In this document: in pieces, positions 1 through 64,000 of the stretch
How the letters are laid out: every line of letters begins with the position of its first letter
Numbering within the stretch: position 1 is the stretch's first letter
From: a virus
Lineage: Duplodnaviria; Caudoviricetes
Virus record (IMG/VR): IMGVR_UViG_3300025066_000007
DNA: 64,000 bases
Strand: one strand, 5' to 3'
Made by a program: the position numbers and the translations under genes
Notes under the pieces: generated by a model
What the model saw: only the letters and a program-made list of their open reading frames with translations
Database searches by the model: none
What the model was told of the DNA's origin: nothing

Positions 1-175
1 TCTCCGGTATATGCGTCTGTCAATATGGTGTTGCCAGACAAGCACTTCCCTGAGCCATTACTTTTCGTATAATCACCCTCTGTATTTCCAATTAAAAGAG
101 CAGAATTAAATTTCGTGAAATCAATTTCGCTTTCTGAATGTGAAAAGAAATTTATCATCTTTATATTAAGAGGAA

Positions 176-1345
176 TCATGCGTCTCCCATAATTATCTTA
201 GCCTCTTTTAATAAGAGTTTTTGATATGCATCCTCAATTCCTTGTGACTTTGCAAAGGCCTCAAACATAGAGAAATCATCTTTGTGATTGAGTATTCCGA
301 TATCCCGAACTGTTCTCTTGGTTATAATTTCGACCAAAACCTTTGAAACATAAAAGGCTCCGTTGTCATAAAGCTTCGACTGAATAGCCTTCCGATCAAC
401 TGCAGGGGCAACCTTTTCGTCTATAGTAACCTTGAATCTTACGATTCTATCTTCTACGTCATACGCTTCTACTGCGTCGTCAAGAGCTTTTGTAATTCCC
501 GAAAAATCATGCCCAGTTAGATCATAGGAAATATCCAGCAGATTGCGTACCGGTATTTTGCAAAATTTTGCTCTCTTTTTCTCAACGTTATAATCTATGA
601 AATATTTCTCAATATTGGAATCTCCGAAATTAGACTTTTCCATAGAACCTGTATATATACAGACCGGAGAGCTTTTTCTTAAGACTCTAAACTGATGCAC
701 ATGACCCATCATAGCGACATCGCACCCAGCAAAGGCCAAGGGTTTTGCCATAATCTCTGAGCCGCCGTAGTTATTATAACTTCCTTCGTAAAAGAAGTTG
801 TGCCCCACAGCTATAATCGGTATATCCTGCTCACATGTTTCGATCAAAGATCGAACTTCTGCGTCATACCCCCCTGACTGCTCTGCAGTAGTCTTTCCGG
901 GATACATCCTTTTGTCTCTATACGGAAGCAACAGTAGATTGACTCTTTTGTTGTCCTTATTGGAGACCTGAATTACATCTGGATTGAGAACCATGCGAAC
1001 ATTAGGGTACTCACAGGCTCCAAGAGAAGAGATAGAGCTTGTAAAGTTATCTCCGCTTCTCTTGTAGTCATGATTTCCCATTAAAATGAACGACGCAATA
1101 TTTGCGTTTGAAAGCTTCTTCAGGGCCCGATCTACAATTCCCATGTGCTCCGGTTCCGGATCCCTAAACTCAAACATATCTCCTGTTTGAATGAAGATTT
1201 CAGCCTTTGTTTCGATTGCATGGTCAACTACATAGTTGAGGCTTCTCTCATAGTCGTCCACTCTTGTGTTACCGCCCTTTCCATTCGACCTTCCTAGGCC
1301 AAATACTGCGCCGATATGCACATCTCCACATACTATAGCTCTCAT
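176..1345 (-). CDS. sbcD: SbcD/Mre11-family metallophosphoesterase nuclease
   Basis: GDVH, GD(MF), GNHDY and GHVHQ calcineurin-like motifs; 389 aa. Confidence 0.85.
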   Translation of the reverse strand: MRAIVCGDVHIGAVFGLGRSNGKGGNTRVDDYERSLNYVVDHAIETKAEIFIQTGDMFEFRDPEPEHMGIVDRALKKLSNANIASFILMGNHDYKRSGDNFTSSISSLGACEYPNVRMVLNPDVIQVSNKDNKRVNLLLLPYRDKRMYPGKTTAEQSGGYDAEVRSLIETCEQDIPIIAVGHNFFYEGSYNNYGGSEIMAKPLAFAGCDVAMMGHVHQFRVLRKSSPVCIYTGSMEKSNFGDSNIEKYFIDYNVEKKRAKFCKIPVRNLLDISYDLTGHDFSGITKALDDAVEAYDVEDRIVRFKVTIDEKVAPAVDRKAIQSKLYDNGAFYVSKVLVEIITKRTVRDIGILNHKDDFSMFEAFAKSQGIEDAYQKLLLKEAKIIMGDA

Positions 1346-1896
1346 AGTTTGAAATACCTCCTGTGCAAGATCTTCTTCAGTTTTTCCTGAATTCTTTTCG
1401 CTCCAGCAACGTCATACCTATCCAACAAGCTTATCTTTGAATCCATTTTTTTAATCAAAGATTCTATCCAAGCCGCATCATCCGAGTGCTTTCTTTGGAG
1501 ATTGCGAAGAATTTCTGATATCTCCAAAAGCACAAACAAAGTACTTTGCTTCTTTTCATGCACGCCGACTCGGGCCTTATTGGGATCTACACATACAGAG
1601 AGGTCTTCTATTGCCTCTGTAAAAGTTCGATCAGTACAGAGCATATAGAAGTCTATAGCATTATTTGAGGCTCCACATCCAAAACAATAAAAATTATTGT
1701 TTTGATTATCGATGTATAATGATCCGGTTCTTTCTAGTCCAGATTTATGCTCTGTTCCTGGACATTTGCACTTATGTGTAAAGTTTCCGCTATTTGCCTC
1801 AGAAAGGGCAATCCCCTGACTTTCTGCTATTTCAGAAATTTTAACAGAAGCCAATATATCCTGCTTTGAATAACGCCTCAAAAGAATTTGCTCCAA
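1342..1896 (-). CDS. Stand-alone CHC2 zinc-finger (DNA primase Zn-binding domain) protein
   Basis: CxCPxxxH...SLYID...FYCFGCG...AIDF pattern; no TOPRIM domain. Confidence 0.7.
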   Translation of the reverse strand: MEQILLRRYSKQDILASVKISEIAESQGIALSEANSGNFTHKCKCPGTEHKSGLERTGSLYIDNQNNNFYCFGCGASNNAIDFYMLCTDRTFTEAIEDLSVCVDPNKARVGVHEKKQSTLFVLLEISEILRNLQRKHSDDAAWIESLIKKMDSKISLLDRYDVAGAKRIQEKLKKILHRRYFKL

Positions 1897-2966
1897 AAAG
1901 ATGGCTTACGCCTCTTAACCCCTAGCCTACTCAGCTCTTCCTCGATGTCAGTAATCTTCGGCGCACGAAAAAGTCTCGGAGTAGAGAGTGATGCGTCTAT
2001 ATAGAGGCCTGTTCCAATGTCCGTTATCTTCTCTGCCCCATTAGAATCCAGAATGACACGACTATCTACAGCGGAAGCAACCTTTAGTGCTATCCTGGCC
2101 GGAAAATTTGCCTTAATAAGGCCGGAAACTACATTTGAAGAAGGCCTCTGCGTTGCTAGGATTATGGAGATTCCAGCGGCCCTGCCTTTCTGAGCAAGGA
2201 GGCATAGCTTTTTTTGAATTGCCTTATTTTGCAAAGTTAAATCTGCCCATTCATCAATAACCAGAATAATCGGGTTCATTCTTGGCTTCTTTGGGAAGCT
2301 TAAATTAAACTCCCTTGCATCCCTTGCTCTCGCCTTCTGAAGTATCGCAAAACGCTCCTCCATAATAACTGTAATTTCGCCAATCACATCTATTGAGTCT
2401 TCTACGGAATGTACTATTTTCGCGACAGATGGTACATCTTTATATATAGAGAACTCAACCATCTTCGGATCTACCAAGTAGACTGCAGACTTCTTTCCTA
2501 TGAGAGAAAGAATGAAGTTATGCAGCAAAACACTCTTTCCAGACCCGGTCGTCCCTCCTATCAAAACGTTTGGCATCTTGTTCATATCTAAGCTTAGCAT
2601 TTTGCTGTGAGAGTCTGCCCCAAGAGTTATGGGAATATAGTGATTCTCGTCAAGAGAGCTGTATGCCTGCTCAAAAGAGGGCGGCGAAATTTGCTTGGTC
2701 TGAACGTGAACCCTATATATTCCCCGATCCATCATCATAGATCCAGTGGGGTAAGCGTGAGCCATAAGAGAAAGCCCTAAGTCTCCAAGGGCTCGATCCA
2801 CTTTGGAGGCCTTCTCTCCGTGCCTTAGCCTTATGTCATAAATATCGAAATATTCTTGCTCTTTTAAAGAAACAGAGTCTGCCTTGATCTTAAATGCACT
2901 AAGTAATTCTGAAAATACTTTTTCTTTTGTTTTTTCAAAAATCTGAACTCGACCCTCTTCCGGCAT
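1878..2966 (-). CDS. FtsK/SpoIIIE-family ATPase
   Basis: Walker A GGTTGSGKS, VDPKMVEF, Walker B IDEWAD, LATQRPS, DSRVILD motifs. Confidence 0.85.
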   Translation of the reverse strand: MPEEGRVQIFEKTKEKVFSELLSAFKIKADSVSLKEQEYFDIYDIRLRHGEKASKVDRALGDLGLSLMAHAYPTGSMMMDRGIYRVHVQTKQISPPSFEQAYSSLDENHYIPITLGADSHSKMLSLDMNKMPNVLIGGTTGSGKSVLLHNFILSLIGKKSAVYLVDPKMVEFSIYKDVPSVAKIVHSVEDSIDVIGEITVIMEERFAILQKARARDAREFNLSFPKKPRMNPIILVIDEWADLTLQNKAIQKKLCLLAQKGRAAGISIILATQRPSSNVVSGLIKANFPARIALKVASAVDSRVILDSNGAEKITDIGTGLYIDASLSTPRLFRAPKITDIEEELSRLGVKRRKPSFWSKFF

Positions 2967-3153
2967 TAGAACTCCTTATTTCTTCCAAAATATCCTGCAG
3001 CGCCTCGCGGTACCCTATACGAGCAATATAGGCACCGTCCTTTGTTGGGTCAAGAGAAAACTTGCGAGCCTCGTCTTCCAGCCCTCTAATAAGGGTATTG
3101 TTTTTTGATATTTTGCCTAGAATTAGGGAGATTGTCTCTTCCTTGAAGCTCAC
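2935..3153 (-). CDS. Hypothetical protein
   Basis: 72 aa ORF with ATGA-type overlap in a co-oriented array. Confidence 0.5.
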   Translation of the reverse strand: MSFKEETISLILGKISKNNTLIRGLEDEARKFSLDPTKDGAYIARIGYREALQDILEEIRSSNAGRGSSSDF

Positions 3154-3503
3154 TTGGATCCCTGGTTCTTCTTAACTCGGCCGAGCTCTCTTTTTAGATC
3201 TCGGAGCTCTGCCTCAAGCTTGATGTTATCATCCCTAAGCTTAAGAGAGGATCTTAGAGATAAAACTATAAGGCCAAAAATTCCTTCCCCAGGATTGATT
3301 CCATCAAGGTCGTCGGCCGCAACCAGCAATCTATTGAGGATAGATACTACATTTTTGTGGTAGCCCGGAGTCTGGTTGTCGGGATGAGTTTTGTCGGACA
3401 AGAGTCTCTTGAAGTCGTCAAAGGCACTCTCTACTCCGCTTTGTGCCTTGCTCTTCTTTGAGTCCATATACTTGCTATTCGCAGGCATCTTTACGTTAGA
3501 CAT
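3150..3503 (-). CDS. Hypothetical protein (C-terminal coiled coil)
   Basis: 117 aa ORF overlapping neighbours; heptad-like C-terminus. Confidence 0.6.
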   Translation of the reverse strand: MSNVKMPANSKYMDSKKSKAQSGVESAFDDFKRLLSDKTHPDNQTPGYHKNVVSILNRLLVAADDLDGINPGEGIFGLIVLSLRSSLKLRDDNIKLEAELRDLKRELGRVKKNQGSK

Positions 3504-3825
3504 GAAAATCTTCCTCCAGCATTAACATTATGTATATACCGCATCTTTTATGCATTTTTAAAAATGCCTGTATCTCGTGCAGCCTATCTTCTCCTATGAT
3601 ACCAAACTGTCTATATAAAAAGTTGATTATGTTAATGCACTTGTTATGGTCGTTACAGGGCGCGTCAAATAAGCCGCAAGCATTTTCTAAAAAAGGCATC
3701 AACTTATCTTTCGTCTCTCTGTTTAATTTGGACAAGTCTGCAATTGGATTAACAATAGAATTGCAGCAAATAAATCCAGAGCTTTCAACATGTCCATTGC
3801 ATCCAAATAATATCAAAATCTTCAC
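3496..3825 (-). CDS. Hypothetical protein
   Basis: 109 aa Cys-containing ORF, GTG start. Confidence 0.55.
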   Translation of the reverse strand: MKILILFGCNGHVESSGFICCNSIVNPIADLSKLNRETKDKLMPFLENACGLFDAPCNDHNKCINIINFLYRQFGIIGEDRLHEIQAFLKMHKRCGIYIMLMLEEDFHV

Positions 3826-3887
3826 CTACATCTTCTCTGTATTTTACATGTTTAATAAATCGAAACAATCGTTAGGAAGTGCCTCTC

Positions 3888-4179
3888 TTAGATATCTATA
3901 TATCCTCCGAAAGAGACGCTCATTACATCTGTTGAATTTGGATCTGCAGTAATTACAAACATATCTCCAGTTGTGCCGTCTAGTTGAAGCTCTGCAATAT
4001 TAGGGGAAATTCCACTGTCCTTCGGAAGAGCCCAGGCTGCCAATAATCGCCCCTTATCAGAAGTCATGATCCCTGTGGAAGAAGTATCGTATTCTATATA
4101 ATCTCCAAAGTCAGTCCACGATGCAGCTCCGACCAAGTCTGGATTCAGATATAGCCTAAAGGATGAGAATTTCCTGCAT
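3888..4179 (-). CDS. Hypothetical protein; candidate +1 frameshift at CTT TAG (4156-4161)
   Basis: GAGG RBS then ATG at 4179 gives MQEILIL-stop; a +1 shift joins it to the open frame RLYLNPDLVGAASW... (track ORF 3888..4136). Confidence 0.45.
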
Positions 4180-4205
4180 CAATCGTTACCTCACTTGATA
4201 TGCCA

Positions 4206-6014
4206 TTATACTATACTCCACTCTGTGCCAGAAAAAGCCAGCATAACACTTGCATAATCTGCGTCAAGAACAAGAGAGGCTGCACCATCAATTGTCTCTG
4301 CGCCATCTGTATTAATCGTTATATTGCTAGCGAAAGCTGACCCAGCTTTATCTTTTATTGTTAAAACTCCAGTATTATGATCAGCTCCAGCCAAAAGAGT
4401 TATAACTTGCGCCGTGCCTGTTGCTAACACGTAGTCATCTGTTGCCAAGACCACATAAGGATCTGCGGCAGTCTCCGTAATAGTTGGAGTGGCAATAGAC
4501 GGAGTCTTCCAGGCCGGTTGCCGATTCGCGTCTGCCGTAACAACCTGCCCTGGAGTCCCTGTCTCTAAGTAATAAATATCTCCACTATCAGGAAACGCGG
4601 TTGATTCACTTGGATTCGAATTCCAAAGGGTAATATGCCCTTTCCCCTTCTTCAAATCATTAATTCTAATCGGAGAATGGTCGGCAGGAGCAGATTCTCC
4701 TCCCGTAGCTCTTTCAACAATATGAATCCTTCTTGCCGGAGCAGTTAAGAGATCTGGACCTATAACCTCGCCAGGAGTGATGGGGCCGATCCCTACATAT
4801 CCCGCCTTATCCAGAGAATCTTTGCCTCCATCTATAATGATCGCAGTCTTGAGGGCCGCATCAGTATCATGGTACGTCTGTAAATATAGATTTCCATAAT
4901 CATTTGCGCTTCCCCCATAAGTATGATGAAAGCCGGCGATCCTAGCTATAGGGCCGGATGATAAGGTTCCGGAATTTCCGATGAAATTAAATGCAGAATA
5001 TTTATCAAAATCTCCTGGGCCATTAGTTGTGTTTTCCAGAGAAATAATCGGCCCAGTGCCTTCTCCCGTTCCTCCTGCAACTTTGTTATAAAGAAAAGAG
5101 CTGTTTCCTCCAAATGATCCAGAGTCATTATACTGAATATTTGTATCTGCTCCGCCAGGAGTAGACGGCGTTGTACTAGACTCAATCTTAACGGTATCTG
5201 TGTCAGCGGTTGCAGTTAGGGTAATTCCAGTTCCGGCAGAAAAGGTAACCGTATCCGTAACGCTATCAGCGACTACAGGGCCGCCTGACGCCGAACCGCC
5301 GTCCGCAACTACAGCAATATTTTCAAATAAATTTTGAACGCCTACAGAAGAACTTGTGTAAAAATCTCCGCTCGCATCGACAACAACAGCCGTTCCACTT
5401 CCTGCTGACAGCCCGACCACTCTTAATGGAGGATTTACCAAGTCCTTTATGTGCAATCTTCTGTCTGGAGAAGAAATTCCTATTCCAACTCGCGTATTCG
5501 TATAGTCGTATACAAATCCGTTGTTTCCGCCAAACGCTCCTGCGTTATTGAACTGTATGTTGGTGTTGTCTCCGCCTGCAGAGCCTGATAAATCTAAGAA
5601 ATACTTCTTTTCCCCAGTTGTAGTATTCTCTATATATTCTGGTATCGCGAGATTTTCAAGATCTTCTCCAGCAGCAATTGCAGCAGCCCTTCTTGCTGCT
5701 GGCGTTCCATAAACTAAGTCAGAATAGCTTTGCAAATTAATATATTGTACTGCCGGAGTTGAGCCTCCGTATCCACCGAGGTTTGCATGAGCCAGCTGAC
5801 CTCTTACATGAGCCCCCTCTGTCAGAAGTATCTTGGAGGCTCTTCCATTCGCATGGGTCCCATCATGAACGTGTCCTGCCACAAGAGGATGAAATTCATC
5901 AACCGAAGTATTAGATCCATACTCTCCTCCGAAAATGCGATTCATTACGTCTGCAGTAACAACCGTTACGGCCGACGTATACTTTGTCAAATTAGTATCG
6001 CTGCTATCTGCCAT
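4206..6014 (-). CDS. Putative tail fibre / virion structural protein
   Basis: 602 aa G/S/T/A-rich; two GGxxTNIQ(F/Y)NxxGxFGG repeats; (R/Y)VGIG...(L/I)HI repeats typical of phage fibres. Confidence 0.7.
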   Translation of the reverse strand: MADSSDTNLTKYTSAVTVVTADVMNRIFGGEYGSNTSVDEFHPLVAGHVHDGTHANGRASKILLTEGAHVRGQLAHANLGGYGGSTPAVQYINLQSYSDLVYGTPAARRAAAIAAGEDLENLAIPEYIENTTTGEKKYFLDLSGSAGGDNTNIQFNNAGAFGGNNGFVYDYTNTRVGIGISSPDRRLHIKDLVNPPLRVVGLSAGSGTAVVVDASGDFYTSSSVGVQNLFENIAVVADGGSASGGPVVADSVTDTVTFSAGTGITLTATADTDTVKIESSTTPSTPGGADTNIQYNDSGSFGGNSSFLYNKVAGGTGEGTGPIISLENTTNGPGDFDKYSAFNFIGNSGTLSSGPIARIAGFHHTYGGSANDYGNLYLQTYHDTDAALKTAIIIDGGKDSLDKAGYVGIGPITPGEVIGPDLLTAPARRIHIVERATGGESAPADHSPIRINDLKKGKGHITLWNSNPSESTAFPDSGDIYYLETGTPGQVVTADANRQPAWKTPSIATPTITETAADPYVVLATDDYVLATGTAQVITLLAGADHNTGVLTIKDKAGSAFASNITINTDGAETIDGAASLVLDADYASVMLAFSGTEWSIV

Positions 6015-6015
6015 C

Positions 6016-7686
6016 TTAAACCGTAGGCTCCCTAAATACGTTCAGCATATTTTCAACAACAGTGAGTTTGACAGCAACGCTTTCACCGACAAGCAGATTG
6101 GAGCCTACTTGGTCAGATTGATTTAGCATTACGAACTTAAGGCTACTCCCCTTTGCGATGCCGGTACCCGCATCGGTTGGAGCAGTCTCATCGTGACAGA
6201 AGAATACTTCAAAATCAGAAGCGCCGCCTCCGACAGGGGCTGCGGGACTTGTAACTCTAGAGCCGCTCGTTCCCATCGCCAATGGAATAAGGGCTCCAGA
6301 GTCAAATGTTTCCAAAAGAGAGGTCATCTTGTAATCGAATGATCCATCATTTTTGCAAACAACGCCTCCATTCATCAGGAAAGCTGTAGAGTTATGCTCA
6401 CTTACATTTAGCGTATTTTGATCCCAATATGTATATGATATTGTTGCTTCTATTCTTATGGAATAAGAGCAATTAGCCCTTGGAAAAAAGGCTCTCTTAG
6501 GGGACGCTGTGTCTTCTGCTCCATCCAAATATGCAACAGTTGTTGTTGGATACGGAACGGAAGATGTAGCAATATTTGCTCGACTATAGTTGAAGTGACC
6601 AAACATTGTTGCGCTAAAAACCTGAGCACTTCCGACATCCTTTGTAAACAAAGTCCAAAGACCTGCAGAGCTGGAATTTAATGGGAAATCTGATAAAACT
6701 GGATTTTCTGGATTATATGCTCCTGAGGCTTGCGTGTTTTGTCCCCACATGTGAGAGTGGCCTCGAAATCCAATTACAGAGGAACTATCAGGGGAGTCTG
6801 CAGCCTCTTCAGAGGCCTCTATAAGATTGCTGGCTCCACATACCATAGAAGCCTCACCCGCCTCTATGGTATTGCTCTTTCCGCCCAATACAACTGAGGT
6901 CTCAGCTCCTGACTTAATCGTATTTTTCGTTCCACTAACTACAGCAGAGAGGGCCGCCTCAACAAGATTTTCTTTTCCACCGGAAATAACAGAATAATCT
7001 CCAGACGCTTCCGTATCTGCCCCAAGAGCTACAGAGGCTATGCCGCGATTTGCTTCATCCCACTGTGTATGATCAACTGTTCCTGCTCTAAATGCGGAAT
7101 TGGATTTGTCAAAAAAGAATCGACTGTCTCCGTCACCGCCTAGATCAAGATCCTCAAGCGATGAGGAGCCAAATACAAAGTCAAACCCTTCTGCGCTAGA
7201 CCAAACATCCTCTATAGCCTCAAGGCTTGATCCATTCCATGTCTGATCCTTCTGCCTTATAATCTTATTCTCTGTTATAGCAGACGCGGCACTTGAGGGG
7301 TCAGAGTCTTCCTGAAAGGTCAGGTCTGCCCTAAGACCTCTCAGGTCCAGAAGGTACTTTGTAATAGATCCGTCTTCTGTATACTCTGGAATTGCCTCGC
7401 TAACAGTTATCGTATCAAAAACCGTTCTCTTTGTAACGGCTTTATCTCCAAGGTTTTGATTCTGTAACTGACCAGAAACATGGTCGATCAAATCGATCTT
7501 CCCTGCATGACCGTCTGCTCTGGCTCCGTCATGAACATGGCCGGCAACCCTGGGATCATCAGCTGCTAGCAAATCTCCAGATGATGTTCCGAATTCTCCT
7601 CCATATAATGAATTAGCAAAATCTGCTGTAACAATTGTTACCGCAGATTTAAACTTAGTTAGTACGCCTGAGGAATCGCTTGCCAT
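6016..7686 (-). CDS. Putative tail fibre / adhesin with YadA-head-like repeats
   Basis: N-terminus paralogous to 4206..6014 (SAVTxVTAD...GGE(Y/F)G...AGHVHDG); about 14-aa S-V-x-x-GGxxNxI repeats. Confidence 0.65.
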   Translation of the reverse strand: MASDSSGVLTKFKSAVTIVTADFANSLYGGEFGTSSGDLLAADDPRVAGHVHDGARADGHAGKIDLIDHVSGQLQNQNLGDKAVTKRTVFDTITVSEAIPEYTEDGSITKYLLDLRGLRADLTFQEDSDPSSAASAITENKIIRQKDQTWNGSSLEAIEDVWSSAEGFDFVFGSSSLEDLDLGGDGDSRFFFDKSNSAFRAGTVDHTQWDEANRGIASVALGADTEASGDYSVISGGKENLVEAALSAVVSGTKNTIKSGAETSVVLGGKSNTIEAGEASMVCGASNLIEASEEAADSPDSSSVIGFRGHSHMWGQNTQASGAYNPENPVLSDFPLNSSSAGLWTLFTKDVGSAQVFSATMFGHFNYSRANIATSSVPYPTTTVAYLDGAEDTASPKRAFFPRANCSYSIRIEATISYTYWDQNTLNVSEHNSTAFLMNGGVVCKNDGSFDYKMTSLLETFDSGALIPLAMGTSGSRVTSPAAPVGGGASDFEVFFCHDETAPTDAGTGIAKGSSLKFVMLNQSDQVGSNLLVGESVAVKLTVVENMLNVFREPTV

Positions 7687-7973
7687 TACTTTTTACGACT
7701 TTTGAAATACTTTTTAATTTTGTCACTAACTTTAAATTTAACTGACTGATAGGCGTCAAGGACCATTTTCTCTTGAGTCTTCGGATTCCTAACTGGCCTA
7801 GGAGCATGTGTATATAGGTAGTATTTTCCAAACCCTACAATAGAGACCTCTCCATCTTCCTCTAGGCCTTCTATTATTGATTCGATTGTAGCCTCTAGAA
7901 CTTGGTAGGACTCCTTTTGGGTCAGCAGAGTTTTTGATGCTATTCTTTTTGCTAATTTCTTTTTGTTCATCAT
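7686..7973 (-). CDS. HU/IHF-family DNA-binding protein
   Basis: VSIVGFGKY...RPVRNPKTQE...VKFK signature; 95 aa, basic. Confidence 0.9.
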   Translation of the reverse strand: MMNKKKLAKRIASKTLLTQKESYQVLEATIESIIEGLEEDGEVSIVGFGKYYLYTHAPRPVRNPKTQEKMVLDAYQSVKFKVSDKIKKYFKSRKK

Positions 7974-7996
7974 AAGTTTGGTCTACCATTTTTGCA

Positions 7997-8018
7997 CATG
8001 CACGCATATGCGTGCATG
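7997..8018. repeat. Perfect 22-bp palindrome upstream of the HU gene
   Basis: CATGCACGCATATGCGTGCATG equals its own reverse complement. Confidence 0.8.
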
Positions 8019-8054
8019 CCTTGTACCTATAAATCTTTAATTATTAATAGTAAA

Positions 8055-8276
8055 TTAAAGGATATCATCATCAAACTTACCGGCATGCTTTCTGGACCTC
8101 GCAAGATCCTCTTCCAGTTCGTTCAACTTACGTAGGTAATAGTCATAAATCACTACTAAATCTGCTTCATCCATACTTCTTGGGTCTATCCCATAATTTT
8201 CATATATTTCACCTACTTTTTCAACAACCTTTAACAATGCACCTTCTTTATCTAACGTAGCCCATGAACCTATCAT
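8055..8276 (-). CDS. Hypothetical protein
   Basis: 73 aa ORF in co-oriented array. Confidence 0.55.
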   Translation of the reverse strand: MIGSWATLDKEGALLKVVEKVGEIYENYGIDPRSMDEADLVVIYDYYLRKLNELEEDLARSRKHAGKFDDDIL

Positions 8277-8644
8277 TTTTCATCTGCTCTTTTTATTATT
8301 TGCCTGCAGATATCTAGCATGTTTTCTACTGGCATTTTTAATTTAAAAGAATTGATACAATAGGCACACCATACAAGGTTTCCCCTTACATACCCCTTCT
8401 TCGGATCCACGCAGTCTAGAGACATCTTCAGCGGATCATGAACTCCATACTCATCTGATTTAATCACATTAAGCTTAATACCGGAGTAATGGCATCTTCC
8501 TTCTTGCTTTTCAAACAAATCGACAATATACTCTCGGTTAATACCAAAGGGAAGATCTCTCTTTAGAGCTCTTTTCCTCGCAGATCTGAGAGAGCTACCG
8601 AACATCAGATTCGGATGCTCCATGCACTTCTGTCTCCAGTTCAC
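8273..8644 (-). CDS. HNH/His-Me-finger-like endonuclease family protein
   Basis: GRCHYSG...SLDCVDPKKGYVRGNLVWCAYCINSFK pattern. Confidence 0.6.
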   Translation of the reverse strand: MNWRQKCMEHPNLMFGSSLRSARKRALKRDLPFGINREYIVDLFEKQEGRCHYSGIKLNVIKSDEYGVHDPLKMSLDCVDPKKGYVRGNLVWCAYCINSFKLKMPVENMLDICRQIIKRADEK

Positions 8645-8650
8645 CTCGGA

Positions 8651-8908
8651 TTACTCCTCGCCTACTGGCTTGTTAAATACATTCACCATAATGCGCTGGC
8701 CGGCCTTAGCTCCCGCTGCCTTAATCACAGTTCTTAGGGCCGCCGCTATACGCCCTTGCTTTCCAATTACCTTGCCGACATCTTCTTTTCCAACTCTAAC
8801 TTCTAATAAAAGTCCCTTCTCTGATTCGGTCTTGAGAACCTGAACAGATTCTTCGTCGTCAACAATATTCTTTACCATCTCAACTAGTAGCGCTTGTACA
8901 TTTTCCAT
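8651..8908 (-). CDS. khpA: KH-domain RNA-binding protein (KhpA/UPF0109-like)
   Basis: 85 aa, EDVGKVIGKQGRIAAALRTVI (GxxG loop GKQG). Confidence 0.85.
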   Translation of the reverse strand: MENVQALLVEMVKNIVDDEESVQVLKTESEKGLLLEVRVGKEDVGKVIGKQGRIAAALRTVIKAAGAKAGQRIMVNVFNKPVGEE

Positions 8909-8909
8909 T

Positions 8910-9410
8910 TTAAATCTCCTTTATAGTTATTGTTTTCGGCTCTTCTTCTGCTTTGCGCGGAATTACTAATTCTAAAAGTCCATTTTTCATCGAAGCAGAC
9001 ATACGTCCAACATTAAATGTTGGATTTATGTAAAACTTAGCCTTAAAGTTTCTTCTGGCAATTCCCCTTACGATCATCCCTCTTTGCACCACTATATTTG
9101 GAGCCTTTGCAGGGTATTCTTCTTGATCAGATAATGCCTCATGCATTTCCTCTGCGTCTATTTTGTTTCCAGATCCAGTTATAAAAACTTCATTGCCCTT
9201 TGCTTTGAGCACAATGTCATCAGGAGAATACCCTGCAAGCGCAAAGGCCATATGAAACCCCTCGACATCACACCACTGATCACACCTTGGAAACTTTCCT
9301 GATGAAGAAACCTTCTTATTAGAAGAAACCTCTCTGAAGAACTCATCATCTATCCACAGCAAATCTAGAACTCTAGCCGGAATTGAGACCCTGCTAATAA
9401 CATCTTTCAT
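8910..9410 (-). CDS. Small heat-shock protein (Hsp20/alpha-crystallin)
   Basis: ALAGYSPDDI, RGIARRNF, ASMKNGLLELVIP and C-terminal ITI motif. Confidence 0.85.
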   Translation of the reverse strand: MKDVISRVSIPARVLDLLWIDDEFFREVSSNKKVSSSGKFPRCDQWCDVEGFHMAFALAGYSPDDIVLKAKGNEVFITGSGNKIDAEEMHEALSDQEEYPAKAPNIVVQRGMIVRGIARRNFKAKFYINPTFNVGRMSASMKNGLLELVIPRKAEEEPKTITIKEI

Positions 9411-9416
9411 ATCAAA

Positions 9417-9749
9417 CTATTCCTCTTCTTCATATAGGTTAACAGGCTCATCGAGATTGGCAGCAATTGAATCTGCCGCATCAACAATGTTGTGAATTGA
9501 CCAGCTTACAACGCTTGTAATAAATGCGCCGATTACTGGACTTATCTCAAAATATAAGGACAAGAAAGCGCCAACCCAAACCCCGGTACACATAGAGCAG
9601 TTTATTAACTTCTCAGCCCATAGGCTTCGAGATAAGAACCTTCTCAGTGGCTCCGCAATATCTGATACAACCAGTACCAGAGTCATCCCGGCAGAGCTTA
9701 AGCAGAACATTAAAAACTCGGTAAACTGCACCAACTCATCCTCACTCAT
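9417..9749 (-). CDS. Small membrane protein (DUF1360-like)
   Basis: Hydrophobic helices flanking CSMCTGVW. Confidence 0.55.
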   Translation of the reverse strand: MSEDELVQFTEFLMFCLSSAGMTLVLVVSDIAEPLRRFLSRSLWAEKLINCSMCTGVWVGAFLSLYFEISPVIGAFITSVVSWSIHNIVDAADSIAANLDEPVNLYEEEE

Positions 9750-9843
9750 AATATACTTTAACGTCTTTTAATTATCAACAATATTATGTCAACTTATTGA
9801 TATTCCTAAAATCTTCACGGATTCTGCAAAGCTTTTGCCCGAG

Positions 9844-9874
9844 GGGCCGGGGCGGTTGTTTGCCGCCCCGGCCC
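9844..9874. terminator. GC-rich 12-bp hairpin (terminator-like or stability element)
   Basis: GGGCCGGGGCGG-ttgtttg-CCGCCCCGGCCC just past the DUF3310 stop; T-rich tail only on the + strand. Confidence 0.5.
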
Positions 9875-9877
9875 TAT

Positions 9878-10147
9878 TTATATTTTAGGCGCAGGTTTTG
9901 ACTCGTCAAGAGTCGCTGCAGACTCCTTTTCACAAAGGCCAATAAATCGATCCAGATACCACTTTGCCTTCTTTAAATCCTCTAGGACATTACCGTGCTT
10001 CCTTCCCGCTCTTGATATATATTTAACTGTGTTTCCAAGGTGAAACCCTAACCGCCAAGCCTCAATAACCTTGATCGTCTCATAAACCGTGGACTCTCCC
10101 TGAGGGTCACCACTCTGATAATGGCTAGGATGTTTTACATTGCTCAT
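9878..10147 (-). CDS. DUF3310-family phage protein
   Basis: VKHPSHY...GNTVKYISRAGRK...EDLKKAKWYL. Confidence 0.8.
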   Translation of the reverse strand: MSNVKHPSHYQSGDPQGESTVYETIKVIEAWRLGFHLGNTVKYISRAGRKHGNVLEDLKKAKWYLDRFIGLCEKESAATLDESKPAPKI

Positions 10148-10162
10148 TTAATATCTCCTTTA

Positions 10163-10838
10163 TTATATTGTAATTTCACCTTTGACGAACCTACTTAGCT
10201 TTTGAGTTTTTCCGGTTCGATGATCGGTCACCTTGTCTCGCTGAACTTGATAAGTCCTTATCTTATCTCCTCTCATTCCAGAGCCAACCTGAGAGGCTCT
10301 CAGCTCAGACCTTCGTCTGCTGGCTGCGCTCCTTTCGATCTCATATAGCTTAGCTCGAAGAAGCCTTAGAGCATAGTCTTTGTTCAAGTGTTGTGAACGC
10401 TCTGATTCGCATCGAATGCTTATTTGTGTTGGAATATGTTTCAGCTGAACGGCAGAGTCAGTTACATTTCTATGCTGCCCGCCCGCTCCAGATCCACGGC
10501 AAGTCTTCCACTCAAGGTCTTTCTTGTCGATCTTTACTGATGCTCTTTTTGGCTCTGTTAGAATTGCAACCGTTATAGTCGAAGTGTGAACTCTGCCTCG
10601 TTTGTCAAGGGGAGAAACTCTTTGCCAGCGATGGCCTCCTGCTTCTTTCTCAAAGATCTTTAAAGCGTTCTTTCCTTCGATCAAAGCTATGCTAATTCCT
10701 GGGCGTGATTCTATTATTTTCAGGCTAAAGATAATTTCGGCGGCAGACCTTGCCGTAAATGCCGAGTTGATCTTTAACAAGAAGTTTGCTTTCTTTTCCG
10801 CCTTCAGCGGCTCTAATCTCTAATATAATAGAATTCAT
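10163..10838 (-). CDS. Class I peptide chain release factor-like protein (no domain 1), expressed via +1 frameshift; about 224 aa
   Basis: AAGGAG...ATG at 10838 gives MNSIILEIRAAEGG...NYL; +1 shift at CTT TAG C into SLKIIESRPG...GGHRWQRVSPLDKRGRVHTS...GAGGQHRNVTDSAV...IRTY. Confidence 0.85.
10724..10733 (-). other. prfB-like +1 frameshift site TAT CTT TAG C
   Basis: Joins two halves of a release-factor fold; matches the prfB UAU CUU UGA C site except that the stop is UAG. Confidence 0.75.
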
Positions 10839-10858
10839 CTTCCTTTTCTCCTTTATAT

Positions 10859-11443
10859 TTATTCTGGCTTAACTCCAGAGGCTAATGCTATTTTGCAAAT
10901 ATGCTCTAGCCTTTCTATGTGACAAAATGCTTCCCACGGGTTTTTCCCAATAGCACAAGCTCCATGCGCAGTTTGGCCAACAATATCATAATAGACCTCT
11001 CCATTACGTTGCATTTGAAAAAATGTATCATCTGCCAAGCCTTTACTTGTCGCCTCCCAAAGTCCTACATTCTTCCCAACTTTTGTATAGCGATATACTT
11101 CCGGAAACTTCTTTGCTAATGCCTGCAGATTCCACCCTGCCATCATCGCTGCAACAATATAGGTTGGATGCAGATGAAGCACGCATCTCGTTCCCTTGTG
11201 ACTCTTCTGCAAAAGCCAATGCATCTCTAGCTCTCCAGAGGCATTCTTATTCAGGCCAAGCTTTCCTCTGGAAATTGGAATTCTAAGAATAGATTCTGGA
11301 TAAATGATATTCTTTCTAACTCCAGACGGAGTTATGTAGAGAGTTTTTTTCTCTGACCTCTTTAAAGAGCAGTTCCCGTCCTTGGTAGTTATCCAGTTTC
11401 TATCGTATGCCTCTCGCATAACATCGCCAATAGCAGTTAACAT
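10859..11443 (-). CDS. Class II aldolase/adducin-family protein
   Basis: GNCS, ITPSG, SGELEMH, HLHP and HG metal-binding motifs. Confidence 0.8.
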   Translation of the reverse strand: MLTAIGDVMREAYDRNWITTKDGNCSLKRSEKKTLYITPSGVRKNIIYPESILRIPISRGKLGLNKNASGELEMHWLLQKSHKGTRCVLHLHPTYIVAAMMAGWNLQALAKKFPEVYRYTKVGKNVGLWEATSKGLADDTFFQMQRNGEVYYDIVGQTAHGACAIGKNPWEAFCHIERLEHICKIALASGVKPE

Positions 11444-11608
11444 CTACAGAAGCTCCTCATCTACAGACCACTCTTCTACGCAAAGAGTGGTCTCGCCGTC
11501 GCCTTCGTTTTCGAATAAGAATTCCTCTGCTGCCTCTTCGCTGGAGAAGACCGCAACGATTCTTGCTTCATTTCTAAAAGATTCTTCTGTTATAATATAA
11601 ACAATCAC
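11444..11608 (-). CDS. Small hypothetical protein (54 aa, not in track)
   Basis: GTG-start ORF MIVYIITEESFRNEARIVAVFSSEEAAEEFL... exactly fills the gap between neighbours. Confidence 0.6.
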   Translation of the reverse strand: MIVYIITEESFRNEARIVAVFSSEEAAEEFLFENEGDGETTLCVEEWSVDEELL

Positions 11609-11881
11609 CTATAACTCCTGTAAATAAAAACTCTGCTTAAGCTTATAGGCCGGAAACTCAGTTTCGTGAAACCAAGAAACCACAGTCTTGCTTACAGTAG
11701 GATCTCCATCCAAGAAAGCCTCTCCTTCCGAGAATGCCTCTCCAACTTTGCTCTTATCAAATCCGGCCGGAACATGAAGCTCTACTATCTCAAAATAACT
11801 TCTGGGCATAATCTTGCAGCTATTCTCGATGATTAAATAGTAGATATCTTCCTTCCATGGCTTTTTCGACTTCTTTCCCAT
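11609..11881 (-). CDS. Hypothetical protein
   Basis: 90 aa ORF, TAATG coupling with upstream gene. Confidence 0.55.
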   Translation of the reverse strand: MGKKSKKPWKEDIYYLIIENSCKIMPRSYFEIVELHVPAGFDKSKVGEAFSEGEAFLDGDPTVSKTVVSWFHETEFPAYKLKQSFYLQEL

Positions 11882-12345
11882 TACTCATTATCCTCTGGGT
11901 ATATATAAACGAAAGTTTCATTTTCAAAATGCCTAACTTCTCCGGTCGGAAGATCGTTTAGGCCCGAAACTCTTATGCAGATATTATATCCGATAAGAGG
12001 CTCTAGGTGGCTGTACGAAGCCTTTCCAACCATCCACTTGGCACCGTCTTCAGACCAAAAGTTTTCCTGGCCTTCTCCTAGGTCTACAAACCTGACTTGC
12101 CTTTCTCCTCCAAATACTGTCTCCACACTCTCTTTCGAAAGACTCTTCTCAAATGCTTTAAGGGATTTTATGATTTCGCTATCATCTACTAGGTGAGGAC
12201 AGCTAAGCTCCCAAGACTCCTCTCTGGGGTCCCAAGCAATTTCTAACTCAATTCCAAAAAAATTAAAGGTTCCGCCCGAATATTCTCCATTCCCAGAATC
12301 AGAATATGAGCGCGTAGTCAGTTGTGGATGCAATCTCTTCTTCAT
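11881..12345 (-). CDS. Hypothetical protein
   Basis: 154 aa ORF with GGAGG RBS. Confidence 0.6.
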   Translation of the reverse strand: MKKRLHPQLTTRSYSDSGNGEYSGGTFNFFGIELEIAWDPREESWELSCPHLVDDSEIIKSLKAFEKSLSKESVETVFGGERQVRFVDLGEGQENFWSEDGAKWMVGKASYSHLEPLIGYNICIRVSGLNDLPTGEVRHFENETFVYIYPEDNE

Positions 12346-12368
12346 AATTATCCTCCTTTGAAATTATG

Positions 12369-12608
12369 CTAAAATTTATCTTCACTTTCAAGAAATAGCT
12401 TTAAAGCTTCTCTGTAAGAGAACTGTTTGCGTTTATCAGCGTAATAGTTCCGTTTTGTTTTGGAATAACAAGTTATCGTAAGGATTCCATATTCTGCATC
12501 TTTAAAATGCACATAATATTCCTCTCCAACTTCTTCTCTAACCACATCTACAAGATGATCTATAATTGCGTCCTGAAGCCATGTGTCTATTTTTATATCA
12601 ACTCCCAT
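12369..12608 (-). CDS. Hypothetical protein
   Basis: 79 aa ORF, TAATG coupling. Confidence 0.55.
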   Translation of the reverse strand: MGVDIKIDTWLQDAIIDHLVDVVREEVGEEYYVHFKDAEYGILTITCYSKTKRNYYADKRKQFSYREALKLFLESEDKF

Positions 12609-13210
12609 TATTGGACCATCTTCATTATATTAAACTTAAATAAGTCCAACTGTTGGGGCTCATACTCTACCTTCTTTGGTTTATGTCCCACTTTCCTTGA
12701 TTCGTCAAAAACCTTTCTCTCCTCATAATGACTATCGCATAGAGTCGATATCCAACTTGTGTCTCTGCGCTCTCCTCGCTCGCCGCAAACCTCGCAGGCC
12801 TGAAGAGACATCGCCTCAGTTAGACTGACTACTCCTTCAATAAACTCATCACCTCCATAGTAATAAGCTCTAAGTCCTCCGAATTTTTCTTTTATTTGGC
12901 AGAAGGAAAACGAATGCATATAGTATCCATTCAAAGGCGGCTCTGCACCGTCCTCTATGATGGCCTTTCCCGTATACTTAAGGTAGTGCTCAATATGCGC
13001 GCACATTGCCTCAAGAAGATTCGACCACCCCTCTCCAACGCAGGGGTAGCAATTGCTCAAGAGATCTGAATATTTCACAGTCAATCGAGCCTCCCAGGTC
13101 ATGCAATCTTCGCACAAGGTAACACGCCTTGAGCCGCGCGACCCAACTTCACTTAGGCTATCGCACTCTTTCTTACAACTTGTACAAGTCCCCGTTTCTT
13201 TTTCACTCAC
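12608..13210 (-). CDS. Phage protein of the QxKEKFGGLRxY family with Cys clusters
   Basis: Probable GTG start at 13210 (GGAG RBS); QIKEKFGGLRAY...CEVCG; paralog of 62321..62752. Confidence 0.65.
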   Translation of the reverse strand: MSEKETGTCTSCKKECDSLSEVGSRGSRRVTLCEDCMTWEARLTVKYSDLLSNCYPCVGEGWSNLLEAMCAHIEHYLKYTGKAIIEDGAEPPLNGYYMHSFSFCQIKEKFGGLRAYYYGGDEFIEGVVSLTEAMSLQACEVCGERGERRDTSWISTLCDSHYEERKVFDESRKVGHKPKKVEYEPQQLDLFKFNIMKMVQ

Positions 13211-13403
13211 TTTCTTTCTCCGGTAAATCAAAGGCTCCGCAATTACATGTGTGCCAGCCTTGGGGCCAAGGACACTCTTCTGCGTGCTCCTTGTGAGCCT
13301 CTGCAGACTGGCATCCAATAGAGCAAAACTGGCTATATGACAGCGGAAAATATGTTTTATATTCTTTGCCGCACTCATTACATTTTCGAATTATAATTGC
13401 CAT
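13203..13403 (-). CDS. Small Cys-rich (zinc-binding) protein
   Basis: CNECG...FCSIGC...HTCNC. Confidence 0.55.
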   Translation of the reverse strand: MAIIIRKCNECGKEYKTYFPLSYSQFCSIGCQSAEAHKEHAEECPWPQGWHTCNCGAFDLPEKESE

Positions 13404-13428
13404 TATTCAATTCCGCTTTACTCTGCGC

Positions 13429-13818
13429 TTATTCTCGAATATAGCCCTGCTCAATTAATCCATCCATAACCGCCGCAGTCATATAATGATCTCTATCATA
13501 TTCGATAAGATCAAGCCCATATGACTGAACCAAAGCTTGGCGAATGGCCTCATATGTCTTACTGCCAACAAAATGTTCTCTTACCTCAAACTCTAGCTTA
13601 GTAACTCCATTTTTTTGGAACTCAACAGAAGCCACCCGAATGACATCTTCTGCGTCGTTTAGAGTGTTAAATATAGCTCTATCATCAATCCAGACTCGCT
13701 CTGTCGCCCATGCCCAGCCTTTAGCTATAGAGTGGCTTTCATATTTTATCAAATATTCATTAGTTATATTATCATAAACAACAAACTTGGGTTTCGTGTA
13801 CTTATTTTTCACGACCAC
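13429..13818 (-). CDS. Hypothetical protein
   Basis: 129 aa ORF. Confidence 0.55.
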   Translation of the reverse strand: MVVKNKYTKPKFVVYDNITNEYLIKYESHSIAKGWAWATERVWIDDRAIFNTLNDAEDVIRVASVEFQKNGVTKLEFEVREHFVGSKTYEAIRQALVQSYGLDLIEYDRDHYMTAAVMDGLIEQGYIRE

Positions 13819-13963
13819 CCCTCTCTTTCTTCGCCAGAGCCTTATGAATCTTAATCCAAGTCTTGGCGCGGGCCCTTAAGATCTTCTGCGCACTAGAGCT
13901 GAAATGTTCCTCTTCTTTCTTCATAGATTGGATGGCTTTCTCCAAAGCGTCAGATGAAGTCAT
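13802..13963 (-). CDS. Small hypothetical protein (53 aa, not in track)
   Basis: ATGA overlap with the IMPDH/GMPR stop; [16 protein letters not shown]... Confidence 0.5.
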   Translation of the reverse strand: MTSSDALEKAIQSMKKEEEHFSSSAQKILRARAKTWIKIHKALAKKERGGREK

Positions 13964-15006
13964 CGGCGCTCTCCTTCTGCATTAAAGATATGCGTTGAGC
14001 TCTCTATCTGACCGGCATTCGTTTGCCTCATAAAGACCGCCTTATCTTGAAGCTCGTGGATGGTTCTTGCTCCAGAGTAAGAAAGGCCAGAGCGAATTCC
14101 TCTTTCCAAATCTCCAAGAACATCTGCAACTGACCCCTTAAGCCTTACTCTTGTTGCGATGCCCTCTAGAGAAGCAGCGCGGCCCCTCCAGGCTATCTGA
14201 GCGTCTTTTGACGCCATCCCACGATAGGCTTTGAACTTACCCTCTGAAGTCTCCAGAACGTCCCCTGGGGTCTCGTCTGTTCCTGACAGAAGGGAGCCGC
14301 ACATAACAAAGTTTGCTCCAGCAGCTAATGCCTTAACTATATCTCCAGAATTTCTGATTCCACCATCTGCAATGATAGGGGCGTCATAACTTGATTCGGC
14401 ACAATCAAAGATTGTCTGCAACCCAGGAACTCCATGCCCTGTTTGAATTTTTGTAGAACAGATTGAGCCTGAACCAATATTCGCACGAACACTATTCGCG
14501 CCCCAATCAACCAGAGCTTCATATCCATCTTTCGTCGCAATATTTCCCGCAATAATATGAATATGGTCTCCGAAGTCTTTTCGCAGATTTCTTAGAGCAT
14601 TCCGCATTAAAACATGATGCCCATGTGCAACATCAACACATAGAATTCGGATACCAGCGTCTACGAGCGTCCGTGCGCGCGCTAACTCGTCTGAAGAAGT
14701 TCCTATTGCAGCGGCAGTATGTGCTGTCGCATCGATATCAAGGCCAGACTCAAGAACGCGCCTTACGATTAGGGCCTGCTGCTCTGGTGAATTATATCTG
14801 TGAATCACAGATACTCCTCCGGCTTTTGCCATAGCCAAAGCCATCCTATCTTCTGTAACAGTGTCCATTGGGCTCGATATAATCGGGAGACTGCATACGG
14901 TGCTTCCGAGGCTTGACCTTAGATCAACTTCCTTTCTGCTGCGTATATCAGAAAACTGTGGAACAATTAAAACGTCTTGGTAACTCAAACCTTCTTTTAG
15001 CTTCAT
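13960..15006 (-). CDS. IMP dehydrogenase / GMP reductase family protein (no CBS domains)
   Basis: [21 protein letters not shown], catalytic [31 protein letters not shown]-like motifs. Confidence 0.9.
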
Positions 15007-15094
15007 ACTTAACCCCTATTCTTGGTTCGCTCAATCTGCTCAGCCCAATTTGGCTAGCCTAAAAATCTTAAACCCTGCACGGGCAGCCGCAACT

Positions 15095-15331
15095 CTAATT
15101 CGCTTTTAGCCAAGAATGAGGACTCCCAGCCCTAACGCAATCTAGTAGAGTCTTAAGTTCAATGATTCTATTATGTGCCTCTTTCATATCTTCAAATTCC
15201 CCTAGAGTCCAAGAGCAATCTTCGCACAAAAAGCTTTGTCGCTTCTGATAGGTTACAACCGTGCAGTCCTCATCTCTATATTTGCATCCGTGAATGACAC
15301 AACAATGCTCTGTATGTACACCCTCACACAT
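15095..15331 (-). CDS. Small Cys/His-rich phage protein
   Basis: HCCVIHGCKY...C...CEDC. Confidence 0.55.
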   Translation of the reverse strand: MCEGVHTEHCCVIHGCKYRDEDCTVVTYQKRQSFLCEDCSWTLGEFEDMKEAHNRIIELKTLLDCVRAGSPHSWLKAN

Positions 15332-15334
15332 GAG

Positions 15335-16018
15335 CTAACAAGCCGCCCAACCGCCGACTACCCAAGATAGCTTTTTGCTTGGCTTTTGGGTTGCGGCCTG
15401 CTCCACCTTCTCCAAGGCCTTGGCCTCCCTCTCTGTCCAGGCAGCAATCCTTTTGATAGCTGTATCGCTAAGCAAATCAGAGCTACAAAGCGGACACTTT
15501 GGAAGCTGCGGATAAGATATATAGCCAGAAGATATCTCGCTTCTATACGGAAAGATATGTTTTGCCTTAAGCCTATCTAGACTAAGGCGAGAAGAACATT
15601 CCGAACATCCTACGAGCGTTGACTTTCTTCCAAAGAATGATTCACATATGGCCACCATTCCATGATATTTCTTTTCCATGACCCTTCTCAAGTCTAACCT
15701 TGCATCTTCGACTTTCTTTCTCTGCTTTTCAGTTACCGCCTGAGGGGCATAAAAAGAGCACGCAATAGGCGCCATTCGTTTGCTATGGTGATCCAAAACA
15801 TACTCTTCAGCCTTTACCTCAGAATCAAAACCGCGATGAATAAACTCTATTCCTGAAGAAAAAGTTGTTGCGTTACCAGCATAAGCTCCTCTTCCAGATT
15901 CACGAGCATCCTCTTCAACACGTCTGCTCCATGCTTTTCTGACAGCCTCTTTATCTGATGCATTTACCGTAATAGTGTAATCATGAGCTCCCATATCATT
16001 TTCCCTCCCCATCTTCAT
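15335..16018 (-). CDS. Hypothetical zinc-finger protein
   Basis: CSECSS and CPLCSS pairs; true start may be MGAHDY. Confidence 0.6.
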   Translation of the reverse strand: MKMGRENDMGAHDYTITVNASDKEAVRKAWSRRVEEDARESGRGAYAGNATTFSSGIEFIHRGFDSEVKAEEYVLDHHSKRMAPIACSFYAPQAVTEKQRKKVEDARLDLRRVMEKKYHGMVAICESFFGRKSTLVGCSECSSRLSLDRLKAKHIFPYRSEISSGYISYPQLPKCPLCSSDLLSDTAIKRIAAWTEREAKALEKVEQAATQKPSKKLSWVVGGWAAC

Positions 16019-16229
16019 TAATCCACTTTCTCAAGTCGACAATCTCGTACCAATCATAATGACAGCCGCGAATCAAATGCTTTCCATAGTACCACTCATT
16101 TGTAGAAGGAGACATTTCGATCTTAATTTCGTCCTCCGCCTCTTCCTTGGTTTCAAAAGTGGCAATCCAATCTTCAGTTCCGATATCTGGATAATAATTT
16201 TCGCCAGCAATTAAAAGAAAATATTTCAT
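15996..16229 (-). CDS. Hypothetical phage protein
   Basis: 77 aa, LLIAGENYYP...DWYEIVDL. Confidence 0.6.
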   Translation of the reverse strand: MKYFLLIAGENYYPDIGTEDWIATFETKEEAEDEIKIEMSPSTNEWYYGKHLIRGCHYDWYEIVDLRKWINEDGEGK

Positions 16230-16235
16230 AACTTC

Positions 16236-16682
16236 TTACCCAAAGATAATGTCAGAATCAAACTCAATATATTCCTCCTCAAAAGCTTTGAGCTTTTCGC
16301 AAAAGCCTTTGATCCTCTTGGAATATGCTACAAACGGAATATCTTGAGTAATTACAAATCCAAAAATGTCTGGAATGTCTGACGTGTAACTAGGATAATC
16401 ACACTCTTCCCATTGGGCCGTGTAACCAAACTCAATTCCCCGAATAGTCACAGTACCTTCAATTCCCTCGTTGATTTTTCGATACTCTTGAGTTAACCCA
16501 AAAAGCTCTGCATCTGGAATCTGCCTCTCTGCAATTTGAGGCATTGAAGTTTGATCGTCAGGGCTTGCTTCGGCTATAGCCCTCACTCGACCTATAACCT
16601 TTTCATCCTCTATTCCATAAACCGGCACAAGACCTTCTGCTAACCAAAACAAAAACTGTTTATCATTCATTTTTCTCTCCAA
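16236..16682 (-). CDS. Hypothetical protein
   Basis: 148 aa ORF. Confidence 0.55.
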   Translation of the reverse strand: MERKMNDKQFLFWLAEGLVPVYGIEDEKVIGRVRAIAEASPDDQTSMPQIAERQIPDAELFGLTQEYRKINEGIEGTVTIRGIEFGYTAQWEECDYPSYTSDIPDIFGFVITQDIPFVAYSKRIKGFCEKLKAFEEEYIEFDSDIIFG

Positions 16683-16685
16683 AGC

Positions 16686-17126
16686 TCAACTCCAGCACTG
16701 AACTACGTCTGTTTCTTCGATCGGAATATCTGTCGTCATAAGATGCGAAAAATCCTTAGAAAACTCCACTACAGAGGTTCTGTCATTCGCCATAATTGCC
16801 ATATCAAATTCTCCAACATTAGAGTACTGAGAAGAATTTACAATCCAAACTTTTTGGCTATCATCCTTAGTCCAAAGCGAAGCATAAATATAGCCTCTCT
16901 TCCCGAAATTAACATAACCCATATGAGTCCAATCATTAACAACTAATTTCTGATTCGTTATATTGCTGATATCTTCATCAGAAAAATCCCACTGCCAGTC
17001 ACACTCTCCTTCGAGATAACAATCCGTGTTGAAAAGCTTTGATGCCTGCCTATCCTTGTTCGGATCTCCCTCGAAAAAGCAATGCTTTACAAATGGGACA
17101 ATATCGCTATAACAGTTATGACTCAC
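16686..17126 (-). CDS. Hypothetical protein
   Basis: Track ORF 16686..17168; GTG at 17126 preferred as start. Confidence 0.55.
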   Translation of the reverse strand: MSHNCYSDIVPFVKHCFFEGDPNKDRQASKLFNTDCYLEGECDWQWDFSDEDISNITNQKLVVNDWTHMGYVNFGKRGYIYASLWTKDDSQKVWIVNSSQYSNVGEFDMAIMANDRTSVVEFSKDFSHLMTTDIPIEETDVVQCWS

Positions 17127-17295
17127 TTTCGTTCTTCCTTTCAAATTTCTCAAGATCTCTGACTGCAAACCTCAAGTGCTCTTCTGCGTTGTTTAATTCA
17201 TCATAGGTCGCAAAGGCTCCGCAAGCTCGCTTTGCCGCCTCAATAACTCGCCTCTCTAAACGCCTCAACCTTACTCTTTTGATATAATATTTCAT
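17116..17295 (-). CDS. Small basic hypothetical protein (59 aa, not in track)
   Basis: MKYYIKRVRLRRLERRVIEAAK... fills the gap. Confidence 0.5.
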   Translation of the reverse strand: MKYYIKRVRLRRLERRVIEAAKRACGAFATYDELNNAEEHLRFAVRDLEKFERKNESES

Positions 17296-17305
17296 CTATA
17301 AAATC

Positions 17306-18271
17306 TCAATTTAATTCTTGCAGAAAATGATATCGATAAGTGTCATATATTATCTGCTCAATCACTTTCCTATCTGATTCTTCCGGAAGAGAGCTTGTTG
17401 CGACTGCGGCAGTTACGCTCTTAAGCCTGCTTTCGATTTCTTCAGAAATTTCCTCAACAGAAACTTCTCCTTTGCGAACTCTCAGAAGATAATCAGCTTC
17501 CTTTAAGGGAAGGGTAATAGAGCCTGTCTCTAATAGCTCGATTGCTTCGCCGGAGATTCTAAGCGCGTGCATCATAGCTTTATAGTCTGCTCCACTAGCT
17601 TCTGCCGCCGCCTGTGAACGACGACCATACCTCTCACATAAAGGAGTTAGGGTGCTATCAATGCAATATCCAAAAGTAGTGGTTACGGGCATATATCTGC
17701 CGCAAACCATTAGGGCAGGAGCTTTCTTTCCAGACTTCTTATTAAGAATCACGTCAGTAAGCTCAACGTGCTTTCTCTCAGCAAGATGTGCGAGGTCGTC
17801 TAAGTGTTCCGATAGCCTTGCATCAGAGGGCATAGACCGGAACAAACCAAGCACAGCCTTTGCATCGTTCATTCGGTCGCCCTTCAAAGAATATTTGGAA
17901 GCTTGAGATTTACAATATCCAACCATAGCGTGAACCTTTTTGTTCAAGATATGCGGCCGAAGCTCCAAGACTCTCTCCCAAACAGGAGAGGATTCTAGCC
18001 AAAATTCCTTTGGAGTAAAAAGCATATCTAAAGCATTTGTTTGCCCGGCCATACAAAGCTCTAAGAATCTACCAAACTCTATTGACTCTACATCAATATC
18101 TTCAGAAGAATTCTTCCCTGAGCTAGTGGCTGAAGACATAATCCTTTTAGTTTTAAAGAGAAATATGTCACGAGGATCTGGCAGGAAAACTTCTTTATAG
18201 TCCGTGTCGGAAGATGGAAGATTCGTTCCATAGACCTTGCTTCCAAAGAGCATCTTAACTATCGTCTTCAT
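17306..18271 (-). CDS. Pol-beta-superfamily nucleotidyltransferase (RlaP/NrdC.11-like)
   Basis: FGSKVYGTNLPSSDTDYKEVF and YKAMMHALRI motifs. Confidence 0.8.
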   Translation of the reverse strand: MKTIVKMLFGSKVYGTNLPSSDTDYKEVFLPDPRDIFLFKTKRIMSSATSSGKNSSEDIDVESIEFGRFLELCMAGQTNALDMLFTPKEFWLESSPVWERVLELRPHILNKKVHAMVGYCKSQASKYSLKGDRMNDAKAVLGLFRSMPSDARLSEHLDDLAHLAERKHVELTDVILNKKSGKKAPALMVCGRYMPVTTTFGYCIDSTLTPLCERYGRRSQAAAEASGADYKAMMHALRISGEAIELLETGSITLPLKEADYLLRVRKGEVSVEEISEEIESRLKSVTAAVATSSLPEESDRKVIEQIIYDTYRYHFLQELN

Positions 18272-18280
18272 TTTAGTCCC

Positions 18281-18406
18281 CTATCCGTAAATGAGATCCA
18301 TAAACTTAATAAGTTTTGGAACAATTTCATTGGTGTGATAAATGCAATAGCCAGCTCCATAGAGAATCATTGCTACCAGCGCAGTCTTTTTAACAAAATT
18401 GATCAT
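18281..18406 (-). CDS. Small membrane protein (41 aa, not in track)
   Basis: MINFVKKTALVAMILYGAGYCIY... Confidence 0.4.
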   Translation of the reverse strand: MINFVKKTALVAMILYGAGYCIYHTNEIVPKLIKFMDLIYG

Positions 18407-18437
18407 CTTTCTCTACCTCTTTCTGGCTCAGCTAACC

Positions 18438-18899
18438 TCATTTTAAGTCTTCAATTTTCTTTTCAAGCTTTTTTAATTCAGACTGAAGCTTATCACGCTT
18501 TTTCTCGGCATCGCTTAACAGTTGCGGAGCAACTGCCAGCTTCCACTTCTGCATTTTAACCTCATAATCCTTTAACTTTTCTTCATAAGAAGACATATTC
18601 TTCAAATACTCTTTCAGTTTGGCTTCATAAATTTGATTATCTTTTTCAAGATTAGGATTTTGAATGTCATAGACTATGAACATTGAAGCTCCGGAACATC
18701 CTTCATAATCATATGAAGCCTCATGATCAATCACTAGAAATATTTGCGACAAAGGAACCCCATCTGGAAGAACATCTTCTAGGGAATAGCTCTCTCGATC
18801 CTGAACCCACTCAGTTATCATAATGTGCTTTTCAAGCACTTCCTTTGGCCTGGGCGGAGCACTTGGCTTTCTCGGTTTTTTTGGCTTCTTGGGATTCAT
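18438..18899 (-). CDS. Hypothetical protein with Pro/Lys-rich N-terminus and coiled coil
   Basis: Track ORF 18438..18914; ATG at 18899. Confidence 0.6.
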   Translation of the reverse strand: MNPKKPKKPRKPSAPPRPKEVLEKHIMITEWVQDRESYSLEDVLPDGVPLSQIFLVIDHEASYDYEGCSGASMFIVYDIQNPNLEKDNQIYEAKLKEYLKNMSSYEEKLKDYEVKMQKWKLAVAPQLLSDAEKKRDKLQSELKKLEKKIEDLK

Positions 18900-18900
18900 C

Positions 18901-19467
18901 TTACAGAATCTCATCTATGACGCCAAGAAGCAAAGCCTCTTCCGCAGTCATAAACCAATCGAATTTATTCTTCATAACCTTCTTTAGCTTCTTCTTGGTA
19001 ATCTTTGTTCTATTTAAAGTTATTTCTTCAATCTTATGCTGAAGTCGCTTGCTTTCCTTGACTTTTTCTTCCATGCCTTTTATCGTTCCGTAAAAGCCTG
19101 TAGAAACCTGATGATATAGCGGAGTTGATTGAGAATAGCCAAAGCGCTTATGTCCAGATATCAAAATCATAAAGCCACAAGACATAGCTGCGCCGGTCAC
19201 AATCGTATGAATCGGGGTCCTACTTTTCTCCATGACACCCAAGAGGCCAAGACACTGATAGACTGCCCCGCCATAAGAGTCAATGTAAATCTTAATAGGA
19301 TTTAGCTTATATTTGATATTATGAATCTTATATGTCTTCTTGAGAAAAACATCATGCTCATTAATCATGACAATATTTTTCGTAAGATCATTCATCGTTT
19401 TTTGAGTAACCTGATCTGGAAGATAAAGATTTCTCTGCTTTGGGGCCGGAATTACCGTGTTGTCCAT
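18901..19467 (-). CDS. clpP: ClpP-family protease
   Basis: YIDSYGG, GAAMSCG (Ser), LYHQ (His), DWFMTAEEALLLGVIDEI (Asp). Confidence 0.85.
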   Translation of the reverse strand: MDNTVIPAPKQRNLYLPDQVTQKTMNDLTKNIVMINEHDVFLKKTYKIHNIKYKLNPIKIYIDSYGGAVYQCLGLLGVMEKSRTPIHTIVTGAAMSCGFMILISGHKRFGYSQSTPLYHQVSTGFYGTIKGMEEKVKESKRLQHKIEEITLNRTKITKKKLKKVMKNKFDWFMTAEEALLLGVIDEIL

Positions 19468-19495
19468 TTAATTTTTCCTAAAATTTATCAATATT

Positions 19496-19819
19496 TTAAT
19501 CACGCTCACAAACTTCTGCAAGCCGCACTTCCTCTGGAGTAAGAATCTTCTCCTTTAGAATAAAATGTTTGACCCACTTTACACGGCCTACATAAAAGGG
19601 CGTAATTTCGCTTATATATTTCATATAAGCTTCTACCGCCTGAAACATCGGGAACACACCAACGTGTCCGCTCTCACATGAGGCCACAATAGCCGGCGTC
19701 TTCCGCAACCCATTCGGACCCTCCTGATAGGCAATCTCCCTGCTGTTAGTCATAACTGATGGATTTATAGGAATTCCACACGTTTTACACAAAAAACTTT
19801 TATAGCTTAATCGTGACAT
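19496..19819 (-). CDS. Hypothetical protein
   Basis: 107 aa ORF with CKTC. Confidence 0.55.
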   Translation of the reverse strand: MSRLSYKSFLCKTCGIPINPSVMTNSREIAYQEGPNGLRKTPAIVASCESGHVGVFPMFQAVEAYMKYISEITPFYVGRVKWVKHFILKEKILTPEEVRLAEVCERD

Positions 19820-20510
19820 CTTTTGTCCTTATAATCCTGGGCTCCGCATAAGCTCTTTTAGAAGGGGTGATTATAAGCCCTTCACCAAGGCCGCCTAATA
19901 CAACCGGCCCCATAGCCTCCGGAGGGTGATCACACCCATTAGGAGTCTCAATTCCAAGAAAGAAATAAATATTCTTTTTAAGCCCAATGTATTTCTTGAA
20001 GAAATTCGTCCAGACGTCTTTTCTCGAAATCAACTCCTCAATTATAGGAGCAGTCCCGACTTTGTCTGGAAGATCATCGGTCAGAATATAGTATTCTTTT
20101 CCATTAATCACTTTGTTCTTCCCTGGATAAGAGCGGTATGTTATTGGATGCCTCTCATACCGGCCTCTCTTAAAGCGGACAAGGACTCTTCCATGCTCTT
20201 TCGAGTCAAGCAGAAATGACTCAAGCTTATTTTTCATCATATACTTCTCGACTTCATCAGAAACTCTCTTCCCCTCTTGCGTTATCAGGTCTTTCTCGTC
20301 AAGCATTTGTTTTAAAGTTAAAATAACTCGCTCTATAGAGAAACCAAGGAGACTCTTCATATCTTTTTTCTTCCATTTTTTAAGATATGGTTTTTTAATA
20401 TATGAATTAGCAAGAAGCCTCTGCTTCTTATCAAGTAGTATGGGAGTCTCCGCTAACTTCGAAACAAAGTCTAACTCATCATAGTCAATTCTGTATTCTG
20501 TAGACGCCAT
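19800..20510 (-). CDS. Hypothetical protein
   Basis: 236 aa basic ORF, TAATG coupling. Confidence 0.6.
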   Translation of the reverse strand: MASTEYRIDYDELDFVSKLAETPILLDKKQRLLANSYIKKPYLKKWKKKDMKSLLGFSIERVILTLKQMLDEKDLITQEGKRVSDEVEKYMMKNKLESFLLDSKEHGRVLVRFKRGRYERHPITYRSYPGKNKVINGKEYYILTDDLPDKVGTAPIIEELISRKDVWTNFFKKYIGLKKNIYFFLGIETPNGCDHPPEAMGPVVLGGLGEGLIITPSKRAYAEPRIIRTKDVTIKL

Positions 20511-20794
20511 TATTTCCCTGCTTTCTTATCTCCGTAACTATCTTTGAGCCACTCTTGAACAGTCGGGCCTGCCTCATACTCCCTGACTCCATCTTCATTC
20601 TTTCTTCCGCTGCCGATGCGAACAAAGCCACACTCTTTGCACGCGGACGCGAGTGAGTCTGGAATATGAAACCACTTTACAGTCTTGCTGCAACGATTGC
20701 AGTGATCGCCCAAGACCTTTTGGCCGTCAAATTCGTGCCTGCTGCTCACTGCTCTAAGCCTTTTCTGGCAGCATTCCAGCCGCCCGCATAGCAT
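20510..20794 (-). CDS. Hypothetical Cys-rich protein
   Basis: CNRC and CKEC pairs; start uncertain. Confidence 0.5.
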   Translation of the reverse strand: MLCGRLECCQKRLRAVSSRHEFDGQKVLGDHCNRCSKTVKWFHIPDSLASACKECGFVRIGSGRKNEDGVREYEAGPTVQEWLKDSYGDKKAGK

Positions 20795-21401
20795 CTATAG
20801 TAAGCGGAAAGCTTCCTTCCTCCTCAACTAACGCAAGCATTTTCTCTGCAATTTCCCTTATCTCTACTTGTGCGTGCTCATCATTTCTTAGATTTTGAAA
20901 GTGAGCGAACGACCTCCAATTAAACATAACATCAGAAGTTATCTGAATTCCATATGGGAGATAAAATCTGGCACTTTCTTTAGCTCTCTTTCTTGAGATT
21001 CCAGCCTTTTCCAGCCGTTTAATGCAAGAATGGTATCTTAAATATGACTCTTCCACATGAGCTCTCAAGGCGCACTGCTGACTTATCGGCCAATCGCTTG
21101 GAACGTAATATTTGTCCTCTGTAAACTCCTTATATCGGGAAGATTCTGCATTCAGCGAAACGCCAGAGCGATGCTTTAGAAGGTGGATGTGCGATGCAAT
21201 ATCCGTTGTAATCAAGAAGTGTAAACTAGACTTCTCGAAAGGAGTATGATGAAATTCTGTTGCAAGCATACGTAGTAGCTTATCAACCCTTCCTAGTTTC
21301 TTGGGCGTTAGCTCTCTGTTTGTACTTGTCCAAGCGGAGCAAGCATGGGTCAGGTCGTTTCCATAAACGCCAATTAATTCTACGCTATTTTCATGAGTCA
21401 T
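20754..21401 (-). CDS. thyX: FAD-dependent thymidylate synthase
   Basis: HHTPFE, HLLKHRSGVSLNAESSRYKE, ESARFYLP, NWRSFAHFQNLR...AQVEIR; ATG at 21401. Confidence 0.92.
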   Translation of the reverse strand: MTHENSVELIGVYGNDLTHACSAWTSTNRELTPKKLGRVDKLLRMLATEFHHTPFEKSSLHFLITTDIASHIHLLKHRSGVSLNAESSRYKEFTEDKYYVPSDWPISQQCALRAHVEESYLRYHSCIKRLEKAGISRKRAKESARFYLPYGIQITSDVMFNWRSFAHFQNLRNDEHAQVEIREIAEKMLALVEEEGSFPLTIDAMRAAGMLPEKA

Positions 21402-21534
21402 ACTAAACTTCCTTCCCCCGCGGGCGCCGGGCAAAATCTTCACATTAATTTATTCTAAATATTTGGCTAGGCAACCACCCACCTAACCGCGCCTTTCGGC
21501 CCGCCCGCTACAAGCGGGGTAACTTCATTTTTTA

Positions 21535-21741
21535 TCAAACCTCTAATGTCTCTGAGTAACTCGGCAGAGGGCCAAGTCTCCAGGGGGCCTTTCTAAGCGT
21601 CCTATATCCTGATGCTTTGTCTCTATATTCGATGGCTTCCTCTAACATTTCTGGAGGGAAAACTGCCATAATAACTACGGGATAATCTGGCGCTGTCGCA
21701 AAAACAAATAGCCAACAGTCCTTCATCACGTTCCCCGACAA
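21535..21741 (-). CDS. Hypothetical protein
   Basis: 68 aa ORF. Confidence 0.5.
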   Translation of the reverse strand: MSGNVMKDCWLFVFATAPDYPVVIMAVFPPEMLEEAIEYRDKASGYRTLRKAPWRLGPLPSYSETLEV

Positions 21742-22919
21742 ATAACAGTGAACTGCTTTTCTTGATCAAAGATTTCTACAGCCGCCTCAGAAACATCGGC
21801 CGGAGTAACCGCCTCTACTCCAGAGATATAGTCTTCAATAGAAGGAAGTCCGCTAAGCCTACGCTTAACCGCCCAATATGCCAGACTATAACTATCTTCC
21901 ATCGCAGAATAGAATGAAGACCTAATCTTGTTCTTGGCCCTCTGAACCTCTTCTGCACTTGGCATGTTCGCCTTAACTCTAGAAAGCTCTTTTCCGACAA
22001 TTTCTATTGCCGGAGTTATGTTCTCTTCCCTTGTTGAGAACTCTACCATAGAAGCTCCGCCTCCCTGAAAATCTGTTGTTCCAGCAGAAATAGAATACAC
22101 AAGACCACTCTTTTCCCTTACTTCTTCGAACAGCCTAGAGTCCATTCCTCGTCCTAAAATGGTTGTCAATACCATCATAGAACTGCGAAGTTCAGATCCA
22201 GTAGGCTTTGACGGCATTCCAAGCCAAACATATGCATGTTCAATGCCGCCCTTCTCTAGCTCTCCATATCGCTTGCCCATATAACCAGACTCTTTAAATT
22301 TATAGGGATTTCTCGTCTTGCCAGTGGCCCTTCCGAAGTATCGATTCAACAAGTTCTTCATATCCTTCTTCTTTAGATTGCTGCAGATAGAGACAATCGC
22401 GTCTTTTCTATTACAGAACTGAGAGTGAAAGCGCTTAATCTCATCTACAGAAAACTTAGAGATAGACTCCTGAGTTCCAATAACAGGAGTTGTTAGATAA
22501 TTGTCGAAAAAGCTTTCCGAAAACATATTCCACATATATGAGGATACACTATCCAGAGAAGAAATCTCCTCCTCTTTAACAACCTCAATCTCCCTCAGAA
22601 TCTCTTCCTCTGGAAAAATCGGATTAAAAACCATATCCGACAAAATCTCTACGCAAGGCTCTAGGTTCTCATAAGGGACCGTGATAAAATATACTACTGC
22701 CTCATGCGAGGTAAATGCGTTAGATGATCCTCCCAAAAACCCTATCTTCCTCTGAATCTCCGATGCCGTTCTTGTTGCCGTCCCCTTAAATAAAGAGTGC
22801 TCAAGCATATGGGCCATTCCAGAACTATACTTTCCTCTAGACTCAACTCGTGACCCTGCATTAAACGCAACCATAACAGTGGCTATGCGACTATGGGTTT
22901 TTGAAATCTCATGAATCAT
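21726..22919 (-). CDS. M16-family zinc peptidase
   Basis: Inverted zincin HMLEH, NAFTS, LGRGMDSRLFEEVREKSGLVY; GGAG RBS before ATG at 22919. Confidence 0.9.
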   Translation of the reverse strand: MIHEISKTHSRIATVMVAFNAGSRVESRGKYSSGMAHMLEHSLFKGTATRTASEIQRKIGFLGGSSNAFTSHEAVVYFITVPYENLEPCVEILSDMVFNPIFPEEEILREIEVVKEEEISSLDSVSSYMWNMFSESFFDNYLTTPVIGTQESISKFSVDEIKRFHSQFCNRKDAIVSICSNLKKKDMKNLLNRYFGRATGKTRNPYKFKESGYMGKRYGELEKGGIEHAYVWLGMPSKPTGSELRSSMMVLTTILGRGMDSRLFEEVREKSGLVYSISAGTTDFQGGGASMVEFSTREENITPAIEIVGKELSRVKANMPSAEEVQRAKNKIRSSFYSAMEDSYSLAYWAVKRRLSGLPSIEDYISGVEAVTPADVSEAAVEIFDQEKQFTVICRGT

Positions 22920-22929
22920 TAAATTCTCC

Positions 22930-22967
22930 AAAAAAAAGAGGACAAAGAGATACCCCTTTGCCCTCTT
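22930..22967 (-). terminator. Rho-independent terminator
   Basis: AAGAGGGCAAAG/CTTTGTCCTCTT stem followed by a U-tract on the minus strand, after the VWA gene. Confidence 0.65.
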
Positions 22968-23004
22968 CCTGAGCCAGAAGCTTGTTTCCGGCTTATTGTT
23001 TTCG

Positions 23005-24141
23005 CTACTTTTGTTCGATTACGACCTTTTTGCCGTAAGGAAAGTTTACACCCTCGTCCTGCTTACATACGGCCCATAGAACACGAGCCTTCGGCTTGTC
23101 TGGAAATGGAGCATAACCGTCTGTAAACACAGCAAGACCATCGTACTTCAGCTCATCAACCATCTGGATAACTGGAGCGAAGCAAGTTCCTCCACGTCCC
23201 TTGATAGCAATTGAGGACTTCTTCTTAGAAAAAGGCTGAGGCTTTCCGTATACCTGCGTATCAAACTGAATAAAATCAACCTCAACGTGATCAATCATTC
23301 CGTTTAATTCTGTCGCAAAGTATTCTAGCTGCTTATCAGAAACAGAGCCCGAAGTATCAAACGCTACGAGCAGACGGCTCGTATAGTTCCTCTTTGAGCC
23401 AGGAGAAGTAAAGCCATAACGTCGGTTAGGACGCATACGAGTGTTCCTTCGTCCCATCATTACAAGCTTGTTGATAAACCAGCGAACTTCCTTCTTCCAG
23501 TTAACTACAGGCTTATTGGCCGCGATAATTTGCGCGGCAATACCACCCGCAATATTCCCCCAGCCCTTCTTCTCCTGAGCCTTAATCGCCTTTTCGGCAA
23601 TACCCCTAATCTTTTCCTCGACAATATCATCATCGAAGTCTTCCCACATAGAGTGGTCGTCTAGAGTCTCGCCGTACTTTTCGCCAAGCCCTCCAAATCC
23701 ATCCTCATTTTCTTCAGCCTCTTTCTTCAGCTTTTCATAGTACCACTCTGCCGACTGATTTTCTTCAAGGCCGAAAGTCGCGGGATAAATCGCCCCGTCA
23801 GGAAGTCCTTCAATGTGACAGTTGATTGCCGCATCGGCAGCAAGGTTATATCCCTTCATGTTATACGCAAAATGTTTTGAGCGCGTCAGGTGATGAAGAA
23901 GAATGTGTAGCGCCTCATGCTTCAGCACTCCTCGAAGCTCCGTTGCAGAAAGCTTCGCAACGAAATCCGGGTTATAGTACAAAGCTAGGTCTACACGGCG
24001 AATTACTCCAACCGCCATAGTTGGCAGGTCCTTTCGTTCCTTCTTGTTCAAAAAGAGAAAGACCTCTCCATAAAGAGGCCGAAAAGCTACTAGCTTTGAA
24101 ATAGCTGAGTTTAGCTTATTTTTTACGTCTACGTTTGCCAT
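23005..24141 (-). CDS. VWA-domain protein with N-terminal HExxH metallopeptidase-like domain
   Basis: KHEALHILLHH, MIDAS DTSGSVS, GRGGT, VFTDGY. Confidence 0.85.
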   Translation of the reverse strand: MANVDVKNKLNSAISKLVAFRPLYGEVFLFLNKKERKDLPTMAVGVIRRVDLALYYNPDFVAKLSATELRGVLKHEALHILLHHLTRSKHFAYNMKGYNLAADAAINCHIEGLPDGAIYPATFGLEENQSAEWYYEKLKKEAEENEDGFGGLGEKYGETLDDHSMWEDFDDDIVEEKIRGIAEKAIKAQEKKGWGNIAGGIAAQIIAANKPVVNWKKEVRWFINKLVMMGRRNTRMRPNRRYGFTSPGSKRNYTSRLLVAFDTSGSVSDKQLEYFATELNGMIDHVEVDFIQFDTQVYGKPQPFSKKKSSIAIKGRGGTCFAPVIQMVDELKYDGLAVFTDGYAPFPDKPKARVLWAVCKQDEGVNFPYGKKVVIEQK

Positions 24142-24208
24142 ATGTTCTCCATTAAGTAGATGTTTCAGGCACCAGATAACCCCGTGCCTGCCTGCGGGCT
24201 AAAGCAAA

Positions 24209-25285
24209 TTAGTTTGAGAGATAAATCTGCTTTAGATGCTCGCGGAAGTCCTCGTCGGACTGCCATTCCATTACGATCTTCTTAGTCTTCTTTCCACCCA
24301 GCATAGAAACCCATGCCTGTGAAGCTACATCATTTGGTAGCATCAGGAAGAAAGAGCGCAGATTAGACCGCTGCTTTTCCTTCATCTTAGTGAGGCTTCG
24401 GCTGTTAACCTCCGCAACAACGGACCTTGACAGAGCGGCGATAACCTCAATGTCATTGCAGGCAGACTCAACCTTCGACTTGACCTTCTCGAAGGTATCA
24501 ATGACTTCTTCCGGTCGAAGATGCGAAAACTCATTCGTTAGAAACTTCTGGAACATAACGGCGATTTCTCGACCGAGCCATCCCTTCGTAACCTGAGTGA
24601 GCATTCCGTCCTCAGCCCTAGAGTCAAGCCCCATATGAGTTAGCGTGTCACTGAACGCAACCCAACTTCGACGTGAAGGATAAATTCGGCCAGCCTCCAG
24701 GTTTCCAACCGGAGGGTCAAGAAGGTTCTGGTTACGGTTAACGAACTCTACTACAGCCTTATGAACCCCGTTGTCCCGTGCCCAATCCATCCACTCTACA
24801 GCAGAGGGATCAAAGTCAATGTGGAACCAGCGGTCATTGAGCGCCGGGTCAAGTTCCACAACGTCGTAATCATCGTCCGAGTTGACAGCCGAAACTACTC
24901 GCCAACCATCGGGCAGCTTTTCACCATCAAGGCGGCGGTCGAGACAAATCTCGAAAACAGCTTGAAGAACATCTTTTGATGCGCGGTTAAGCTCGTCAAA
25001 GAAAAGAATTCCCTTTGAAGTCTGAGCACGCGGCCACCACTCTTGCTTTAGAAAGCGAATGATATCCTTATCGATATCCTTATGAGGCATTCCCTTGATA
25101 TCACCAACTTCGCACTGAGAAAGCCTTACGTCCCAAAAGCCGTACTCCTCTCCTGACTCTGCCGATAGTTCTTCGGCAACTTGTCGTACTACAGAAGACT
25201 TGCCTACTCCATGCTTCGCGTGAAGCATGATAGACTTATCATTGGGCATGTTCTTAAGAATCTCTTTGGTCTGACTAATGTTCAC
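24209..25285 (-). CDS. MoxR-type AAA+ ATPase
   Basis: HAKHGVGKS, LFFDELNR, DPALNDRW, SRRSW; AAGGAG RBS before GTG at 25285. Confidence 0.85.
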   Translation of the reverse strand: MNISQTKEILKNMPNDKSIMLHAKHGVGKSSVVRQVAEELSAESGEEYGFWDVRLSQCEVGDIKGMPHKDIDKDIIRFLKQEWWPRAQTSKGILFFDELNRASKDVLQAVFEICLDRRLDGEKLPDGWRVVSAVNSDDDYDVVELDPALNDRWFHIDFDPSAVEWMDWARDNGVHKAVVEFVNRNQNLLDPPVGNLEAGRIYPSRRSWVAFSDTLTHMGLDSRAEDGMLTQVTKGWLGREIAVMFQKFLTNEFSHLRPEEVIDTFEKVKSKVESACNDIEVIAALSRSVVAEVNSRSLTKMKEKQRSNLRSFFLMLPNDVASQAWVSMLGGKKTKKIVMEWQSDEDFREHLKQIYLSN

Positions 25286-25435
25286 AGTATATCTCCTTAC
25301 AGCTTGTACAAATTCGCGGAGGATTCCACGCCCCAATATAGTGAGGACAGAGCGATATTTCCAATATCTTTTGCTGCGTATTTTCAATCTTTAAACAAAT
25401 TTTTGAAGCACCCGAGGGCTCATCCCTCACGCCCT

Positions 25436-25470
25436 GATATAGTGCAGGGCAGATTTATATTACGTTTTTT
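25436..25470 (-). promoter_or_regulatory. Conserved promoter-like motif, copy 1
   Basis: AAAAAA CGTAATAT N8 CCTGCACTATATC upstream of the MoxR/VWA genes. Confidence 0.65.
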
Positions 25471-25801
25471 GCAAGCCCTCCTTTGTTGGAGCACTATCCT
25501 CAGATACATCTAGGATTGCCTGCTTGGCAACCTCTAGTCTGTCCCGAAAGCCTTGTAGAACTCCGGAAAGCTCACTCAAAGAGTGAGCAGCAGAGCCCTC
25601 ATTAGAAGGCTCAATTTGAGCCCCTGAGCCAAGAAGAGAGGATACTAAACCTCCCAAATCAAACGACTCCAATACTCCGTCCTTCTCTCCCATTATATCA
25701 GACGCAAAGCTTGTAGCTTCTTCAAATCGCTCTTCTATAGAGGAAAGTCTTTGCTCTATCCCCTCAAGCCTCTCAACAACTAATTCTTCAAATTCTGTCA
25801 T
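25460..25801 (-). CDS. Hypothetical protein
   Basis: Track ORF 25460..25873; ATG at 25801 (MTEFEELVV). Confidence 0.6.
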   Translation of the reverse strand: MTEFEELVVERLEGIEQRLSSIEERFEEATSFASDIMGEKDGVLESFDLGGLVSSLLGSGAQIEPSNEGSAAHSLSELSGVLQGFRDRLEVAKQAILDVSEDSAPTKEGLQKT

Positions 25802-25814
25802 GTCTCTCTCCAAT

Positions 25815-26441
25815 CTACTCTGTCTTCTTCTTGATATAAGCCTCAAATCTCTTCGCAAAAGCCTCTGAGTCATTTCCGTAATGATGGGATAAGCATTGCC
25901 TATCCCACATATAATGGGCCATTTCGTGTGCTAAAGATAAGTAGTTCTGCCTAGGAGACAAGTCAGTTAACAATATAGATGAATTAGCCTTAATCTCTGG
26001 AGTCGTATCATAAAAGGCATATACAATACCTCCGCCCCATCCTATTGAACGAAAGTATGCCGCAAACCTATCTTCAGATAGCATCTTATCTTTATCTATA
26101 ATAAAGATATTTAAATTAAATCCATATCTGCAATCAGCCGTGCTTCCTACTGTTTCTGTTACAAACATCCTATAGAAAAAGACTATTCCCTCCATGGCCT
26201 CGTGAATGTCTCCCGGAGGATATGCCACAAGGAGCCTGCTTTTTGAGGAGTGCGGATAAGCCTGATATGAAACGGTATACGGCAAAGCCTCTCCGGCTAC
26301 AGAAACAGACTTAGACACAATATGTTCTGTCGCTATATCTCCTATAAACTTTGATTTATAGGGCTCTGCGCTAGCCGGAGAAACACTTAGAGCAAGAAGT
26401 ATACTAGCGCCTATTAAAGTTCTTATCACTTCTCTTTCCAC
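25815..26441 (-). CDS. Putative exported zincin-like protein
   Basis: Signal-peptide-like N-terminus (LLALSVSPASA); LAHEMAHY...EAFA. Confidence 0.6.
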   Translation of the reverse strand: MEREVIRTLIGASILLALSVSPASAEPYKSKFIGDIATEHIVSKSVSVAGEALPYTVSYQAYPHSSKSRLLVAYPPGDIHEAMEGIVFFYRMFVTETVGSTADCRYGFNLNIFIIDKDKMLSEDRFAAYFRSIGWGGGIVYAFYDTTPEIKANSSILLTDLSPRQNYLSLAHEMAHYMWDRQCLSHHYGNDSEAFAKRFEAYIKKKTE

Positions 26442-26619
26442 TTCTTGCTCTTCCGATAACTTCCACTCTAAGGTTAGGATTCAGCTTTAGATTTTCCACA
26501 TGGTCCAGGGGAACTCCAGAATGTTCAAAAACTGCGTTTGTATCCTTGTTAGTAACCTTAATATTTAGAAAAACTTCTCTTTCGGACCTCATACACATCC
26601 TCCTATTCGAGAGCCTCAA
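26404..26619 (-). CDS. Hypothetical protein
   Basis: 71 aa ORF. Confidence 0.45.
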   Translation of the reverse strand: MRLSNRRMCMRSEREVFLNIKVTNKDTNAVFEHSGVPLDHVENLKLNPNLRVEVIGRARSGKRSDKNFNRR

Positions 26620-27571
26620 GCGCTCTCTCCACCCTTCTTGTCAGCCAGGGACTATTAATTATCGATATAGCAGGCATAATCCATGGAAAGTTGTCCTTAG
26701 ATATACACTCTGCTAACCGGGAGATAACCTGTTCGTCAGGCGTATCTGCAAAGAGCATAATCATTCGCTCGGCATGAGCAATTTTATTTTCAAATTCTTC
26801 AGCACTATCCTCTTCCCTATCGCGAATAATTGCGTACCTCCAAGACCTAATACTCTGAGACAAGTGCTCTGCAACCAGCCTCTTGAGACTGACAGGAGAA
26901 GACTTTGCAATTGCCCTAATCAGATTGTCTGACAGAAGGTTTTTCTGTGCCGCCTTGAAAAGAATCTGTCGCTTAATATCGATAGCACCCGGGGCTCTCT
27001 TTACTTTAAAAAAGCAATAATCAAAAAACTTTGGATCTTCTGAGTTTTCCAGGCCAAGACTTCTAATGCTTATCGCCTCTGGGCTATCTCCTCCGAGATC
27101 TGCCCGCGAAAGTGCATCTAAATAATCATACCCCTTATCCACCAGAGGAATTAACGCAGCCTTTGCATCTAATTCCTCTTCTGTGAGGGAGGCTTTTTGC
27201 TTCAGATAAGAGTACATCTTTTCTAGCCAAGCGTAACAGCTCTCTGAGCTTAATAGATCACACCTGTGCCCTATGTTAAGAGATTGATTGACAATTAGAT
27301 GAAATAATCTCACTCTTTCATTAGGACAATTATCCCAAATATGCTGAATAGATTCATCTTTAATGATAGGATTGTTACTGTAATAGTATTGCGATTCATT
27401 AATTGCACATTTTACAGCATACTTATAAATCTCGTCATACGGCAATGGCATATCCTGGTTAGAACTGCCTTCATATTCATAACGAGCACTAAACCCTTCA
27501 AACATCTTATATCCTTTCTTGAGGAAAGCCCGGACAATAGCCCTAAGAAGCTTCCATTCTCTGTTGTACAA
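26603..27571 (-). CDS. Helical hypothetical protein (window paralog family)
   Basis: C-terminus resembles 35032..35886, 27543..28262 and 44859..45644; start likely MFEGFSAR. Confidence 0.6.
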   Translation of the reverse strand: MYNREWKLLRAIVRAFLKKGYKMFEGFSARYEYEGSSNQDMPLPYDEIYKYAVKCAINESQYYYSNNPIIKDESIQHIWDNCPNERVRLFHLIVNQSLNIGHRCDLLSSESCYAWLEKMYSYLKQKASLTEEELDAKAALIPLVDKGYDYLDALSRADLGGDSPEAISIRSLGLENSEDPKFFDYCFFKVKRAPGAIDIKRQILFKAAQKNLLSDNLIRAIAKSSPVSLKRLVAEHLSQSIRSWRYAIIRDREEDSAEEFENKIAHAERMIMLFADTPDEQVISRLAECISKDNFPWIMPAISIINSPWLTRRVERALEALE

Positions 27572-28262
27572 GCTTGGCGACCCACTTTGACTTTAGATTT
27601 CTATTTGCCAATACAAGTGGAAGAAAATCAAGAGGAACCTTCGTTACCATTATGGAAAACGGACGTTTAGCAATCTCCTTCATTATAATCTCACTTAGTT
27701 TCTCGTAACCAAATGGTGCAGCCTCTGCTCCCATGGCTCGAATCTCTGCCATCTTATCGGCAAGCATATCATCCAAACACTCTGCCGGCCCTAGCCTTTC
27801 AAAAACTGTTTTTCGAACAACTTTGTCCTTATCTTTCTTCAAAGATCGCAATACTTTTATAGAGCAGCCTTTAGCCGCAATTCTTCGCTCATTAATTGTC
27901 CCGGACTTTGCTAGCTTGTCAAGGACTTTTATATCCGAGTAAAAGCCATTAGACAAGCAGATCAGCCTAACAGGCTCTGGGCCTGTTAAGAGAGCGCTAT
28001 CTCCGATAGTAGGATACTTTTTTAGTAAGCTAAAAACGAAATCTTTAGCATAGTAGGAGCTCCACCTATGAGAGCCTAAGAGAGCATCATTATAATTCTT
28101 TTTAGAAGCCAGAAGATATCTCGCCTGCTCCTCCGAAGCTCCGCTCTTTAAGGAGTCTACCCTTGAGCGAAAGCTCTGCCAGTTGCCATAGGTGCTAAAT
28201 ACACTTTTTATCTCCTTTACAAATTCGCTATTACTATTACTATTGCTCACAGCATCTATCAC
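27543..28262 (-). CDS. HEAT-repeat-like hypothetical protein
   Basis: DKDKVVRKTV and DKMAEIRAMGA repeats. Confidence 0.6.
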   Translation of the reverse strand: MIDAVSNSNSNSEFVKEIKSVFSTYGNWQSFRSRVDSLKSGASEEQARYLLASKKNYNDALLGSHRWSSYYAKDFVFSLLKKYPTIGDSALLTGPEPVRLICLSNGFYSDIKVLDKLAKSGTINERRIAAKGCSIKVLRSLKKDKDKVVRKTVFERLGPAECLDDMLADKMAEIRAMGAEAAPFGYEKLSEIIMKEIAKRPFSIMVTKVPLDFLPLVLANRNLKSKWVAKLVQQRMEAS

Positions 28263-29085
28263 CTTCCGTTTCTAGTTCATTCATATTTTTTACAAAAAAA
28301 CCCGCAGCATTCTTGTGACCTCCGCCACCAAACTCCAGAGCTATAGTAGACACATCCATCCTATTCTCCTTTGACCTTAATGAAAACCTAAATTTTTCTC
28401 CGTCGAAGTAGTACACCGCAGCAAATTCTTCATCTTCACATAGAATGTTTCCTATTTCCGATTGAAAAGACGAAGAGTTTACTGCAGGAACATTTTCCCC
28501 TGCAATATTTAGACGATGAACATTTGAGAGCATCATCTTCACCAGAGTTTCTTTGTACCTGAGAATATCCCCTCCAGCAGAAACAACCTTGCTCCACGCT
28601 GGAGAGCACGGCTCCCCAAGCTCCAGGCTCAAGCGGTTCCATTCGGAAAAGCTTTTTTTATGCGAATCAACTACAGACAATACCTCTTCGGCCTTATCTA
28701 GCTCCCAAGTCCACAAGTCTCTGTCTTGAATATACCTAAGAAGAGGTGGGACAGGCTTTCTTTTAAAGAGAAACTTCCATGCCAAAACTGCTCCAGATTG
28801 GCTCATATCGAAATGGCAATACTCCAAATCTCCGCAGCTTTCTTGGGAAGTCTTATGGTGGTCAATGACCGTTAGCGTGTTCGCTTCCTCTTCTAACTCT
28901 TCCAATATAGCCCTAGGATAACAAAAGTCAACAATAAATACATCGCGTCCAGTGACCACCGGAGGCTCGTCGCTATGACGAACCGGAACATATTTAGCTT
29001 TCGCTCCATACTTCTGATAAAAAGCCCACGCTGCGCCGAAGCCATCTGGACAGCCGGCATGATAAAGAACCGTTACTCTTGACAC
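28240..29085 (-). CDS. DHH/DHHA1-family phosphoesterase
   Basis: YHAGCPDG, VDFCY, IDHHKT, DRDLW, GGGHKNAAGF; GTG at 29085. Confidence 0.9.
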   Translation of the reverse strand: MSRVTVLYHAGCPDGFGAAWAFYQKYGAKAKYVPVRHSDEPPVVTGRDVFIVDFCYPRAILEELEEEANTLTVIDHHKTSQESCGDLEYCHFDMSQSGAVLAWKFLFKRKPVPPLLRYIQDRDLWTWELDKAEEVLSVVDSHKKSFSEWNRLSLELGEPCSPAWSKVVSAGGDILRYKETLVKMMLSNVHRLNIAGENVPAVNSSSFQSEIGNILCEDEEFAAVYYFDGEKFRFSLRSKENRMDVSTIALEFGGGGHKNAAGFFVKNMNELETEGDRCCEQ

Positions 29086-29086
29086 T

Positions 29087-30117
29087 CTACACTTCCTTCG
29101 GGGAATAAGAATACACAATATCCTCAATTAAAATACAATTAGCGTTTATCACTTCTGTTATAAAATCACACATAATGTTTAAGCTTGAGAAGGATCGAAT
29201 TAGACCTTCATGAATAAGCTTAAACTTTCCAAACTCTTTTAAGATATCACACTTGCTAATAACTAAATTAGTTGTTCCCGTAAGATTAACTGCCTTAACC
29301 AGATAGTCGAGATTCAGCCAATTAACCTTTCTTGGCCTTCCTGTCGTTACTCCAAACTCTTCTCCCATTTTAGCGATTACAGACAAGTCCTTATCTTCAA
29401 GCAAACTGCTTGGAAATCTCGGATCTTCCCCAGACTTCGTATCATATATCTTTGCAGCGCCCCAAATCGCATTAACCCTCTGAGGCGGAAACCCCAGAGA
29501 GCAAGCGCCATAAGGCAGGGTGATAGAAGAAGTTACATAAGGATAAAGGCCATGATCAATATCAAGCCAAACGCCCTGCGCTCCTTCACACAAAAGCCTT
29601 CCCTCTAACTTCTCATCCCAAATATATTTCGGATCCAATACATCTTTTGCCAAGATTCCAATTCTAGCCGCTTTATCCGCATAGCAAGGGGCTATTCCCC
29701 TGCCCGTAGTTCCAAGCCTTGGAGCCAAATGCTCCTTATCATAGGCTATTTGAGAATCAGTTACGATATGACATTTTGGAGAAACCTTGATCAGCGTAGT
29801 ATCAAATCCATTTTTATCCAAGTAAGAAACCTCTTCTTCAAAGGAGCTTGGATGCAAGATGCACCCAGGGCCAATAACAGAAGTTACTCCATAAAATACA
29901 CCAGATGGAATTAAGTGAGTTTTATACTTTTCTCCATCGACCCATACGGTGTGTCCTGCGTTATTACCCCCTGCCCATCTTGCCACAACATCATAGTTGC
30001 CACTACTCGCCAGATGTGCAGTAATCTTTCCTTTTGCTTCGTCACCTTTTTATGTTGAGATTGACCCGAAGGTCAACCCCAGCATAAACCGACGACAATA
30101 TCTGCCTTATCGATCAT
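29087..30117 (-). CDS. purA: Adenylosuccinate synthetase, interrupted by a 32-nt bypass element (about 332 aa joined)
   Basis: ORF1 MIDKADIVVGLCWG (30117-30076) + DEAKGKIT...GGNNAGHT...GTTGRGIAPCY...EGAQG...YPYVTSS...GVTTGRPR (from 30043). Confidence 0.9.
30044..30078 (-). other. T4 gene 60-like translational bypass (hop) element
   Basis: GGT TGA CC TTCG GG TCA ATC TCAACATAAAAA GGT: matched Gly codons, stop codon and UUCG hairpin. Confidence 0.8.
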
Positions 30118-30143
30118 GCTGAATTCTCCTTTTTGATTTTGGT

Positions 30144-30776
30144 TTAAAAAATATCGACCTTACTCGCATCGAACGAGCTAGCTTCAGCATAACCCTCGGT
30201 GGAGGGCTCGCAATTATCAATCGAAATAACTTTTTCGATTTTAGTTGGACGCTTAAAAAAGGAGATTCCCTCTCCGTGACCAGACAGTTTGCCGGAGAAA
30301 GAGATATATTCTCCAGGCTCAAAGTCGTATGCCTTTCCCGTCTTAAAGAAATACTTCCAACCAGCTTTATCGGAACACATGATTCCAGGTGTTGGAAACT
30401 GAGCGTCAGCCTTTGACGCTACAATCTTCTTGACCAGAAGCGGGCCAATCGCGCGTCTCTCTCCGACCACTAGATATGTCGGAGGCTCTAACATGGCGGC
30501 ATTTGCCTGCTCATCAGCCCAGCGATTCAAGGATGCAATCCAATTATCGGTAAGCCTATGTGGAGTCTCGATAATAACGTCTCTGCTTGAGATAAAGAAC
30601 TTATTTTTTGGTTGGTTTTGTAGAGCTACAGCAAGCAGAGGAACAACCATAGGGTTGAGCTTATCAAGCTGCTTCTTGGCCTTTTCCTCCAGCTCTTTAG
30701 CGCAAGGCTTCTTTCTTCTCTTTCTTTTCGTTTGTTGAGGTTTTGAGGGGCTGCTTTGTCCGAAAATCTTGACCAT
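30144..30776 (-). CDS. Hypothetical protein with possible C-terminal OB-fold
   Basis: 210 aa; YFFKTGKAYDFEPGEYISFSGKL. Confidence 0.6.
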   Translation of the reverse strand: MVKIFGQSSPSKPQQTKRKRRKKPCAKELEEKAKKQLDKLNPMVVPLLAVALQNQPKNKFFISSRDVIIETPHRLTDNWIASLNRWADEQANAAMLEPPTYLVVGERRAIGPLLVKKIVASKADAQFPTPGIMCSDKAGWKYFFKTGKAYDFEPGEYISFSGKLSGHGEGISFFKRPTKIEKVISIDNCEPSTEGYAEASSFDASKVDIF

Positions 30777-30802
30777 TAAAAATCACCATGCCTATCCGGC
30801 TA

Positions 30803-30837
30803 GATATAGTGCAGGGGAGGTCTACATTACGATTTTA
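30803..30837 (-). promoter_or_regulatory. Conserved promoter-like motif, copy 2
   Basis: CGTAATGT N8 CCTGCACTATATC. Confidence 0.6.
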
Positions 30838-30848
30838 ATGGCAAGCGA

Positions 30849-32144
30849 TTACTTCTTGCCAGTCAGCCCCTCCATTCCTCTTTGCTCTCTGCGCGTTCCC
30901 ACTCCACGCTCGACGGCTGATAGACCCCTCTTTCGCTTTCTTTGACCGGAAATCTTCTGGCGGTAAAGCCTTCGTTTGGCTGGAGACTTTTCTTCGCGCC
31001 TTATCTCTGCCATCATTCTCCTCTGCTCTCTTAGATTTAAGAATTCCGGATCTCTTTGAGAAAGCGGAGAAATAGTGTTTTGATCATTAGGGTTCGCAAC
31101 GTAGAATAACGCTCCGTCTGATTTTCTCATTCGTATGTTATCTACGGCAAAAAATTCAGAAGAATTAAAAGTAGGTTTTGCCGACTTTGCCTCAGCGGGC
31201 ATGCCCAATATAAGTTCCATTTCAGGATTTACTGCCTCATCTTTCTTGTAAAGATCTCCGATCCTTTTCTTCCAAGTTGAAGAAAGGGCTGCATACTCAG
31301 GCATAGTCTCTGGAGTTCTTTTCGCTACGTTTTTGTAAAGAGAGTCTCTGTGAGACAAGTTAAGGCGACCATCACCTGTTGGAAACTTGACATAAGCACT
31401 GAGTAGTGCGTCAGAAGTTGCAGTTGCAGTTTCTGTCTGCTCTGCTTGAGGGACAGTTTTTGCGGCAGGAGAAAGTTTCTGCAGCTTAGCCAATGCCTCT
31501 GTTGGCTTCATATCAGCTGGTACGGCAGAAGTCGTGTTTTCTTTGGTAAGCTTATTCCATGCCGCAGAAGTTAACGGACCCCACCATCCATCAGTTTTCA
31601 GGCTCGCTCCTAGTTCGTTCAACTTCTTTTGAACTGCAACCCAGGGACCCAGACGCTTCTGCTTGGGAGCTTCTTTTTTCTCAGACTCTTCTTTGGATCC
31701 TACTGCCTGCCTTCTCCACAGCTTTACCTTTTCGTCTAATATTTGAAGATACTCCTTATCCTTAGGTCGCTGAGCTCCACTTGCATCTGAAACGCTTTTC
31801 CATTCATTATTTCGCGCCTTCCTCCATAACACATCTGATTGGCGAAGATTATTATCATGCCTCCACATGACATAGAGAACAATTTCATCTCCATCTAAGG
31901 CCTTCTCTGCTATCCCATATTCTTCGCTGTTTTTGCCATTTTTACGATTGTCCAAAAACCCTGCCCAGGCAAGCTCTGCGCCAAAGAAAGCTCTAGCCGG
32001 AAGTGGCTCCTCTATTGTAGATCTAGGCTTGTTGGCTCGATGCTCAAAAAAAAGTTCGGCAAAAACTTTTGCCTCATATTCTTTATATCCAGACTTACCC
32101 AGTGCCTTTGCCAATTTCAATAGTTCAGTTTTTGTATTACTCAT
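30849..32144 (-). CDS. Hypothetical protein with peptidoglycan-binding-like motif
   Basis: VQKKLNELGASLKTDGWWGPLTSAAW; N-terminal LLKLAKALGKSG helix. Confidence 0.6.
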   Translation of the reverse strand: MSNTKTELLKLAKALGKSGYKEYEAKVFAELFFEHRANKPRSTIEEPLPARAFFGAELAWAGFLDNRKNGKNSEEYGIAEKALDGDEIVLYVMWRHDNNLRQSDVLWRKARNNEWKSVSDASGAQRPKDKEYLQILDEKVKLWRRQAVGSKEESEKKEAPKQKRLGPWVAVQKKLNELGASLKTDGWWGPLTSAAWNKLTKENTTSAVPADMKPTEALAKLQKLSPAAKTVPQAEQTETATATSDALLSAYVKFPTGDGRLNLSHRDSLYKNVAKRTPETMPEYAALSSTWKKRIGDLYKKDEAVNPEMELILGMPAEAKSAKPTFNSSEFFAVDNIRMRKSDGALFYVANPNDQNTISPLSQRDPEFLNLREQRRMMAEIRREEKSPAKRRLYRQKISGQRKRKRGLSAVERGVGTRREQRGMEGLTGKK

Positions 32145-32161
32145 CTTCTTACCCCATAGAC

Positions 32162-32857
32162 CTAGCGGCCAAAGATTATCTCTCTATAAACTTCTTTTTT
32201 TGCGTTAGAAATAGAAGCGTCTTTAAATATTCTATTTTCTAGATCTTTCTTCTGCCTATTGCTTAGGCAATTCTTTATATTAGTTAACAATATATTATTA
32301 GAATCATAAAATTCTGAAGAATAAATAAGCCCAGAGCCTTTCTTCATCCAGATTTTACCATTATCTGCAATATAAAATTCTTTTTTTATTAGATCAAGGT
32401 TCTCGCAGCCAAGAGATTGCATTAGAAAGTCAAAGAAACTCCACTCTTCATCCGGCTCTTCCGGAGTTTTTCTGTCTATATTAACCGGAGGCTTATCCTC
32501 ATCTATGTCTATCAGCGATTCTCCGCCGAAGCCGCTACGATTAGATGCCTCAAAGTCTGCCGCGTCATAAGGCTGCTGATCTCCGCCGTATCCCCTTTGC
32601 CTGTGGTTTTGTGCCCCAGGGGGTGATCCGGCTGGAGTATCGAGGAGCCCAAGGGCTTTCTTGCGAAAATAATCGAGCCTGCTTTTCGCTGTATTATTTT
32701 TGCCCGGGGGTGGTTCGGAAGGCTTATTGCTAAAGGTATTTTCGTCAGGGCCGAATTGCACCCTATTTACGTCGGGAGTCTTCCCTCTGATTACAGGACC
32801 TCCTTCGTAATAGTCTATTAAGTCTATTACAGATAATTCTTCGGCCTCTTCTTCCAC
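32162..32857 (-). CDS. Hypothetical protein
   Basis: 231 aa ORF. Confidence 0.6.
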   Translation of the reverse strand: MEEEAEELSVIDLIDYYEGGPVIRGKTPDVNRVQFGPDENTFSNKPSEPPPGKNNTAKSRLDYFRKKALGLLDTPAGSPPGAQNHRQRGYGGDQQPYDAADFEASNRSGFGGESLIDIDEDKPPVNIDRKTPEEPDEEWSFFDFLMQSLGCENLDLIKKEFYIADNGKIWMKKGSGLIYSSEFYDSNNILLTNIKNCLSNRQKKDLENRIFKDASISNAKKEVYREIIFGR

Positions 32858-32858
32858 C

Positions 32859-34196
32859 CTACCTTCTAACCTTCGGAAGATTTATGGTAAATTCAGAAGA
32901 TAAGCTGCTTACAACATCGTCCATGGCATTACTCGCTACAGCCTCTGCCTCAGGCTCATCTACACTTTGATCTGTCCACTGAGGACTTCGAGTGTCGGTC
33001 TCTTTCTTAATATCCGGAGATTTCAGTAAAGCTAGCTCAGAAACGTCTGCGCTCTCTATGTCTTCAAGAAACTTAAGAAGCCCACCCCAATTGCCGGCAT
33101 ATTCTCCTGGCCTAGATACGCCTTTTACCGAAACAAGAGAGTGTCCCTTGCCCCAATTCATAGCACTGTCCACGGCAGTCCCTACTGGCAGCAGGTACTT
33201 TTCTTTTCTAGTTAAAAATGTCCTCAAAGCAGCGGCCGTATTTCTTCCCCACTTTCCGTCAGCGCTGGCCCCGATAATCTTTTGGATCTCTTCTAGACTA
33301 TTGCTTGTTCTTTCTGCTTTAGCCATAGACTCAGTCTCTTCCGAAGCAGTCGCCCAAGGAAGAGGGGTGCCATTTATTTTGTGAGCGAGAATTGTCTCTA
33401 GCACATCGCCAACCTTGTTTCCTCTCCAGTCAAAGAAAGCACCTCTCTGGCCTCCTTCATATAAGGGTCGATTAAGATCTCCGACCTTAGCCCTAAACTC
33501 ATCCCAGTCTCTTTCGGCTGGGGCATAAAGCTCGCTAGCCTTAGCGCCTCTAATCTCAGGGCCAAACTCTTCAAGTATATCAATAATGCTTATCTCTGCA
33601 TACTCAGAGCCATCAAGGTCATGCCTGGAAAGATTTGTGGCCTCTTTCCGGATAGCCGCCATTGCCACAATCACGTCAAGCCTGTCTGCCAATCCTGTTT
33701 CACCAATTTCATCTAAACGATTTGCTATCTTCTGTAGCTCCCCAAGTATAGTCATTTCCTTTTCTCCAAAAGCATCAATTGATGCCAGCGCTTTCATTCC
33801 GCCTTGTATTAGTGATTCTGCCTGTCTCTCTGCCGCCTCTGCTGCGCCCTCGCCGCCAGGGAAGCCCTTCTCTGAGTCAAAATCCTCAATGTGTCCATAT
33901 TCATGAACCAGTGTTTTTGCTACCATTTCTACAATTGAATTTATCTCATCTTCACCAGCATTAGGCGGAAACTTAGAAAGAACAAAGTGTATCTTGTCTA
34001 TCTTTCCATCATTATTTTTATCTTCAGAAGAAACATACGCTATAGCGTTTGGATTATCCGCAGGAGGACTCTGCTCCCATACTATCTGATTTACGTTGTT
34101 TAACATAGCAACAATCTCTGGCCTTAGACCTAAGGCTTTAACCTTATTTACGACTGTCGGCCAATAGTGCGGCCCGTGTGCCTTCTTCTCAAACAT
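32859..34196 (-). CDS. Multidomain protein: HExxH motif, LxKIAxxLD helix, peptidoglycan-binding-like motif
   Basis: LVHEYGH; LQKIANRLDEIG; IQKIIGASADGKWGRNTAAAL. Confidence 0.6.
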   Translation of the reverse strand: MFEKKAHGPHYWPTVVNKVKALGLRPEIVAMLNNVNQIVWEQSPPADNPNAIAYVSSEDKNNDGKIDKIHFVLSKFPPNAGEDEINSIVEMVAKTLVHEYGHIEDFDSEKGFPGGEGAAEAAERQAESLIQGGMKALASIDAFGEKEMTILGELQKIANRLDEIGETGLADRLDVIVAMAAIRKEATNLSRHDLDGSEYAEISIIDILEEFGPEIRGAKASELYAPAERDWDEFRAKVGDLNRPLYEGGQRGAFFDWRGNKVGDVLETILAHKINGTPLPWATASEETESMAKAERTSNSLEEIQKIIGASADGKWGRNTAAALRTFLTRKEKYLLPVGTAVDSAMNWGKGHSLVSVKGVSRPGEYAGNWGGLLKFLEDIESADVSELALLKSPDIKKETDTRSPQWTDQSVDEPEAEAVASNAMDDVVSSLSSEFTINLPKVRR

Positions 34197-34228
34197 GTGC
34201 CCCTCAGATTTTATTGCTAAAAATAATG

Positions 34229-34633
34229 CTAATATGTTCTCGCCTTTTTAGGCTTTATATAGCGAGTAGTTGTTCCAATAATATCAATAGAATCTTGTCT
34301 AATAATAGAAAAGAAGAAATGAAATGGCCTTCCAGCTGCGGATTCCCTTCTGATCTCAACCCACATTCTTTTCTTGGATGCTATATCAGATTGATTTGAC
34401 AGGAACATATGAACTACGCCATCGCTATTCGCCTTAAAGTCTTGAGCGATTACCTCATTTAATTCCGGATTATTTAAATCATACAGAACGTCTCTTCTGT
34501 CGCCCCACTCTTTACCAAAATATTTTCTATACTTTAGCCTGACAGTGGTCGATACTCTAATCGGTAGCTGACTTTTGCTATCAGTTACACCCGACTCTTC
34601 TAGCCCAGCCTTTTTTATAAACCCTTTCTTCAT
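34229..34633 (-). CDS. Hypothetical protein
   Basis: 134 aa ORF. Confidence 0.6.
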   Translation of the reverse strand: MKKGFIKKAGLEESGVTDSKSQLPIRVSTTVRLKYRKYFGKEWGDRRDVLYDLNNPELNEVIAQDFKANSDGVVHMFLSNQSDIASKKRMWVEIRRESAAGRPFHFFFSIIRQDSIDIIGTTTRYIKPKKARTY

Positions 34634-34671
34634 AAAACTGCCTTATGCCTTATGTGACCATATTACTAGAT

Positions 34672-34707
34672 AAAAAAAGGGCTTCGGCAAATTGCCGAAG
34701 CCCTTTT
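34672..34707 (-). terminator. Rho-independent terminator (likely bidirectional)
   Basis: AAGGGCTTCGGC-aaatt-GCCGAAGCCCTT stem with A7 on one side and T4 on the other. Confidence 0.8.
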
Positions 34708-34725
34708 CGATAGGCTCTTTGTTAA

Positions 34726-34998
34726 TTAAAGAGCAACATAGTAAGCTAGCATCTTGTATACAGAATCCACATCTTCAAATTTCGGATTCCTCACTGGCTT
34801 AGGAGGAGCCTTGAGCCCTAGCCTTACCTCGGCTACTCCTTCGCTCTTATAAAAAGGCTCAACTTTATTTCGAGCAACTGCCATAATTGAGCCATCAAAA
34901 CTGATTAGTAGCGTATCGCTAATCTCCGGATTCTCATCCCACGCAAATTTTCCAAAGTAATTCTTATGAACAGGTTCTTCCAACCAAATATATTCCAC
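34726..34998 (-). CDS. Hypothetical protein
   Basis: 90 aa ORF. Confidence 0.55.
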   Translation of the reverse strand: MEYIWLEEPVHKNYFGKFAWDENPEISDTLLISFDGSIMAVARNKVEPFYKSEGVAEVRLGLKAPPKPVRNPKFEDVDSVYKMLAYYVAL

Positions 34999-35031
34999 GT
35001 TTTTCCCAATCTTAATATCTAAATATTGAGC

Positions 35032-35886
35032 CTAAAAAGGCACATCGTTATTCTTCTCCTGCAATCTCTCGCGCTCTTTCATTCTCCGCTCAATGGCATT
35101 AAGCACATATTGTGACTGTGTTCCCATAATAGACGTCAAAAGATGAATCGGAAGCTCTTTCGCTAGCAAATGAAGAACCTGTTCATATTTAGAATCGCTA
35201 ATAGAGAGAAGCAGCTCATCGTAGTTTGGATACAAAGACTTGTTAGCGATAATTGCCCTAACTCCATCGTAAGAAGCACTAGAACTTGATTCGCTTCGTA
35301 TCTTTCTCGCCTGCTTCTTTGTAAGAGAACCTGTCTTTATATATTCCCTGTACCAAATCGACCGCCACGAATGATGTGGCTTTGGTACTTGTGAAAATAA
35401 TTCTTTTTCCGCCAACTCCTTAATTGCTTTTGGGTTCTCCACTATACACTTTGCAAGAATGCCGCGTATTCCTCTTGGAATCCAAGTTGCGGACCTTCCT
35501 GCTCCGGAAGAATAAACCTTATTAAAAAGATCAAGCCACACAAATTCCGAGACTTTTTCCGCCGCAATATGCGTATACGATGAAGAGTCATTCGCAATTT
35601 CTCTAAGATTAGATTTAATATATTCGCTAGAAGTATATTTCTCTATAGCATTCTTCAGAAAAGAAGATTTAAAGACCTCTTCTTCTGGAACTAGCTTTAT
35701 TAGAACCCTGAAGATATCCCCTGTCGCCTTATCGTCTAGAGAAAGGGAGTTCAGAAATACATCTAAATGCCCGGTTTTAAACGCTGACAGCCTAATCTCC
35801 GAGAGATTCAAATGGTTATTAGCATAATTAGATCTTCCAAAAAGTCTTTCTGCGCCAATCCCTGCAAGCTCACTGAGAACATCCAT
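35032..35886 (-). CDS. Helical hypothetical protein (window paralog family)
   Basis: C-terminal DSKYEQVLHLLAKELP...SIMG...IERR. Confidence 0.6.
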   Translation of the reverse strand: MDVLSELAGIGAERLFGRSNYANNHLNLSEIRLSAFKTGHLDVFLNSLSLDDKATGDIFRVLIKLVPEEEVFKSSFLKNAIEKYTSSEYIKSNLREIANDSSSYTHIAAEKVSEFVWLDLFNKVYSSGAGRSATWIPRGIRGILAKCIVENPKAIKELAEKELFSQVPKPHHSWRSIWYREYIKTGSLTKKQARKIRSESSSSASYDGVRAIIANKSLYPNYDELLLSISDSKYEQVLHLLAKELPIHLLTSIMGTQSQYVLNAIERRMKERERLQEKNNDVPF

Positions 35887-36133
35887 TTAGAACCTCCTTA
35901 ACTGCAGCGTCAAATACAAGCCTATTATCCTTTAATACCCGAACCTTGCTTTCGTCAGAAAGCCACTCCCAGGATTTGAGAATTTCCGGAAGAGGAAGTG
36001 TGAAAAACTCCTCTCGAAGAGTTTTATGTTCGCTATTATAAGCGTTTTGAATGGAGTTGATAGCAATAGCTACCAACATACTTCTGACATCCTCTGTACT
36101 GCGTAATTTTGCGGATTCTACTTCCCTTGACAT
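35870..36133 (-). CDS. Hypothetical protein
   Basis: 87 aa ORF. Confidence 0.55.
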   Translation of the reverse strand: MSREVESAKLRSTEDVRSMLVAIAINSIQNAYNSEHKTLREEFFTLPLPEILKSWEWLSDESKVRVLKDNRLVFDAAVKEVLNGCSQ

Positions 36134-36166
36134 ATTTTCCCTTTCTTCTTCATAAGTGTCTGCCCA

Positions 36167-36203
36167 GATATAGTATAGGGCAAGAGCATATTACAATTTT
36201 TTT
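36167..36203 (-). promoter_or_regulatory. Conserved promoter-like motif, copy 3 (variant)
   Basis: AAAAAAA TTGTAATAT N8 CCTATACTATATC. Confidence 0.55.
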
Positions 36204-36208
36204 GAAAC

Positions 36209-37807
36209 CTAATCTGCCGGCGAATCATAAATCGCTACTTCCGTAGTAAGCAGAATTCCGCCAGATGAAGCAGCGTTTTCAAGGCCGGTCCGAACGACCT
36301 TGACCGGATCGATGATTCCAGCCTCTACCATATCCTCTTTGAGAGAGCCCTCTAGGGCGTCAAATCCCATTAGAGCTGAACCAGAACTGATAATCTTTTC
36401 CATATGCAAATGATATTCCATTCCAGCATTTTTTAGAATCTGTATAAAAGGAGCCCTCATTGCATACCCCACAACCTCGCATCCAACGATCTCCTCTGTA
36501 GTCAAATTCGACGTTAGCTTAAAGGCCTCTAGAGCAGGTAGACAGTGAAGCAGTGCCGCGCCGCCACCAGGGACAATTCCCTCTTCAATTGCCGCCTTAA
36601 CAGCATTAATTGCGTCTTCCACCCTATCCTTCTTCTCTTTGACTTCCGCCTCAGATACTCCGCCTACTTTAAAGATAGCAATGGAACCAGTTAGAGCAGA
36701 CAACCTTTGCTTAATCGCAGCAATCTCATACCCCTCAAGCCTTGAGTCTTCCGCTCTAACCTTAATGGAATTAACACGCTCCTCTACAGAGGCTTCTGTT
36801 CCCGCTCCATCTACAATCGTTGTGTCGTCCCTAGAGACAACAACTCTTCGAGCAGAGCCTAGATCTGCTATCGTAACAGACTCAAGCGGAGAGCCTGCTT
36901 CGTTTGTAAGCAATGTAGCGTTGCAGACTGTGGCAATATCTCCGAGAATATCTCTTCGCATATCTCCAAACCCCGGCGCCCTAACCGCACAAGACTCCAA
37001 GGTCTTGCGTGCCTTATTTAAGACTAAGGTCTGCAGAGCCTCTCCCTCTACAGTTTGTGCAATAATAAGAAGCGGCCTTGCCGACTCTGCCGCTGCTTGT
37101 GCAACTGACATTATCTCAGATGTAAGAGCAATTCTTCCATCATACACCAGTATTAGCGGATTAGCAAACTCCACTGTCATTCTGTCTAAATTCGTTGAAA
37201 AAATAGGAGAGATATAACCTCGGTCAAATGAAAGACCTTCGGAATAAGAAACACTAGTTTCTGCTCCTGCAGACTCCTCTACCGAAATCAAGCCATGATC
37301 TCCAACCGCAGAGACAACCTTTCCAATCAAGCCTCCTAGCTTCTCATCATTATTTGCCGAGATAACCGCAACACTATTTATAATTTCCTCGCTTGAAACT
37401 TCCTTGGAAAGCTCTTTGAGCCTTGCGGATACAACTTCTACCGCCCTATCTATACCTCGCTTTATTAAGACTGGATTGTGTCCTGCTGCGACCATCTTCG
37501 AGCCTTCAGTGTAAATAGCTTGAGCCAAAACAGTAGCAGTAGTAGTTCCATCTCCTGCAAGGGAGTTTGTAGAAGAGGCAACGCTCTTGATTAACTCCGC
37601 TCCCATATTCTGTACTCTATCGCCAAGCGTAATTGCCCTAGCAACTGTTACTCCGTCTTTGGTAATTAGCGGCGGACCAAACGCCCTCTCTATTGCAGCG
37701 TGCCTGCCTCTCGGACCGAGAGTGGCCTTAACTGCGTTCGCAAGTATATCTAGCCCTTCCTGTAAACCAGCCCTAGCCTTTGTATCAAACTCAACCTCTT
37801 TAGACAT
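36209..37807 (-). CDS. groL: Chaperonin GroEL
   Basis: TLGPRG, ITKDGVTVA, AGDGTTTATVLA, PGFGD, GIVPGGG, GIIDPVKV; 532 aa. Confidence 0.95.
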   Translation of the reverse strand: MSKEVEFDTKARAGLQEGLDILANAVKATLGPRGRHAAIERAFGPPLITKDGVTVARAITLGDRVQNMGAELIKSVASSTNSLAGDGTTTATVLAQAIYTEGSKMVAAGHNPVLIKRGIDRAVEVVSARLKELSKEVSSEEIINSVAVISANNDEKLGGLIGKVVSAVGDHGLISVEESAGAETSVSYSEGLSFDRGYISPIFSTNLDRMTVEFANPLILVYDGRIALTSEIMSVAQAAAESARPLLIIAQTVEGEALQTLVLNKARKTLESCAVRAPGFGDMRRDILGDIATVCNATLLTNEAGSPLESVTIADLGSARRVVVSRDDTTIVDGAGTEASVEERVNSIKVRAEDSRLEGYEIAAIKQRLSALTGSIAIFKVGGVSEAEVKEKKDRVEDAINAVKAAIEEGIVPGGGAALLHCLPALEAFKLTSNLTTEEIVGCEVVGYAMRAPFIQILKNAGMEYHLHMEKIISSGSALMGFDALEGSLKEDMVEAGIIDPVKVVRTGLENAASSGGILLTTEVAIYDSPAD

Positions 37808-37852
37808 GCGTCTTCTCCTTTAACCTCATATTACCTATAGGTCGTGCGCTTC

Positions 37853-38200
37853 TCAAGCTCCCTCTGGGGCTTCTGCCTCTTTTTCTATAAGAGACTCCTC
37901 TTTCGCCTGAGCTTCTTTCGCGGCCTTCTCTTTGGCCTTTTGCTCTTCCGCTCTTTCAATTCTCTTAATTCGACCTGTAATTCTCTCTGTAGCAAAAACA
38001 AGCTCGTCTTCGTCAAGCTCATCTGCAAAAAAATAAAAAATAGCCTTTCCACCTTCTGTAAGAGAGGCTTCAAGAGTCTCAAGCTCTTCCTTTATAACAT
38101 TAATTCTCATCATCTCCCTCAAAAGGGTCTGCCCGGACTCTAACAGAGTCTTATCATCGATACCGTTAATCATATCCCGAAAGTCATTAAGTTTTGGCAT
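37853..38200 (-). CDS. Hypothetical charged helical protein
   Basis: 115 aa ORF. Confidence 0.55.
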   Translation of the reverse strand: MPKLNDFRDMINGIDDKTLLESGQTLLREMMRINVIKEELETLEASLTEGGKAIFYFFADELDEDELVFATERITGRIKRIERAEEQKAKEKAAKEAQAKEESLIEKEAEAPEGA

Positions 38201-38261
38201 TTTCTTCCTTTTCTGTACTGCTACTAATAATCTTTCCTTCTATACAAAGGAATAAGTTAAT

Positions 38262-39224
38262 ATGCTTAATAGATTAAACTCTTTGGAAGCCTATCTCGAT
38301 GAAGTAGGTCAAAAAGATTCCTCTAATGCTGTTGGATCTCTCTTAAAAATCTGCGAAGCAAATAGCCTCTCTCTCTTCGATATAAGCAATCCTCAGCTAA
38401 AAGCGTGGGATGACTTGCTCCTCAAAATGTATCGTCCTTCGTCGCTTGTCTTTGAAATAAAAGAAGTTGGAAAGGCCTTATCTGTTCCAGCAAGCAAGCT
38501 TTCCGCCTCACTTGAGAAGCTGAACGTCCCAAAGGACGTAGCAAAAAAAGAAGAGCTAATACAAACGCTGGCCTCAATTAAGCTAGAAAAAAAATTTGAC
38601 GAAATTGTCAAATCGGCTGACTGGAAATCTATGCTCTTAAAGGGAGACAGCACAAAGATTAAACCAAAGTTTTTCGGAAGAGCAGTTCCAGTCGCCGGCG
38701 CCCTCATTACTATTGGCGCAGCCACAAAAAATATAACAGAAGCAATTGGCAATGCCAAAGTTATTATGAACGAACTTCCTTTGGAGAAATACAATCTATC
38801 TCTCACTAAGATATTTTCCCCTGCAGCAGTTGCAATTGGAAGCATTCTATCTGATCAGATCGAACAAAATAAAGATAATCCAGAGAATCTCTCGGAACTT
38901 CTAGACGTTTGCAGAGTTATATCCGCCTTTTATATGGATTTTATATTTGCTCTATCAAATAGTGTTATGATGGTAATTGACATTCTAACCGCGCTCTCTG
39001 CTCTTCTCGATGGCCCACTTCCAATTGCAGATGTACTTGCTGGTTTGGTTGGGTTCGTATTGAGCATGGGAATCATCGGAGCAGAACTCGGAAGCGAATA
39101 CCTATCCGAAAAATACTGGAAGAATCATTTTGCCAAGATTAAATCTATAGCGATTGAAAATATCCAGAGGATAGAGAAGTCTTTCTCTACTGCTGAGGAT
39201 GCTCAGTTGGAGCCTGCTTCCTAG
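38262..39224 (+). CDS. Hypothetical protein with hydrophobic C-terminal helices (only credible + strand gene)
   Basis: 320 aa; AAGGA RBS; occupies a gap free of minus-strand genes. Confidence 0.7.
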   Translation: MLNRLNSLEAYLDEVGQKDSSNAVGSLLKICEANSLSLFDISNPQLKAWDDLLLKMYRPSSLVFEIKEVGKALSVPASKLSASLEKLNVPKDVAKKEELIQTLASIKLEKKFDEIVKSADWKSMLLKGDSTKIKPKFFGRAVPVAGALITIGAATKNITEAIGNAKVIMNELPLEKYNLSLTKIFSPAAVAIGSILSDQIEQNKDNPENLSELLDVCRVISAFYMDFIFALSNSVMMVIDILTALSALLDGPLPIADVLAGLVGFVLSMGIIGAELGSEYLSEKYWKNHFAKIKSIAIENIQRIEKSFSTAEDAQLEPAS

Positions 39225-39364
39225 CAAGAGAGCCTTTCCGGTTCCACCAACTAAGCCACTCTCGCTCCCACTCTTCGCGATTAACGCGAATTTTGCGCGT
39301 TCCTCTTTTCACAAAATAAACAGTAACAGGCCCAACTTCTTCTTCATTTGTCATATACTATCTC

Positions 39365-39913
39365 CTATTTGTTCTGAAAAAACTGTCTGCAGTATTCACT
39401 CATAACCGCAGTTCCAGCGTGACTAACATTTAGACAATAACCGAGACCATTCATTGGAATAAAAATAGAATCATTCTTTAGCGAAATCTCAGCCGGAACA
39501 CCCGTCTCTTCATTTCCTAAGACAAGCACGATTTTCTCTTCAAAGTTGAACTTGTAATCGAAAACACTTTCTGCATCTTCAGTCAGTTCAACCGCAACTC
39601 TTTTATATGAGTTATTGTCGCAGAACTCATTAAAGTACATCGGATTAGAAAATGTCTTAAATCGCATATAATCATATAGCGAACCGGACCTCGGATTTAG
39701 AAAGCTTCTATCCGGCAATGAGCCCATTACGAATATGTCTCTAACCCCAAAACATGCCGCACTTCTTATTAGAAACGCTAAATTTTCATCAAAAGAAAAA
39801 CTGACCGTAGCTATTGCCAGCGGAACCTCTATAGCATCCTTTATCTTCTCGCTATATCGCTCACGCCTTGTTTTGCTTCTTTTTGTGTCTAGAAACATCG
39901 GACTTCCAATCAT
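39365..39913 (-). CDS. SpoU/TrmH-family RNA methyltransferase
   Basis: NLAFLIRSAACFG, LVLGNEETG, IPMNG...CLNVSHA. Confidence 0.85.
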   Translation of the reverse strand: MIGSPMFLDTKRSKTRRERYSEKIKDAIEVPLAIATVSFSFDENLAFLIRSAACFGVRDIFVMGSLPDRSFLNPRSGSLYDYMRFKTFSNPMYFNEFCDNNSYKRVAVELTEDAESVFDYKFNFEEKIVLVLGNEETGVPAEISLKNDSIFIPMNGLGYCLNVSHAGTAVMSEYCRQFFQNK

Positions 39914-40372
39914 CTAATCGTTTGTAGAAATCACCTTATAAACTCTGCCAAACTTTGAGAACTTTTCTCCGAACGAAAGAAGTCTGGCCAGCTTTAAAGC
40001 GAAATCTCCCTCCTCATCCTTGTAAGAAGGATTCAGCGCTTTCATCGCAGACTCCAACTCCTCTTTTGAGGAGCTCCACTTTGCCACAAACTCTTCCGGA
40101 CTCATATTTGCTGCGGCGAAAAAATAACTTCGATAATCACTCAGATTTGCCGCAGTTACCCCCTCCTCTTTCGACCACGCTCTTTCTTCTTCCGTTGTCT
40201 TTTTAGACTTAGACGCCGTAGAGAGAACTACATCTTGCGAAAGATCTAACACATCAGTGTCTGACCACCCGAAATATATATTGGTTATATTATTCTCGGC
40301 AGGAACTCGCTCTTCTTTGTAGGCATAAAGTTTGCTAACTTTGTATTTAGACTTGAAATCTGCAAGCCCCAT
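39914..40372 (-). CDS. Hypothetical protein
   Basis: Track ORF 39914..40417; ATG at 40372 with GGAG RBS. Confidence 0.55.
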   Translation of the reverse strand: MGLADFKSKYKVSKLYAYKEERVPAENNITNIYFGWSDTDVLDLSQDVVLSTASKSKKTTEEERAWSKEEGVTAANLSDYRSYFFAAANMSPEEFVAKWSSSKEELESAMKALNPSYKDEEGDFALKLARLLSFGEKFSKFGRVYKVISTND

Positions 40373-40373
40373 T

Positions 40374-41417
40374 CTACTCCTCCGCTGAGCACACCACAGA
40401 GATGAGAGTAGCCGCAACTCTATATGGATTTGCGTTTGAATTAGGACGCCTATCTTCGAAGTATCCCGCGCCGGCCCGCTTTACATGCCAAGGAATTCTG
40501 ACTGACGCACTACGATCTGAGACTCCAACGCGAAACTCATCAAGGCTACAAGTCTCATGTTTGCCAGTAAGCCTTCTCTCTAAGCCGACTCCATAAGTGG
40601 ACTTCGCCAAGTCAATCGCACTCTCTTCCGCTAAAGCCTCGCACGCTTTATTAATGGGAGTTATCCCACCAGCCTCACGCATAGATGCCGTACTAAAGTT
40701 GGAGTGCAAGCCGCTTCCATTCCAATCTCCGCAAACAGGCTTCGGGTCTAGACTTATGCTTACTTCCTGTAACTCACAGACTCTCTGCAAAATAAACCTA
40801 GCCACCCAAAGATGGTCACAAGCCTGCACTGCATTAGTTCCTGGGCCACCTATTTGGTACTCCCACTGTCCAAGCGCAACCTCTGCGTTGATTCCTACGA
40901 TTGAAAGCCCAGAATTAATACAGGAGTTAAGATGTAGCTCAGAAAGATTCCGGCCGACAACATTCTCTGCTCCTACTGCACAATAATAAGGACCTTGTGG
41001 CCTCATATCTTCAGAGTGGCCTAACGGCTCATCATCTTTCATCATAAAGTATTCTTGCTCAAATCCAATAACGGGGTCCTTATCATTGTGCTTGAGCATT
41101 TCGTCAATCAGCCTTGCCCTATAATTGGTCTCGTGTGGAGTCATATCCGTATTTAGAACATCACAAAGAACAAGGACTCCATTTTCACGATTTGAGTCTA
41201 AACACGCAAAAACTGGCCTTAAAACTAAATCTGATTCATTTGATTCCGCCTGCTTCGTGCTAGAGCCATCAAAGCTCCAAACTGGCAAATCCTTTAGAGA
41301 AAGGGTCCACTCTTTCTCTTCCGTTGAAAGGGTAAGAACCCTGGTCTTTGACCTTAACTCCTGAGTCTCATATCCGTCGAGCCAAATATATTCTGCCTTT
41401 ATGGTAGTTCTGTTCAT
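40374..41417 (-). CDS. glnII: Glutamine synthetase type II
   Basis: AEYIWLDG...LRSKTR, WSFDGSST, GFEQEY, QGPYYC, INAEV..GQWEYQIG, DWNGSGLHSNFST, RLTGKHET, GYFEDRRP. Confidence 0.92.
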   Translation of the reverse strand: MNRTTIKAEYIWLDGYETQELRSKTRVLTLSTEEKEWTLSLKDLPVWSFDGSSTKQAESNESDLVLRPVFACLDSNRENGVLVLCDVLNTDMTPHETNYRARLIDEMLKHNDKDPVIGFEQEYFMMKDDEPLGHSEDMRPQGPYYCAVGAENVVGRNLSELHLNSCINSGLSIVGINAEVALGQWEYQIGGPGTNAVQACDHLWVARFILQRVCELQEVSISLDPKPVCGDWNGSGLHSNFSTASMREAGGITPINKACEALAEESAIDLAKSTYGVGLERRLTGKHETCSLDEFRVGVSDRSASVRIPWHVKRAGAGYFEDRRPNSNANPYRVAATLISVVCSAEE

Positions 41418-41424
41418 CTTTATC

Positions 41425-42282
41425 CTATTGTAAATTCAAAAAAGTTTCTTCATACTCATCTAATGTCTTTTGCTTTAGCATAGACGCAAAGCTCATAGAG
41501 TGAAAGTCATTAGAAATACTGCTCATGTCTAAAACAGATTTTGTATAAACGATCTTACTCTCTTCGCCCTTTAGATCAATAAACTTTATCAGGCTATAGC
41601 TTTTCTCATAAGCCTTGCGAAACGTATCATCCTTCAGCTTCTGACTCAAAAGGCCTTCTGTCTCCAATATTTTAGAAGCAGTCTTCTTTCCGACTCCCCT
41701 TACCCCAGGAATATTGTCAGCCTTATCTCCCACCATTGCCTTCCAGGAAACATAATCATAGCTCGTATTTTCACGATACTTTTTGGAAATAGGATTATAA
41801 AGCTTTACAGTGTCCGGATACTTATTAAGAAGCTGAATAAAATCAGTATCAGAAGAGATTATCGTTACGTCATCGTCCCTATGAAAGTAATCAATAATAT
41901 ACTGAACTAAATCATCGCATTCTTGCTCTGGATGGAATACAGTTCTGATGGGATAATCCTTTTGAACAGAAGAGATTATCTTTCTCTTCTGCCTATGGAA
42001 AGACTCCCAATATTTAACGATATCTGGATTATCCGTATCTATCTTGCGATTTCCCTTATAGTTGGGGTCTGCCTCCAACCTCGCTGCGGGCTTTCCGTCT
42101 AACGGAAAATAAACAATATCTGGAGAAAATCTAGATACAGTCGCCCTGAGAGTCCTAAAAAAGTTGTAAACAATCTGGTGCTCTCCGTCAGCCAAACCAC
42201 CGCCCCACTGAAAGCGGCACCTATGAATCATATTATAGGCATCAATGATCAGAATTTTTTTAGATAATGCTTTTGATATCAA
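41425..42282 (-). CDS. 5'-3' exonuclease / flap endonuclease (T4 RNase H or PolI N-terminus-like)
   Basis: IIDAYN, ECDD, ISSDTDFIQL, GDKADNIPGVRGVGKKTA; AAGGAG RBS before TTG at 42282. Confidence 0.88.
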   Translation of the reverse strand: MISKALSKKILIIDAYNMIHRCRFQWGGGLADGEHQIVYNFFRTLRATVSRFSPDIVYFPLDGKPAARLEADPNYKGNRKIDTDNPDIVKYWESFHRQKRKIISSVQKDYPIRTVFHPEQECDDLVQYIIDYFHRDDDVTIISSDTDFIQLLNKYPDTVKLYNPISKKYRENTSYDYVSWKAMVGDKADNIPGVRGVGKKTASKILETEGLLSQKLKDDTFRKAYEKSYSLIKFIDLKGEESKIVYTKSVLDMSSISNDFHSMSFASMLKQKTLDEYEETFLNLQ

Positions 42283-42937
42283 CTGCGTTCTCCTTGGCGT
42301 CCTTAACTGTCTTTCCACTGCCATGTACCTCAAACATTATGATGAGATCTTTAGTCTTATCATTAACGGTACACATGGTACAGGTATTACAGGAAATATC
42401 GCTCTTGCCTTCAACTCCATGCCTTGCAGGACAAAGCACTGCCTTTTTTCCTGAAAGCTCCAAGCTTTTGGGAATCCCGCTTCCCTTTACAGCTAAGGAG
42501 GTAGACCATCCCATGGAAATTGCCTCGCTTAATTCTTCTAGAGAATTACAAGACGCCCTAAACCACTTCTTGAGTGGTCGAGAGGACTTTTTCTTCCAGG
42601 CATGTGTATATCCAATATTAATTAGACCCTCTGCCTCAACCTGCTTGCACTCAGAAATGGTGTCTGGAACATCGCCAACGATATCTCCAGCGACTCTATG
42701 CCTAACAATCCTCGCAGACTTATGCCTCTTCTTCAAAGCTTCAGTCAAAGATTTGGCCTTAAGCTTTCCCGTCTCAATATTCTTTCCCAAGACCCTTAGG
42801 TAAAAAAGACCCCAAGCATAACAGCCGCCGCTCTTAAAAGAGCAGGAGTCTGGACACGAACTCAGGGGAGAATATGAGGCAAGCACTTTGCCTATCTTTT
42901 TATCTGAAGACCTCGAAACCCAATGAACAGTTCTCAT
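42260..42937 (-). CDS. Conserved Cys-rich phage protein
   Basis: KKIG...SCPDSC...GCYA...RHRVAGD...YTH...CPA...CNTCTMC. Confidence 0.65.
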   Translation of the reverse strand: MRTVHWVSRSSDKKIGKVLASYSPLSSCPDSCSFKSGGCYAWGLFYLRVLGKNIETGKLKAKSLTEALKKRHKSARIVRHRVAGDIVGDVPDTISECKQVEAEGLINIGYTHAWKKKSSRPLKKWFRASCNSLEELSEAISMGWSTSLAVKGSGIPKSLELSGKKAVLCPARHGVEGKSDISCNTCTMCTVNDKTKDLIIMFEVHGSGKTVKDAKENAVDIKSII

Positions 42938-42987
42938 ATTTACAACTCCAACAGCTAGTGGCACCTTTCGTTCGGATTAACGGACTA

Positions 42988-43019
42988 TGATGCTGCGGGA
43001 AGCATCTCCCGCAGCATCA
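42988..43019. other. 13-bp perfect hairpin in intergenic region
   Basis: TGATGCTGCGGGA-agcatc-TCCCGCAGCATCA; no U-tract. Confidence 0.6.
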
Positions 43020-43041
43020 AAAGTATCAGCCGATACGACTC

Positions 43042-43257
43042 TTACTCAGAAAGAGTTTCGTTTAGAAAACTTCGTAGAGCCTGAGCTTCACGAATAGTCA
43101 TATTGACAGCATGACTCGGAACTCGCCAGTCTTCTGATTGAACTACAATCTGAAGCCGATTGCTTCCGGCCTGCTTACGCGGGTCTCCATTTCGTAGGTT
43201 AAGAGTTAGCGACTTAGTCTTCTTAGTTCTATTTAGCATCTGAATTTTCCTTTCCAA
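43042..43257 (-). CDS. Hypothetical protein
   Basis: 71 aa ORF. Confidence 0.55.
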   Translation of the reverse strand: MERKIQMLNRTKKTKSLTLNLRNGDPRKQAGSNRLQIVVQSEDWRVPSHAVNMTIREAQALRSFLNETLSE

Positions 43258-43435
43258 AAATCATTACACTTGCTCTTTTTGGGGAGCGTTTCATTTTCTT
43301 TGCAGCCTTATTTCTCGGCTTACTCGTTGGATTACTTGCTGTCGCGGCAGATAATAGCACCGAAACATCATTCTCATCAAAAGGGGTCTTATCTATTCCG
43401 ACTAGATCCTTTGATATGCTCTTCTCTACAACCAT
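43229..43435 (-). CDS. Hypothetical protein
   Basis: 68 aa ORF. Confidence 0.4.
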   Translation of the reverse strand: MVVEKSISKDLVGIDKTPFDENDVSVLLSAATASNPTSKPRNKAAKKMKRSPKRASVMIFGKENSDAK

Positions 43436-43459
43436 CTATCCCTTCCTTTTAGATCTTAT

Positions 43460-43729
43460 TTACCCCTCTGCCAGCCAGCCTGAGCGCCGCTCCTCAAGAG
43501 AGATAATATCTTCAACAATTGCCATGCAGATACTTCCATCAGCAGTATGGTAATTAATGACGTTAGAGCTGTAATCAACAGACTCTACCACTCCCCTCTC
43601 TCGCTCTCCCTTTCGGGAGCGACTATTGACCCGGATGCAATCTCCGGCTTCAAAGTCCTTAATATGAAAGCAGTTAAACTCATCATACGGCCGACCATAT
43701 AGCTTGGAAAACTCTACCTTATTACTCAT
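43460..43729 (-). CDS. Hypothetical protein (SH3/KOW-like beta fold possible)
   Basis: ATG at 43729; GDCIRV...RGVVESVD. Confidence 0.55.
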   Translation of the reverse strand: MSNKVEFSKLYGRPYDEFNCFHIKDFEAGDCIRVNSRSRKGERERGVVESVDYSSNVINYHTADGSICMAIVEDIISLEERRSGWLAEG

Positions 43730-43823
43730 CACATTCTCAATCGTTAAGGGTTCATCCTGCCAAAATGGCAGAGCCCCGCATACCAACATGGTATTCGCGG
43801 AACAATTCGAGTCCAGAGATTAT

Positions 43824-44450
43824 TTAATCTCTATTCTCGTTTTCAATAATCTTCTTTCTCAGCACCTTATGGATACCCGGATTTACCCGCAAAGCACTTG
43901 GGAGCAAAACATGCCGGATATAGTTCCTCATATATGAGGTATTGGAGTTCGACGGGTCTTCCACATAAGGGACGCCCTTTCTTTTGCACCAAGATAGTAA
44001 CTCAGCCTTTCTAGTAGAAAGAAACGGTCTTACATAGTTGTCTCGACGCCTTGGGATTAGCCTTGGAGTCCCATGTAGCGAGGTAAAAATCCAAGTTTCA
44101 ACCAAGTCGTCAAGATGGTGGCAGGTTACAATTGGGATACCCTTACCTACAGTCGAAGAGAACAGATTGAAAAAAGCATAACGCTGCTCTCTCCAATAGC
44201 ATTCCTTCGACTCTCTTGGGCGCAACTCTCGGGTCAACTTCCCAGCGAACAAAGGCAGCCCCTTTTCTTCGGCATATTCCCTTACGAAGCTTTCTGCTTC
44301 ATCTGCGTGCTCCGACCCGTGATTAAAATGCAGAATGGTCACGCTTCTCTTCCCTCCATTATGAAGAAAGTCTAACGCGGCCATACTGTCTGCACCCCCC
44401 GATACTGCTACGGCAATGTTTTCGGGAATCTTTTCCAAGAGAGTAATCAT
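43824..44450 (-). CDS. tilS: tRNA(Ile)-lysidine synthase (N-terminal catalytic domain only)
   Basis: PP-loop SGGADS, HFNHG, RY, TCHHLDD, RPFL, EDPSN...YMRNYIR. Confidence 0.88.
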   Translation of the reverse strand: MITLLEKIPENIAVAVSGGADSMAALDFLHNGGKRSVTILHFNHGSEHADEAESFVREYAEEKGLPLFAGKLTRELRPRESKECYWREQRYAFFNLFSSTVGKGIPIVTCHHLDDLVETWIFTSLHGTPRLIPRRRDNYVRPFLSTRKAELLSWCKRKGVPYVEDPSNSNTSYMRNYIRHVLLPSALRVNPGIHKVLRKKIIENENRD

Positions 44451-44479
44451 GCTCGCCCTTCGCGGCTGGGTTCCGCCTA

Positions 44480-44515
44480 GATATAGTGCAGGACAAAATT
44501 ATATTACGTTTTTTT
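44480..44515 (-). promoter_or_regulatory. Conserved promoter-like motif, copy 4
   Basis: AAAAAAA CGTAATAT N8 CCTGCACTATATC upstream of tilS. Confidence 0.65.
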
Positions 44516-44569
44516 AGAACCACACCTATCCCCTTGCCCACCGTGCATTACCTGCCCTTGGCCCCTCTT

Positions 44570-44827
44570 CTAAGAAGAGAGTCTGTTTAATTCAAACAAA
44601 ATAGGAGAAACCCCTCCTTCTACTAGCTCTACGATCTCCCACGTTAAAGCTTCATCTGCTTTATTTCCATATTCTATTTGCCTTTTAATAGCATTAACTG
44701 CATCGAACTTTCTTGTCCATATTGCACCACGACTAGTCCAAGATCCATAAGCTCCCTTTGTAAGAAACTTTCCAATGCTTGGATCCCTGACTTTATATCC
44801 AAAAATTTTTTTCTTTTCTTTCTTCAA
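44570..44827 (-). CDS. Hypothetical protein
   Basis: 85 aa ORF. Confidence 0.55.
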   Translation of the reverse strand: MKKEKKKIFGYKVRDPSIGKFLTKGAYGSWTSRGAIWTRKFDAVNAIKRQIEYGNKADEALTWEIVELVEGGVSPILFELNRLSS

Positions 44828-44858
44828 AATAACTCCTCAAGAGAGGTATTGTCTAACT

Positions 44859-45644
44859 CTAGTTCACTTCAAAAATTCTCTTAATAGCGCTCTCGACCCT
44901 CTTGCTACCCCCCGCCCCTCCTAGGAAGAACATTGCCTCCTCCGGAGTAAGACGCTTAACTAGCTCCGTTAGAAATAAATCGTTAATAACTCCATGAGTT
45001 CCGGCCTTTAACTTAGAAATAAATGGCTCAAGATCACTTCGTGTCGCAGACCCCAAAGCTCTTCTCTCCAGATAAGAAATTCTTTGCCCAATATCTTTTG
45101 GAAGAAACTGCTTATAACAATTGTCAAATCCAATTCTCGTTATGAGTTTTGTTTGGACGTTTCTCTTTAGAGGACGAGAAACTTGATTTGTGAGCATTTT
45201 TTTGGCAATATTAACTGGCAAAATTGAAACGACTCTAGATCTAACTCTTTGGTCCCTAGAGTCTATCAGCCTCTTAGACATCTTTATTCGCTCTTCTGAC
45301 GATACAGAGTCTAGAACTATGATCGCGAAAATGCCCTGAGAATAATTAGTTAAAATCTTTCTATCATTTTCATTATAACAGAAGGCTTTGACAAGGTTCT
45401 CAAATACGGCCCCAAACCCTTTCTTCTTATCTTTGTTAGAATAAGTCCAGCCAGGATAATGATTCCATCTGGAATCGCTTACAATATCCTTCTTATGCTT
45501 ATTAGACAACGTCTTCCAGTATTCTAAAACCCGAGGCTCGTCTGAATACTCGACTCTTGACCAGCGCCACCTCCTCTCCTTCTTGCTCAAGGTTAAAAGC
45601 AACTCCATGAACTTATCGTACGGCTTATTAGTTTTCTTCGGCAT
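44859..45644 (-). CDS. Helical hypothetical protein (window paralog family)
   Basis: DSRDQRVRSRVV HEAT-like segment. Confidence 0.6.
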   Translation of the reverse strand: MPKKTNKPYDKFMELLLTLSKKERRWRWSRVEYSDEPRVLEYWKTLSNKHKKDIVSDSRWNHYPGWTYSNKDKKKGFGAVFENLVKAFCYNENDRKILTNYSQGIFAIIVLDSVSSEERIKMSKRLIDSRDQRVRSRVVSILPVNIAKKMLTNQVSRPLKRNVQTKLITRIGFDNCYKQFLPKDIGQRISYLERRALGSATRSDLEPFISKLKAGTHGVINDLFLTELVKRLTPEEAMFFLGGAGGSKRVESAIKRIFEVN

Positions 45645-45659
45645 ATTATATCCTTTCTT

Positions 45660-46004
45660 CTACAGTTGATGCAACACTGGCTGACGCTCTTCGCTCAGAC
45701 AGACTAGAATAATTTTATTAAAAATAGCAATAGTATCCCCCGCTTCTCCGACAGAGGCTCTGACTTTCAGGGTCAAGCTCGTTTTTCCAGCCTTATAAAA
45801 GGAAGCGTCTATCACGACTATCTCTCCTAACTTTGGGCTAGAAACAAAATCTACTGACTCAATGTGCCGAATAACACATAAACGCTTCGATAATAACTGA
45901 CCATATGTTTCGCACGCCTCACTAACCCATTTCATTAAGACTCCGCTGCGTAATATGTTTTGAGCGTTTATATCAGACTGAGTTATTGAGTGTCTAAACT
46001 TCAT
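45660..46004 (-). CDS. Hotdog-fold acyl-CoA thioesterase-like protein
   Basis: DINAQNILRSGVLMKWV...VDFVSSPKLGEIV...GKTSLTLKV; ATG at 46004. Confidence 0.7.
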   Translation of the reverse strand: MKFRHSITQSDINAQNILRSGVLMKWVSEACETYGQLLSKRLCVIRHIESVDFVSSPKLGEIVVIDASFYKAGKTSLTLKVRASVGEAGDTIAIFNKIILVCLSEERQPVLHQL

Positions 46005-46011
46005 TTGTTTT

Positions 46012-47031
46012 CTAAAAGGGAATTGAGTCATAGTCAGCAGATGGAGCCGACTCCCCAAGGTAATCCTTAAGCCCTTTCAGGGAATCTGCTCTGTCAATCA
46101 GAAATATAGCATACTCTTCCTTAAAGCTTTTCATCTTAGTAAATTCGTCAAACATTCCTTCAAGTGAAGCTACCATGCCCCGAAACACCTTTGCGGTCGA
46201 TCTTCGCAGGCCATAAGCACTCCTGATATACTCCATCTTTTCTTTATACGCATCAAAATCTACATCTTTAGCCTCATAGAAGACATTGAAGATATGGCCG
46301 GCAAGCTCTTGGCTGAAGTCAAGCCCGTATCTTCGACTATACTTAAATGCTCTTAGTGCATTGAAAACTCTTGATGGCAGAGTTCCTTCGTTGTAAATAT
46401 CATTTGAATTTAAGCGCAAAACTCCATCATTAAAACATGATAATAGTTCGGAATCATAATATAGTTCATCATCTTTCCAGCCAATCATACAATTTACAAA
46501 ATCAAATCCTGAAATCAAATCTTCAACTGACTTAGCAGGCGTTCTCATAAACTGTTGAGAAACATCTTTCATTGACTTGGGGCTATCCCGGCTAATACTT
46601 GGAGAAAATGTATTTGCCCAACCTGTCGAATTAATAAGCTCAGACAGGCCCAGAGCTTCTATCGTCAGAGATAACTGTGCGTCCTTCATGTATCTCTGAA
46701 ACACTCCTCCACCTCCCTCTACATACTTCTTTATAAGAAGATGTTCTCTTGAGTCAGGATTCGAATGAACAATACTATCCTCTAGAAACCAGTAGTCAAT
46801 ATCAGAAAAGTCTCCGCCAATCAGCCCTCCCACCGACCGAATATTCTTTCTCTTAAGATTTTTTTCCAGAAGCCTCCACTGAAAGGGTTCTGCGCATGAC
46901 CTCTCTACAAGATAGCAGAATAAAATGGAGCCTCCAGCAATGATGGGGTCCAAAGCCCTTAAGTTTTCATTGGGAACCAAATAAGTTTTGATTAAATAAT
47001 TGAGTCTATCATTTTTTGTCTTTAAAATCAT
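46012..47031 (-). CDS. Nucleotidyltransferase-superfamily protein (CCA/poly(A)-polymerase-like head)
   Basis: IAGGS...SDIDYW...FDFVNCMIG...LRAFKY; ATG at 47031. Confidence 0.55.
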   Translation of the reverse strand: MILKTKNDRLNYLIKTYLVPNENLRALDPIIAGGSILFCYLVERSCAEPFQWRLLEKNLKRKNIRSVGGLIGGDFSDIDYWFLEDSIVHSNPDSREHLLIKKYVEGGGGVFQRYMKDAQLSLTIEALGLSELINSTGWANTFSPSISRDSPKSMKDVSQQFMRTPAKSVEDLISGFDFVNCMIGWKDDELYYDSELLSCFNDGVLRLNSNDIYNEGTLPSRVFNALRAFKYSRRYGLDFSQELAGHIFNVFYEAKDVDFDAYKEKMEYIRSAYGLRRSTAKVFRGMVASLEGMFDEFTKMKSFKEEYAIFLIDRADSLKGLKDYLGESAPSADYDSIPF

Positions 47032-47044
47032 ATTGCGCCTCTTA

Positions 47045-47488
47045 TTAAGACAATTTGTATATGCAAAATTGCCCACTCTTACTCTTTACAATCGGTAAGT
47101 CTAATCGAACATCCCTCTGAAGCCCCCTGGAGGTCTCTCCGTCTGTTGCGACGTCTCTTCTTACCGTTAGAAATGCCGTACCTCCCGGAGTTAAGCGACT
47201 CCCAATATCTTTGATTACAGCCCTCATCTCTTTCTCAGGCAGAACATTTAAGACATATGTGCACAGGATTGTATCATATACTTTAGACCTTAGCTTTAAT
47301 GGACCCCAATGTGGATCATATCCATCTGCAGCATAATTATTACGCTGAAGAAACCTGAGATCATCCCCTCGGCCACAACCGTAATCAAGCAGATCTCCCG
47401 AGAGTAAGCCTTCGGAAAGCAGGTAAGAAAGTGGGGCAGACGGCTTGCTCCGCTTAATAGCCGTCTTCCAGCTCGTTGTAGATGACAC
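47045..47488 (-). CDS. Class I SAM-dependent methyltransferase
   Basis: LLDYGCGRGDD, YDP, YDTILCTYVLNV, LTVRRD. Confidence 0.8.
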   Translation of the reverse strand: MSSTTSWKTAIKRSKPSAPLSYLLSEGLLSGDLLDYGCGRGDDLRFLQRNNYAADGYDPHWGPLKLRSKVYDTILCTYVLNVLPEKEMRAVIKDIGSRLTPGGTAFLTVRRDVATDGETSRGLQRDVRLDLPIVKSKSGQFCIYKLS

Positions 47489-47706
47489 TATATCTCTTTC
47501 TCAATCCATTCTTCTGCAATCATTTTTTCATAAGTAATAATTACACTTAGATTTAAGCCCCACTTCTTCTTGGAGTCCAGAACTGCTGCGTTAGCCATAG
47601 GGTATGACCCTCCAAGGGAGGCTACCTCTAGCCCCTCCCGAAACAAAGCAGAGGTCCATAGTCCGCGCTTATCCATATAAACATTTATAAAATCTTGCCT
47701 ATCCAT
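47488..47706 (-). CDS. Hypothetical protein
   Basis: 72 aa ORF. Confidence 0.5.
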   Translation of the reverse strand: MDRQDFINVYMDKRGLWTSALFREGLEVASLGGSYPMANAAVLDSKKKWGLNLSVIITYEKMIAEEWIEKEI

Positions 47707-47714
47707 AGGTCCTC

Positions 47715-48557
47715 CTAAAACTCCCTAATTCCATACTCGGAAGCTAGCCGCTTTTTTAGACGACTAATCGCTCTGCTTTCAATCTCCCTTACCCACTCTC
47801 TTGAAATCCCCATATCTTTCGCTAGGTCCCTCAGAGTTCTCGGCTCCTCACAAAGCCTTCTGCTCTTGAGAATCTTCTTCTCTTCCTCTGGAAGCTTATC
47901 GATCAAAGATCTTAAGATAGAGCTCATAACATTGTGGTCAAAAGCAGCAGAGCCTATATCCTCGTTCGTTCTCTCGTCTGGCAATAAGTCTACCCTTAAT
48001 GTCTGACTATCCTCTCCCTTTCCGACAGGAGTATCGAGCCTTACGTCATAACCTCGCAGAGAGCCTCTCATCATTTCTACAGAGGAAGGCTTTACGCTTA
48101 GGGTCTTTGCAATGAACATAGTCTTATCTCTGCCGATAAGGCCTTTTTCCTCCGCTATTTTCGACGTCTTCGAGAAAGAAGAGAATAAAATCCTGTCATC
48201 TTGTGTTCCTCCGAGCCTAACAATAGACCTATGCCTCATGACATGCTGCCTCATATTAACCCTTACCCACCACATAGCGTATGTAAGAAACCCAACACCC
48301 CTCTCAGGGTCAAACATTCCTGCCGCCTTTAATAGGCCTGCCATACCCTCTTGCACCAAATCTCCATAAGACAGATGCTTATTAAGCTTCTTAAATCGAT
48401 AGGCCTCTTTCGTTACGATTCTCATATTTGAAAGGATAACTTTATCGAGAGCTGCCTTGTCTTTGCTTTCTTGCCACTTTTTCACTAGATCCAACTGACT
48501 CTCTGATGACAGTATTGGATTGTCTTTGATAATTTTGTCTATTAGCTCTGTATTCAT
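47715..48557 (-). CDS. RNA polymerase sigma factor, sigma70 family, RpoH-like
   Basis: Region 2 DLVQEGMAGLLKAAGMFDPERG..FLTYAMWWVR; degenerate RpoH box IVRLGGTQDDRILF; region 4 TLRDLAKDMGISREWVREIE. Confidence 0.88.
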   Translation of the reverse strand: MNTELIDKIIKDNPILSSESQLDLVKKWQESKDKAALDKVILSNMRIVTKEAYRFKKLNKHLSYGDLVQEGMAGLLKAAGMFDPERGVGFLTYAMWWVRVNMRQHVMRHRSIVRLGGTQDDRILFSSFSKTSKIAEEKGLIGRDKTMFIAKTLSVKPSSVEMMRGSLRGYDVRLDTPVGKGEDSQTLRVDLLPDERTNEDIGSAAFDHNVMSSILRSLIDKLPEEEKKILKSRRLCEEPRTLRDLAKDMGISREWVREIESRAISRLKKRLASEYGIREF

Positions 48558-48576
48558 TCATTGCTCCAGCGTTAAT

Positions 48577-48783
48577 CTATTTTTCGTAATTCTTACTTTC
48601 TCTTTGCGAAGCCTTCTTGGCCCTCCTTGCCTGCCTCTGGTCAAGTAGCTGATCGTATATATCGTCCCATCTATCATCATAATCAAAGTCATCATCTTTA
48701 CTCTGACTCTTTTTGATATCTTTTGCGTTTAAAATAGCCCTCTTGCTGAGGTCTTTTACACTCTTAATAGCGACTTTCGCCAT
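48577..48783 (-). CDS. Hypothetical protein
   Basis: 68 aa ORF with GGAG RBS. Confidence 0.55.
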   Translation of the reverse strand: MAKVAIKSVKDLSKRAILNAKDIKKSQSKDDDFDYDDRWDDIYDQLLDQRQARRAKKASQRESKNYEK

Positions 48784-48845
48784 GAATATTCTCCGTCTAT
48801 ATCGTTATGTCTATTTTGTAGCTCAACATAGAGGTGGACTACCGC

Positions 48846-49112
48846 TTATGCCGGCCATGTGTGATAATTGTCATAATCACATTCTTGCTCTTCCGCAATC
48901 CCTGTTACTACCCAGCCATAACTAAGCCATACCTTTTTGTTTGGACGCATAAGCCCCTGAAGTTTTATTCGCCTTGAGCGAAATGACTCCTTTGCAATGA
49001 GGGAGGCATTCTCTCCAGAAGAAGGAAAGCACTTATACTTTGCTAGAAGCCCTACAGGGAATTCTCCAGAGCCTAAAACACTAAACTTATAAAGTGTATT
49101 GCCATCAAACAT
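48846..49112 (-). CDS. Hypothetical phage protein
   Basis: ATG at 49112; FSVLGSGEFP. Confidence 0.55.
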   Translation of the reverse strand: MFDGNTLYKFSVLGSGEFPVGLLAKYKCFPSSGENASLIAKESFRSRRIKLQGLMRPNKKVWLSYGWVVTGIAEEQECDYDNYHTWPA

Positions 49113-49419
49113 ACGTCGGAATCTCCTTCCAAATAGCATTGCGATTATGAATATAAAGATATTTGCACCCAAATGATAGTGCCATCAAAATCAGCAGCCT
49201 AAGCCCTTCGCTAAGCCTAAGGTCTGTAGTATGCTCCAAAGCCCTACTGTCTATCCTTACGGTTAATCCGTCAGAAAAGACGGTCCCATAGCTTAGATTA
49301 AGCGCCTCTAATATAGAGAAATCTTTCTGAACTATATGTTTTGATGAAGCGTAAAGGCCATCTCTATAATGCTCTTTAGTAATAAAGTCAGTTACTCCAG
49401 ACGGTTTAGTAAAGCCCAT
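49105..49419 (-). CDS. Hypothetical protein (tandem paralog A)
   Basis: LSEGLRLLILMALSFGCK matches the next gene; ATG at 49419. Confidence 0.55.
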   Translation of the reverse strand: MGFTKPSGVTDFITKEHYRDGLYASSKHIVQKDFSILEALNLSYGTVFSDGLTVRIDSRALEHTTDLRLSEGLRLLILMALSFGCKYLYIHNRNAIWKEIPTYV

Positions 49420-49744
49420 TACCCGAGCTCCATTTGTCATACCGAGGAACTCCCGGCCATACCTCTTCTTTCTTGGAGACATGTAAGGCCTTACAGTCAA
49501 ATGATCTAGCCATAAAAAATAGCAGTTTAAATCCTTCGCTTAAGCCTCTCTCTTCTACTATAGAAGCCGAAAGGTCATTCACATGACAGGTGAAGCCATT
49601 TTCCAAAACCCTTAGGTCTTCAAAGCTAGTTGTGTAATTTTCTGTTAGAAAGATAAAATAATCAGTCATTTTCAAATGAACAGAAGAGGCTCTCATGATA
49701 TCATCTTTTATGACCGGCCACTTATCGCTCACGACATATCCCAC
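49406..49744 (-). CDS. Hypothetical protein (tandem paralog B)
   Basis: LSEGFKLLFFMARSFDCK. Confidence 0.55.
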   Translation of the reverse strand: MGYVVSDKWPVIKDDIMRASSVHLKMTDYFIFLTENYTTSFEDLRVLENGFTCHVNDLSASIVEERGLSEGFKLLFFMARSFDCKALHVSKKEEVWPGVPRYDKWSSGNGLY

Positions 49745-50877
49745 TCTGGCCTCAGACCAACGCCAACGGGAAAACGTGGTACACCGTCCTCTGATAGCTC
49801 AAAGAATTCAACCGTAAGCTTCTCTCCGATATACTTTTCACCGTTCTCAAACAACTTAGCCCTCTCTTCGTGAGTTCCCTTTGGGCGAACGCCAAATTCT
49901 GTTCCGCCCTCAGTTACACAGCGCCAAACTACCAATCCAGACTCTCTTCCTTCGCCATCAGAGAATCCAACCACTTCGTATTCCTCAGAAGTAAAACGCT
50001 TAACCTTTTGCAGAGAATAACTTCGATTCTTGTAAACATAAGGGCTCCCAGCGTTTCTCGCCATCAGGCCTTCGTAGGAGGCGCTAACTGCCATCGCCTC
50101 ATGTATGTTTAATTCATCTTCCGTGTTTGCAGTTAGAGTTTGTGCAATCACAATATTCGGAGCCTTTTCTGAAATGTCTTTAAAATTCTGATTATAGTCC
50201 GAATAAAAGGCAGCGCCCTCTCCATCTTGAATGACCATCCTATCTTCAAAGGGAAGAGTCTTATGTGGAAGGTCATAAATGTGATACTCTAACAGATCAG
50301 TATCTGGCCTCTGCTTTTTAGCAGCAGAAATAATCCTCTGAAAAGTCCAGCCATGGACATAGATCTCCCCGTCTGTACACTGGCCCTCTTCAAGAACCAG
50401 TTCTAGCTGACCTCTGATTTTTTCTAGAATATCTAAGACCTTTCCCTTTCTAGACCAAACTGTAACCTTGCCGTCTTTTTTTCTTGAAATACAACGAATT
50501 CCATCATACTTGAGCTGCGTATAACAGGGGAACTTTATCTTAGAAGAATGCTTATCATAACGGTGAGCGAGCATTGGAAGGAACAAGCCATCTGATGCGG
50601 ATGGAATTTTAGCCTTATCCTCTACATAGCCTGAATCTTTCTTCCGACTATGGGCAGACTTAGCCTCAGAACATGCTTGCTCATAGCATGAAGTTTCATT
50701 TGCCCTTCCGATGTTCTTTCCTGCGCTGATATAACGCTGGTCAAGCTGCTTCTTTCCATCTTCGTAGCCATGCTCAGTTTCGAGATAGCAAGTTCCATCG
50801 CCCATCTTAAGAACAGAGATAGTCCACTGCTTAATCTTTCCGTTCTTTGACTTCCCATAAAGAGTTGATAGCTTCAT
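49729..50877 (-). CDS. ATP-dependent DNA ligase
   Basis: Adenylation motif KYDGIRC, DGEIY, YEGLMAR, QKVK, OB-fold GVPRFP. Confidence 0.92.
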   Translation of the reverse strand: MKLSTLYGKSKNGKIKQWTISVLKMGDGTCYLETEHGYEDGKKQLDQRYISAGKNIGRANETSCYEQACSEAKSAHSRKKDSGYVEDKAKIPSASDGLFLPMLAHRYDKHSSKIKFPCYTQLKYDGIRCISRKKDGKVTVWSRKGKVLDILEKIRGQLELVLEEGQCTDGEIYVHGWTFQRIISAAKKQRPDTDLLEYHIYDLPHKTLPFEDRMVIQDGEGAAFYSDYNQNFKDISEKAPNIVIAQTLTANTEDELNIHEAMAVSASYEGLMARNAGSPYVYKNRSYSLQKVKRFTSEEYEVVGFSDGEGRESGLVVWRCVTEGGTEFGVRPKGTHEERAKLFENGEKYIGEKLTVEFFELSEDGVPRFPVGVGLRPEWDMS

Positions 50878-50923
50878 TTTTATCCAATTAAATTACAGAG
50901 TTATGTGATAAAAGCTAAAGTGT

Positions 50924-50999
50924 TGGTGGAGGCGACAGGAATCGAACCTGCGACCTGATGCTTGCAAAGCATCTGCTCTCCCGACTGAGCTACGCCCCC
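50924..50999 (-). tRNA. tRNA-Ala(UGC)
   Basis: 76-nt cloverleaf GGGGGCG...CGCCTCC A CCA; G3:U70 alanine identity pair; GATGC-TT TGC AA-GCATC; encoded CCA. Confidence 0.97.
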
Positions 51000-51030
51000 A
51001 ACACCTATATTTTACTTTAGAATGCAAATA

Positions 51031-52134
51031 TTATTCCGGCTTATTTAACATAAATTGCGCGGCGCTATTCGCTTCGCTTCTCAAAAAGGTTTCGACAACA
51101 GTGCTAGTTCCATATCTATAAATTAGAATGTCACCATCATCGATTCCCCATTTCGCAGAGTATCCGCGAATCGTCTTGTCTTCTCGTCGTCCAAAAAACA
51201 TAGAAAAGGTAACGAAGAACTCATTAGTCTCTCCGTTTTCTCGACTAAACTGCGAAGGATAGACGGTACTTTGCGACCAGCCATCTAAATGATCTTCCTT
51301 ATGATCAACTCTACCTATTTCGGCGGCAGCAAAAACAGACTCAAAGACAGAAAGGATTTTGTCTTCGCCTACTCGCTTTCTACGAGCGGCTGCAAATTCG
51401 CGTTGACGGAGAGTGTGAGCCTCTCTCTCTAAAGACACCTCTACTGATTCAAGAAAAGAGGGAACCGCCTTTCCTCTGCTTAAGTCAGGAGTAAGAGTAA
51501 GAACATTAATTGAAAAAACCTTTACGTCTTCATTCTCAATATCATCAAGTGTATCACAATCTTCTGTGCTTATATTGAACCTTACTTTGGGGATAACAAA
51601 CTTATTATCTTTTGTCCAAAAAGCAGATTCGTTTAAGCTGGGGTATATTTCATCTGGAATATCATCCGAAGGATCATACTCAAGTTCCTTCAGACCCTTC
51701 GAAGGAGTTGTCGCATTAAACAAGCGCCACTCATAAGGACTGGCCCAATGACAGCCTCCGATTGCCACCATCGTCTTGTCTGGGGATACTACAAACGGAC
51801 CTGTTAGGCAGAACGAGTATCCGTCACCACGCCTAGAAAAAAGATCTCCGCTGGATAAATCAACTAAAGTATGACCCGTGTAAGTTTCCCCTCCAACAAA
51901 CCAAGTTCCGCTAGCCAACTCTAGCACGCCCCATACAAACCAGCCGTAATTTCTTTTAATATCCGCAATTTGCTTTCCATCGGAACTTGAGATAATTCCA
52001 CGAGAATAATCCCAGCAACCTTTTTTTGTTCCGTAATACCGAACCTCAAGAGAGGCACCGTTTAGCAACTCGTGCGTTTCCCGCTTTTCTTTTCTCTCAT
52101 TATCATCAATGTAAAAATCTACTTCTTCAGTCAT
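51031..52134 (-). CDS. Hypothetical protein (beta-rich N-terminus)
   Basis: 367 aa ORF. Confidence 0.65.
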   Translation of the reverse strand: MTEEVDFYIDDNERKEKRETHELLNGASLEVRYYGTKKGCWDYSRGIISSSDGKQIADIKRNYGWFVWGVLELASGTWFVGGETYTGHTLVDLSSGDLFSRRGDGYSFCLTGPFVVSPDKTMVAIGGCHWASPYEWRLFNATTPSKGLKELEYDPSDDIPDEIYPSLNESAFWTKDNKFVIPKVRFNISTEDCDTLDDIENEDVKVFSINVLTLTPDLSRGKAVPSFLESVEVSLEREAHTLRQREFAAARRKRVGEDKILSVFESVFAAAEIGRVDHKEDHLDGWSQSTVYPSQFSRENGETNEFFVTFSMFFGRREDKTIRGYSAKWGIDDGDILIYRYGTSTVVETFLRSEANSAAQFMLNKPE

Positions 52135-52143
52135 CTTTCTTTC

Positions 52144-52761
52144 CTATCGAACAATGCTATCGGGGTGTACTTTGCATTCCCCGTGATGATGCCAGGACCA
52201 CACCTTACAGGTCTCAATTCCGCAAGATTCAAACTGACCGTTTTTTGTCCAGTCTGATTGCTTGCAGGCGCAGCCATCCCAAGGAGAGCTTAGAACTTCT
52301 CCACCGAAATCACCCATAGAGACAAAGTGACTCTGCCTTAAGCTAAACCAGTGTCGGTCGCCAATTGGTCGCGGAACAGAATTCTTTGTATATCGAGAAT
52401 TCTTTTTCTCGTCAGCACCCTCATGCTCACTGTTGTAATATTCGTGGTCGAACATAAACATTGCAGTCCAGCCAACTCCTTTTTTGAAGTCAACCTCTCC
52501 TACCGTTGCCGGACTGCCCTTGCGAAACAATAGGTCGCGTCCTGACCATCCATTCTTTGCAAGATAAGGGTTGTCTTCTTTGAAGACGACTCTATCTCCA
52601 GCGGCAAATGGAGAAGTTTCAAAGAACGCCTCAAGATATTCGTCAAGCCTTTCAAGCGCGTAAATATAATCTCCAGTTTGAGTGGAGAGCGGGCCGCCTT
52701 GCGCCCAATCGATTACGTCTTTAATCTTTGAAAGATAAGAGTTATGCTTCATCTTGTCCAA
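52144..52761 (-). CDS. Hypothetical protein
   Basis: 205 aa ORF. Confidence 0.6.
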   Translation of the reverse strand: MDKMKHNSYLSKIKDVIDWAQGGPLSTQTGDYIYALERLDEYLEAFFETSPFAAGDRVVFKEDNPYLAKNGWSGRDLLFRKGSPATVGEVDFKKGVGWTAMFMFDHEYYNSEHEGADEKKNSRYTKNSVPRPIGDRHWFSLRQSHFVSMGDFGGEVLSSPWDGCACKQSDWTKNGQFESCGIETCKVWSWHHHGECKVHPDSIVR

Positions 52762-52930
52762 TCTTTAGCGCATCAGTAACTTGCTCATAAATCGAAACCA
52801 TTGAACCAAACTTAGGAATCCCCTTATGCGTGGCAGCCAGAAACAAGGCTTTTAGAGCAGCATGAAGCTGCTTCTTTTCGGCCCTTAGCTCATCACAGGT
52901 TTCTTTTAAAATTTGAGCTTCCTTATCCAT
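52742..52930 (-). CDS. Hypothetical protein
   Basis: 62 aa ORF. Confidence 0.5.
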   Translation of the reverse strand: MDKEAQILKETCDELRAEKKQLHAALKALFLAATHKGIPKFGSMVSIYEQVTDALKIGQDEA

Positions 52931-52933
52931 GTC

Positions 52934-53170
52934 TTAAGCCTTCTTCTTGTTAGTTATAGCCCAGCCATTATCTGGACTCCATTCTACATTAGTTACAAAC
53001 CTTAGCTCAAACTTACGGAACCAATAGATAGGCTCTATAAGAGATATAAAGAATGACCCATCTTTTCTCTCATATAAAAAATAATTTCTTCCAGTGACAG
53101 GCTCCATAGCCACTTGGGCCTCTCTAAGAGATTCCAAGACTTCTTTCTCCGTAAGAGTGTCTGAGTTCAT
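52934..53170 (-). CDS. Hypothetical phage protein
   Basis: 78 aa; NYFLYERKDGSFFISLIEP..W. Confidence 0.6.
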   Translation of the reverse strand: MNSDTLTEKEVLESLREAQVAMEPVTGRNYFLYERKDGSFFISLIEPIYWFRKFELRFVTNVEWSPDNGWAITNKKKA

Positions 53171-53454
53171 TATTCTTCCGAAAACTCTCTAGGGGCGAAC
53201 TCTGCCTCTGCGAACCACATATCCGCAGGGTCTCTTTCGTAACGAATGGTCTTCACCAGATATCTTGTCGTGTCCTCTTTGTTTTTCAGAATCAAAAAGT
53301 CTCCTTCTTCGATTCCTCGATGCCAACCGTAAAGAGAAATGGCCTGTCCACCATTCCGAACCTCTGTTACTCCATAGTTCTTTCCCCGGCCTTTAGAAGA
53401 AAGATCATGCTCACTTTTTTCGGAATTAATCATTTGGAGTTCCAAAAACATCAA
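53170..53454 (-). CDS. Hypothetical phage protein
   Basis: 94 aa; GW..GIEEGDFLIL...RYLVKTIRY..DPADMWF. Confidence 0.6.
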   Translation of the reverse strand: MMFLELQMINSEKSEHDLSSKGRGKNYGVTEVRNGGQAISLYGWHRGIEEGDFLILKNKEDTTRYLVKTIRYERDPADMWFAEAEFAPREFSEE

Positions 53455-53656
53455 TAGTCTTCATTTCAGAATTATATGAATTGAAATCCTCCGAAGATCC
53501 GCAGTCAATAATATTGACCACCTCATATCCCTTGACATTGCTATGATCAAAACCGCACTTCATTCCAGAAATAACTTCACTAATATGCTCTGAGTTACAT
53601 TCTTTCTCAAGAAAAACCTTGAGCATTACCAGGACCTGACTTCCAGTTTTACTCAT
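53426..53656 (-). CDS. Hypothetical protein
   Basis: 76 aa ORF. Confidence 0.5.
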   Translation of the reverse strand: MSKTGSQVLVMLKVFLEKECNSEHISEVISGMKCGFDHSNVKGYEVVNIIDCGSSEDFNSYNSEMKTIDVFGTPND

Positions 53657-53861
53657 AATTTTTTAGTCCTATTCCGGGGTAATTAAAGCTTCCGCTTCGA
53701 ACAGCTTTGGTCTCCGCTTTTCGCGCCTCACTATAGTCAGATCTTTCTGCCTCTCTCTTTGAACAATTCAGGCAGATAAGCTGCTCATTGAACCACGACA
53801 TAGAATATGAAGCAGTTTTCTCTAAGCATCTTTGGCAGAACCCATTCCAATTTATTTTCAT
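53649..53861 (-). CDS. Small zinc-finger protein
   Basis: CQRC...MSWFN..LICLNC; ATG at 53861. Confidence 0.6.
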   Translation of the reverse strand: MKINWNGFCQRCLEKTASYSMSWFNEQLICLNCSKREAERSDYSEARKAETKAVRSGSFNYPGIGLKNYE

Positions 53862-53862
53862 C

Positions 53863-54210
53863 TTAATATTCTGCCTGTTGCCTAATGTCCTCAAACCCTG
53901 GAGGCCAAGGATTAAGAAGGTGACTGGTTAGATAGCGAACAACATCTTTTGATGTACCTCCAATGTGCCATTCTGTTATGTCCTCAACCGCGAGACCTTC
54001 TTCTCCCAGGTAATTCCTTCCGTCCTTATAGTTATATATGGACGCAATATCGCCACCAACAAACTCCACAGACCATTCTGCGTCGGTCTTATATCCGTCA
54101 GACTCTCCAGGCTCTCCAAGAGCTTCAACAAGCTTTGCGTAGCTAATATTGATATAGCCCTGAAGACTGCCTCCGGCATAAACGACATTTACACTTCTAA
54201 TCTTTGGCAT
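53863..54210 (-). CDS. Hypothetical phage protein
   Basis: GAGGAG RBS; LQGYI...LVEALGEP...KTDAEW. Confidence 0.6.
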   Translation of the reverse strand: MPKIRSVNVVYAGGSLQGYINISYAKLVEALGEPGESDGYKTDAEWSVEFVGGDIASIYNYKDGRNYLGEEGLAVEDITEWHIGGTSKDVVRYLTSHLLNPWPPGFEDIRQQAEY

Positions 54211-54313
54211 CACGTTCTCCTCAGAAAGACAGAAGGCCACTCTGGCATATTCTCCAGAGTGGCAGCCTATCTCTAGTTTGTACAAATAAATTTCATCATA
54301 ACCTTATGAACTC

Positions 54314-54553
54314 TCAAGAAATTTCCTCTGGGTCTACATAATTATCATCATTTTCTTTGCCCAAACATCCACATTGCATTTTTCTCAAAGCCGGAGTATC
54401 ACTTCGTCTCACAGGAACATGGTTCTCATCTATAAGATTTCCCTCTAAGCATTTACAAATTTCAATCCAATTGATTTCTGTACACTCAGGGTCTATCCAA
54501 GTATAGACTTCATCACCCCGCTGAAGTGTGTCTCCTAGTTTTAAGATAATCAT
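54314..54553 (-). CDS. Hypothetical protein
   Basis: 79 aa ORF. Confidence 0.5.
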   Translation of the reverse strand: MIILKLGDTLQRGDEVYTWIDPECTEINWIEICKCLEGNLIDENHVPVRRSDTPALRKMQCGCLGKENDDNYVDPEEIS

Positions 54554-54557
54554 TTTC

Positions 54558-54806
54558 TTACCCGATATGATCTACAGAGCCACTCCATGTGTCAATGTAT
54601 CTTTGTGCCGCATCAGAGGCAGGCTTTAGCCCTCTTAGTGCATCAAACACTTCCTGTGCAATCTCTCTAACTTCCGGCCTAAGCCTCTCGATATAACCTT
54701 CAATCGTAAGTCCTGTCTTCTTTAGAAACTCAGGATCAAGCTTAGGCTCTAGCTCAAACATTTGAACAACAGCACCTATGTCAAAATTGTCATTAGAGTT
54801 TAACAC
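54558..54806 (-). CDS. Hypothetical protein
   Basis: 82 aa ORF. Confidence 0.5.
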   Translation of the reverse strand: MLNSNDNFDIGAVVQMFELEPKLDPEFLKKTGLTIEGYIERLRPEVREIAQEVFDALRGLKPASDAAQRYIDTWSGSVDHIG

Positions 54807-55006
54807 TAAGGAAGATCCTTTAGATACTTCGGAAGATAGCCATCTACAGTTACTTCGGCCTCTTTGAATTTGACCCCTAGTATCTTCAGAACATAACTTG
54901 CCTCAAGAGAGTGGTCCTCATACTTTAGAACTCCGTCCACATAAAGTCCCGTCCAATCTCCCTCGTCTCCATTGACGATAACTATTTCAGAAGAATAGTC
55001 TTTCAC
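54806..55006 (-). CDS. Hypothetical protein
   Basis: 66 aa; GDWTGLYVDG. Confidence 0.55.
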   Translation of the reverse strand: MKDYSSEIVIVNGDEGDWTGLYVDGVLKYEDHSLEASYVLKILGVKFKEAEVTVDGYLPKYLKDLP

Positions 55007-55467
55007 GGAAGATCCTTTAGATACTCTGTCATTGTCGTTGTCCTGCGAGCAAAACGAACAGCGTCTACTTTAATATGAAAGCTATTCGCTCTTGCGATTA
55101 GCTCTCTTCTAATTTCCACAGGAGGCAGAGAACTAAAATAGATCTCTACGCTTTGATATGCAGAACACTTCATTGGACTTGTTGAGGAAACCTTGGTATG
55201 CTTTCCCATTCCATTATTTGTCCAGCCGGGAGTCGGAGAGATAGCACACGGTCTATGGCATCCATGCTCATCCGGCTTGTGGTCAACATTCTCCTCGCAC
55301 CATTCAGCTAGAGCGGGAGACATAGAGTCTGGACCTTCATGAGCTTCATTCGCAAGCTCAGAACCCACTCCACACTCTCCGGTCTGTCCCGTAACCCAAG
55401 CACACATTTCTCGCTCAAAGTTTCCTGAGTAAGAACCTGTGTCTACGATAAGTAGATATTCATCCAT
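55003..55467 (-). CDS. Hypothetical phage protein
   Basis: 154 aa; VDTGSYSGNFEREMCAWVTG. Confidence 0.6.
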   Translation of the reverse strand: MDEYLLIVDTGSYSGNFEREMCAWVTGQTGECGVGSELANEAHEGPDSMSPALAEWCEENVDHKPDEHGCHRPCAISPTPGWTNNGMGKHTKVSSTSPMKCSAYQSVEIYFSSLPPVEIRRELIARANSFHIKVDAVRFARRTTTMTEYLKDLP

Positions 55468-55484
55468 CTTTAATCACCCTTGTC

Positions 55485-56566
55485 TCAAAGCATAGTCTCA
55501 GGAACTGGCCTTGCAATATAGTTTATGTTCTCAATCAAATTTGGATACGCCGCCATAACTAACGAGCCATGCCCAAGAAGATTTATGTAATACAAATCCT
55601 CATTCAAATTTCCAGAATGCATCTTCTTAATATGCTCTGCCTCTTCCATTGAACCACATGGTATCGGAACCGATGTGAACGGAGCATCAGCAATATATGT
55701 ATGAGAATGTAGGATATACCTAATGCTCGGGAATGCTTTAAATAAAAGCAGCTGAATAGGAGTGTCAACTGACGGCTTTATATCTCCATGGTAGCCGACA
55801 CTCCAGCCTTCTCCATTCATATTGTTTAGCTTTTCTACAGCAATAAAACCCTCTGGACCTATAAACCTCTTGTCTATATTCCTGCGAGAAACATAAACTT
55901 GTCCATCCCTCTTTACTCCGGGGAATCCTCGCTCGCATCTAAAGCAGGCATTTCCAAGCATTCGTTCGCTATTAGCCGCATGAATTAACTCATGGAATCT
56001 ATCAGCATATGATTTAATCAAACCAAAGAAGTGTGTCTCATCTGGGACAACCAATGCTTTGCCGAGTGAATAGCTTCTTATTCTAGTGAAGGATCTAATC
56101 TCATCAATCCTTTGTGAGACAACAAAGTATACCTCTGATGGATCTTGCTCATCCTTTAAAAAGATGTTTCCAAGAGGACTGTAATCTCCACGAGCAAAGC
56201 GCTTCTGGTTTTCAAAGCTCTAGTTACAAGGTCGGCATCTGAATATGTACCGTCTCTATTGTTCTTTGAAGTAATCAAAGAGCAAGTTGGATTCTCCTTT
56301 TTAATCCTAGATACAATCTTCTCTTCGTCGTTAGAGATATTAGGAAACCAGTACACAATACTATACTTCTTAATCCCCTTGAGGATTCGTTTAAGACTGT
56401 CCATTGAGCCGCCGTTATGGACTTCGGCATTAGAATCCTTAAAGAACTCTCGCATATATCCTGACGGTTTTCCGCCTGAGCGATCAAAGGTTCCGCATAC
56501 AGCAATTGCGTTTCGTGCTTCCATGTTTCTTCCTATATGTATAACCACAACCATAGACGGCGGCAA
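55485..56566 (-). pseudogene. Class II aldolase-like gene split by a frame change near 56180 (track ORFs 56156..56566 and 55485..56054)
   Basis: The 3' ORF frame stays open about 50 codons upstream of its TTG (...SPLGNIFLKDE...) and overlaps the end of the 5' ORF; the 3' part has KPSVDTP, HSHTY and GHG. Confidence 0.6.
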
Positions 56567-56820
56567 GTATTGGTTTGGATAACCGACTCAATATCATCAA
56601 CCCCAAGCTTGAGAACCCTCTGAGAGTTTTTTGCAAGCTCCCACCTGTACTCTCTTTCTCCGCCATACTTTTGAGTCACACTAAAGCTCTTGACAGCAAG
56701 CCTTACAGTCCTTCTTGACTTGTAATTAATCTCAACAACACAAACCTTATCGAATAATTCGATCAGTCGTCTCCCTCTGGAAAGAAGAATATTAAAATCA
56801 GTCCAAGCCACAGCCACCAA
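56533..56820 (-). CDS. Hypothetical protein
   Basis: 95 aa ORF, start uncertain. Confidence 0.4.
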   Translation of the reverse strand: MVAVAWTDFNILLSRGRRLIELFDKVCVVEINYKSRRTVRLAVKSFSVTQKYGGEREYRWELAKNSQRVLKLGVDDIESVIQTNTCRRLWLWLYI

Positions 56821-56874
56821 GGGTAGGTCGCTGTGCTACAGAACATAAGAATCAAGAGTATAAAAGGAATCATA

Positions 56875-57399
56875 TCAGCCCCAACAGAAGTAGACTTTGT
56901 AGTTTCCCTTTGGAATGATTCCATTGGAACAAAGGTCTTGCATAAGAGGTTTAAGAGAAGGATACTTGGCCGTGTTAGAAATCATCTTTTCCTTTTCCAC
57001 ATCAGCATAGTCACTTAACTCTCCGTCAATACAGTAGTACATATAACCACCAGAGTCGCCACCACCGGGCTCTTCCCAGCACACAAGGTCGGAATGGTCC
57101 TCCGAGAAGTTCTCATCGGAGGCGGCAATAGAAAATGCTTTGATTGCTAAATCAGTTTCTTCCCGAGTTTCATCACTCATATGAATATAGTCTCCGGCCT
57201 CATCCCTAAATGCAGTCAATCTTGGAGCTATAAATTCAGCAATAGTAGAAGAAAGAGACCACAGCTCAGTTCCATCGAACCCTCTTTCGTCCCGCTGCTT
57301 TCGATACATCGACAATCTGCTATCATCTGGTGGCAGTTCGAGAACACAGCCCGTATAGGCCAAAGGATTTAAATCATCATTTGAATTACTCATAACCAC
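56875..57399 (-). CDS. Hypothetical phage protein
   Basis: RGFDGTELWSL..TIAEFIAPRL. Confidence 0.6.
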   Translation of the reverse strand: MVMSNSNDDLNPLAYTGCVLELPPDDSRLSMYRKQRDERGFDGTELWSLSSTIAEFIAPRLTAFRDEAGDYIHMSDETREETDLAIKAFSIAASDENFSEDHSDLVCWEEPGGGDSGGYMYYCIDGELSDYADVEKEKMISNTAKYPSLKPLMQDLCSNGIIPKGNYKVYFCWG

Positions 57400-57420
57400 C
57401 CTCGCCCCCTTATCTTGGGA

Positions 57421-57666
57421 CTATAAATTTCCTGAGACCTTAAGAGGTACATTGTGAATCTTCTTCATTTCAATAGCCAGATGATCACGGGCCGGTCTTC
57501 CAAACACATCTCCAAAGAGATCTCCCTGATAAATCGCTATAGCCTCCATGCACCAAGGCTTGCCATCTATCGGAGGCTCATAACCGGCAAGAGCATAAGC
57601 AATCTGCCCAATCCTCTTATTTTGAGCAGAAAGCAAAGCCTCTGCTTTTTCGGCTCGCTTCTTCAT
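57421..57666 (-). CDS. Hypothetical protein
   Basis: 81 aa ORF. Confidence 0.5.
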   Translation of the reverse strand: MKKRAEKAEALLSAQNKRIGQIAYALAGYEPPIDGKPWCMEAIAIYQGDLFGDVFGRPARDHLAIEMKKIHNVPLKVSGNL

Positions 57667-58015
57667 AACCGAAAGCTTGTCGGTAATGACAAGGCCTAAT
57701 TAAAATATCTATAAATAAATTTAGAAACTCGACTCTTTTTTTCCCACTCATACCGAAAGGAACTTCAATGCTCGTTCCTCTATTTCCGCTGAGAATAAAG
57801 CACTCATGATTTTCAAAATAAAACTTCCAAATCCAATGCCTATATTCGCTGGTAAACGTACAGTCATGCTTGCCCAATGCAATCCTGAGCTTATCTTTGT
57901 TGTTCTGAAACAGCAAAGTATAGTCCGAGAAAGTCAAAGCACTGTTCCAAACCCGAACTTGCGAATTATTTTCAATGCGTTCTATCTTGGAAGCCGCCTC
58001 TGTATAGACGCTCAC
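57617..58015 (-). CDS. Hypothetical protein
   Basis: 132 aa ORF. Confidence 0.5.
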   Translation of the reverse strand: MSVYTEAASKIERIENNSQVRVWNSALTFSDYTLLFQNNKDKLRIALGKHDCTFTSEYRHWIWKFYFENHECFILSGNRGTSIEVPFGMSGKKRVEFLNLFIDILIRPCHYRQAFGYEEASRKSRGFAFCSK

Positions 58016-58016
58016 C

Positions 58017-58454
58017 TTAAGCCCTCTTGCTCAAGAGAGTCTGAGTCGCCTCTACTGAGCAACTCTTATGCCGAAAAGAACGCATAACCCTCTTCTCTTC
58101 CACATAAACATCGTGATAGAAGTACTCTCCATCATCAGTCGCCGGCAACACTTCAACTCGAAAACAAGGCTGTCCATCGGGGAAAAACTTATTCAAAAAT
58201 TCAGAAGAGTTCCCTTCGCCGCTCAATAAAATTGAGGCAAGATAGCCCTCTGGAGTCATCACTTTAAACGAAACAGATGAAATAGAGATTGGAGATTCGC
58301 TCTCCAGACTAAGATGCTCCGTGCAGGATTCTCCCCACCCTAAGTCTAGATTATCTTGGTCATATTGGGCAAGCTCTTCCGTGGAAGACCAATCAATATA
58401 AACTGAACCGTCGCCACCATTATGAAGGGAGCCATATAAGTCTAATGTAAACAT
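58017..58454 (-). CDS. Hypothetical protein
   Basis: 145 aa ORF directly downstream of the tRNAs. Confidence 0.6.
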   Translation of the reverse strand: MFTLDLYGSLHNGGDGSVYIDWSSTEELAQYDQDNLDLGWGESCTEHLSLESESPISISSVSFKVMTPEGYLASILLSGEGNSSEFLNKFFPDGQPCFRVEVLPATDDGEYFYHDVYVEEKRVMRSFRHKSCSVEATQTLLSKRA

Positions 58455-58487
58455 TTCTTTCTTTCTTTCTTGTTAAATTCAAAAAGA

Positions 58488-58801
58488 TGGTACGAGTGGT
58501 GGGACTCGAACCCACACGTCCTAAGGACAATTGATTTTGCATACCACTATAGCTTTCACTACCACCGAAGTGTTTGTAGTCTGGACTTTCTCTTCACCAT
58601 ATTGCTAATGCAATTTAGGTGGCAGCCGTCAAGTCTCTACACGTTCAGTCTAATTACTTAGAAAGCTTCGCTCGGGATTGCCATTTTAAAGGGTTCCCCG
58701 AATTTGACTGCTTACATCCATACCGTTTCCAGTATGACGACCCATTTTTCTAGAAAACTAGAAGCCAAGTCAATCGCGTCTACCAATTCCGCCACGCTCG
58801 C
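58488..58801 (-). tRNA. tRNA-Leu(CAA), type II, split by a group I intron (exons 58768-58801 and 58488-58539)
   Basis: Spliced 86 nt: GCGAGCG TG GCGGAATTGGTAGACGC G ATTGA CT|CAA AA TCAAT, V-arm GTCC-TTA-GGAC, GTGGG TTCGAGT CCCAC, A73, CCA. Confidence 0.88.
58540..58767 (-). ncRNA. Group I intron (228 nt, IC3/tRNA-intron-like, no ORF)
   Basis: P AAUUCGGGGAA, Q AAUCCCGAGC, R GUAGAGACUUGA, S AAGAGAAAGUCC; P3 GCAGUC/GGCUGC; P2 GAAA loop; P8; P9 UUCG and GAAA loops; terminal G. Confidence 0.9.
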
Positions 58802-58867
58802 ATATCGTTTGATAATATTTGATTCCATTGCGAGAAGATCTTGTCTTCTCTTCCCAATAACAGATAA

Positions 58868-58955
58868 TGGCGGGCCCGGTAAGATTCGAACTTACGATGC
58901 GGTATAACCAAATAGGTTAACAGCCTATTGCCTTCGACCACTCGGCCACAGACCC
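58868..58955 (-). tRNA. tRNA-Asn(GUU) with a long variable arm
   Basis: 88 nt; ATAGG CT GTT AA CCTAT; V-arm TGGT-TAT-ACCG; GTAAG TTCGAAT CTTAC; G73; CCA. Confidence 0.88.
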
Positions 58956-58992
58956 GAAACTTTATATCCATTATTAGCAGAAAGAGCTTCTT

Positions 58993-59265
58993 CTACAGAT
59001 CTTCTTTCATCCTTAAGAAGCGATCAATCCTTCTCCACGCCTCTCTCCCACTGCTGCCTTTCAGCACAAAGCTCTTTCGCTTTAACTTTCGGAACTTCCT
59101 CTTTGCCTTTCGAGCCTCTTTCTCAGAGTATCCGGTGAAGGGATCTCTGCCCTCCTTTTCTTCGGAGATCCATAGCTCAATTGGAATAACTCCAAAGTTA
59201 GTCTCTAAGATAAAATTCTCAATAGACTCTCTATCTAAACCTTCGGACGCCATCATCTGCTCCAT
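58993..59265 (-). CDS. Hypothetical protein, basic C-terminus
   Basis: 90 aa ORF. Confidence 0.55.
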   Translation of the reverse strand: MEQMMASEGLDRESIENFILETNFGVIPIELWISEEKEGRDPFTGYSEKEARKAKRKFRKLKRKSFVLKGSSGREAWRRIDRFLRMKEDL

Positions 59266-59568
59266 TTAAGGTAAAAATTTAAATGATTACTAAGAACCAA
59301 CCAGCAATGGTCTTTTCATCTGCTTATAATATGCTCCGGAGCATCAACACGACAAGACGCACAACGACTGGAGAGCTATATATGTAGTAAATCAAATCTG
59401 ATGTGGGTAATAAGTACCAGATTTCTTTTGATTTATCACTCCGTGTTTCTCAAATAATGAATCAAGGACTTATTGCTCAGTCCGCACATCGATAATAGCC
59501 TTGCTTTAAATGGCGTCAACCTTTTTGTTGACGTCTATTCAAAAATCCTCACGGGCTCGGCTCACCCA

Positions 59569-59603
59569 GATATAGTGCAGGGCAAACCCATATTACGTTT
59601 TTT
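59569..59603 (-). promoter_or_regulatory. Conserved promoter-like motif, copy 5
   Basis: AAAAAA CGTAATAT N8 CCTGCACTATATC. Confidence 0.65.
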
Positions 59604-59621
59604 AGAAGGAGGAGGGAAAGC

Positions 59622-59780
59622 CTACTCTTGAGGCTTCTCACCGAGCATTGAGGGATCTTTCTCGGCACCATTAGACGCCTCTTTAAAAAGAGCCTTTAGT
59701 TCTTCTGCCTCTTTGCTCAAGTCATGCTTATTAAGCCAAGACAATATCTCTTTTAATTTTTCGTCTATGCTTGTAGCCAT
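59622..59780 (-). CDS. Small protein (52 aa, not in track) with LKEILSWLNKH helix
   Basis: GGAGG RBS; MATSIDEKLKEILSWLNKHDLSKEAEELKALF... Confidence 0.6.
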   Translation of the reverse strand: MATSIDEKLKEILSWLNKHDLSKEAEELKALFKEASNGAEKDPSMLGEKPQE

Positions 59781-59885
59781 CTGATCCTCCACTTACCCAT
59801 TGCCCTTAAAGTAATAAGGAATTCTTTTGTGCATATTTTAATGAGGAAAGAATGCAAAAGAATAATAATATTGCAAGCTTATCTT

Positions 59886-60086
59886 TTAGCGCTGTGACCG
59901 TCGAAAGTTGTCAGCAAAGCGCTTCTTTCTAAGGTGCTCTTCTTCCAGAAGAAGAGTCCAGCGATAAAATAAATAAGACGGAAGAGTAATTATAGACGAT
60001 ATAATCAGACAATATATTAAAATTGCCATCATAAATTTATATGCAAAACGATTCAGTCTTTGCGTAAAGATCATCATTTTTACCAA
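59886..60086 (-). CDS. Small membrane protein
   Basis: 66 aa with one hydrophobic helix. Confidence 0.5.
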   Translation of the reverse strand: MVKMMIFTQRLNRFAYKFMMAILIYCLIISSIITLPSYLFYRWTLLLEEEHLRKKRFADNFRRSQR

Positions 60087-60092
60087 CTCTCC

Positions 60093-60338
60093 TCAGTTCT
60101 TGGCCCTTGCCTTGCTCGGATAATAGCCAGAGTTTCTTGCGTCCTCTTCGCTCTTAAAGCACCACTCTGCGCTGGTTAGGAAGTAATATTTTGAATCTGG
60201 CATATGATATATAAAAGAACTTGCGTTCCCCTTGATCGGAAAATTACTTGGGCACCCCCCCCTTGCGTCCGGCAGATGTGCGCAACTAGACAGAAATAAG
60301 CCCAATATTGCTAATGAGGCTAAAATATTATCCTTCAT
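60093..60338 (-). CDS. Putative lipoprotein with PIKGN...IYH...CF.SE domain
   Basis: Lipobox LSSC; CPSNFPIKGNASSFIYHMP...EWCFKSEEDA..GY. Confidence 0.7.
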   Translation of the reverse strand: MKDNILASLAILGLFLSSCAHLPDARGGCPSNFPIKGNASSFIYHMPDSKYYFLTSAEWCFKSEEDARNSGYYPSKARAKN

Positions 60339-60531
60339 CTTGATTTTCCTCTTCTTTCTTTATATATTCTTTAACTGTCCTTACGAGCAAGGGGACTTCG
60401 TTCGCAAGCTCCAAGAGAGTTGTCATAAGATTTCTTTCGTGCTTTTCGCTAAAGCTTCGTAGATTAGAAAGAAAATCTCTTTGGCACATTAGTCTTTCAA
60501 TCCTACCCAGATCTTCCTCTGTCATAACCAC
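60328..60531 (-). CDS. Hypothetical protein
   Basis: 67 aa ORF. Confidence 0.5.
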   Translation of the reverse strand: MVMTEEDLGRIERLMCQRDFLSNLRSFSEKHERNLMTTLLELANEVPLLVRTVKEYIKKEEENQDEG

Positions 60532-60534
60532 CCC

Positions 60535-60690
60535 TTAATAGCAAGAGCCGATAAGGCAGTCGGCAGAACTCAGTCCCGCTTCTATGCACTCAGCATGGCC
60601 CCAGGCGACAAGCATAATCAAGCCGATAATCGCAACAAATATGATCCCCAAGCTCAATGACGAATTACTATTTCGACCATAAAGGCTCAT
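60535..60690 (-). CDS. Small membrane protein (51 aa, not in track)
   Basis: MSLYGRN...LGIIFVAIIGLIMLVAW... Confidence 0.45.
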   Translation of the reverse strand: MSLYGRNSNSSLSLGIIFVAIIGLIMLVAWGHAECIEAGLSSADCLIGSCY

Positions 60691-60692
60691 GA

Positions 60693-60926
60693 CTAAGCCT
60701 CGCCCACTTCGCCTGAGCCCATAAGATCTCTCATAAAGGCTCCGAAAGCTTCTGAAAAATTCTCAGACTTCTTCATTTCATCAAGCATATCCCAAGCCTC
60801 TTGCTCACTGGAGATAAGCTTCTCAACTTCTTCTACAATCAGAACGTGCTCTTCCGTTACGAGCTTATGCTTCGCTAACAAGTCAAGCATTTCATCAAGA
60901 GACTTTATCAACTTTTCTTTACTCAT
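60693..60926 (-). CDS. Hypothetical protein
   Basis: GGAGG RBS, ATG at 60926. Confidence 0.55.
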   Translation of the reverse strand: MSKEKLIKSLDEMLDLLAKHKLVTEEHVLIVEEVEKLISSEQEAWDMLDEMKKSENFSEAFGAFMRDLMGSGEVGEA

Positions 60927-60957
60927 ATTTCCTCCGCTCTTTGCTCTTGGGCTATCT

Positions 60958-61191
60958 TTAGGTAAATTCATATGATGAATGAGTCCAGCTCGATATAGCC
61001 GAGCTTATTTGGGCGTCTGTATCGAGGGACAACACTAATCGATCATATTCTCCGACCTCAAAAGATCCGTCGGAGATCGACCTCTTATAAGAACGTCGTG
61101 CTGTGTCAATCTCAATCACACAACCAATTGGAACTCCGTCCTTTAGAACTAAAAGACGCTCAGAGCCTGGCGTTTCAATGCTTATAATCAC
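60958..61191 (-). CDS. Hypothetical protein
   Basis: 77 aa ORF. Confidence 0.5.
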   Translation of the reverse strand: MIISIETPGSERLLVLKDGVPIGCVIEIDTARRSYKRSISDGSFEVGEYDRLVLSLDTDAQISSAISSWTHSSYEFT

Positions 61192-61258
61192 TTCACATTC
61201 TCCTCTTATAAAAAGACAGACTTAGCCTAAAGGAAGTCTCCTCCTAATGATAGGCTGT

Positions 61259-61486
61259 CTATCGCCCCTGTCTTACGGAAGACTCCCTAATTGCTGTCAC
61301 GTCTTCCTTTAGGGCGATAAATCTTCCATAAGCACCATATGGCGTTGTGTAATCAACGTCATATACTCCAGACTGCGTTTTTGTCATTATTAGCAGTGTT
61401 CCCTCCGGAACACCAAAGCCACGCATCGTCTTATATGGCTTTAGAAGGATCCTTCTGTCCTCATCTTTATTTGCATAAGGCTTCAT
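61259..61486 (-). CDS. Hypothetical protein
   Basis: 75 aa ORF with GAGGAGG RBS. Confidence 0.55.
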   Translation of the reverse strand: MKPYANKDEDRRILLKPYKTMRGFGVPEGTLLIMTKTQSGVYDVDYTTPYGAYGRFIALKEDVTAIRESSVRQGR

Positions 61487-61657
61487 GCCAACCTCCTCTT
61501 CATCAGTCAGTGCGACTAGTTAATCACTACTTGGCTCTAATTTTCTAGATCTATCTGCAACGCCGGGTCAAGTGTAACCCAAACATAAATTACGAATAAC
61601 GCGATAATCAATGCAACTTCTTTTCCCTCATTCTTTGCAAACCTTTTTGCCAAACGC

Positions 61658-61906
61658 TCAAGCATCCTTTATAACTCCCTCGAAGTGGCTATCGATAATA
61701 TCATAGACTTTAGAAGAATGAATATCTCCGAGCATCGGCAGGAGAATAAAGTTTGACTCTGCTGTGTTGCAAGTTAAATCATATATTTCGACATCATTTC
61801 CACCATACCACACGCAAAGAAAACGCTCTGCGATTACCCTTACAAGCTCTGCCCCATCGACAATCGAGACTATCTCTGCTGTAGAGAAGCCGTGATCAGA
61901 TGGCAT
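61658..61906 (-). CDS. Hypothetical protein
   Basis: 82 aa ORF. Confidence 0.5.
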   Translation of the reverse strand: MPSDHGFSTAEIVSIVDGAELVRVIAERFLCVWYGGNDVEIYDLTCNTAESNFILLPMLGDIHSSKVYDIIDSHFEGVIKDA

Positions 61907-62111
61907 TCTTTGTATCCTGGCTTTTCCTTATATAAGACATTCCATGTGCAGACCTAGAATGACCCTGGCACATATGAACCCACCAGTGGTCGCCCTCCCA
62001 ATGCCACTCATCTACAAGCCTCACTTCTCCCCAGCAAGGATCTTTTGAGTCCAGCATATCACAGTCTTCTCCACAACAATCGGACTTCTTATAGCATTCT
62101 AGCAAAGACAT
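61896..62111 (-). CDS. Small Cys-rich protein
   Basis: CCGEDC...PCWGEV...CQGH. Confidence 0.5.
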   Translation of the reverse strand: MSLLECYKKSDCCGEDCDMLDSKDPCWGEVRLVDEWHWEGDHWWVHMCQGHSRSAHGMSYIRKSQDTKNAI

Positions 62112-62129
62112 TCCTAGACCTTCCCAACC

Positions 62130-62249
62130 TTATCTGTCTAATATATTCTTTATCCGGCCTAGGCCGAATCCAATAAGAGCACCGCCCATTGTGCCAAGCA
62201 ATATTCCTATGAATAGAACCCATATTGGAATAGTTAATAATTCGCTCAT
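62130..62249 (-). CDS. Small membrane protein (39 aa, not in track)
   Basis: MSELLTIPIWVLFIGILLGTMGGALIGFGLG... Confidence 0.4.
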   Translation of the reverse strand: MSELLTIPIWVLFIGILLGTMGGALIGFGLGRIKNILDR

Positions 62250-62320
62250 TCCATTATCTTACCAAAAACTATCCCTGGAGACAACCATCCTATAGGTTCG
62301 TGGTTTTCACAGAAAACCCT

Positions 62321-62752
62321 CTACTCAAGCTCCGCTTCATATGCTGCCCATAGAGCAGCGCGCCTATCTTCTACCGTAAGAAAACAGGGAGGGCATAAGC
62401 GACTTATATAGCGATTAGTCGTATCGATATCTTCTGTAGAACCGCAATTTTCACAAGTATTCCAGGCAGCCTCTTCTGCGTCAGCAACTAGCTTTCTCGT
62501 AATTTCATTGCTATTGTTCAGATAAAATCTAAGGCCGCCAAACTTTTCCTTTACCTGTGCTGCGACTGGTTGAGGAATAAGCCGAGAATCTGCCCTCTCC
62601 TGCAATGAGGCACAGAGATTCCAGATTAAATCATACCATCCATCGCCACAAGTAATGCCCCAACACATACAGGTCTTCTGTGGAGGGAGGTCTTTTTCTG
62701 CGAAAATCAAAGGGAAAGCCTCAAAGAGCTTATCTTGTAGTTCTTGCTTCAC
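62321..62752 (-). CDS. Phage protein of the QxKEKFGGLRFY family
   Basis: CGDGWYDL...QVKEKFGGLRFY...CENCG...LC. Confidence 0.7.
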   Translation of the reverse strand: MKQELQDKLFEAFPLIFAEKDLPPQKTCMCWGITCGDGWYDLIWNLCASLQERADSRLIPQPVAAQVKEKFGGLRFYLNNSNEITRKLVADAEEAAWNTCENCGSTEDIDTTNRYISRLCPPCFLTVEDRRAALWAAYEAELE

Positions 62753-63126
62753 GATCCTCTCCTCTCCAATTTATAAACTACTCGCTTAACTTCTGCTTTA
62801 AGATCAAAGACGATTCCCGCTGAGTCAATTAAGAGGATTTCATAGGCGTCAGAGCCCTTCTCCTCTGACATTTGAGAGGCAAGATGTTCAAAACTAGACT
62901 CACGAACAGAGTGTATCGTCCAACTTTTTGAGCCACCCTCCCAGTAAGAAACGCAGATAAAAACGCTTGGATCTATTTTCCCAGCACAATAACGAACAAG
63001 CAAACCTTGCTCTCCTTCGTCCAGTTGGCTGAGATCAACAAACGGAAGTCTGCCCAGGGAGATAATGGCCCTAGGAAGGAATGCCTCATAAATCTTGAGA
63101 ATTTTCTTTAAACTTTTTACAGACAT
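62749..63126 (-). CDS. Hypothetical protein
   Basis: 125 aa ORF. Confidence 0.55.
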   Translation of the reverse strand: MSVKSLKKILKIYEAFLPRAIISLGRLPFVDLSQLDEGEQGLLVRYCAGKIDPSVFICVSYWEGGSKSWTIHSVRESSFEHLASQMSEEKGSDAYEILLIDSAGIVFDLKAEVKRVVYKLERRGS

Positions 63127-63134
63127 AAATCCTT

Positions 63135-63860
63135 CTATCTAATCAAATATTGATTGACATATTTAGTATCTTTGCTGAAGATAGGAGTCTCCGGATCCTC
63201 TTCCCAGCGAGTCCTCTGCGCTCCATTCTTTTCATACGAAGTCTTTACGATTGCAGAGCCACGCTTCTTCCAAGTGGCAATGTCATTCCAATTGACAGGA
63301 GGGTTTAGGCTCATCAACATATCCTGCTTATCTGACCCATTCATTCCATGCAACTCTTTATGCGAGAAATATGCCTGAGCTAAGCCTGTAATGCTATTTT
63401 TCTCTGCATCACGCTGGCGCCAAAGAAACACATTGTTAACTTCATCTGAAGTAATGTTCCAGAAACGAGCATCAAAATATGCCGGGGGCGAACTTATCAC
63501 TCCAAAATTTCTTCGCCATGCAGCAGCAAAAGCAACGGAAGCAATCGAAGCGGAAACACTACACATCTTCTGAACTCTATAGCCAAACCATGCATCTGTA
63601 TTATAAGTCTTCCAGTCAGTTAGCAGAAGAGTTATTTCGTCTGATTGAGTATAGCCAATTTGACAGCCCTGAATTTGTCCGCAGAGAGCAACTGTTGCTG
63701 CAACCATACACTTGTGAAAATTTTCATCAAAAGGCCTATCAAGATTGCGAGTAAGTGTATGAAAGGCTTTGCCGTCAAGTCTCGCTATGACTGGAAGTTT
63801 TCGCTGCAACATAAAGTTACTGCGACTCTCATAATCTTTCATTCTATCGCCAATATTCAT
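63135..63860 (-). CDS. tRNA-His guanylyltransferase / Thg1-like 3'-5' polymerase
   Basis: RLDGKAFH, YTQSDEITL, RVQKMCSVSAS, FDAR, WRQRDA, WNDIATWKKRG. Confidence 0.92.
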   Translation of the reverse strand: MNIGDRMKDYESRSNFMLQRKLPVIARLDGKAFHTLTRNLDRPFDENFHKCMVAATVALCGQIQGCQIGYTQSDEITLLLTDWKTYNTDAWFGYRVQKMCSVSASIASVAFAAAWRRNFGVISSPPAYFDARFWNITSDEVNNVFLWRQRDAEKNSITGLAQAYFSHKELHGMNGSDKQDMLMSLNPPVNWNDIATWKKRGSAIVKTSYEKNGAQRTRWEEDPETPIFSKDTKYVNQYLIR

Positions 63861-64000
63861 TGAGAATCCTCCCTCTCTTTAAGCTCTTGCAGCCCCTCAT
63901 CTGTTGCAATTCCCCATGAAAAACAGAATCCAAATCATGCAACACAAACAGCAAAGTCTGAGCATCCAGTTGGAATCTCAGTTAGCGTCGGCCACGGACG

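Follow-up and report, generated by a model that had tools for sequence, protein, structure and literature searches.

A prfB-like CUU-stop junction in the RF1-type release factor gene of large phages

Frameshifting into the +1 frame at a CUU codon followed by a stop codon is a textbook trait of one gene, prfB. The invariable UGA at the prfB site is taken as proof that RF2 autoregulates its own synthesis. In a survey of more than 12,000 genomes, Prince et al. 2025 saw TGA at 98.6% of 8,164 prfB motifs and TAG at none, and obtained no evidence of programmed frameshifting in prfA (PMC12421855). According to Atkins et al. 2016, no stop-gated release factor gene of the UAG/RF1 kind was known (PMC5009743). 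Phage genes for RF1 and RF2 are listed in a survey of recoded phages, which makes no mention of frameshifting (bioRxiv 10.1101/2021.08.26.457843), and our full-text literature searches turned up no account of frameshifting in an RF1-like phage gene.

Here we analyze a release factor (RF) gene on the minus strand of a 64,000-nucleotide stretch of viral DNA (IMG/VR record IMGVR_UViG_3300025066_000007), which we refer to as the window. We consider it likely, with a probability of roughly 0.8, that this gene produces a 224-residue RF1-type factor without domain 1 by programmed +1 frameshifting at CUU-UAG-C, a reading for which there are no experimental or read-level data.

A release factor gene in two frames

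The window sits in a single contig of 211,453 bp with a GC content of 42%. Because genes for a baseplate protein, endolysin, GroEL (window 36209-37807, minus strand), SbcD and DNA ligase are present in this genome, its source is a large phage. The neighbours of the RF gene encode aldolase_II-like, DUF3310, DUF1360, HSP20 and KH proteins, with HSP20 and KH directly adjoining, and relatives of the RF gene derive from marine viromes. When DNA similarity to GenBank phages was searched, the sole match was the DUF3310 (SaV) gene of a Synechococcus phage. ORF statistics fit the standard code (code 11), and the seven tRNAs found in the 211-kb genome include no suppressor. In a crude gene call (n=219, with 205 genes on one strand), TAA terminates 102 genes, TAG 72 and TGA 45; thus, four in five genes end at a codon of the type read by RF1. 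Shine-Dalgarno (SD)-like cores are found before 40% of starts in this genome, versus 12% at random positions.

On the minus strand, ATG 10838..10836 opens a frame of 37 codons (10838..10728) with the product MNSIILEIRAAEGGKESKLLVKDQLGIYGKVCRRNYL. This open reading frame, ORF1, reads MNSIILEIRAAEGG...RRNYL up to the shift site and ends with TAT (10733..10731), CTT (10730..10728) and TAG (10727..10725), followed by C at 10724. Past the TAG, frame 0 closes again after just 10 further codons. The +1 frame is uninterrupted for 187 codons, from AGC 10726..10724 to TAA 10165..10163, and fusing ORF1 to this ORF2 at the CTT gives a protein of 224 amino acids. Scored with separate HMMs, family residues 1-37 receive 62 bits in frame 0 and the C-terminal part receives 290 bits in frame +1. 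The two-frame layout with a CUU-UAG-C junction at this locus is real, and its features are collected in Table 1.

Table 1. Features of the RF locus, in window coordinates
Feature	Position	Strand	Description
Ribosome-binding region of ORF1	10839..10853	-	AAGGAG 10853..10848 and AAGGAAG 10845..10839, including GGA 10843..10841; read from sequence
ORF1, frame 0, 37 codons	10728..10838	-	First strand and helix of RF domain 2, EIRAAEGG motif
Shift cassette TAT CTT TAG C	10724..10733	-	E-site UAU, P-site CUU, A-site UAG, +4 C
About 15 nt 5' of the cassette, site of GGAGG-N3-CTT in relatives	10734..10748	-	Here UGCCGCCGAAAUUAU, without SD
ORF2, +1 frame, 187 codons	10166..10726	-	Remainder of domain 2, GGQ domain 3, domain 4
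Decoding tripeptide SPL	10607..10615	-	Alignment of 84 sequences; RF1 = PxT, RF2 = SPF
GGQ peptidyl-tRNA hydrolysis motif	10475..10483	-	G119, G120 and Q121 invariant in the family
TAA stop of the full-length product	10163..10165	-	Read from sequence

Two claims of a first-pass annotation, made from the sequence alone, concern the start of the gene, and both held. One was that a strong ribosome-binding site (RBS) and the ATG at 10838 open the beginning of RF domain 2, which is supported by the sequence and by the HMM search. The other was that the existing annotation starts the gene in the middle of a domain. The annotated TTG start at 10780 is in the +1 frame, lies within ORF1 and has no RBS, and a start there would lose the family-invariant residues E7, E12, G13, G14 and Y28.

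In Pfam, the fused protein matches PCRF (PF03462) over residues 2-90, with 67 bits versus a cut-off of 24, and RF-1 (PF00472, the GGQ domain) over residues 99-207, with 114 bits versus a cut-off of 35; the GGQ motif is residues 119-121. The PCRF match covers only profile positions 100-194 of 194, and the domain-1 part is missing. Residues 4-221 align with solved RF1 structures, unbroken over the junction, and the match to residues 88-312 of T. maritima RF1 (1rq0) has an E value of 5e-49. Among NCBIfam models, those for RF1 score highest (228 and 218 bits), above RF2 (165), PrfH (97) and ArfB (41), and all scores are under the equivalog cut-offs. The prfA equivalog test itself failed, with 218.5 versus 423 for TIGR00019 and 228 versus 400 for NF001859, the match spanning positions 105-331 of 347. 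Identity to bacterial RF1 is 40-44%. By sequence comparison, then, the product is an RF1-like class-I factor with domains 2-4 and the GGQ motif, and without domain 1.

Codon-specific peptide release does not require domain 1, which has a role in RF3-dependent recycling (literature summarised in PMC1586002); a factor lacking it can therefore be active. In structures of RF1, the GG-acidic helix tip of domain 2 touches the first base of the stop codon. This tip is encoded by ORF1, from which we infer that a product of ORF2 only should not decode.

Conservation of the junction in viral relatives

A profile was built from full-length relatives, and 80 IMG/VR loci were kept of roughly 500 viral hits. 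The N- and C-terminal parts of each gene were located by separate HMMs on three-frame translations, and the junctions were tabulated. In the window and the 80 related viral loci (74 distinct relatives), 58 distinct genes, the window copy included, require a +1 shift. In every one of these the frame-0 stop falls at the same profile codon, 38, with CTT just before it, an agreement well beyond what chance would give. The identity of this stop, which we term the gate, varies: 42 genes have TGA, 13 have TAG and 3 have TAA. C follows the stop in 47 of the 58, among them all 13 with TAG. An SD-like element with the spacing found in prfB, GGAGG-N3-CTT, is present in 45 of the 58, with a predicted anti-SD duplex of about -10 kcal/mol. 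The element is weak or absent in 13, including L001 (-3.5 kcal/mol) and the window (+0.1 kcal/mol). Because SD-like cores are enriched throughout the window genome, the missing internal SD cannot be attributed to an SD-independent host. RNA structure near the site was also assessed, and the 121-nt fold is no better than shuffled sequences (z +0.81).

These data bear on the remaining structural claims of the first-pass annotation. The requirement for a +1 shift of the prfB kind at CUU-UAG-C held, given the CTT and stop at one codon in 58 of 58 genes, as did the claim that the internal SD is absent. The refutation it had proposed, that homologs are all in frame at this point, failed: 58 of 74 distinct genes are shifted, 13 of them at TAG. 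It could not have seen that the factor is of RF1 type without a domain 1, that the device is family-wide, that TGA is the commonest gate, and that the copies without an SD element are a minority (13/58).

Nine distinct genes are wholly in frame and free of stops. In a further 8 distinct relatives the frame is maintained but interrupted by one or two stops, located at profile codons 38, 39, 44 or 52 (loci L005:3001-3669, L007, L023, L064, L072-L075 and L080). In L005 the stop is a TAG at codon 38, exactly where other genes of the family frameshift. Genes neighbouring the in-frame-stop copies still terminate at the same stop codons, and for this reason these relatives look like readthrough-type gates, not recoded genomes. 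The junction is also visible in a large, independent protein database. Among the best 120 hits, 42 are full length and about 69 are truncated gene calls, with out-of-frame leaders that end in F-D/E, F-S/R or F-N/K, the +1 readings of CTT TGA, CTT TAG and CTT TAA, respectively.

A maximum-likelihood tree separates the short family, as a single clade, from bacterial RF1 (support 100) and places the gated forms within one well-supported subclade (support 98). TAG gates originated at least three times, and gate codons switch repeatedly. The window gene and L001 are a long-branched pair, and the window copy belongs to a small marine clade with a UAG gate and no SD element. Genes flanking TAG-gated copies end in TAG in 35% of cases, versus 24% for genes beside TGA-gated copies (Fisher p 0.03), a weak trend that was not corrected for phylogeny or GC content. 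A partial search of bacterial genome contigs yielded only canonical RF1 at 37-44% identity and is uninformative on the presence of the short family in bacteria.

Two large contigs bearing relatives (764 kb and 130 kb) show phage-like surroundings of unannotated small ORFs. In a marine relative, a homolog of ribosomal protein L7/L12 is located about 3.5 kb upstream of the frameshifted short RF gene (L175:1145-1516 and L176:1145-1516). As a component of the factor-binding stalk, L7/L12 is of interest in connection with an RF without domain 1.

Close to the window, conservation can be followed at the nucleotide level. An exact copy of the ORF2 product occurs on 13 contigs; two of these were compared and are identical over 801 nt, shift site included. 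A further contig copy, L163, differs from the window by one amino acid. The nearest diverged relatives, L001 and L002, have 72% nucleotide identity and keep CTT TAG C at the same place. Comparing ORF1 of the window with that of L001 in frame 0 shows 8 synonymous and 5 non-synonymous changes (dN/dS 0.14); for the same bases in the +1 frame, the corresponding counts are 1 and 12 (dN/dS 4.1). For ORF2, pN is 0.18 and pS is saturated. Within the window clade, purifying selection acts on ORF1 in frame 0 and on ORF2 in the +1 frame.

Two observations in these sequences stand apart from the junction. L002 is near-identical to L001 except for one additional G in a G-run (L002:3200-3215), which creates a second frame break; unlike the conserved CTT-stop site, this extra G is probably an assembly or sequencing error. 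In addition, the first 42 nt of ORF1 are nearly identical (2 differences) in the window (10797-10838, minus strand), L001 and L167, and the RF proteins of the three are just 56-77% identical overall. Selection on the 5' end of the mRNA or a recent exchange could each explain this pattern.

The decoding tripeptide of the window protein departs from that of its relatives. The PxT criterion of RF1 is not met, as the protein has SPL, which in the alignment of 84 sequences (74 distinct family members) is seen in the window only. The others have PPT, PPN or SPT, mostly PPT; the sister gene L001 has SPT. SPL is followed by Asp and resembles the SPF-D of RF2 (Ser-Pro-hydrophobic plus Asp), and the residues for third-base reading, Gln and His-Thr, are RF1-like. 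Given that SPL lacks the Thr of PxT, the window product might fail to read UAG, and its own gate might not close. Ser occupies the first tripeptide position in five genes, four of which are gated by TAG or TAA; these are few and non-independent. In L049, L058 and L023, a 4-residue deletion takes out the entire PxT loop (QE----KSGGRMQTS), before the HTS motif. These three genes are still frameshift- or stop-gated despite the deletion, and conceivably have lost codon-specific decoding.

Proposed mechanism and alternative explanations

The architecture of the gene, its conservation and the selection on both halves constitute the part of the frameshift reading that is shown. That the ribosome slips at all is an inference, as are the efficiency of slipping without an SD element, the response to RF1 level and the ability of the product to terminate at UAG and UAA. 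We propose that translation would begin at ATG 10838, proceed for 37 codons and pause with peptidyl-tRNA-Leu on the P-site CUU. During the pause the A site would hold UAG-C, a stop in a weak context. Fast arrival of a UAG-reading factor would lead to release of a useless 37-residue peptide. If termination were slow, the tRNA would re-pair from CUU to UUU, AGC (Ser) would be read next, and the full factor would be made. The yield of full-length protein would thus rise as the UAG-termination capacity of the infected cell drops.

In the established mechanism frameshifting competes with termination, so the yield is predicted to depend on the speed of UAG recognition. UAG is recognised solely by RF1-type factors. 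The first-pass annotation had claimed that synthesis depends on RF1 activity; this follows from the mechanism and is not demonstrated. The phage does rely heavily on UAG termination, with TAG closing roughly one in three of its genes. The efficiency of the shift may be low, by analogy with E. coli prfB, because neither an SD stimulator nor an unusual RNA structure is present. Simple self-autoregulation cannot be the general rule of the family, because most relatives are gated by UGA, which is not read by RF1. Phages may tie production of the termination factor they encode to the termination capacity of the host, a form of regulation that is inferred and not shown. Independent of regulation, the family is a natural series of UGA, UAG and UAA variants with and without an SD element, which could be used to test how termination rate, E-site codon and SD element set the level of +1 frameshifting. 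Annotators, in turn, gain a rule for rescuing RF genes that gene callers now cut at the junction.

The alternative that survives best, which we nevertheless regard as unlikely, is cross-regulation: the SPL product would read UGA and UAA, or all three stops, and the UAG gate would sense host RF1 only, so that depletion or blockage of host RF1 would turn the phage factor on. In its favor, SPL aligns with the SPF of RF2 and the next residue is Asp, as in RF2; the Gln and His-Thr that read the third base in RF1 are retained; the sister L001 has SPT, and four of the five Ser-first genes are TAG- or TAA-gated. Gate codons also change repeatedly on the tree, versus prfB, where TAG is never seen (PMC12421855). 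Against it, the tripeptide alone cannot give specificity, as RF specificity mutations lie mostly outside the codon-contact site (PMC5776981). Furthermore, the counts are small, the window gene and L001 are sisters and so not independent, and there are no assay data. A bolder version, that the protein is a natural hybrid decoder in which an RF1 scaffold with an RF2-like SPL has RF2-like or three-stop specificity, is likewise doubtful. If true, the hybrid decoder would be a cross-wired sensor, by which the phage takes over termination when host RF1 is scarce or disabled, and phages would be using interchangeable gates (UGA, UAG or UAA; frameshift or readthrough) to sense the termination state of the host.

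It is much less probable still that the gene is decaying or broken, with an extra base introduced by mutation or misassembly and no complete protein made. The absence of an SD stimulator or RNA structure at the site and the loss of the tripeptide Thr are compatible with decay, and the relative L002 does bear an error-like extra G in a G-run. However, 58 distinct genes share the cassette at one and the same codon. Relatives at 72% nucleotide identity still have CTT TAG C, ORF1 has a dN/dS of 0.14, ORF2 is strongly constrained, and 13 contigs share the ORF2 product.

We give similarly little credence to a two-polypeptide arrangement, in which the 37-residue ORF1 product and an ORF2 product, translated by reinitiation or from TTG 10780, act alone or assemble non-covalently. 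Its support is that gene callers annotate just ORF2, from the TTG. However, the +1 frame has no start codon at or after the junction, and no RBS precedes TTG 10780. The +1 leader 5' of the junction shows the pattern of change expected of non-coding DNA (dN/dS 4.1), and the relatives keep the geometry of the prfB cassette rather than any start codon.

Three further candidates were rejected: stop-codon reassignment, since reading TAG as sense fails to restore the frame (10 codons), code 11 fits and no suppressor tRNA is present; reinitiation at the junction, where the +1 frame offers no start codon; and, on general grounds, transcriptional slippage, for which a run of three Ts would be too short. 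Programmed +1 frameshifting remains the reading we prefer.

Comparison with known systems

The giant-virus RF gene mentioned in a sentence of a review (Atkins et al. 2016, PMC5009743) resembles the window gene in being a viral RF gene whose expression needs recoding, in that case readthrough plus frameshifting. It differs in encoding a eukaryote-type factor of an amoeba virus, and the protein family and the signals are unrelated. The RFs of recoded phages (Lak, Agate, Jade; bioRxiv 10.1101/2021.08.26.457843) are, like the window protein, phage-borne class-I factors, and are thought to tune termination; unlike those phages, the window phage has the standard code and no suppressor tRNA. PrfH (RF-H), a domain-1-less factor paired with RtcB, is also a short class-I RF that retains GGQ. 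However, the window protein scores 96.8 against the TIGR03072 cut-off of 166.65 bits, PDB matches to RF-H are far weaker than those to RF1, and the phage gene has no rtcB-like neighbour.

With canonical RF1 (prfA), the phage factor shares the signature of domains 2, 3 and 4, the GGQ motif and the Gln and His-Thr third-base readers. It differs from RF1 in lacking about 110 N-terminal residues (domain 1) and in having SPL in place of PxT. The frameshift gate is a further difference, as none is known in prfA (PMC12421855).

The closest counterpart of the junction is that of bacterial prfB (SD-N3-CUU UGA C). In both, a P-site CUU precedes an A-site stop with C at +4, reading continues in the +1 frame, and the gene concerned encodes an RF; the E-site UAU of the window is identical to that of E. 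coli prfB, and most phage relatives have GGAGG three nucleotides 5' of CUU, as in prfB. Measured against the criteria for a prfB-type cassette, the window meets those of a CUU-stop with +1 continuation and of C at +4, and does not meet those of a UGA stop and of an SD 3 nt 5' of CUU. The differences extend to the gene itself. The window gene is of RF1 type (NCBIfam prfA 228 versus prfB 165 bits), and the phage site is at codon 38 in domain 2, whereas that of prfB is at codon 26 in domain 1, so that the two positions are non-homologous. The stop in the window is UAG and the SD is absent, and the phage family as a whole uses all three stops. What is new here is a prfB-like cassette that large phages carry in an RF1-type gene, at a site not homologous to that of prfB, with UGA, UAG and UAA all in use as the gate.

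Follow-up and report, generated by a model that had tools for sequence, protein, structure and literature searches.

To our knowledge, bacteriophage T4 gene 60 has been the only well-studied case of programmed translational bypassing in bacteria and phages for more than 35 years. A nascent-peptide signal of about 46 upstream codons gives the T4 hop an efficiency of roughly 50%. The take-off region reads GGA UAG CC UUCG GG CUA UC and the gap is 50 nt, as the initial annotation of the locus described here had quoted it and as found in AF158101. The gene 60 homologues found in 2022 all represent the same element in the same topoisomerase gene; gene 60-like cassettes have been reported only in Topo2L genes, and the bypass cassette has been called unique (Manning & Atkins, bioRxiv 10.1101/2022.08.31.505936). 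In T4 mobA/gene 60, the insert renders its carrier immune to the endonuclease and the gene stays functional through bypassing, and the Topo2L cassettes vary in having GGU/GGC pairs, UGA stops, an extra C-G pair and gaps down to 20 nt (bioRxiv 10.1101/2022.08.31.505936).

We found a gapped gene for a PurA-like protein (adenylosuccinate synthetase) in a jumbo phage of the Caudoviricetes (the window, a stretch of 64,000 nt from IMG/VR record IMGVR_UViG_3300025066_000007). From its sequence and from its relatives, we consider that this gene is probably read by programmed translational bypassing, a ribosome hop encoded by a small mobile cassette. The features of the window allele (WIN) are as follows.

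30126..30131, minus strand: Shine-Dalgarno sequence AAGGAG, 8 nt upstream of the ATG, read directly
30076..30117, minus strand: exon 1, ATG plus 13 codons, MIDKADIVVGLCWG, corresponding to PurA strand β1 to Gly12 (E. coli numbering)
30076..30078, minus strand: take-off codon GGT (Gly), read directly
30073..30075, minus strand: TGA stop directly 3' of the take-off GGT, read directly
30044..30075, minus strand: coding gap of 32 nt including the landing codon, from the sequence and allele comparison
30056..30081, minus strand: take-off stem-loop UGGGGUUGACC-UUCG-GGUCAAUCUCA, 11 bp with 2 G.U pairs, ΔG -20.3 kcal/mol
30050-30087, minus strand: possible extension of the take-off stem via UUAUG/CAUAA
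30079..30122, minus strand: 5' stem-loop over the start codon and codons 9-13, from folding and comparison
30050..30052, minus strand: TAA in the landing frame, two codons 5' of the landing GGT
30044..30046, minus strand: landing codon GGT, the first GGN past the hairpin
29087..30043, minus strand: exon 2, PurA family, 318 codons plus stop, beginning with catalytic Asp13 and the P-loop (DEAKGK)
29984..29986, minus strand: GTG, the first mechanical start of the long ORF

The elements that the initial annotation had read from the letters are all present on the minus strand: AAGGAG, the ATG at 30117, 14 codons ending in GGT-TGA and, after 32 nt, the PurA motif resuming in another frame behind a second GGU (GGT 30046-30044, GAC 30043). 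Decoding resumed at GAC 30043 reads DEAKGK (GAC GAA GCA AAA GGA AAG). Within the P-loop motif WG-DExKGK, the gap falls precisely at the Gly12/Asp13 boundary, and exon 1 is identical at 12 of its 14 residues to the N-terminus of an uninterrupted relative (L004). Gene callers begin the protein at the internal GTG (29986), the first mechanical start, and the resulting protein of 299 aa has lost Asp13 and the P-loop, as the initial annotation had pointed out for this start. The take-off codon and the stop had also been placed in a C(UUCG)G stem of 8-11 bp. The hairpin GGUUGACC-UUCG-GGUCAAUC has a fold z of -4.2, equalled by none of 200 shuffles, and the stem reaches 11 bp with the G.U pairs; the 211 kb virus contig that includes the window has no other C(UUCG)G hairpin whose stem reaches 6 bp. 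In the extension of this stem, a G-C pair in the window allele is a G.U pair in L002 and L241, and pairing is maintained. The 5' stem-loop competes with the extended take-off stem; L002 and L011 retain it, their differences being wobble-compatible apart from one double change. In the window allele, a cognate GGU is located in the 3' arm of the stem, where it would be masked, and no other GGN exists in the gap before the landing codon. Two caveats raised at the outset hold: only 14 codons precede the take-off site, and no SD-like GAG, GGA or AGG is found 5-7 nt 5' of the landing codon in UCAACAUAAAAA. The gap of the window allele is real DNA and no assembly artefact, because the identical 32 nt recur, letter for letter, in at least five assemblies made independently from different samples with different assemblers. 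The 299-aa gene call of this allele occurs on 15 contigs; five loci were fetched, and all five have the gap.

The exon 2 product matches Pfam PF00709 (E = 4e-77) and PurA structures in the PDB (matches reaching 2e-57); aligned to E. coli PurA (1ade), it begins at the catalytic Asp13. The P-loop GDExKGK with the catalytic Asp13, the NAGHT motif and the overall PurA domain are all found. We predict that the product is a short, divergent PurA-like enzyme, because it scores under the NCBIfam equivalog cut-offs. A PurZ of the diaminopurine pathway was rejected, with NF038379 scoring 75.8 bits against a cut-off of 300 and PurZ structures matching at only 6e-13 or weaker. Directly 3' of purA and slightly overlapping it is a DHH/DHHA1 phosphoesterase-like gene (window 28240-29127, minus strand). 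This pairing is retained in essentially all related loci, suggesting a conserved nucleotide-metabolism module. Two genes upstream of purA, a 431-aa ORF (window 30849-32144, minus strand) has weak endolysin-like PHROG matches (E = 4e-6), and the 210-aa ORF between this ORF and purA has no family match and is syntenic in all relatives. In two related loci with short gaps (L250:265-1368 and L101:1718-2893), the gene immediately upstream of purA encodes a protein of 367-391 aa, which in L250 carries the precomputed annotation PF26128 (Gad2, anti-Gabija family).

Relatives were collected by profile-guided scans of viral and metagenome contigs and by look-ups of truncated gene calls, which gave about 170 related loci of marine phages; a blastn search of the locus against 50,697 phage records gave no match. 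About 112 distinct alleles are uninterrupted (...GL[AC]WG-DE[AGS]KGK), and one of the uninterrupted genes (P0003/L251) has a 14-residue N-terminus matching exon 1 of the window allele. The initial annotation had proposed a search for similar inserts in related phage purA genes, and 15 distinct alleles proved to be gapped at the same Gly12/Asp13 junction, with gaps of 11, 12, 13, 14, 29, 30, 32 or 33 nt. The UUCG class is composed of WIN (32 nt, landing GGT), L241 (32 nt, GGC), L002 (30 nt, AGC) and L011 (29 nt, AGC; stem with one extra C-G pair). The short class is composed of L247 (11 nt, GGC), L003 (12 nt, AGT), L101 (12 nt, GGC), L008 and L018 (13 nt, GGC), L061 and L245 (13 nt, GGA), L250 (13 nt, GGT), L050 (14 nt, GGC) and L242 (14 nt, GGT). 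The remaining allele, L249 (33 nt, AGT), is a hybrid in which the short-class hairpin (UGGGGU/ACCCCA) is followed by the UUCG-class A-rich tail (CAAUAUAAAAAAGU). Since L249 mixes both designs, the two classes are related by descent.

The take-off codon is GGT in every gapped allele; the same Gly codon in the ungapped alleles is GGT (41), GGA (36), GGC (27) or GGG (7). A stop directly follows the take-off GGT in 15/15 (TGA in five, TAA in ten). The take-off codon also lies within the 5' arm of a hairpin in all of them, to which the gap contributes the loop and the 3' arm, and the resume codon always follows the stem by no more than a few nucleotides. Because the cassette carries the take-off GGT and the stop along with it, the 15 alleles do not count as independent of one another. 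Short-class hairpins have the stop in their loop, and their 3' arm (ACCCC) base-pairs with the take-off codon. Eleven alleles end in a GGN landing triplet and four in AGY (L002, L011, L003 and L249); AGY matches tRNA(Gly) at just two of three positions. L002 resembles a 2-nt deletion of the L241-type sequence AAAAAGGC, which destroyed the GGC landing codon. Either landing tolerates a first-position mismatch, or the AGY alleles work poorly.

A degenerate pattern for any gap at the junction, run on viral contigs, returned only the known alleles and chance matches in unrelated genes. Exact matches of the hairpin in other viruses were dismissed as chance, and the 28 exact matches in bacteria as an unrelated conserved hairpin. 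Many MAGs of Solirubrobacterales and Actinomycetota (L209, L211, L213, L215, L221-L223, L225-L227, L229, L231, L233 and L234) contain the 18-nt hairpin GGTTGACCTTCGGGTCAA, set in the conserved context CACTTGAACAG(R)ACA-hairpin-TCAGGTTCAGTTCAAAG and unrelated to purA. This bacterial hairpin resembles a segment of a structured RNA, and Rfam gave no match.

The gap lengths of the 15 alleles cover all three frame classes, so that only a frame-independent mechanism explains all alleles. Frame 0 of the window allele is closed by TGA, and the TAA in the landing frame (30052-30050), which had been correctly located two codons 5' of the landing GGU, blocks a -1 shift at the take-off site. With resume-frame stops at gap nt 24 in WIN and L241 and at gap nt 15 in L011, a shift at the take-off site is blocked in these three alleles, and L249 has three in-frame stops. 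Judged from these stops, it would be impossible for a single frameshift or readthrough to join the halves in WIN, L241, L011 and L249. The earlier statement that a simple frameshift or readthrough is excluded thus stands for single events, but a two-step route is formally open in WIN and L241, namely UGA readthrough and then a -1 slip on U AAA AAG (30053-30047). The short alleles are readable by separate single events.

Conventional recoding with an inserted peptide would follow these routes. The window allele would yield WG-x-PSGQSQHKK-GDEAKGK, with an 11-residue insertion before the P-loop (ten gap-encoded residues and the landing-codon Gly), and the other alleles would use readthrough alone (12 and 30 nt), a +1 shift (13 nt) or a -1 shift (11 and 14 nt). 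The dnaX-like A AAA AAG run of WIN and L241, where a -1 slip would lead into the PurA frame precisely at GGY, is in agreement with such recoding, as are the open resume frame of the short alleles and the third base of the landing triplet, which varies like that of a translated Gly codon. However, a separate mechanism would be needed per allele, and the two serial events needed for WIN and L241 are both rare and do not generalise to the other alleles. Recoding of this kind is impossible or implausible in L011, which has a resume-frame stop and no slippery run, and in L249 with its three stops. It would also place 3-11 extra residues (3-5 after single-event decoding of the short alleles) between strand β1 and the P-loop, where none of the 112 distinct ungapped alleles has any and Gly12 is invariant, and the AGY alleles would have Ser in place of this invariant Gly. 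We therefore regard conventional recoding as highly improbable. Re-initiation after the stop was rejected, because no ATG, GTG or TTG is present in the PurA frame from the gap to exon 2 codon 19 (GTG 29986) and starts from there onward lose Asp13 and the P-loop. A reassignment of TGA was also rejected, as TGA terminates 16 of 103 long frames and is a normal stop in this genome. As far as the sequences tell, a hop from GGU to the triplet before GAY would be the only single rule that yields the canonical protein in 15/15 alleles.

In the gene-body tree, the gapped alleles are dispersed among the ungapped ones. L018/L029 and L061/L014 are sister pairs of a gapped and an ungapped allele, and WIN, L002 and L003 form a supported clade mixing both gap classes. 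Monophyly of the gapped alleles is rejected by an AU test (lnL difference 228, p = 0.0003), for a group that was named after the first tree had been inspected. The gap state is polyphyletic. Short-gap alleles whose gene bodies agree at only 55-75% share 85-95% identity over the 5' leader, exon 1 and gap. L241 and L002 are identical at 42/42 nt of exon 1 but at 79% of exon 2; mosaicism is thus present in both gap classes. In L018, a 283-aa ORF lies directly upstream of the gapped gene on the opposite strand (L018:2008-2859, minus strand). It matches phrog_3339 'homing endonuclease' (E = 1e-16) and DUF7487, and weakly a TnsA-like nuclease. A copy with 56% identity exists in L061/L062, and short remnants exist in L008 and L245/L246, so that the endonuclease or its remnant adjoins four gapped lineages, all with short gaps (L018, L061, L008 and L245). 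The endonuclease was not found beside WIN, L241, L002, L011 or any ungapped locus, nor elsewhere in the 211 kb genome. It is decayed or gone in most lineages, and purA is intact. In the short-gap cassettes, the stretch from the endonuclease start to the purA Shine-Dalgarno sequence is a conserved leader (L018:2860-2945; also in L003, L008, L061 and L245). This leader contains two nested inverted repeats (CTACTAA..TTAGTAG and CCTTGGG..CCCCAAGG) and could be a divergent promoter or a regulatory RNA.

Exon 2 is open in 15/15 gapped alleles, over 317-327 codons. Its dN/dS is 0.10-0.15 for gapped pairs and 0.06-0.09 for ungapped pairs. Because the cassette moves laterally, the pairwise dN/dS of the gene body partly predates gap acquisition, and for this reason excess changes at conserved columns were also examined. 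The 112 ungapped alleles define 92 columns conserved at 95% or more; at these, the nine gapped alleles compared have 0-2 changes, all conservative, and the ungapped alleles average 0.40 changes and reach 3 at most. Exon 1 moves with the cassette and would be functionless alone. Its overall pS is 0.35 against a pN of 0.10, and in the UUCG class there are seven synonymous codon variants and four conservative amino-acid variants. By these measures, both exons are under purifying selection and the gapped alleles are free of decay; the relaxed selection of a pseudogene, against which the initial annotation had weighed its own reading, was not found in the rest of purA.

These data bear on a dead or dispensable gene, in which a selfish cassette would have broken purA, no full-length enzyme would be made, and the frames would be open because the insertions are recent. 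The lateral movement of the cassette, by which some acquisitions are possibly recent, is consistent with a dead gene, and gapped alleles have somewhat longer terminal branches than their ungapped sisters (L018 0.11 vs L029 0.053; L061 0.25 vs L014 0.10). The apparent 2-nt deletion in L002, which removed the GGC landing codon, points the same way. A dead gene is, however, difficult to reconcile with a stop-free exon 2 that is nearly unchanged at the 92 columns and with an exon 1 that diverged mostly at synonymous sites. In addition, purA is still intact in the lineages where the endonuclease has decayed or been lost, and the WIN-type cassettes have diverged (79-83% identity in exon 1) with the stop, hairpin and landing features all kept. 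We consider a dead gene unlikely.

Removal of the insert at the RNA level, by excision of the 11-33 nt and ligation of the mRNA ends (a micro-intron or hairpin excision), would be frame-independent too and would tolerate an AGY 3' end. Every insert is built round a hairpin at the junction, and jumbo phages often encode RNA repair enzymes. On the other hand, we know of no bacterial or phage splicing system that removes 11-33 nt, and neither an Rfam family nor an intron was found at the gap region. RNA-level removal also leaves unexplained why a stop always follows the Gly codon, why this codon is always in a stem and why the last triplet is Gly-like; bypassing predicts these three features, and splicing explains none of them. 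Although the gene is present on 15 contigs, a search of 5.8 billion database proteins yielded no joined full-length sequence at about 100% identity; this absence is a weak point, because most runs are probably DNA. Taken together, RNA-level removal seems very unlikely to us.

Programmed bypassing, the reading that we prefer, would proceed as follows. Ribosomes would start at ATG 30117 and decode 14 codons to GGU, bringing peptidyl-tRNA(Gly) into the P site and UGA into the A site, within the 5' arm of the very stable C(UUCG)G hairpin. Termination would be slow, and hairpin formation would compete with codon-anticodon pairing because the take-off GGU belongs to the stem; in the short class, where the 3' arm pairs with the take-off codon, the hairpin would compete directly with the anticodon. 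The tRNA would then detach from the mRNA and remain on the ribosome, while the mRNA slides by 32 nt, which is essentially the hairpin loop, the 3' arm and the A-rich spacer, and the upstream 5' stem-loop could re-form behind the ribosome. Decoding in this way would restore the motif WG-DEAKGK in a normal PurA-like enzyme of 332 aa, whose tryptic junction peptide would be ADIVVGLCWGDEAK (junction VVGLCWGDEAK). The gap, exon 1 and the upstream leader behave as a laterally moving cassette. The insert probably breaks the site recognised by the endonuclease, in P-loop DNA that is highly conserved, by analogy with T4 mobA/gene 60. We infer the hop, its efficiency and the endonuclease target; the comparison of the 15 alleles, with their frame-independent gaps, purifying selection and endonuclease association, supports the bypass reading that had been proposed from the window allele.

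Several observations speak against bypassing. Only 14-17 codons precede the take-off site, which leaves no room for a gene 60-type nascent-peptide signal, and short peptidyl-tRNAs are prone to drop-off. Furthermore, no mini-SD is located 5' of the landing site, and four alleles have an AGY landing triplet. The single-event decoding open to each short allele, the transfer of take-off GGT and stop with the cassette, and a gene-body dN/dS that is partly older than the gaps also weigh on this side.

Aragorn detected seven tRNA genes in the 211 kb contig (G000:C1 173187-207046), for Ala, Asn, Glu, Tyr, Arg (two) and Ser. As none of the seven is a tRNA-Gly, a phage tRNA-Gly driving the hop was rejected, and the hop would use a host tRNA-Gly. 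The phage also encodes a class-I release factor (window 10163-10838, minus strand; Pfam RF-1 E = 4e-33, PCRF E = 1e-10), which has GGQ and an RF2-like 'SPL' where RF2 has SPF; its ORF seems to require a shift at TAT CTT TAG C. This release factor could alter the speed of UGA reading after the take-off codon. A genome-wide bypass scan of the 211 kb gave 436 candidates, mostly spurious, and no other convincing site. The purA site was third by hairpin energy, and the two rows above it are one terminator-like hairpin.

If purA hops, a hairpin with the take-off codon and an adjacent stop would be enough for a hop in bacterial ribosomes. A long nascent-peptide signal and an internal SD would be dispensable, the minimal element being 11-14 nt of stop, loop, 3' arm and Gly-like triplet. 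Bypassing would then be a general route for selfish DNA to reside inside invariant active-site codons of any gene, and the roughly 15 alleles would be a natural series for sorting the signals needed in take-off, slide and landing. Genes of this kind are annotated as N-terminally truncated (299 aa here), without the catalytic Asp, and similar hidden hops may occur in other phage genes beside homing endonucleases. The initial annotation knew of no bypassing in a metabolic gene such as purA, and our full-text literature searches found no report of bypassing in purA.

Among the other described systems, the byps of Magnusiomyces capitatus mitochondria are, in the accounts consulted, short mobile inserts (27-55 nt) in conserved protein genes that are bypassed in translation, and in this they are similar to the purA gaps. 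As these accounts describe them, the byps reside in a eukaryotic organelle with many copies per genome, whereas the purA phage genome has a single site; an unassigned sense codon, not a stop, occupies the A site in the byps, and the accounts associate no homing endonuclease with them. The short-range stop-codon hopping of E. coli, in which peptidyl-tRNA leaves its codon at a slow A site and re-pairs nearby downstream, is comparable to the 11-14 nt purA alleles; such hops are presented in the source consulted as unprogrammed and of low efficiency, unlike the proposed purA hop.

The closest likeness is to T4 gene 60 and its Topo2L homologues. In both, a Gly take-off codon is followed immediately by a stop and matched by a Gly landing codon, the insert is at an invariant residue of a conserved enzyme, and a free-standing homing endonuclease adjoins some relatives and is decayed or lost in others, with signs of lateral spread. 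As in T4 gene 60, a CC-UUCG-GG stem-loop holds the take-off codon and stop in its 5' arm and the complement of the stop in its 3' arm, a cognate GGU in that 3' arm would be masked, no other GGN precedes the landing codon, and a 5' stem-loop is able to re-form behind the ribosome. The GGU/GGC pairs, UGA stops, extra C-G pair and short gaps of the Topo2L homologues recur in the purA alleles, and the window allele, with no endonuclease nearby, resembles the gene 60 lineages that lost mobA. In contrast to T4 gene 60, the host gene is PurA-like and not a topoisomerase, and its coding sequence is not divided between two ORFs. At 32 nt, and 11-14 nt in relatives, the gap is shorter than the 50 nt of T4, and it is little more than the 3' half of a hairpin. 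There are 14-17 upstream codons instead of 46, a length too short for the nascent-peptide signal, and the mini-SD 5-7 nt before the landing site is missing. Mismatched (AGY) landing triplets, as in four purA alleles, are foreign to T4 gene 60, and the two elements have no sequence homology beyond the CC-UUCG-GG tip. The purA-associated endonuclease is DUF7487/PD-(D/E)XK-like, unlike the HNH endonuclease MobA of T4. Bypassing of the gene 60 type has so far been reported only in topoisomerase genes, and purA, which most likely hops, is a different host gene associated with a different endonuclease family. On balance, we lean towards the view that the purA inserts may be a second, independent family of homing-endonuclease-borne bypass cassettes.

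Follow-up and report, generated by a model that had tools for sequence, protein, structure and literature searches.

The tRNA-Leu gene described here is interrupted within its anticodon loop, which raises the questions of whether the interruption is a working self-splicing intron, where exactly it is excised, and how unusual such a gene is in a phage. The gene lies in a stretch of 64,000 nucleotides (the window) belonging to a 211-kb IMG/VR virus record that is estimated to be 63% complete. ARAGORN in its default setting, with introns off, missed the gene, but with introns allowed it reported tRNA-Leu(caa) at c[58488,58801] with a 228-nt intron after gene position 34, which is U33 of the tRNA. 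The Rfam model RF00028 (Intron_gpI) matched positions 58564-58772(-) over its whole length (model 1-253 of 253) with 54.7 bits (E = 3.9e-11), which is 4.7 bits over the gathering score of 50, and a search of the whole 211-kb record gave the same result. No open reading frame of homing-endonuclease size was found in the intron, the only ORFs overlapping it being spurious ones of 44-63 codons on the other strand; the endonuclease gene expected of a mobile intron is thus absent from it. These observations confirmed that 58488-58801 is a tRNA-Leu gene split in the anticodon loop by an ORF-less group I intron. The features of the gene and the intron are collected in Table 1.

Table 1. Features of the interrupted tRNA-Leu(CAA) gene and its intron. 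Positions are those of the window; A2 is the alignment of 47 viral tRNA introns described in the text.
Feature	Position	Strand	Sequence or pairing	Evidence
Interrupted tRNA-Leu(CAA) gene, 314 nt	58488..58801	(-)	CCA encoded at 58488-58490	ARAGORN, introns allowed
5' exon, 34 nt	58768..58801	(-)	From 58801: acceptor 5' strand GCGAGCG, UG, D arm GCGGAAUUGGUAGACGC, anticodon-stem 5' strand AUUGA, C32, U33	
Group I intron, 228 nt	58540..58767	(-)	First base U58767, last base omega-G58540	Rfam RF00028, ARAGORN boundaries
3' exon, 52 nt	58488..58539	(-)	CAAAA (beginning C34 A35 A36), 3' anticodon-stem strand UCAAU, long variable arm, T arm, acceptor 3' strand, A73, encoded CCA	
P1	58768-58772 and 58738-58742	(-)	Exon UGACU (58772-58768) with guide GGUCG (58742-58738)	
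P1 extension hairpin	58748..58763	(-)	UUCUAG-UUUU-CUAGAA	6/6 pairs
Internal guide sequence	58738..58744	(-)	UG-GGUCG	G58742 in invariant column of A2
P2, 7 bp	58719..58736	(-)	GAAA tetraloop at 58726-58729	Pairing and covariation
P3, 5' strand	58706..58711	(-)	GCAGUC, partner 58622-58627	6 pairs with compensatory changes
P4 around P5	58672..58701	(-)	P4 UCGGGG/UCCCGA (58696-58701 with 58672-58677); P5 58691-58692 with 58681-58682	
P6 (3 bp) and P6a hairpin	58641..58671	(-)	GUAA loop	
J6/7 and P7, 5' strand	58632..58640	(-)	GUAGAGACU; guanosine-binding helix with bulged A	A2 invariant columns
P3, 3' strand	58622..58627	(-)	GGCUGC	Pairing and covariation
P8 and P8a hairpin	58595..58621	(-)	P8 CACC/GGUG	
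P7, 3' strand	58583..58587	(-)	AGUCC, pseudoknot with 58632-58636	
P9 around P9a and P9b	58543..58580	(-)	P9 ACUAC (58576-58580) with GUGGU (58543-58547); P9a with UUCG loop; P9b with GAAA loop (58554-58557)	

Analysis of the intron fold showed that P1, P2, P3, P4, P5, P6, P6a, P7, P8, P8a, P9, P9a and P9b are each 100% paired. The P3/P7 pseudoknot and the conserved core helices P3-P9 that define a group I intron are present, as are the U58768.G58742 wobble in P1 and the terminal guanosine, G58540, which is preceded by AU after P9. Guide positions 58738-58741 pair with exon positions 58769-58772, so that U33 (58768) and G58742 form the U.G pair of the splice site, and P10 is formed by G58743 and U58744 with C34 and A35 at the start of the 3' exon. 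When the exons were joined as CU↓CAA (arrows mark splice sites), the product folded as an 86-nt type II tRNA-Leu(CAA) with a 7-nt loop, A73 and CCA. Our analysis therefore agrees with the first-pass annotation of this DNA in its coordinates, strand, length and anatomy, to which the ARAGORN call is identical, and the group I model search that it had proposed as a check was positive over the full model. It was also right that the core is complete, that the intron has no ORF and ends in G, that it is inserted after U33 with a P1 of UGACU/GGUCG containing the U.G pair, and that the anticodon CAA is formed only by splicing.

We then asked whether these features are those of a family under selection. 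A search of IMG/VR with a pattern derived from the conserved 3' end of the intron retrieved more than 120 loci, and 90 of the 123 pattern matches fell inside tRNA genes. An alignment of 47 viral tRNA introns (A2; the window intron and 46 relatives) was folded with RNAalifold, which recovered P2, P3, P4, P5, P6, P8, P9 and P9b and showed compensatory double changes in 29 of its 38 pairs; the covarying columns for P9 and P9b were 232-237 with 281-285 and 266-270 with 275-279, respectively. P7 is invariant in A2 and so provides no covariation information. Conservation in the other 46 sequences reaches 90% or more at 84 columns, and the window intron has the consensus base at every one of them (84/84). 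Together with the covarying helices, this suggests that the window intron is a working member of a selected family and not a relic. The opposite possibility, a relic intron that has decayed inside a pseudogene yielding no mature tRNA, could draw on the Rfam score, which is barely over the cut-off, on the lack of a homing endonuclease to maintain the element, and on a mismatch in the acceptor stem of the mature tRNA (C6.A67, alongside a G1.U72 pair). However, introns of about 200 nt without an ORF are the norm in this family, all helices are fully paired with the GAAA tetraloops kept in L2 and L9b, and the exons retain the D arm, T loop, A73 and CCA. Given this and the complete agreement at conserved positions, we regard decay as very unlikely.

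The position of the splice junction required closer consideration. The 3' site is fixed, since the 3' end typical of the family, ...GUAGUGAAAGCUAUAGUGGUAUG, has G58540 as its last base, and the next base, C, is the first of the 3' exon. For the 5' site the sequence offers two candidates, namely the bond 3' of U33 (58768) and that 3' of the following U (58767). The junction CU↓CAA is favoured over a cut one base later, because the invariant guide column of A2 corresponds to G58742 and the flanking pairs (C32-G58741, A31-U, G30-C and U29.G) set U33 opposite this base, and because P1 and P10 abut on the guide exactly at CU↓CA. The relatives point the same way. Among 70-odd non-identical relatives inserted after U33, the equivalent of G58743 is nearly always G and faces N34, which is C or U. 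Most of these relatives begin their intron with C, and so do 9 of the 24 bacterial Leu(CAA) relatives and the majority of the Leu(UAA) relatives in this class; with C in that place, U33 is the only possible U-1. The first-pass annotation had noted an extra G in the guide and had taken it to leave an 8-nt loop open. The G is real (GGGUCG, 58738-58743), but the most fitting role of G58743 is to pair with C34 in P10 and, before the first step, with the first intron base; that it is kept as G in nearly all relatives of the class argues for CU↓CAA and against the longer loop.

A cut after U58767, used wholly or partly, would give the 8-nt loop CUUCAAAA and hence a defective tRNA or a quadruplet/+1 frameshift decoder. 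The first intron base of the window is U, which can wobble with G58743 directly above U33.G58742 and thereby place two stacked U.G pairs atop P1, so that the 5' splice site is not fixed by the sequence alone; in addition, ARAGORN still folds the product with the 8-nt loop as tRNA-like, with the anticodon 'tcaa'. No P10 can form in that register, however, as C34 would face U58744, and the invariant guide G aligns with G58742 and not with G58743. Relatives with C or A as their first intron base and the same guide can be cut only after U33, and a 7-nt loop results in all other members of the class. We therefore consider the later cut very improbable. Less probable still is that a minority of transcripts is spliced in this way, so that a single gene would supply a ribozyme-made quadruplet/+1-frameshift decoder beside the normal tRNA-Leu(CAA).

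With CU↓CAA as the preferred junction, the intron could be compared with described classes. A recent preprint extended the four classic types of bacterial tRNA introns to 21 (Williams, 2020; bioRxiv 10.1101/2020.01.27.920355), and its seed alignment includes an intron named Eba21.Leu.2Ug, with the P1 GGACU↓C...GGGUCC. The window intron lies between positions 33 and 34 of a tRNA-Leu, has U-1 and omega-G, leaves a 7-nt loop composed of exon bases, and aligns throughout with viral and bacterial Leu.2U introns; judged by these features, it is of the Leu.2Ug insertion type. The four classic IC3 tRNA introns of the same seed alignment are closely similar to it, from which we infer that it belongs to subgroup IC3. 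Leu.2Ug and the alphaproteobacterial Leu(CAA) introns (e.g., L245, L262, L270 and L287) resemble it in the tRNA family, the insertion point (CU↓...g↓NAAAA), the guide G-GGUC, U-1, omega-G, an IC3-like core and the lack of an ORF, and their length of 217-254 nt is similar. Unlike the bacterial CAA copies, with which it shares only 65-76% identity, the window intron is phage-borne.

The classic tRNA-Leu(UAA) intron (Kuhsel et al., 1990, as cited in PMC3984707), termed Leu.3Ug, interrupts the same tRNA family with the same ribozyme architecture and an aligned guide G, and the window intron is clearly homologous to its viral copies, with up to 79% identity over 221 nt. The classic site is 34/35, whereas the window intron is inserted one nucleotide upstream, at 33/34: its 5' exon ends in U33 and C34 follows directly after omega-G, in place of an insertion between U34 and A35 of UAA. 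The wobble base belongs to the 3' exon and is C in place of U; P1 is moved by one position along the exon, and P10 consists of CA/UG, where the classic intron has AAA/UUU. The cyanobacterial tRNA-fMet intron (Biniszkiewicz et al., 1994), named fMet.2Ug in Williams (2020), and the viral tRNA-Met(CAU) introns L044, L060 and L123 share the insertion after U33 and the P1/P10 target ...ACU↓CA..., and their guide, AAUG-GGUC, is almost identical to that of the window intron. They differ in that the window tRNA has A36 and not U36 and is a type II tRNA, and in that some fMet introns carry a homing endonuclease, which the window intron does not. The shared target and the near-identical guide make transposition between tRNA-Met(CAU) and tRNA-Leu(CAA) conceivable. 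The Azoarcus intron is likewise compact (about 200 nt, with P2-P9 only), has GAAA tetraloops in L2 and L9, and is very similar in the sequences of J3/4, P4, P7 and J8/7; however, it is inserted after position 36 and not 33, and it lacks the P9a of the window intron, whose P1 extension hairpin is also longer.

The first-pass annotation had considered a Leu(CAA) host in a phage to be uncommon. We scanned one genome per prokaryotic species with a class-specific pattern, and obtained 96 loci. These comprised 31 tRNA-Leu(UAA) genes and at least 24 tRNA-Leu(CAA) genes with CU↓...G↓CAAAA, in addition to several that ARAGORN had mis-delimited; among the alphaproteobacterial CAA loci, the mis-delimited ones were reported as Ser(cga), Lys or Cys. 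An intron-split tRNA-Leu(CAA) gene is thus present in 24 or more bacterial species, nearly all of them Alphaproteobacteria, with hosts in Rhodospirillales, Thalassobaculaceae, Stellaceae, Reyranella and Micavibrio. Among bacteria, CAA hosts are therefore not rare. When the class-specific pattern was applied to IMG/VR with the record of the window excluded, none of the 13 loci found was CAA, and the exact 3'-junction pattern CAAAATC detected no other viral contig. The window gene was the only CAA host found among viral contigs in the scans run here. Rarity thus held for the combination of phage and CAA, which was unique in these scans, and did not hold for the type itself, as Leu.2Ug had already been listed and CAA hosts are frequent in Alphaproteobacteria.

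Phylogenetic analysis of the intron cores was performed with and without bacterial sequences. In the viral-only tree of 47 cores, the window intron grouped with L178, L187 and L210, which are viral Leu(UAA) introns inserted after U33, with support of 99/89. This grouping fits a simple change of U34 to C34 in the exon, which would also improve P10 by turning a G.U pair into a G-C pair. When 46 bacterial introns were added, the bacterial CAA introns formed a clade (99/94) without the window intron, and the position of the latter collapsed. This clade comprises alphaproteobacterial genomes and metagenome-assembled genomes (L245, L262, L263, L265, L267, L270, L275, L276, L278, L282, L287 and others). 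In AU tests, trees joining the window intron to the bacterial CAA introns (p = 0.23) or to the three viral introns (p = 0.19) were not rejected.

Since intron-split tRNA-Leu(CAA) genes are common in Alphaproteobacteria, and since the window holds GroEL, a dehydrogenase and an FtsK-like gene, the contig might be bacterial DNA or a prophage border misfiled as viral, in which case the intron would be just another bacterial one. Several observations argue otherwise. The source is a virus record of 211 kb, nearly all ORFs of the window lie on one strand with many small genes of unknown function among them, and eight scattered tRNA genes were found by ARAGORN with introns allowed. PHROG matches in the window include baseplate, endolysin, DNA ligase, Thg1, SbcD-like and HNH families besides GroEL. 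Furthermore, the best matches of the intron are viral and the best tree puts it outside the well-supported bacterial CAA clade. A bacterial origin of the contig is very unlikely in our view, and the record, judged by the genes of the window, has the features of a jumbo phage. INPHARED gave no match in a megablast search with the 14 kb surrounding the gene, and tblastn with GroEL and Thg1 gave matches of at most 50% identity, in unrelated phages, and hence no close cultured relative.

The window also encodes a Thg1-like tRNA-His guanylyltransferase at 63135-63860 (-) (PHROG 4717, E = 1.5e-90) and a nucleotidyltransferase at 17306-18271 (-) (PHROG 388, E = 5.9e-78), which suggests that the phage carries its own tRNA-maturation or repair enzymes beside its tRNA genes. 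The tRNA encoded 67 nt upstream of the split gene, at 58868-58955 (-), has the anticodon GUU (Asn) but is built as a type II tRNA, with a D arm like that of Ser, Tyr or Leu tRNAs, a paired long variable arm, G73 and CCA, and its charging identity is ambiguous.

We therefore consider it very probable that the locus encodes a functional, ORF-less IC3-type group I ribozyme of the Leu.2Ug class in a type II phage tRNA-Leu, which would splice at CU↓CAA and be carried as a near-neutral passenger. This reading draws on sequence, fold, covariation, homology and splice-site logic, from which catalysis and the junction used in vivo are predicted, whereas neutrality is assumed. The chemistry of group I splicing is established for the pre-tRNA introns of Azoarcus and Anabaena (PMC3984707, PMC13168695). 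By analogy, U29-U33 of the 5' exon in the primary transcript would pair with the guide GGUCG to form P1 with its U33.G58742 wobble, and free guanosine bound in P7 would attack the bond after U33. With the 5' exon still bound to the guide, C34 and A35 would be aligned by pairing to G58743 and U58744, omega-G58540 would enter the guanosine site in place of the cofactor, and the exons would be ligated as ...GAUUGACU↓CAAAAUCAAU... (...GACU↓CAAAAUC...). The GAAA tetraloops of L2 and L9b presumably clamp the fold as in Azoarcus. The predicted product is an 86-nt tRNA-Leu with the loop CUCAAAA and the anticodon CAA, reading UUG, a codon that makes up an unremarkable 14% of Leu codons in the long ORFs of the phage. 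As U33 and C34 are joined only by ligation, a decoding-competent tRNA-Leu(CAA) would depend on the activity of the ribozyme. Nothing that we found pointed to a regulatory role of the intron. If neutrality is assumed, the intron most likely persists as a well-tolerated passenger, with efficient splicing and only rare precise loss.

The window intron is a phage-borne case of an already catalogued class and involves no new mechanism. A review from 2014 regarded group I introns in phage tRNA genes as unknown (PMC3984707), and Devoto et al. (2019) stated that introns of any kind had yet to be reported from phage tRNAs, those that they found themselves not being of group I (PMC6784885). In the open-access literature we found no description of a group I intron in a phage tRNA or in tRNA-Leu(CAA) beyond the class list of Williams. 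The setting itself is nevertheless less uncommon than the first-pass annotation had supposed, since related introns occur in numerous phage tRNA genes in IMG/VR. They are frequent in viral metagenomic contigs, in at least five or six isoacceptor families, and are rarely annotated because default tRNA finders skip them, which matters for counts of phage tRNAs and for the annotation of suppressor tRNAs. The window intron appears to provide a clean, compact (228 nt) and intact example of the self-splicing type in a phage tRNA gene, and to illustrate a one-nucleotide 'sliding' of the intron family within tRNA-Leu, at 33/34 versus 34/35, together with a U34-to-C34 change of the wobble base.

Introns of the same subfamily were seen in further phage tRNAs (IMG/VR L008-L127) of many isoacceptor types, for example Arg-UCU (L015, L032), Met-CAU (L044, L060), Asn-GUU (L023, L025), Thr-UGU (L058, L099) and Ser-UGA (L115). 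In L012:725-1004 the spliced anticodon would be UCA, making this tRNA a possible opal suppressor. Several tRNA-Leu(UAA) introns inserted after U33 in IMG/VR are longer, at 381-601 nt (L063, L120, L176, L192, L076, L189 and L169). No ORF of more than 59 codons and no homing endonuclease was found in them, and the added sequence seems to consist of RNA or of decayed endonuclease genes.

Distant blastn searches against cultured and uncultured phage records detected homologous cores at several places, among them Pseudoalteromonas phage pYD6-A, a crAss-like phage, and a Microcoleus phage in which the locus is annotated as a 286-nt 'tRNA-Arg'. In the 735-kb huge phage LR756501, the match is an unannotated tRNA-Leu(UAA) gene with a 205-nt group I intron at the U34/A35 site (LR756501.1, L002:391-681 (-), Rfam 56.6 bits). 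This copy and most IMG/VR copies are of the classic type, CUU↓...G↓AAAA; the LR756501.1 record is without any annotation and the huge-phage paper is silent on introns. Core matches were also found in the capsid genes of Pelagibacter phage HTVC120P and of a deep-sea relative, KM23-C739, each annotated as two 'capsid protein' CDSs. As a related group I intron sits between the paired CDSs (L003:425-607 and L004:358-538, 48.6 and 78 bits, respectively), these capsid genes are probably intron-split.
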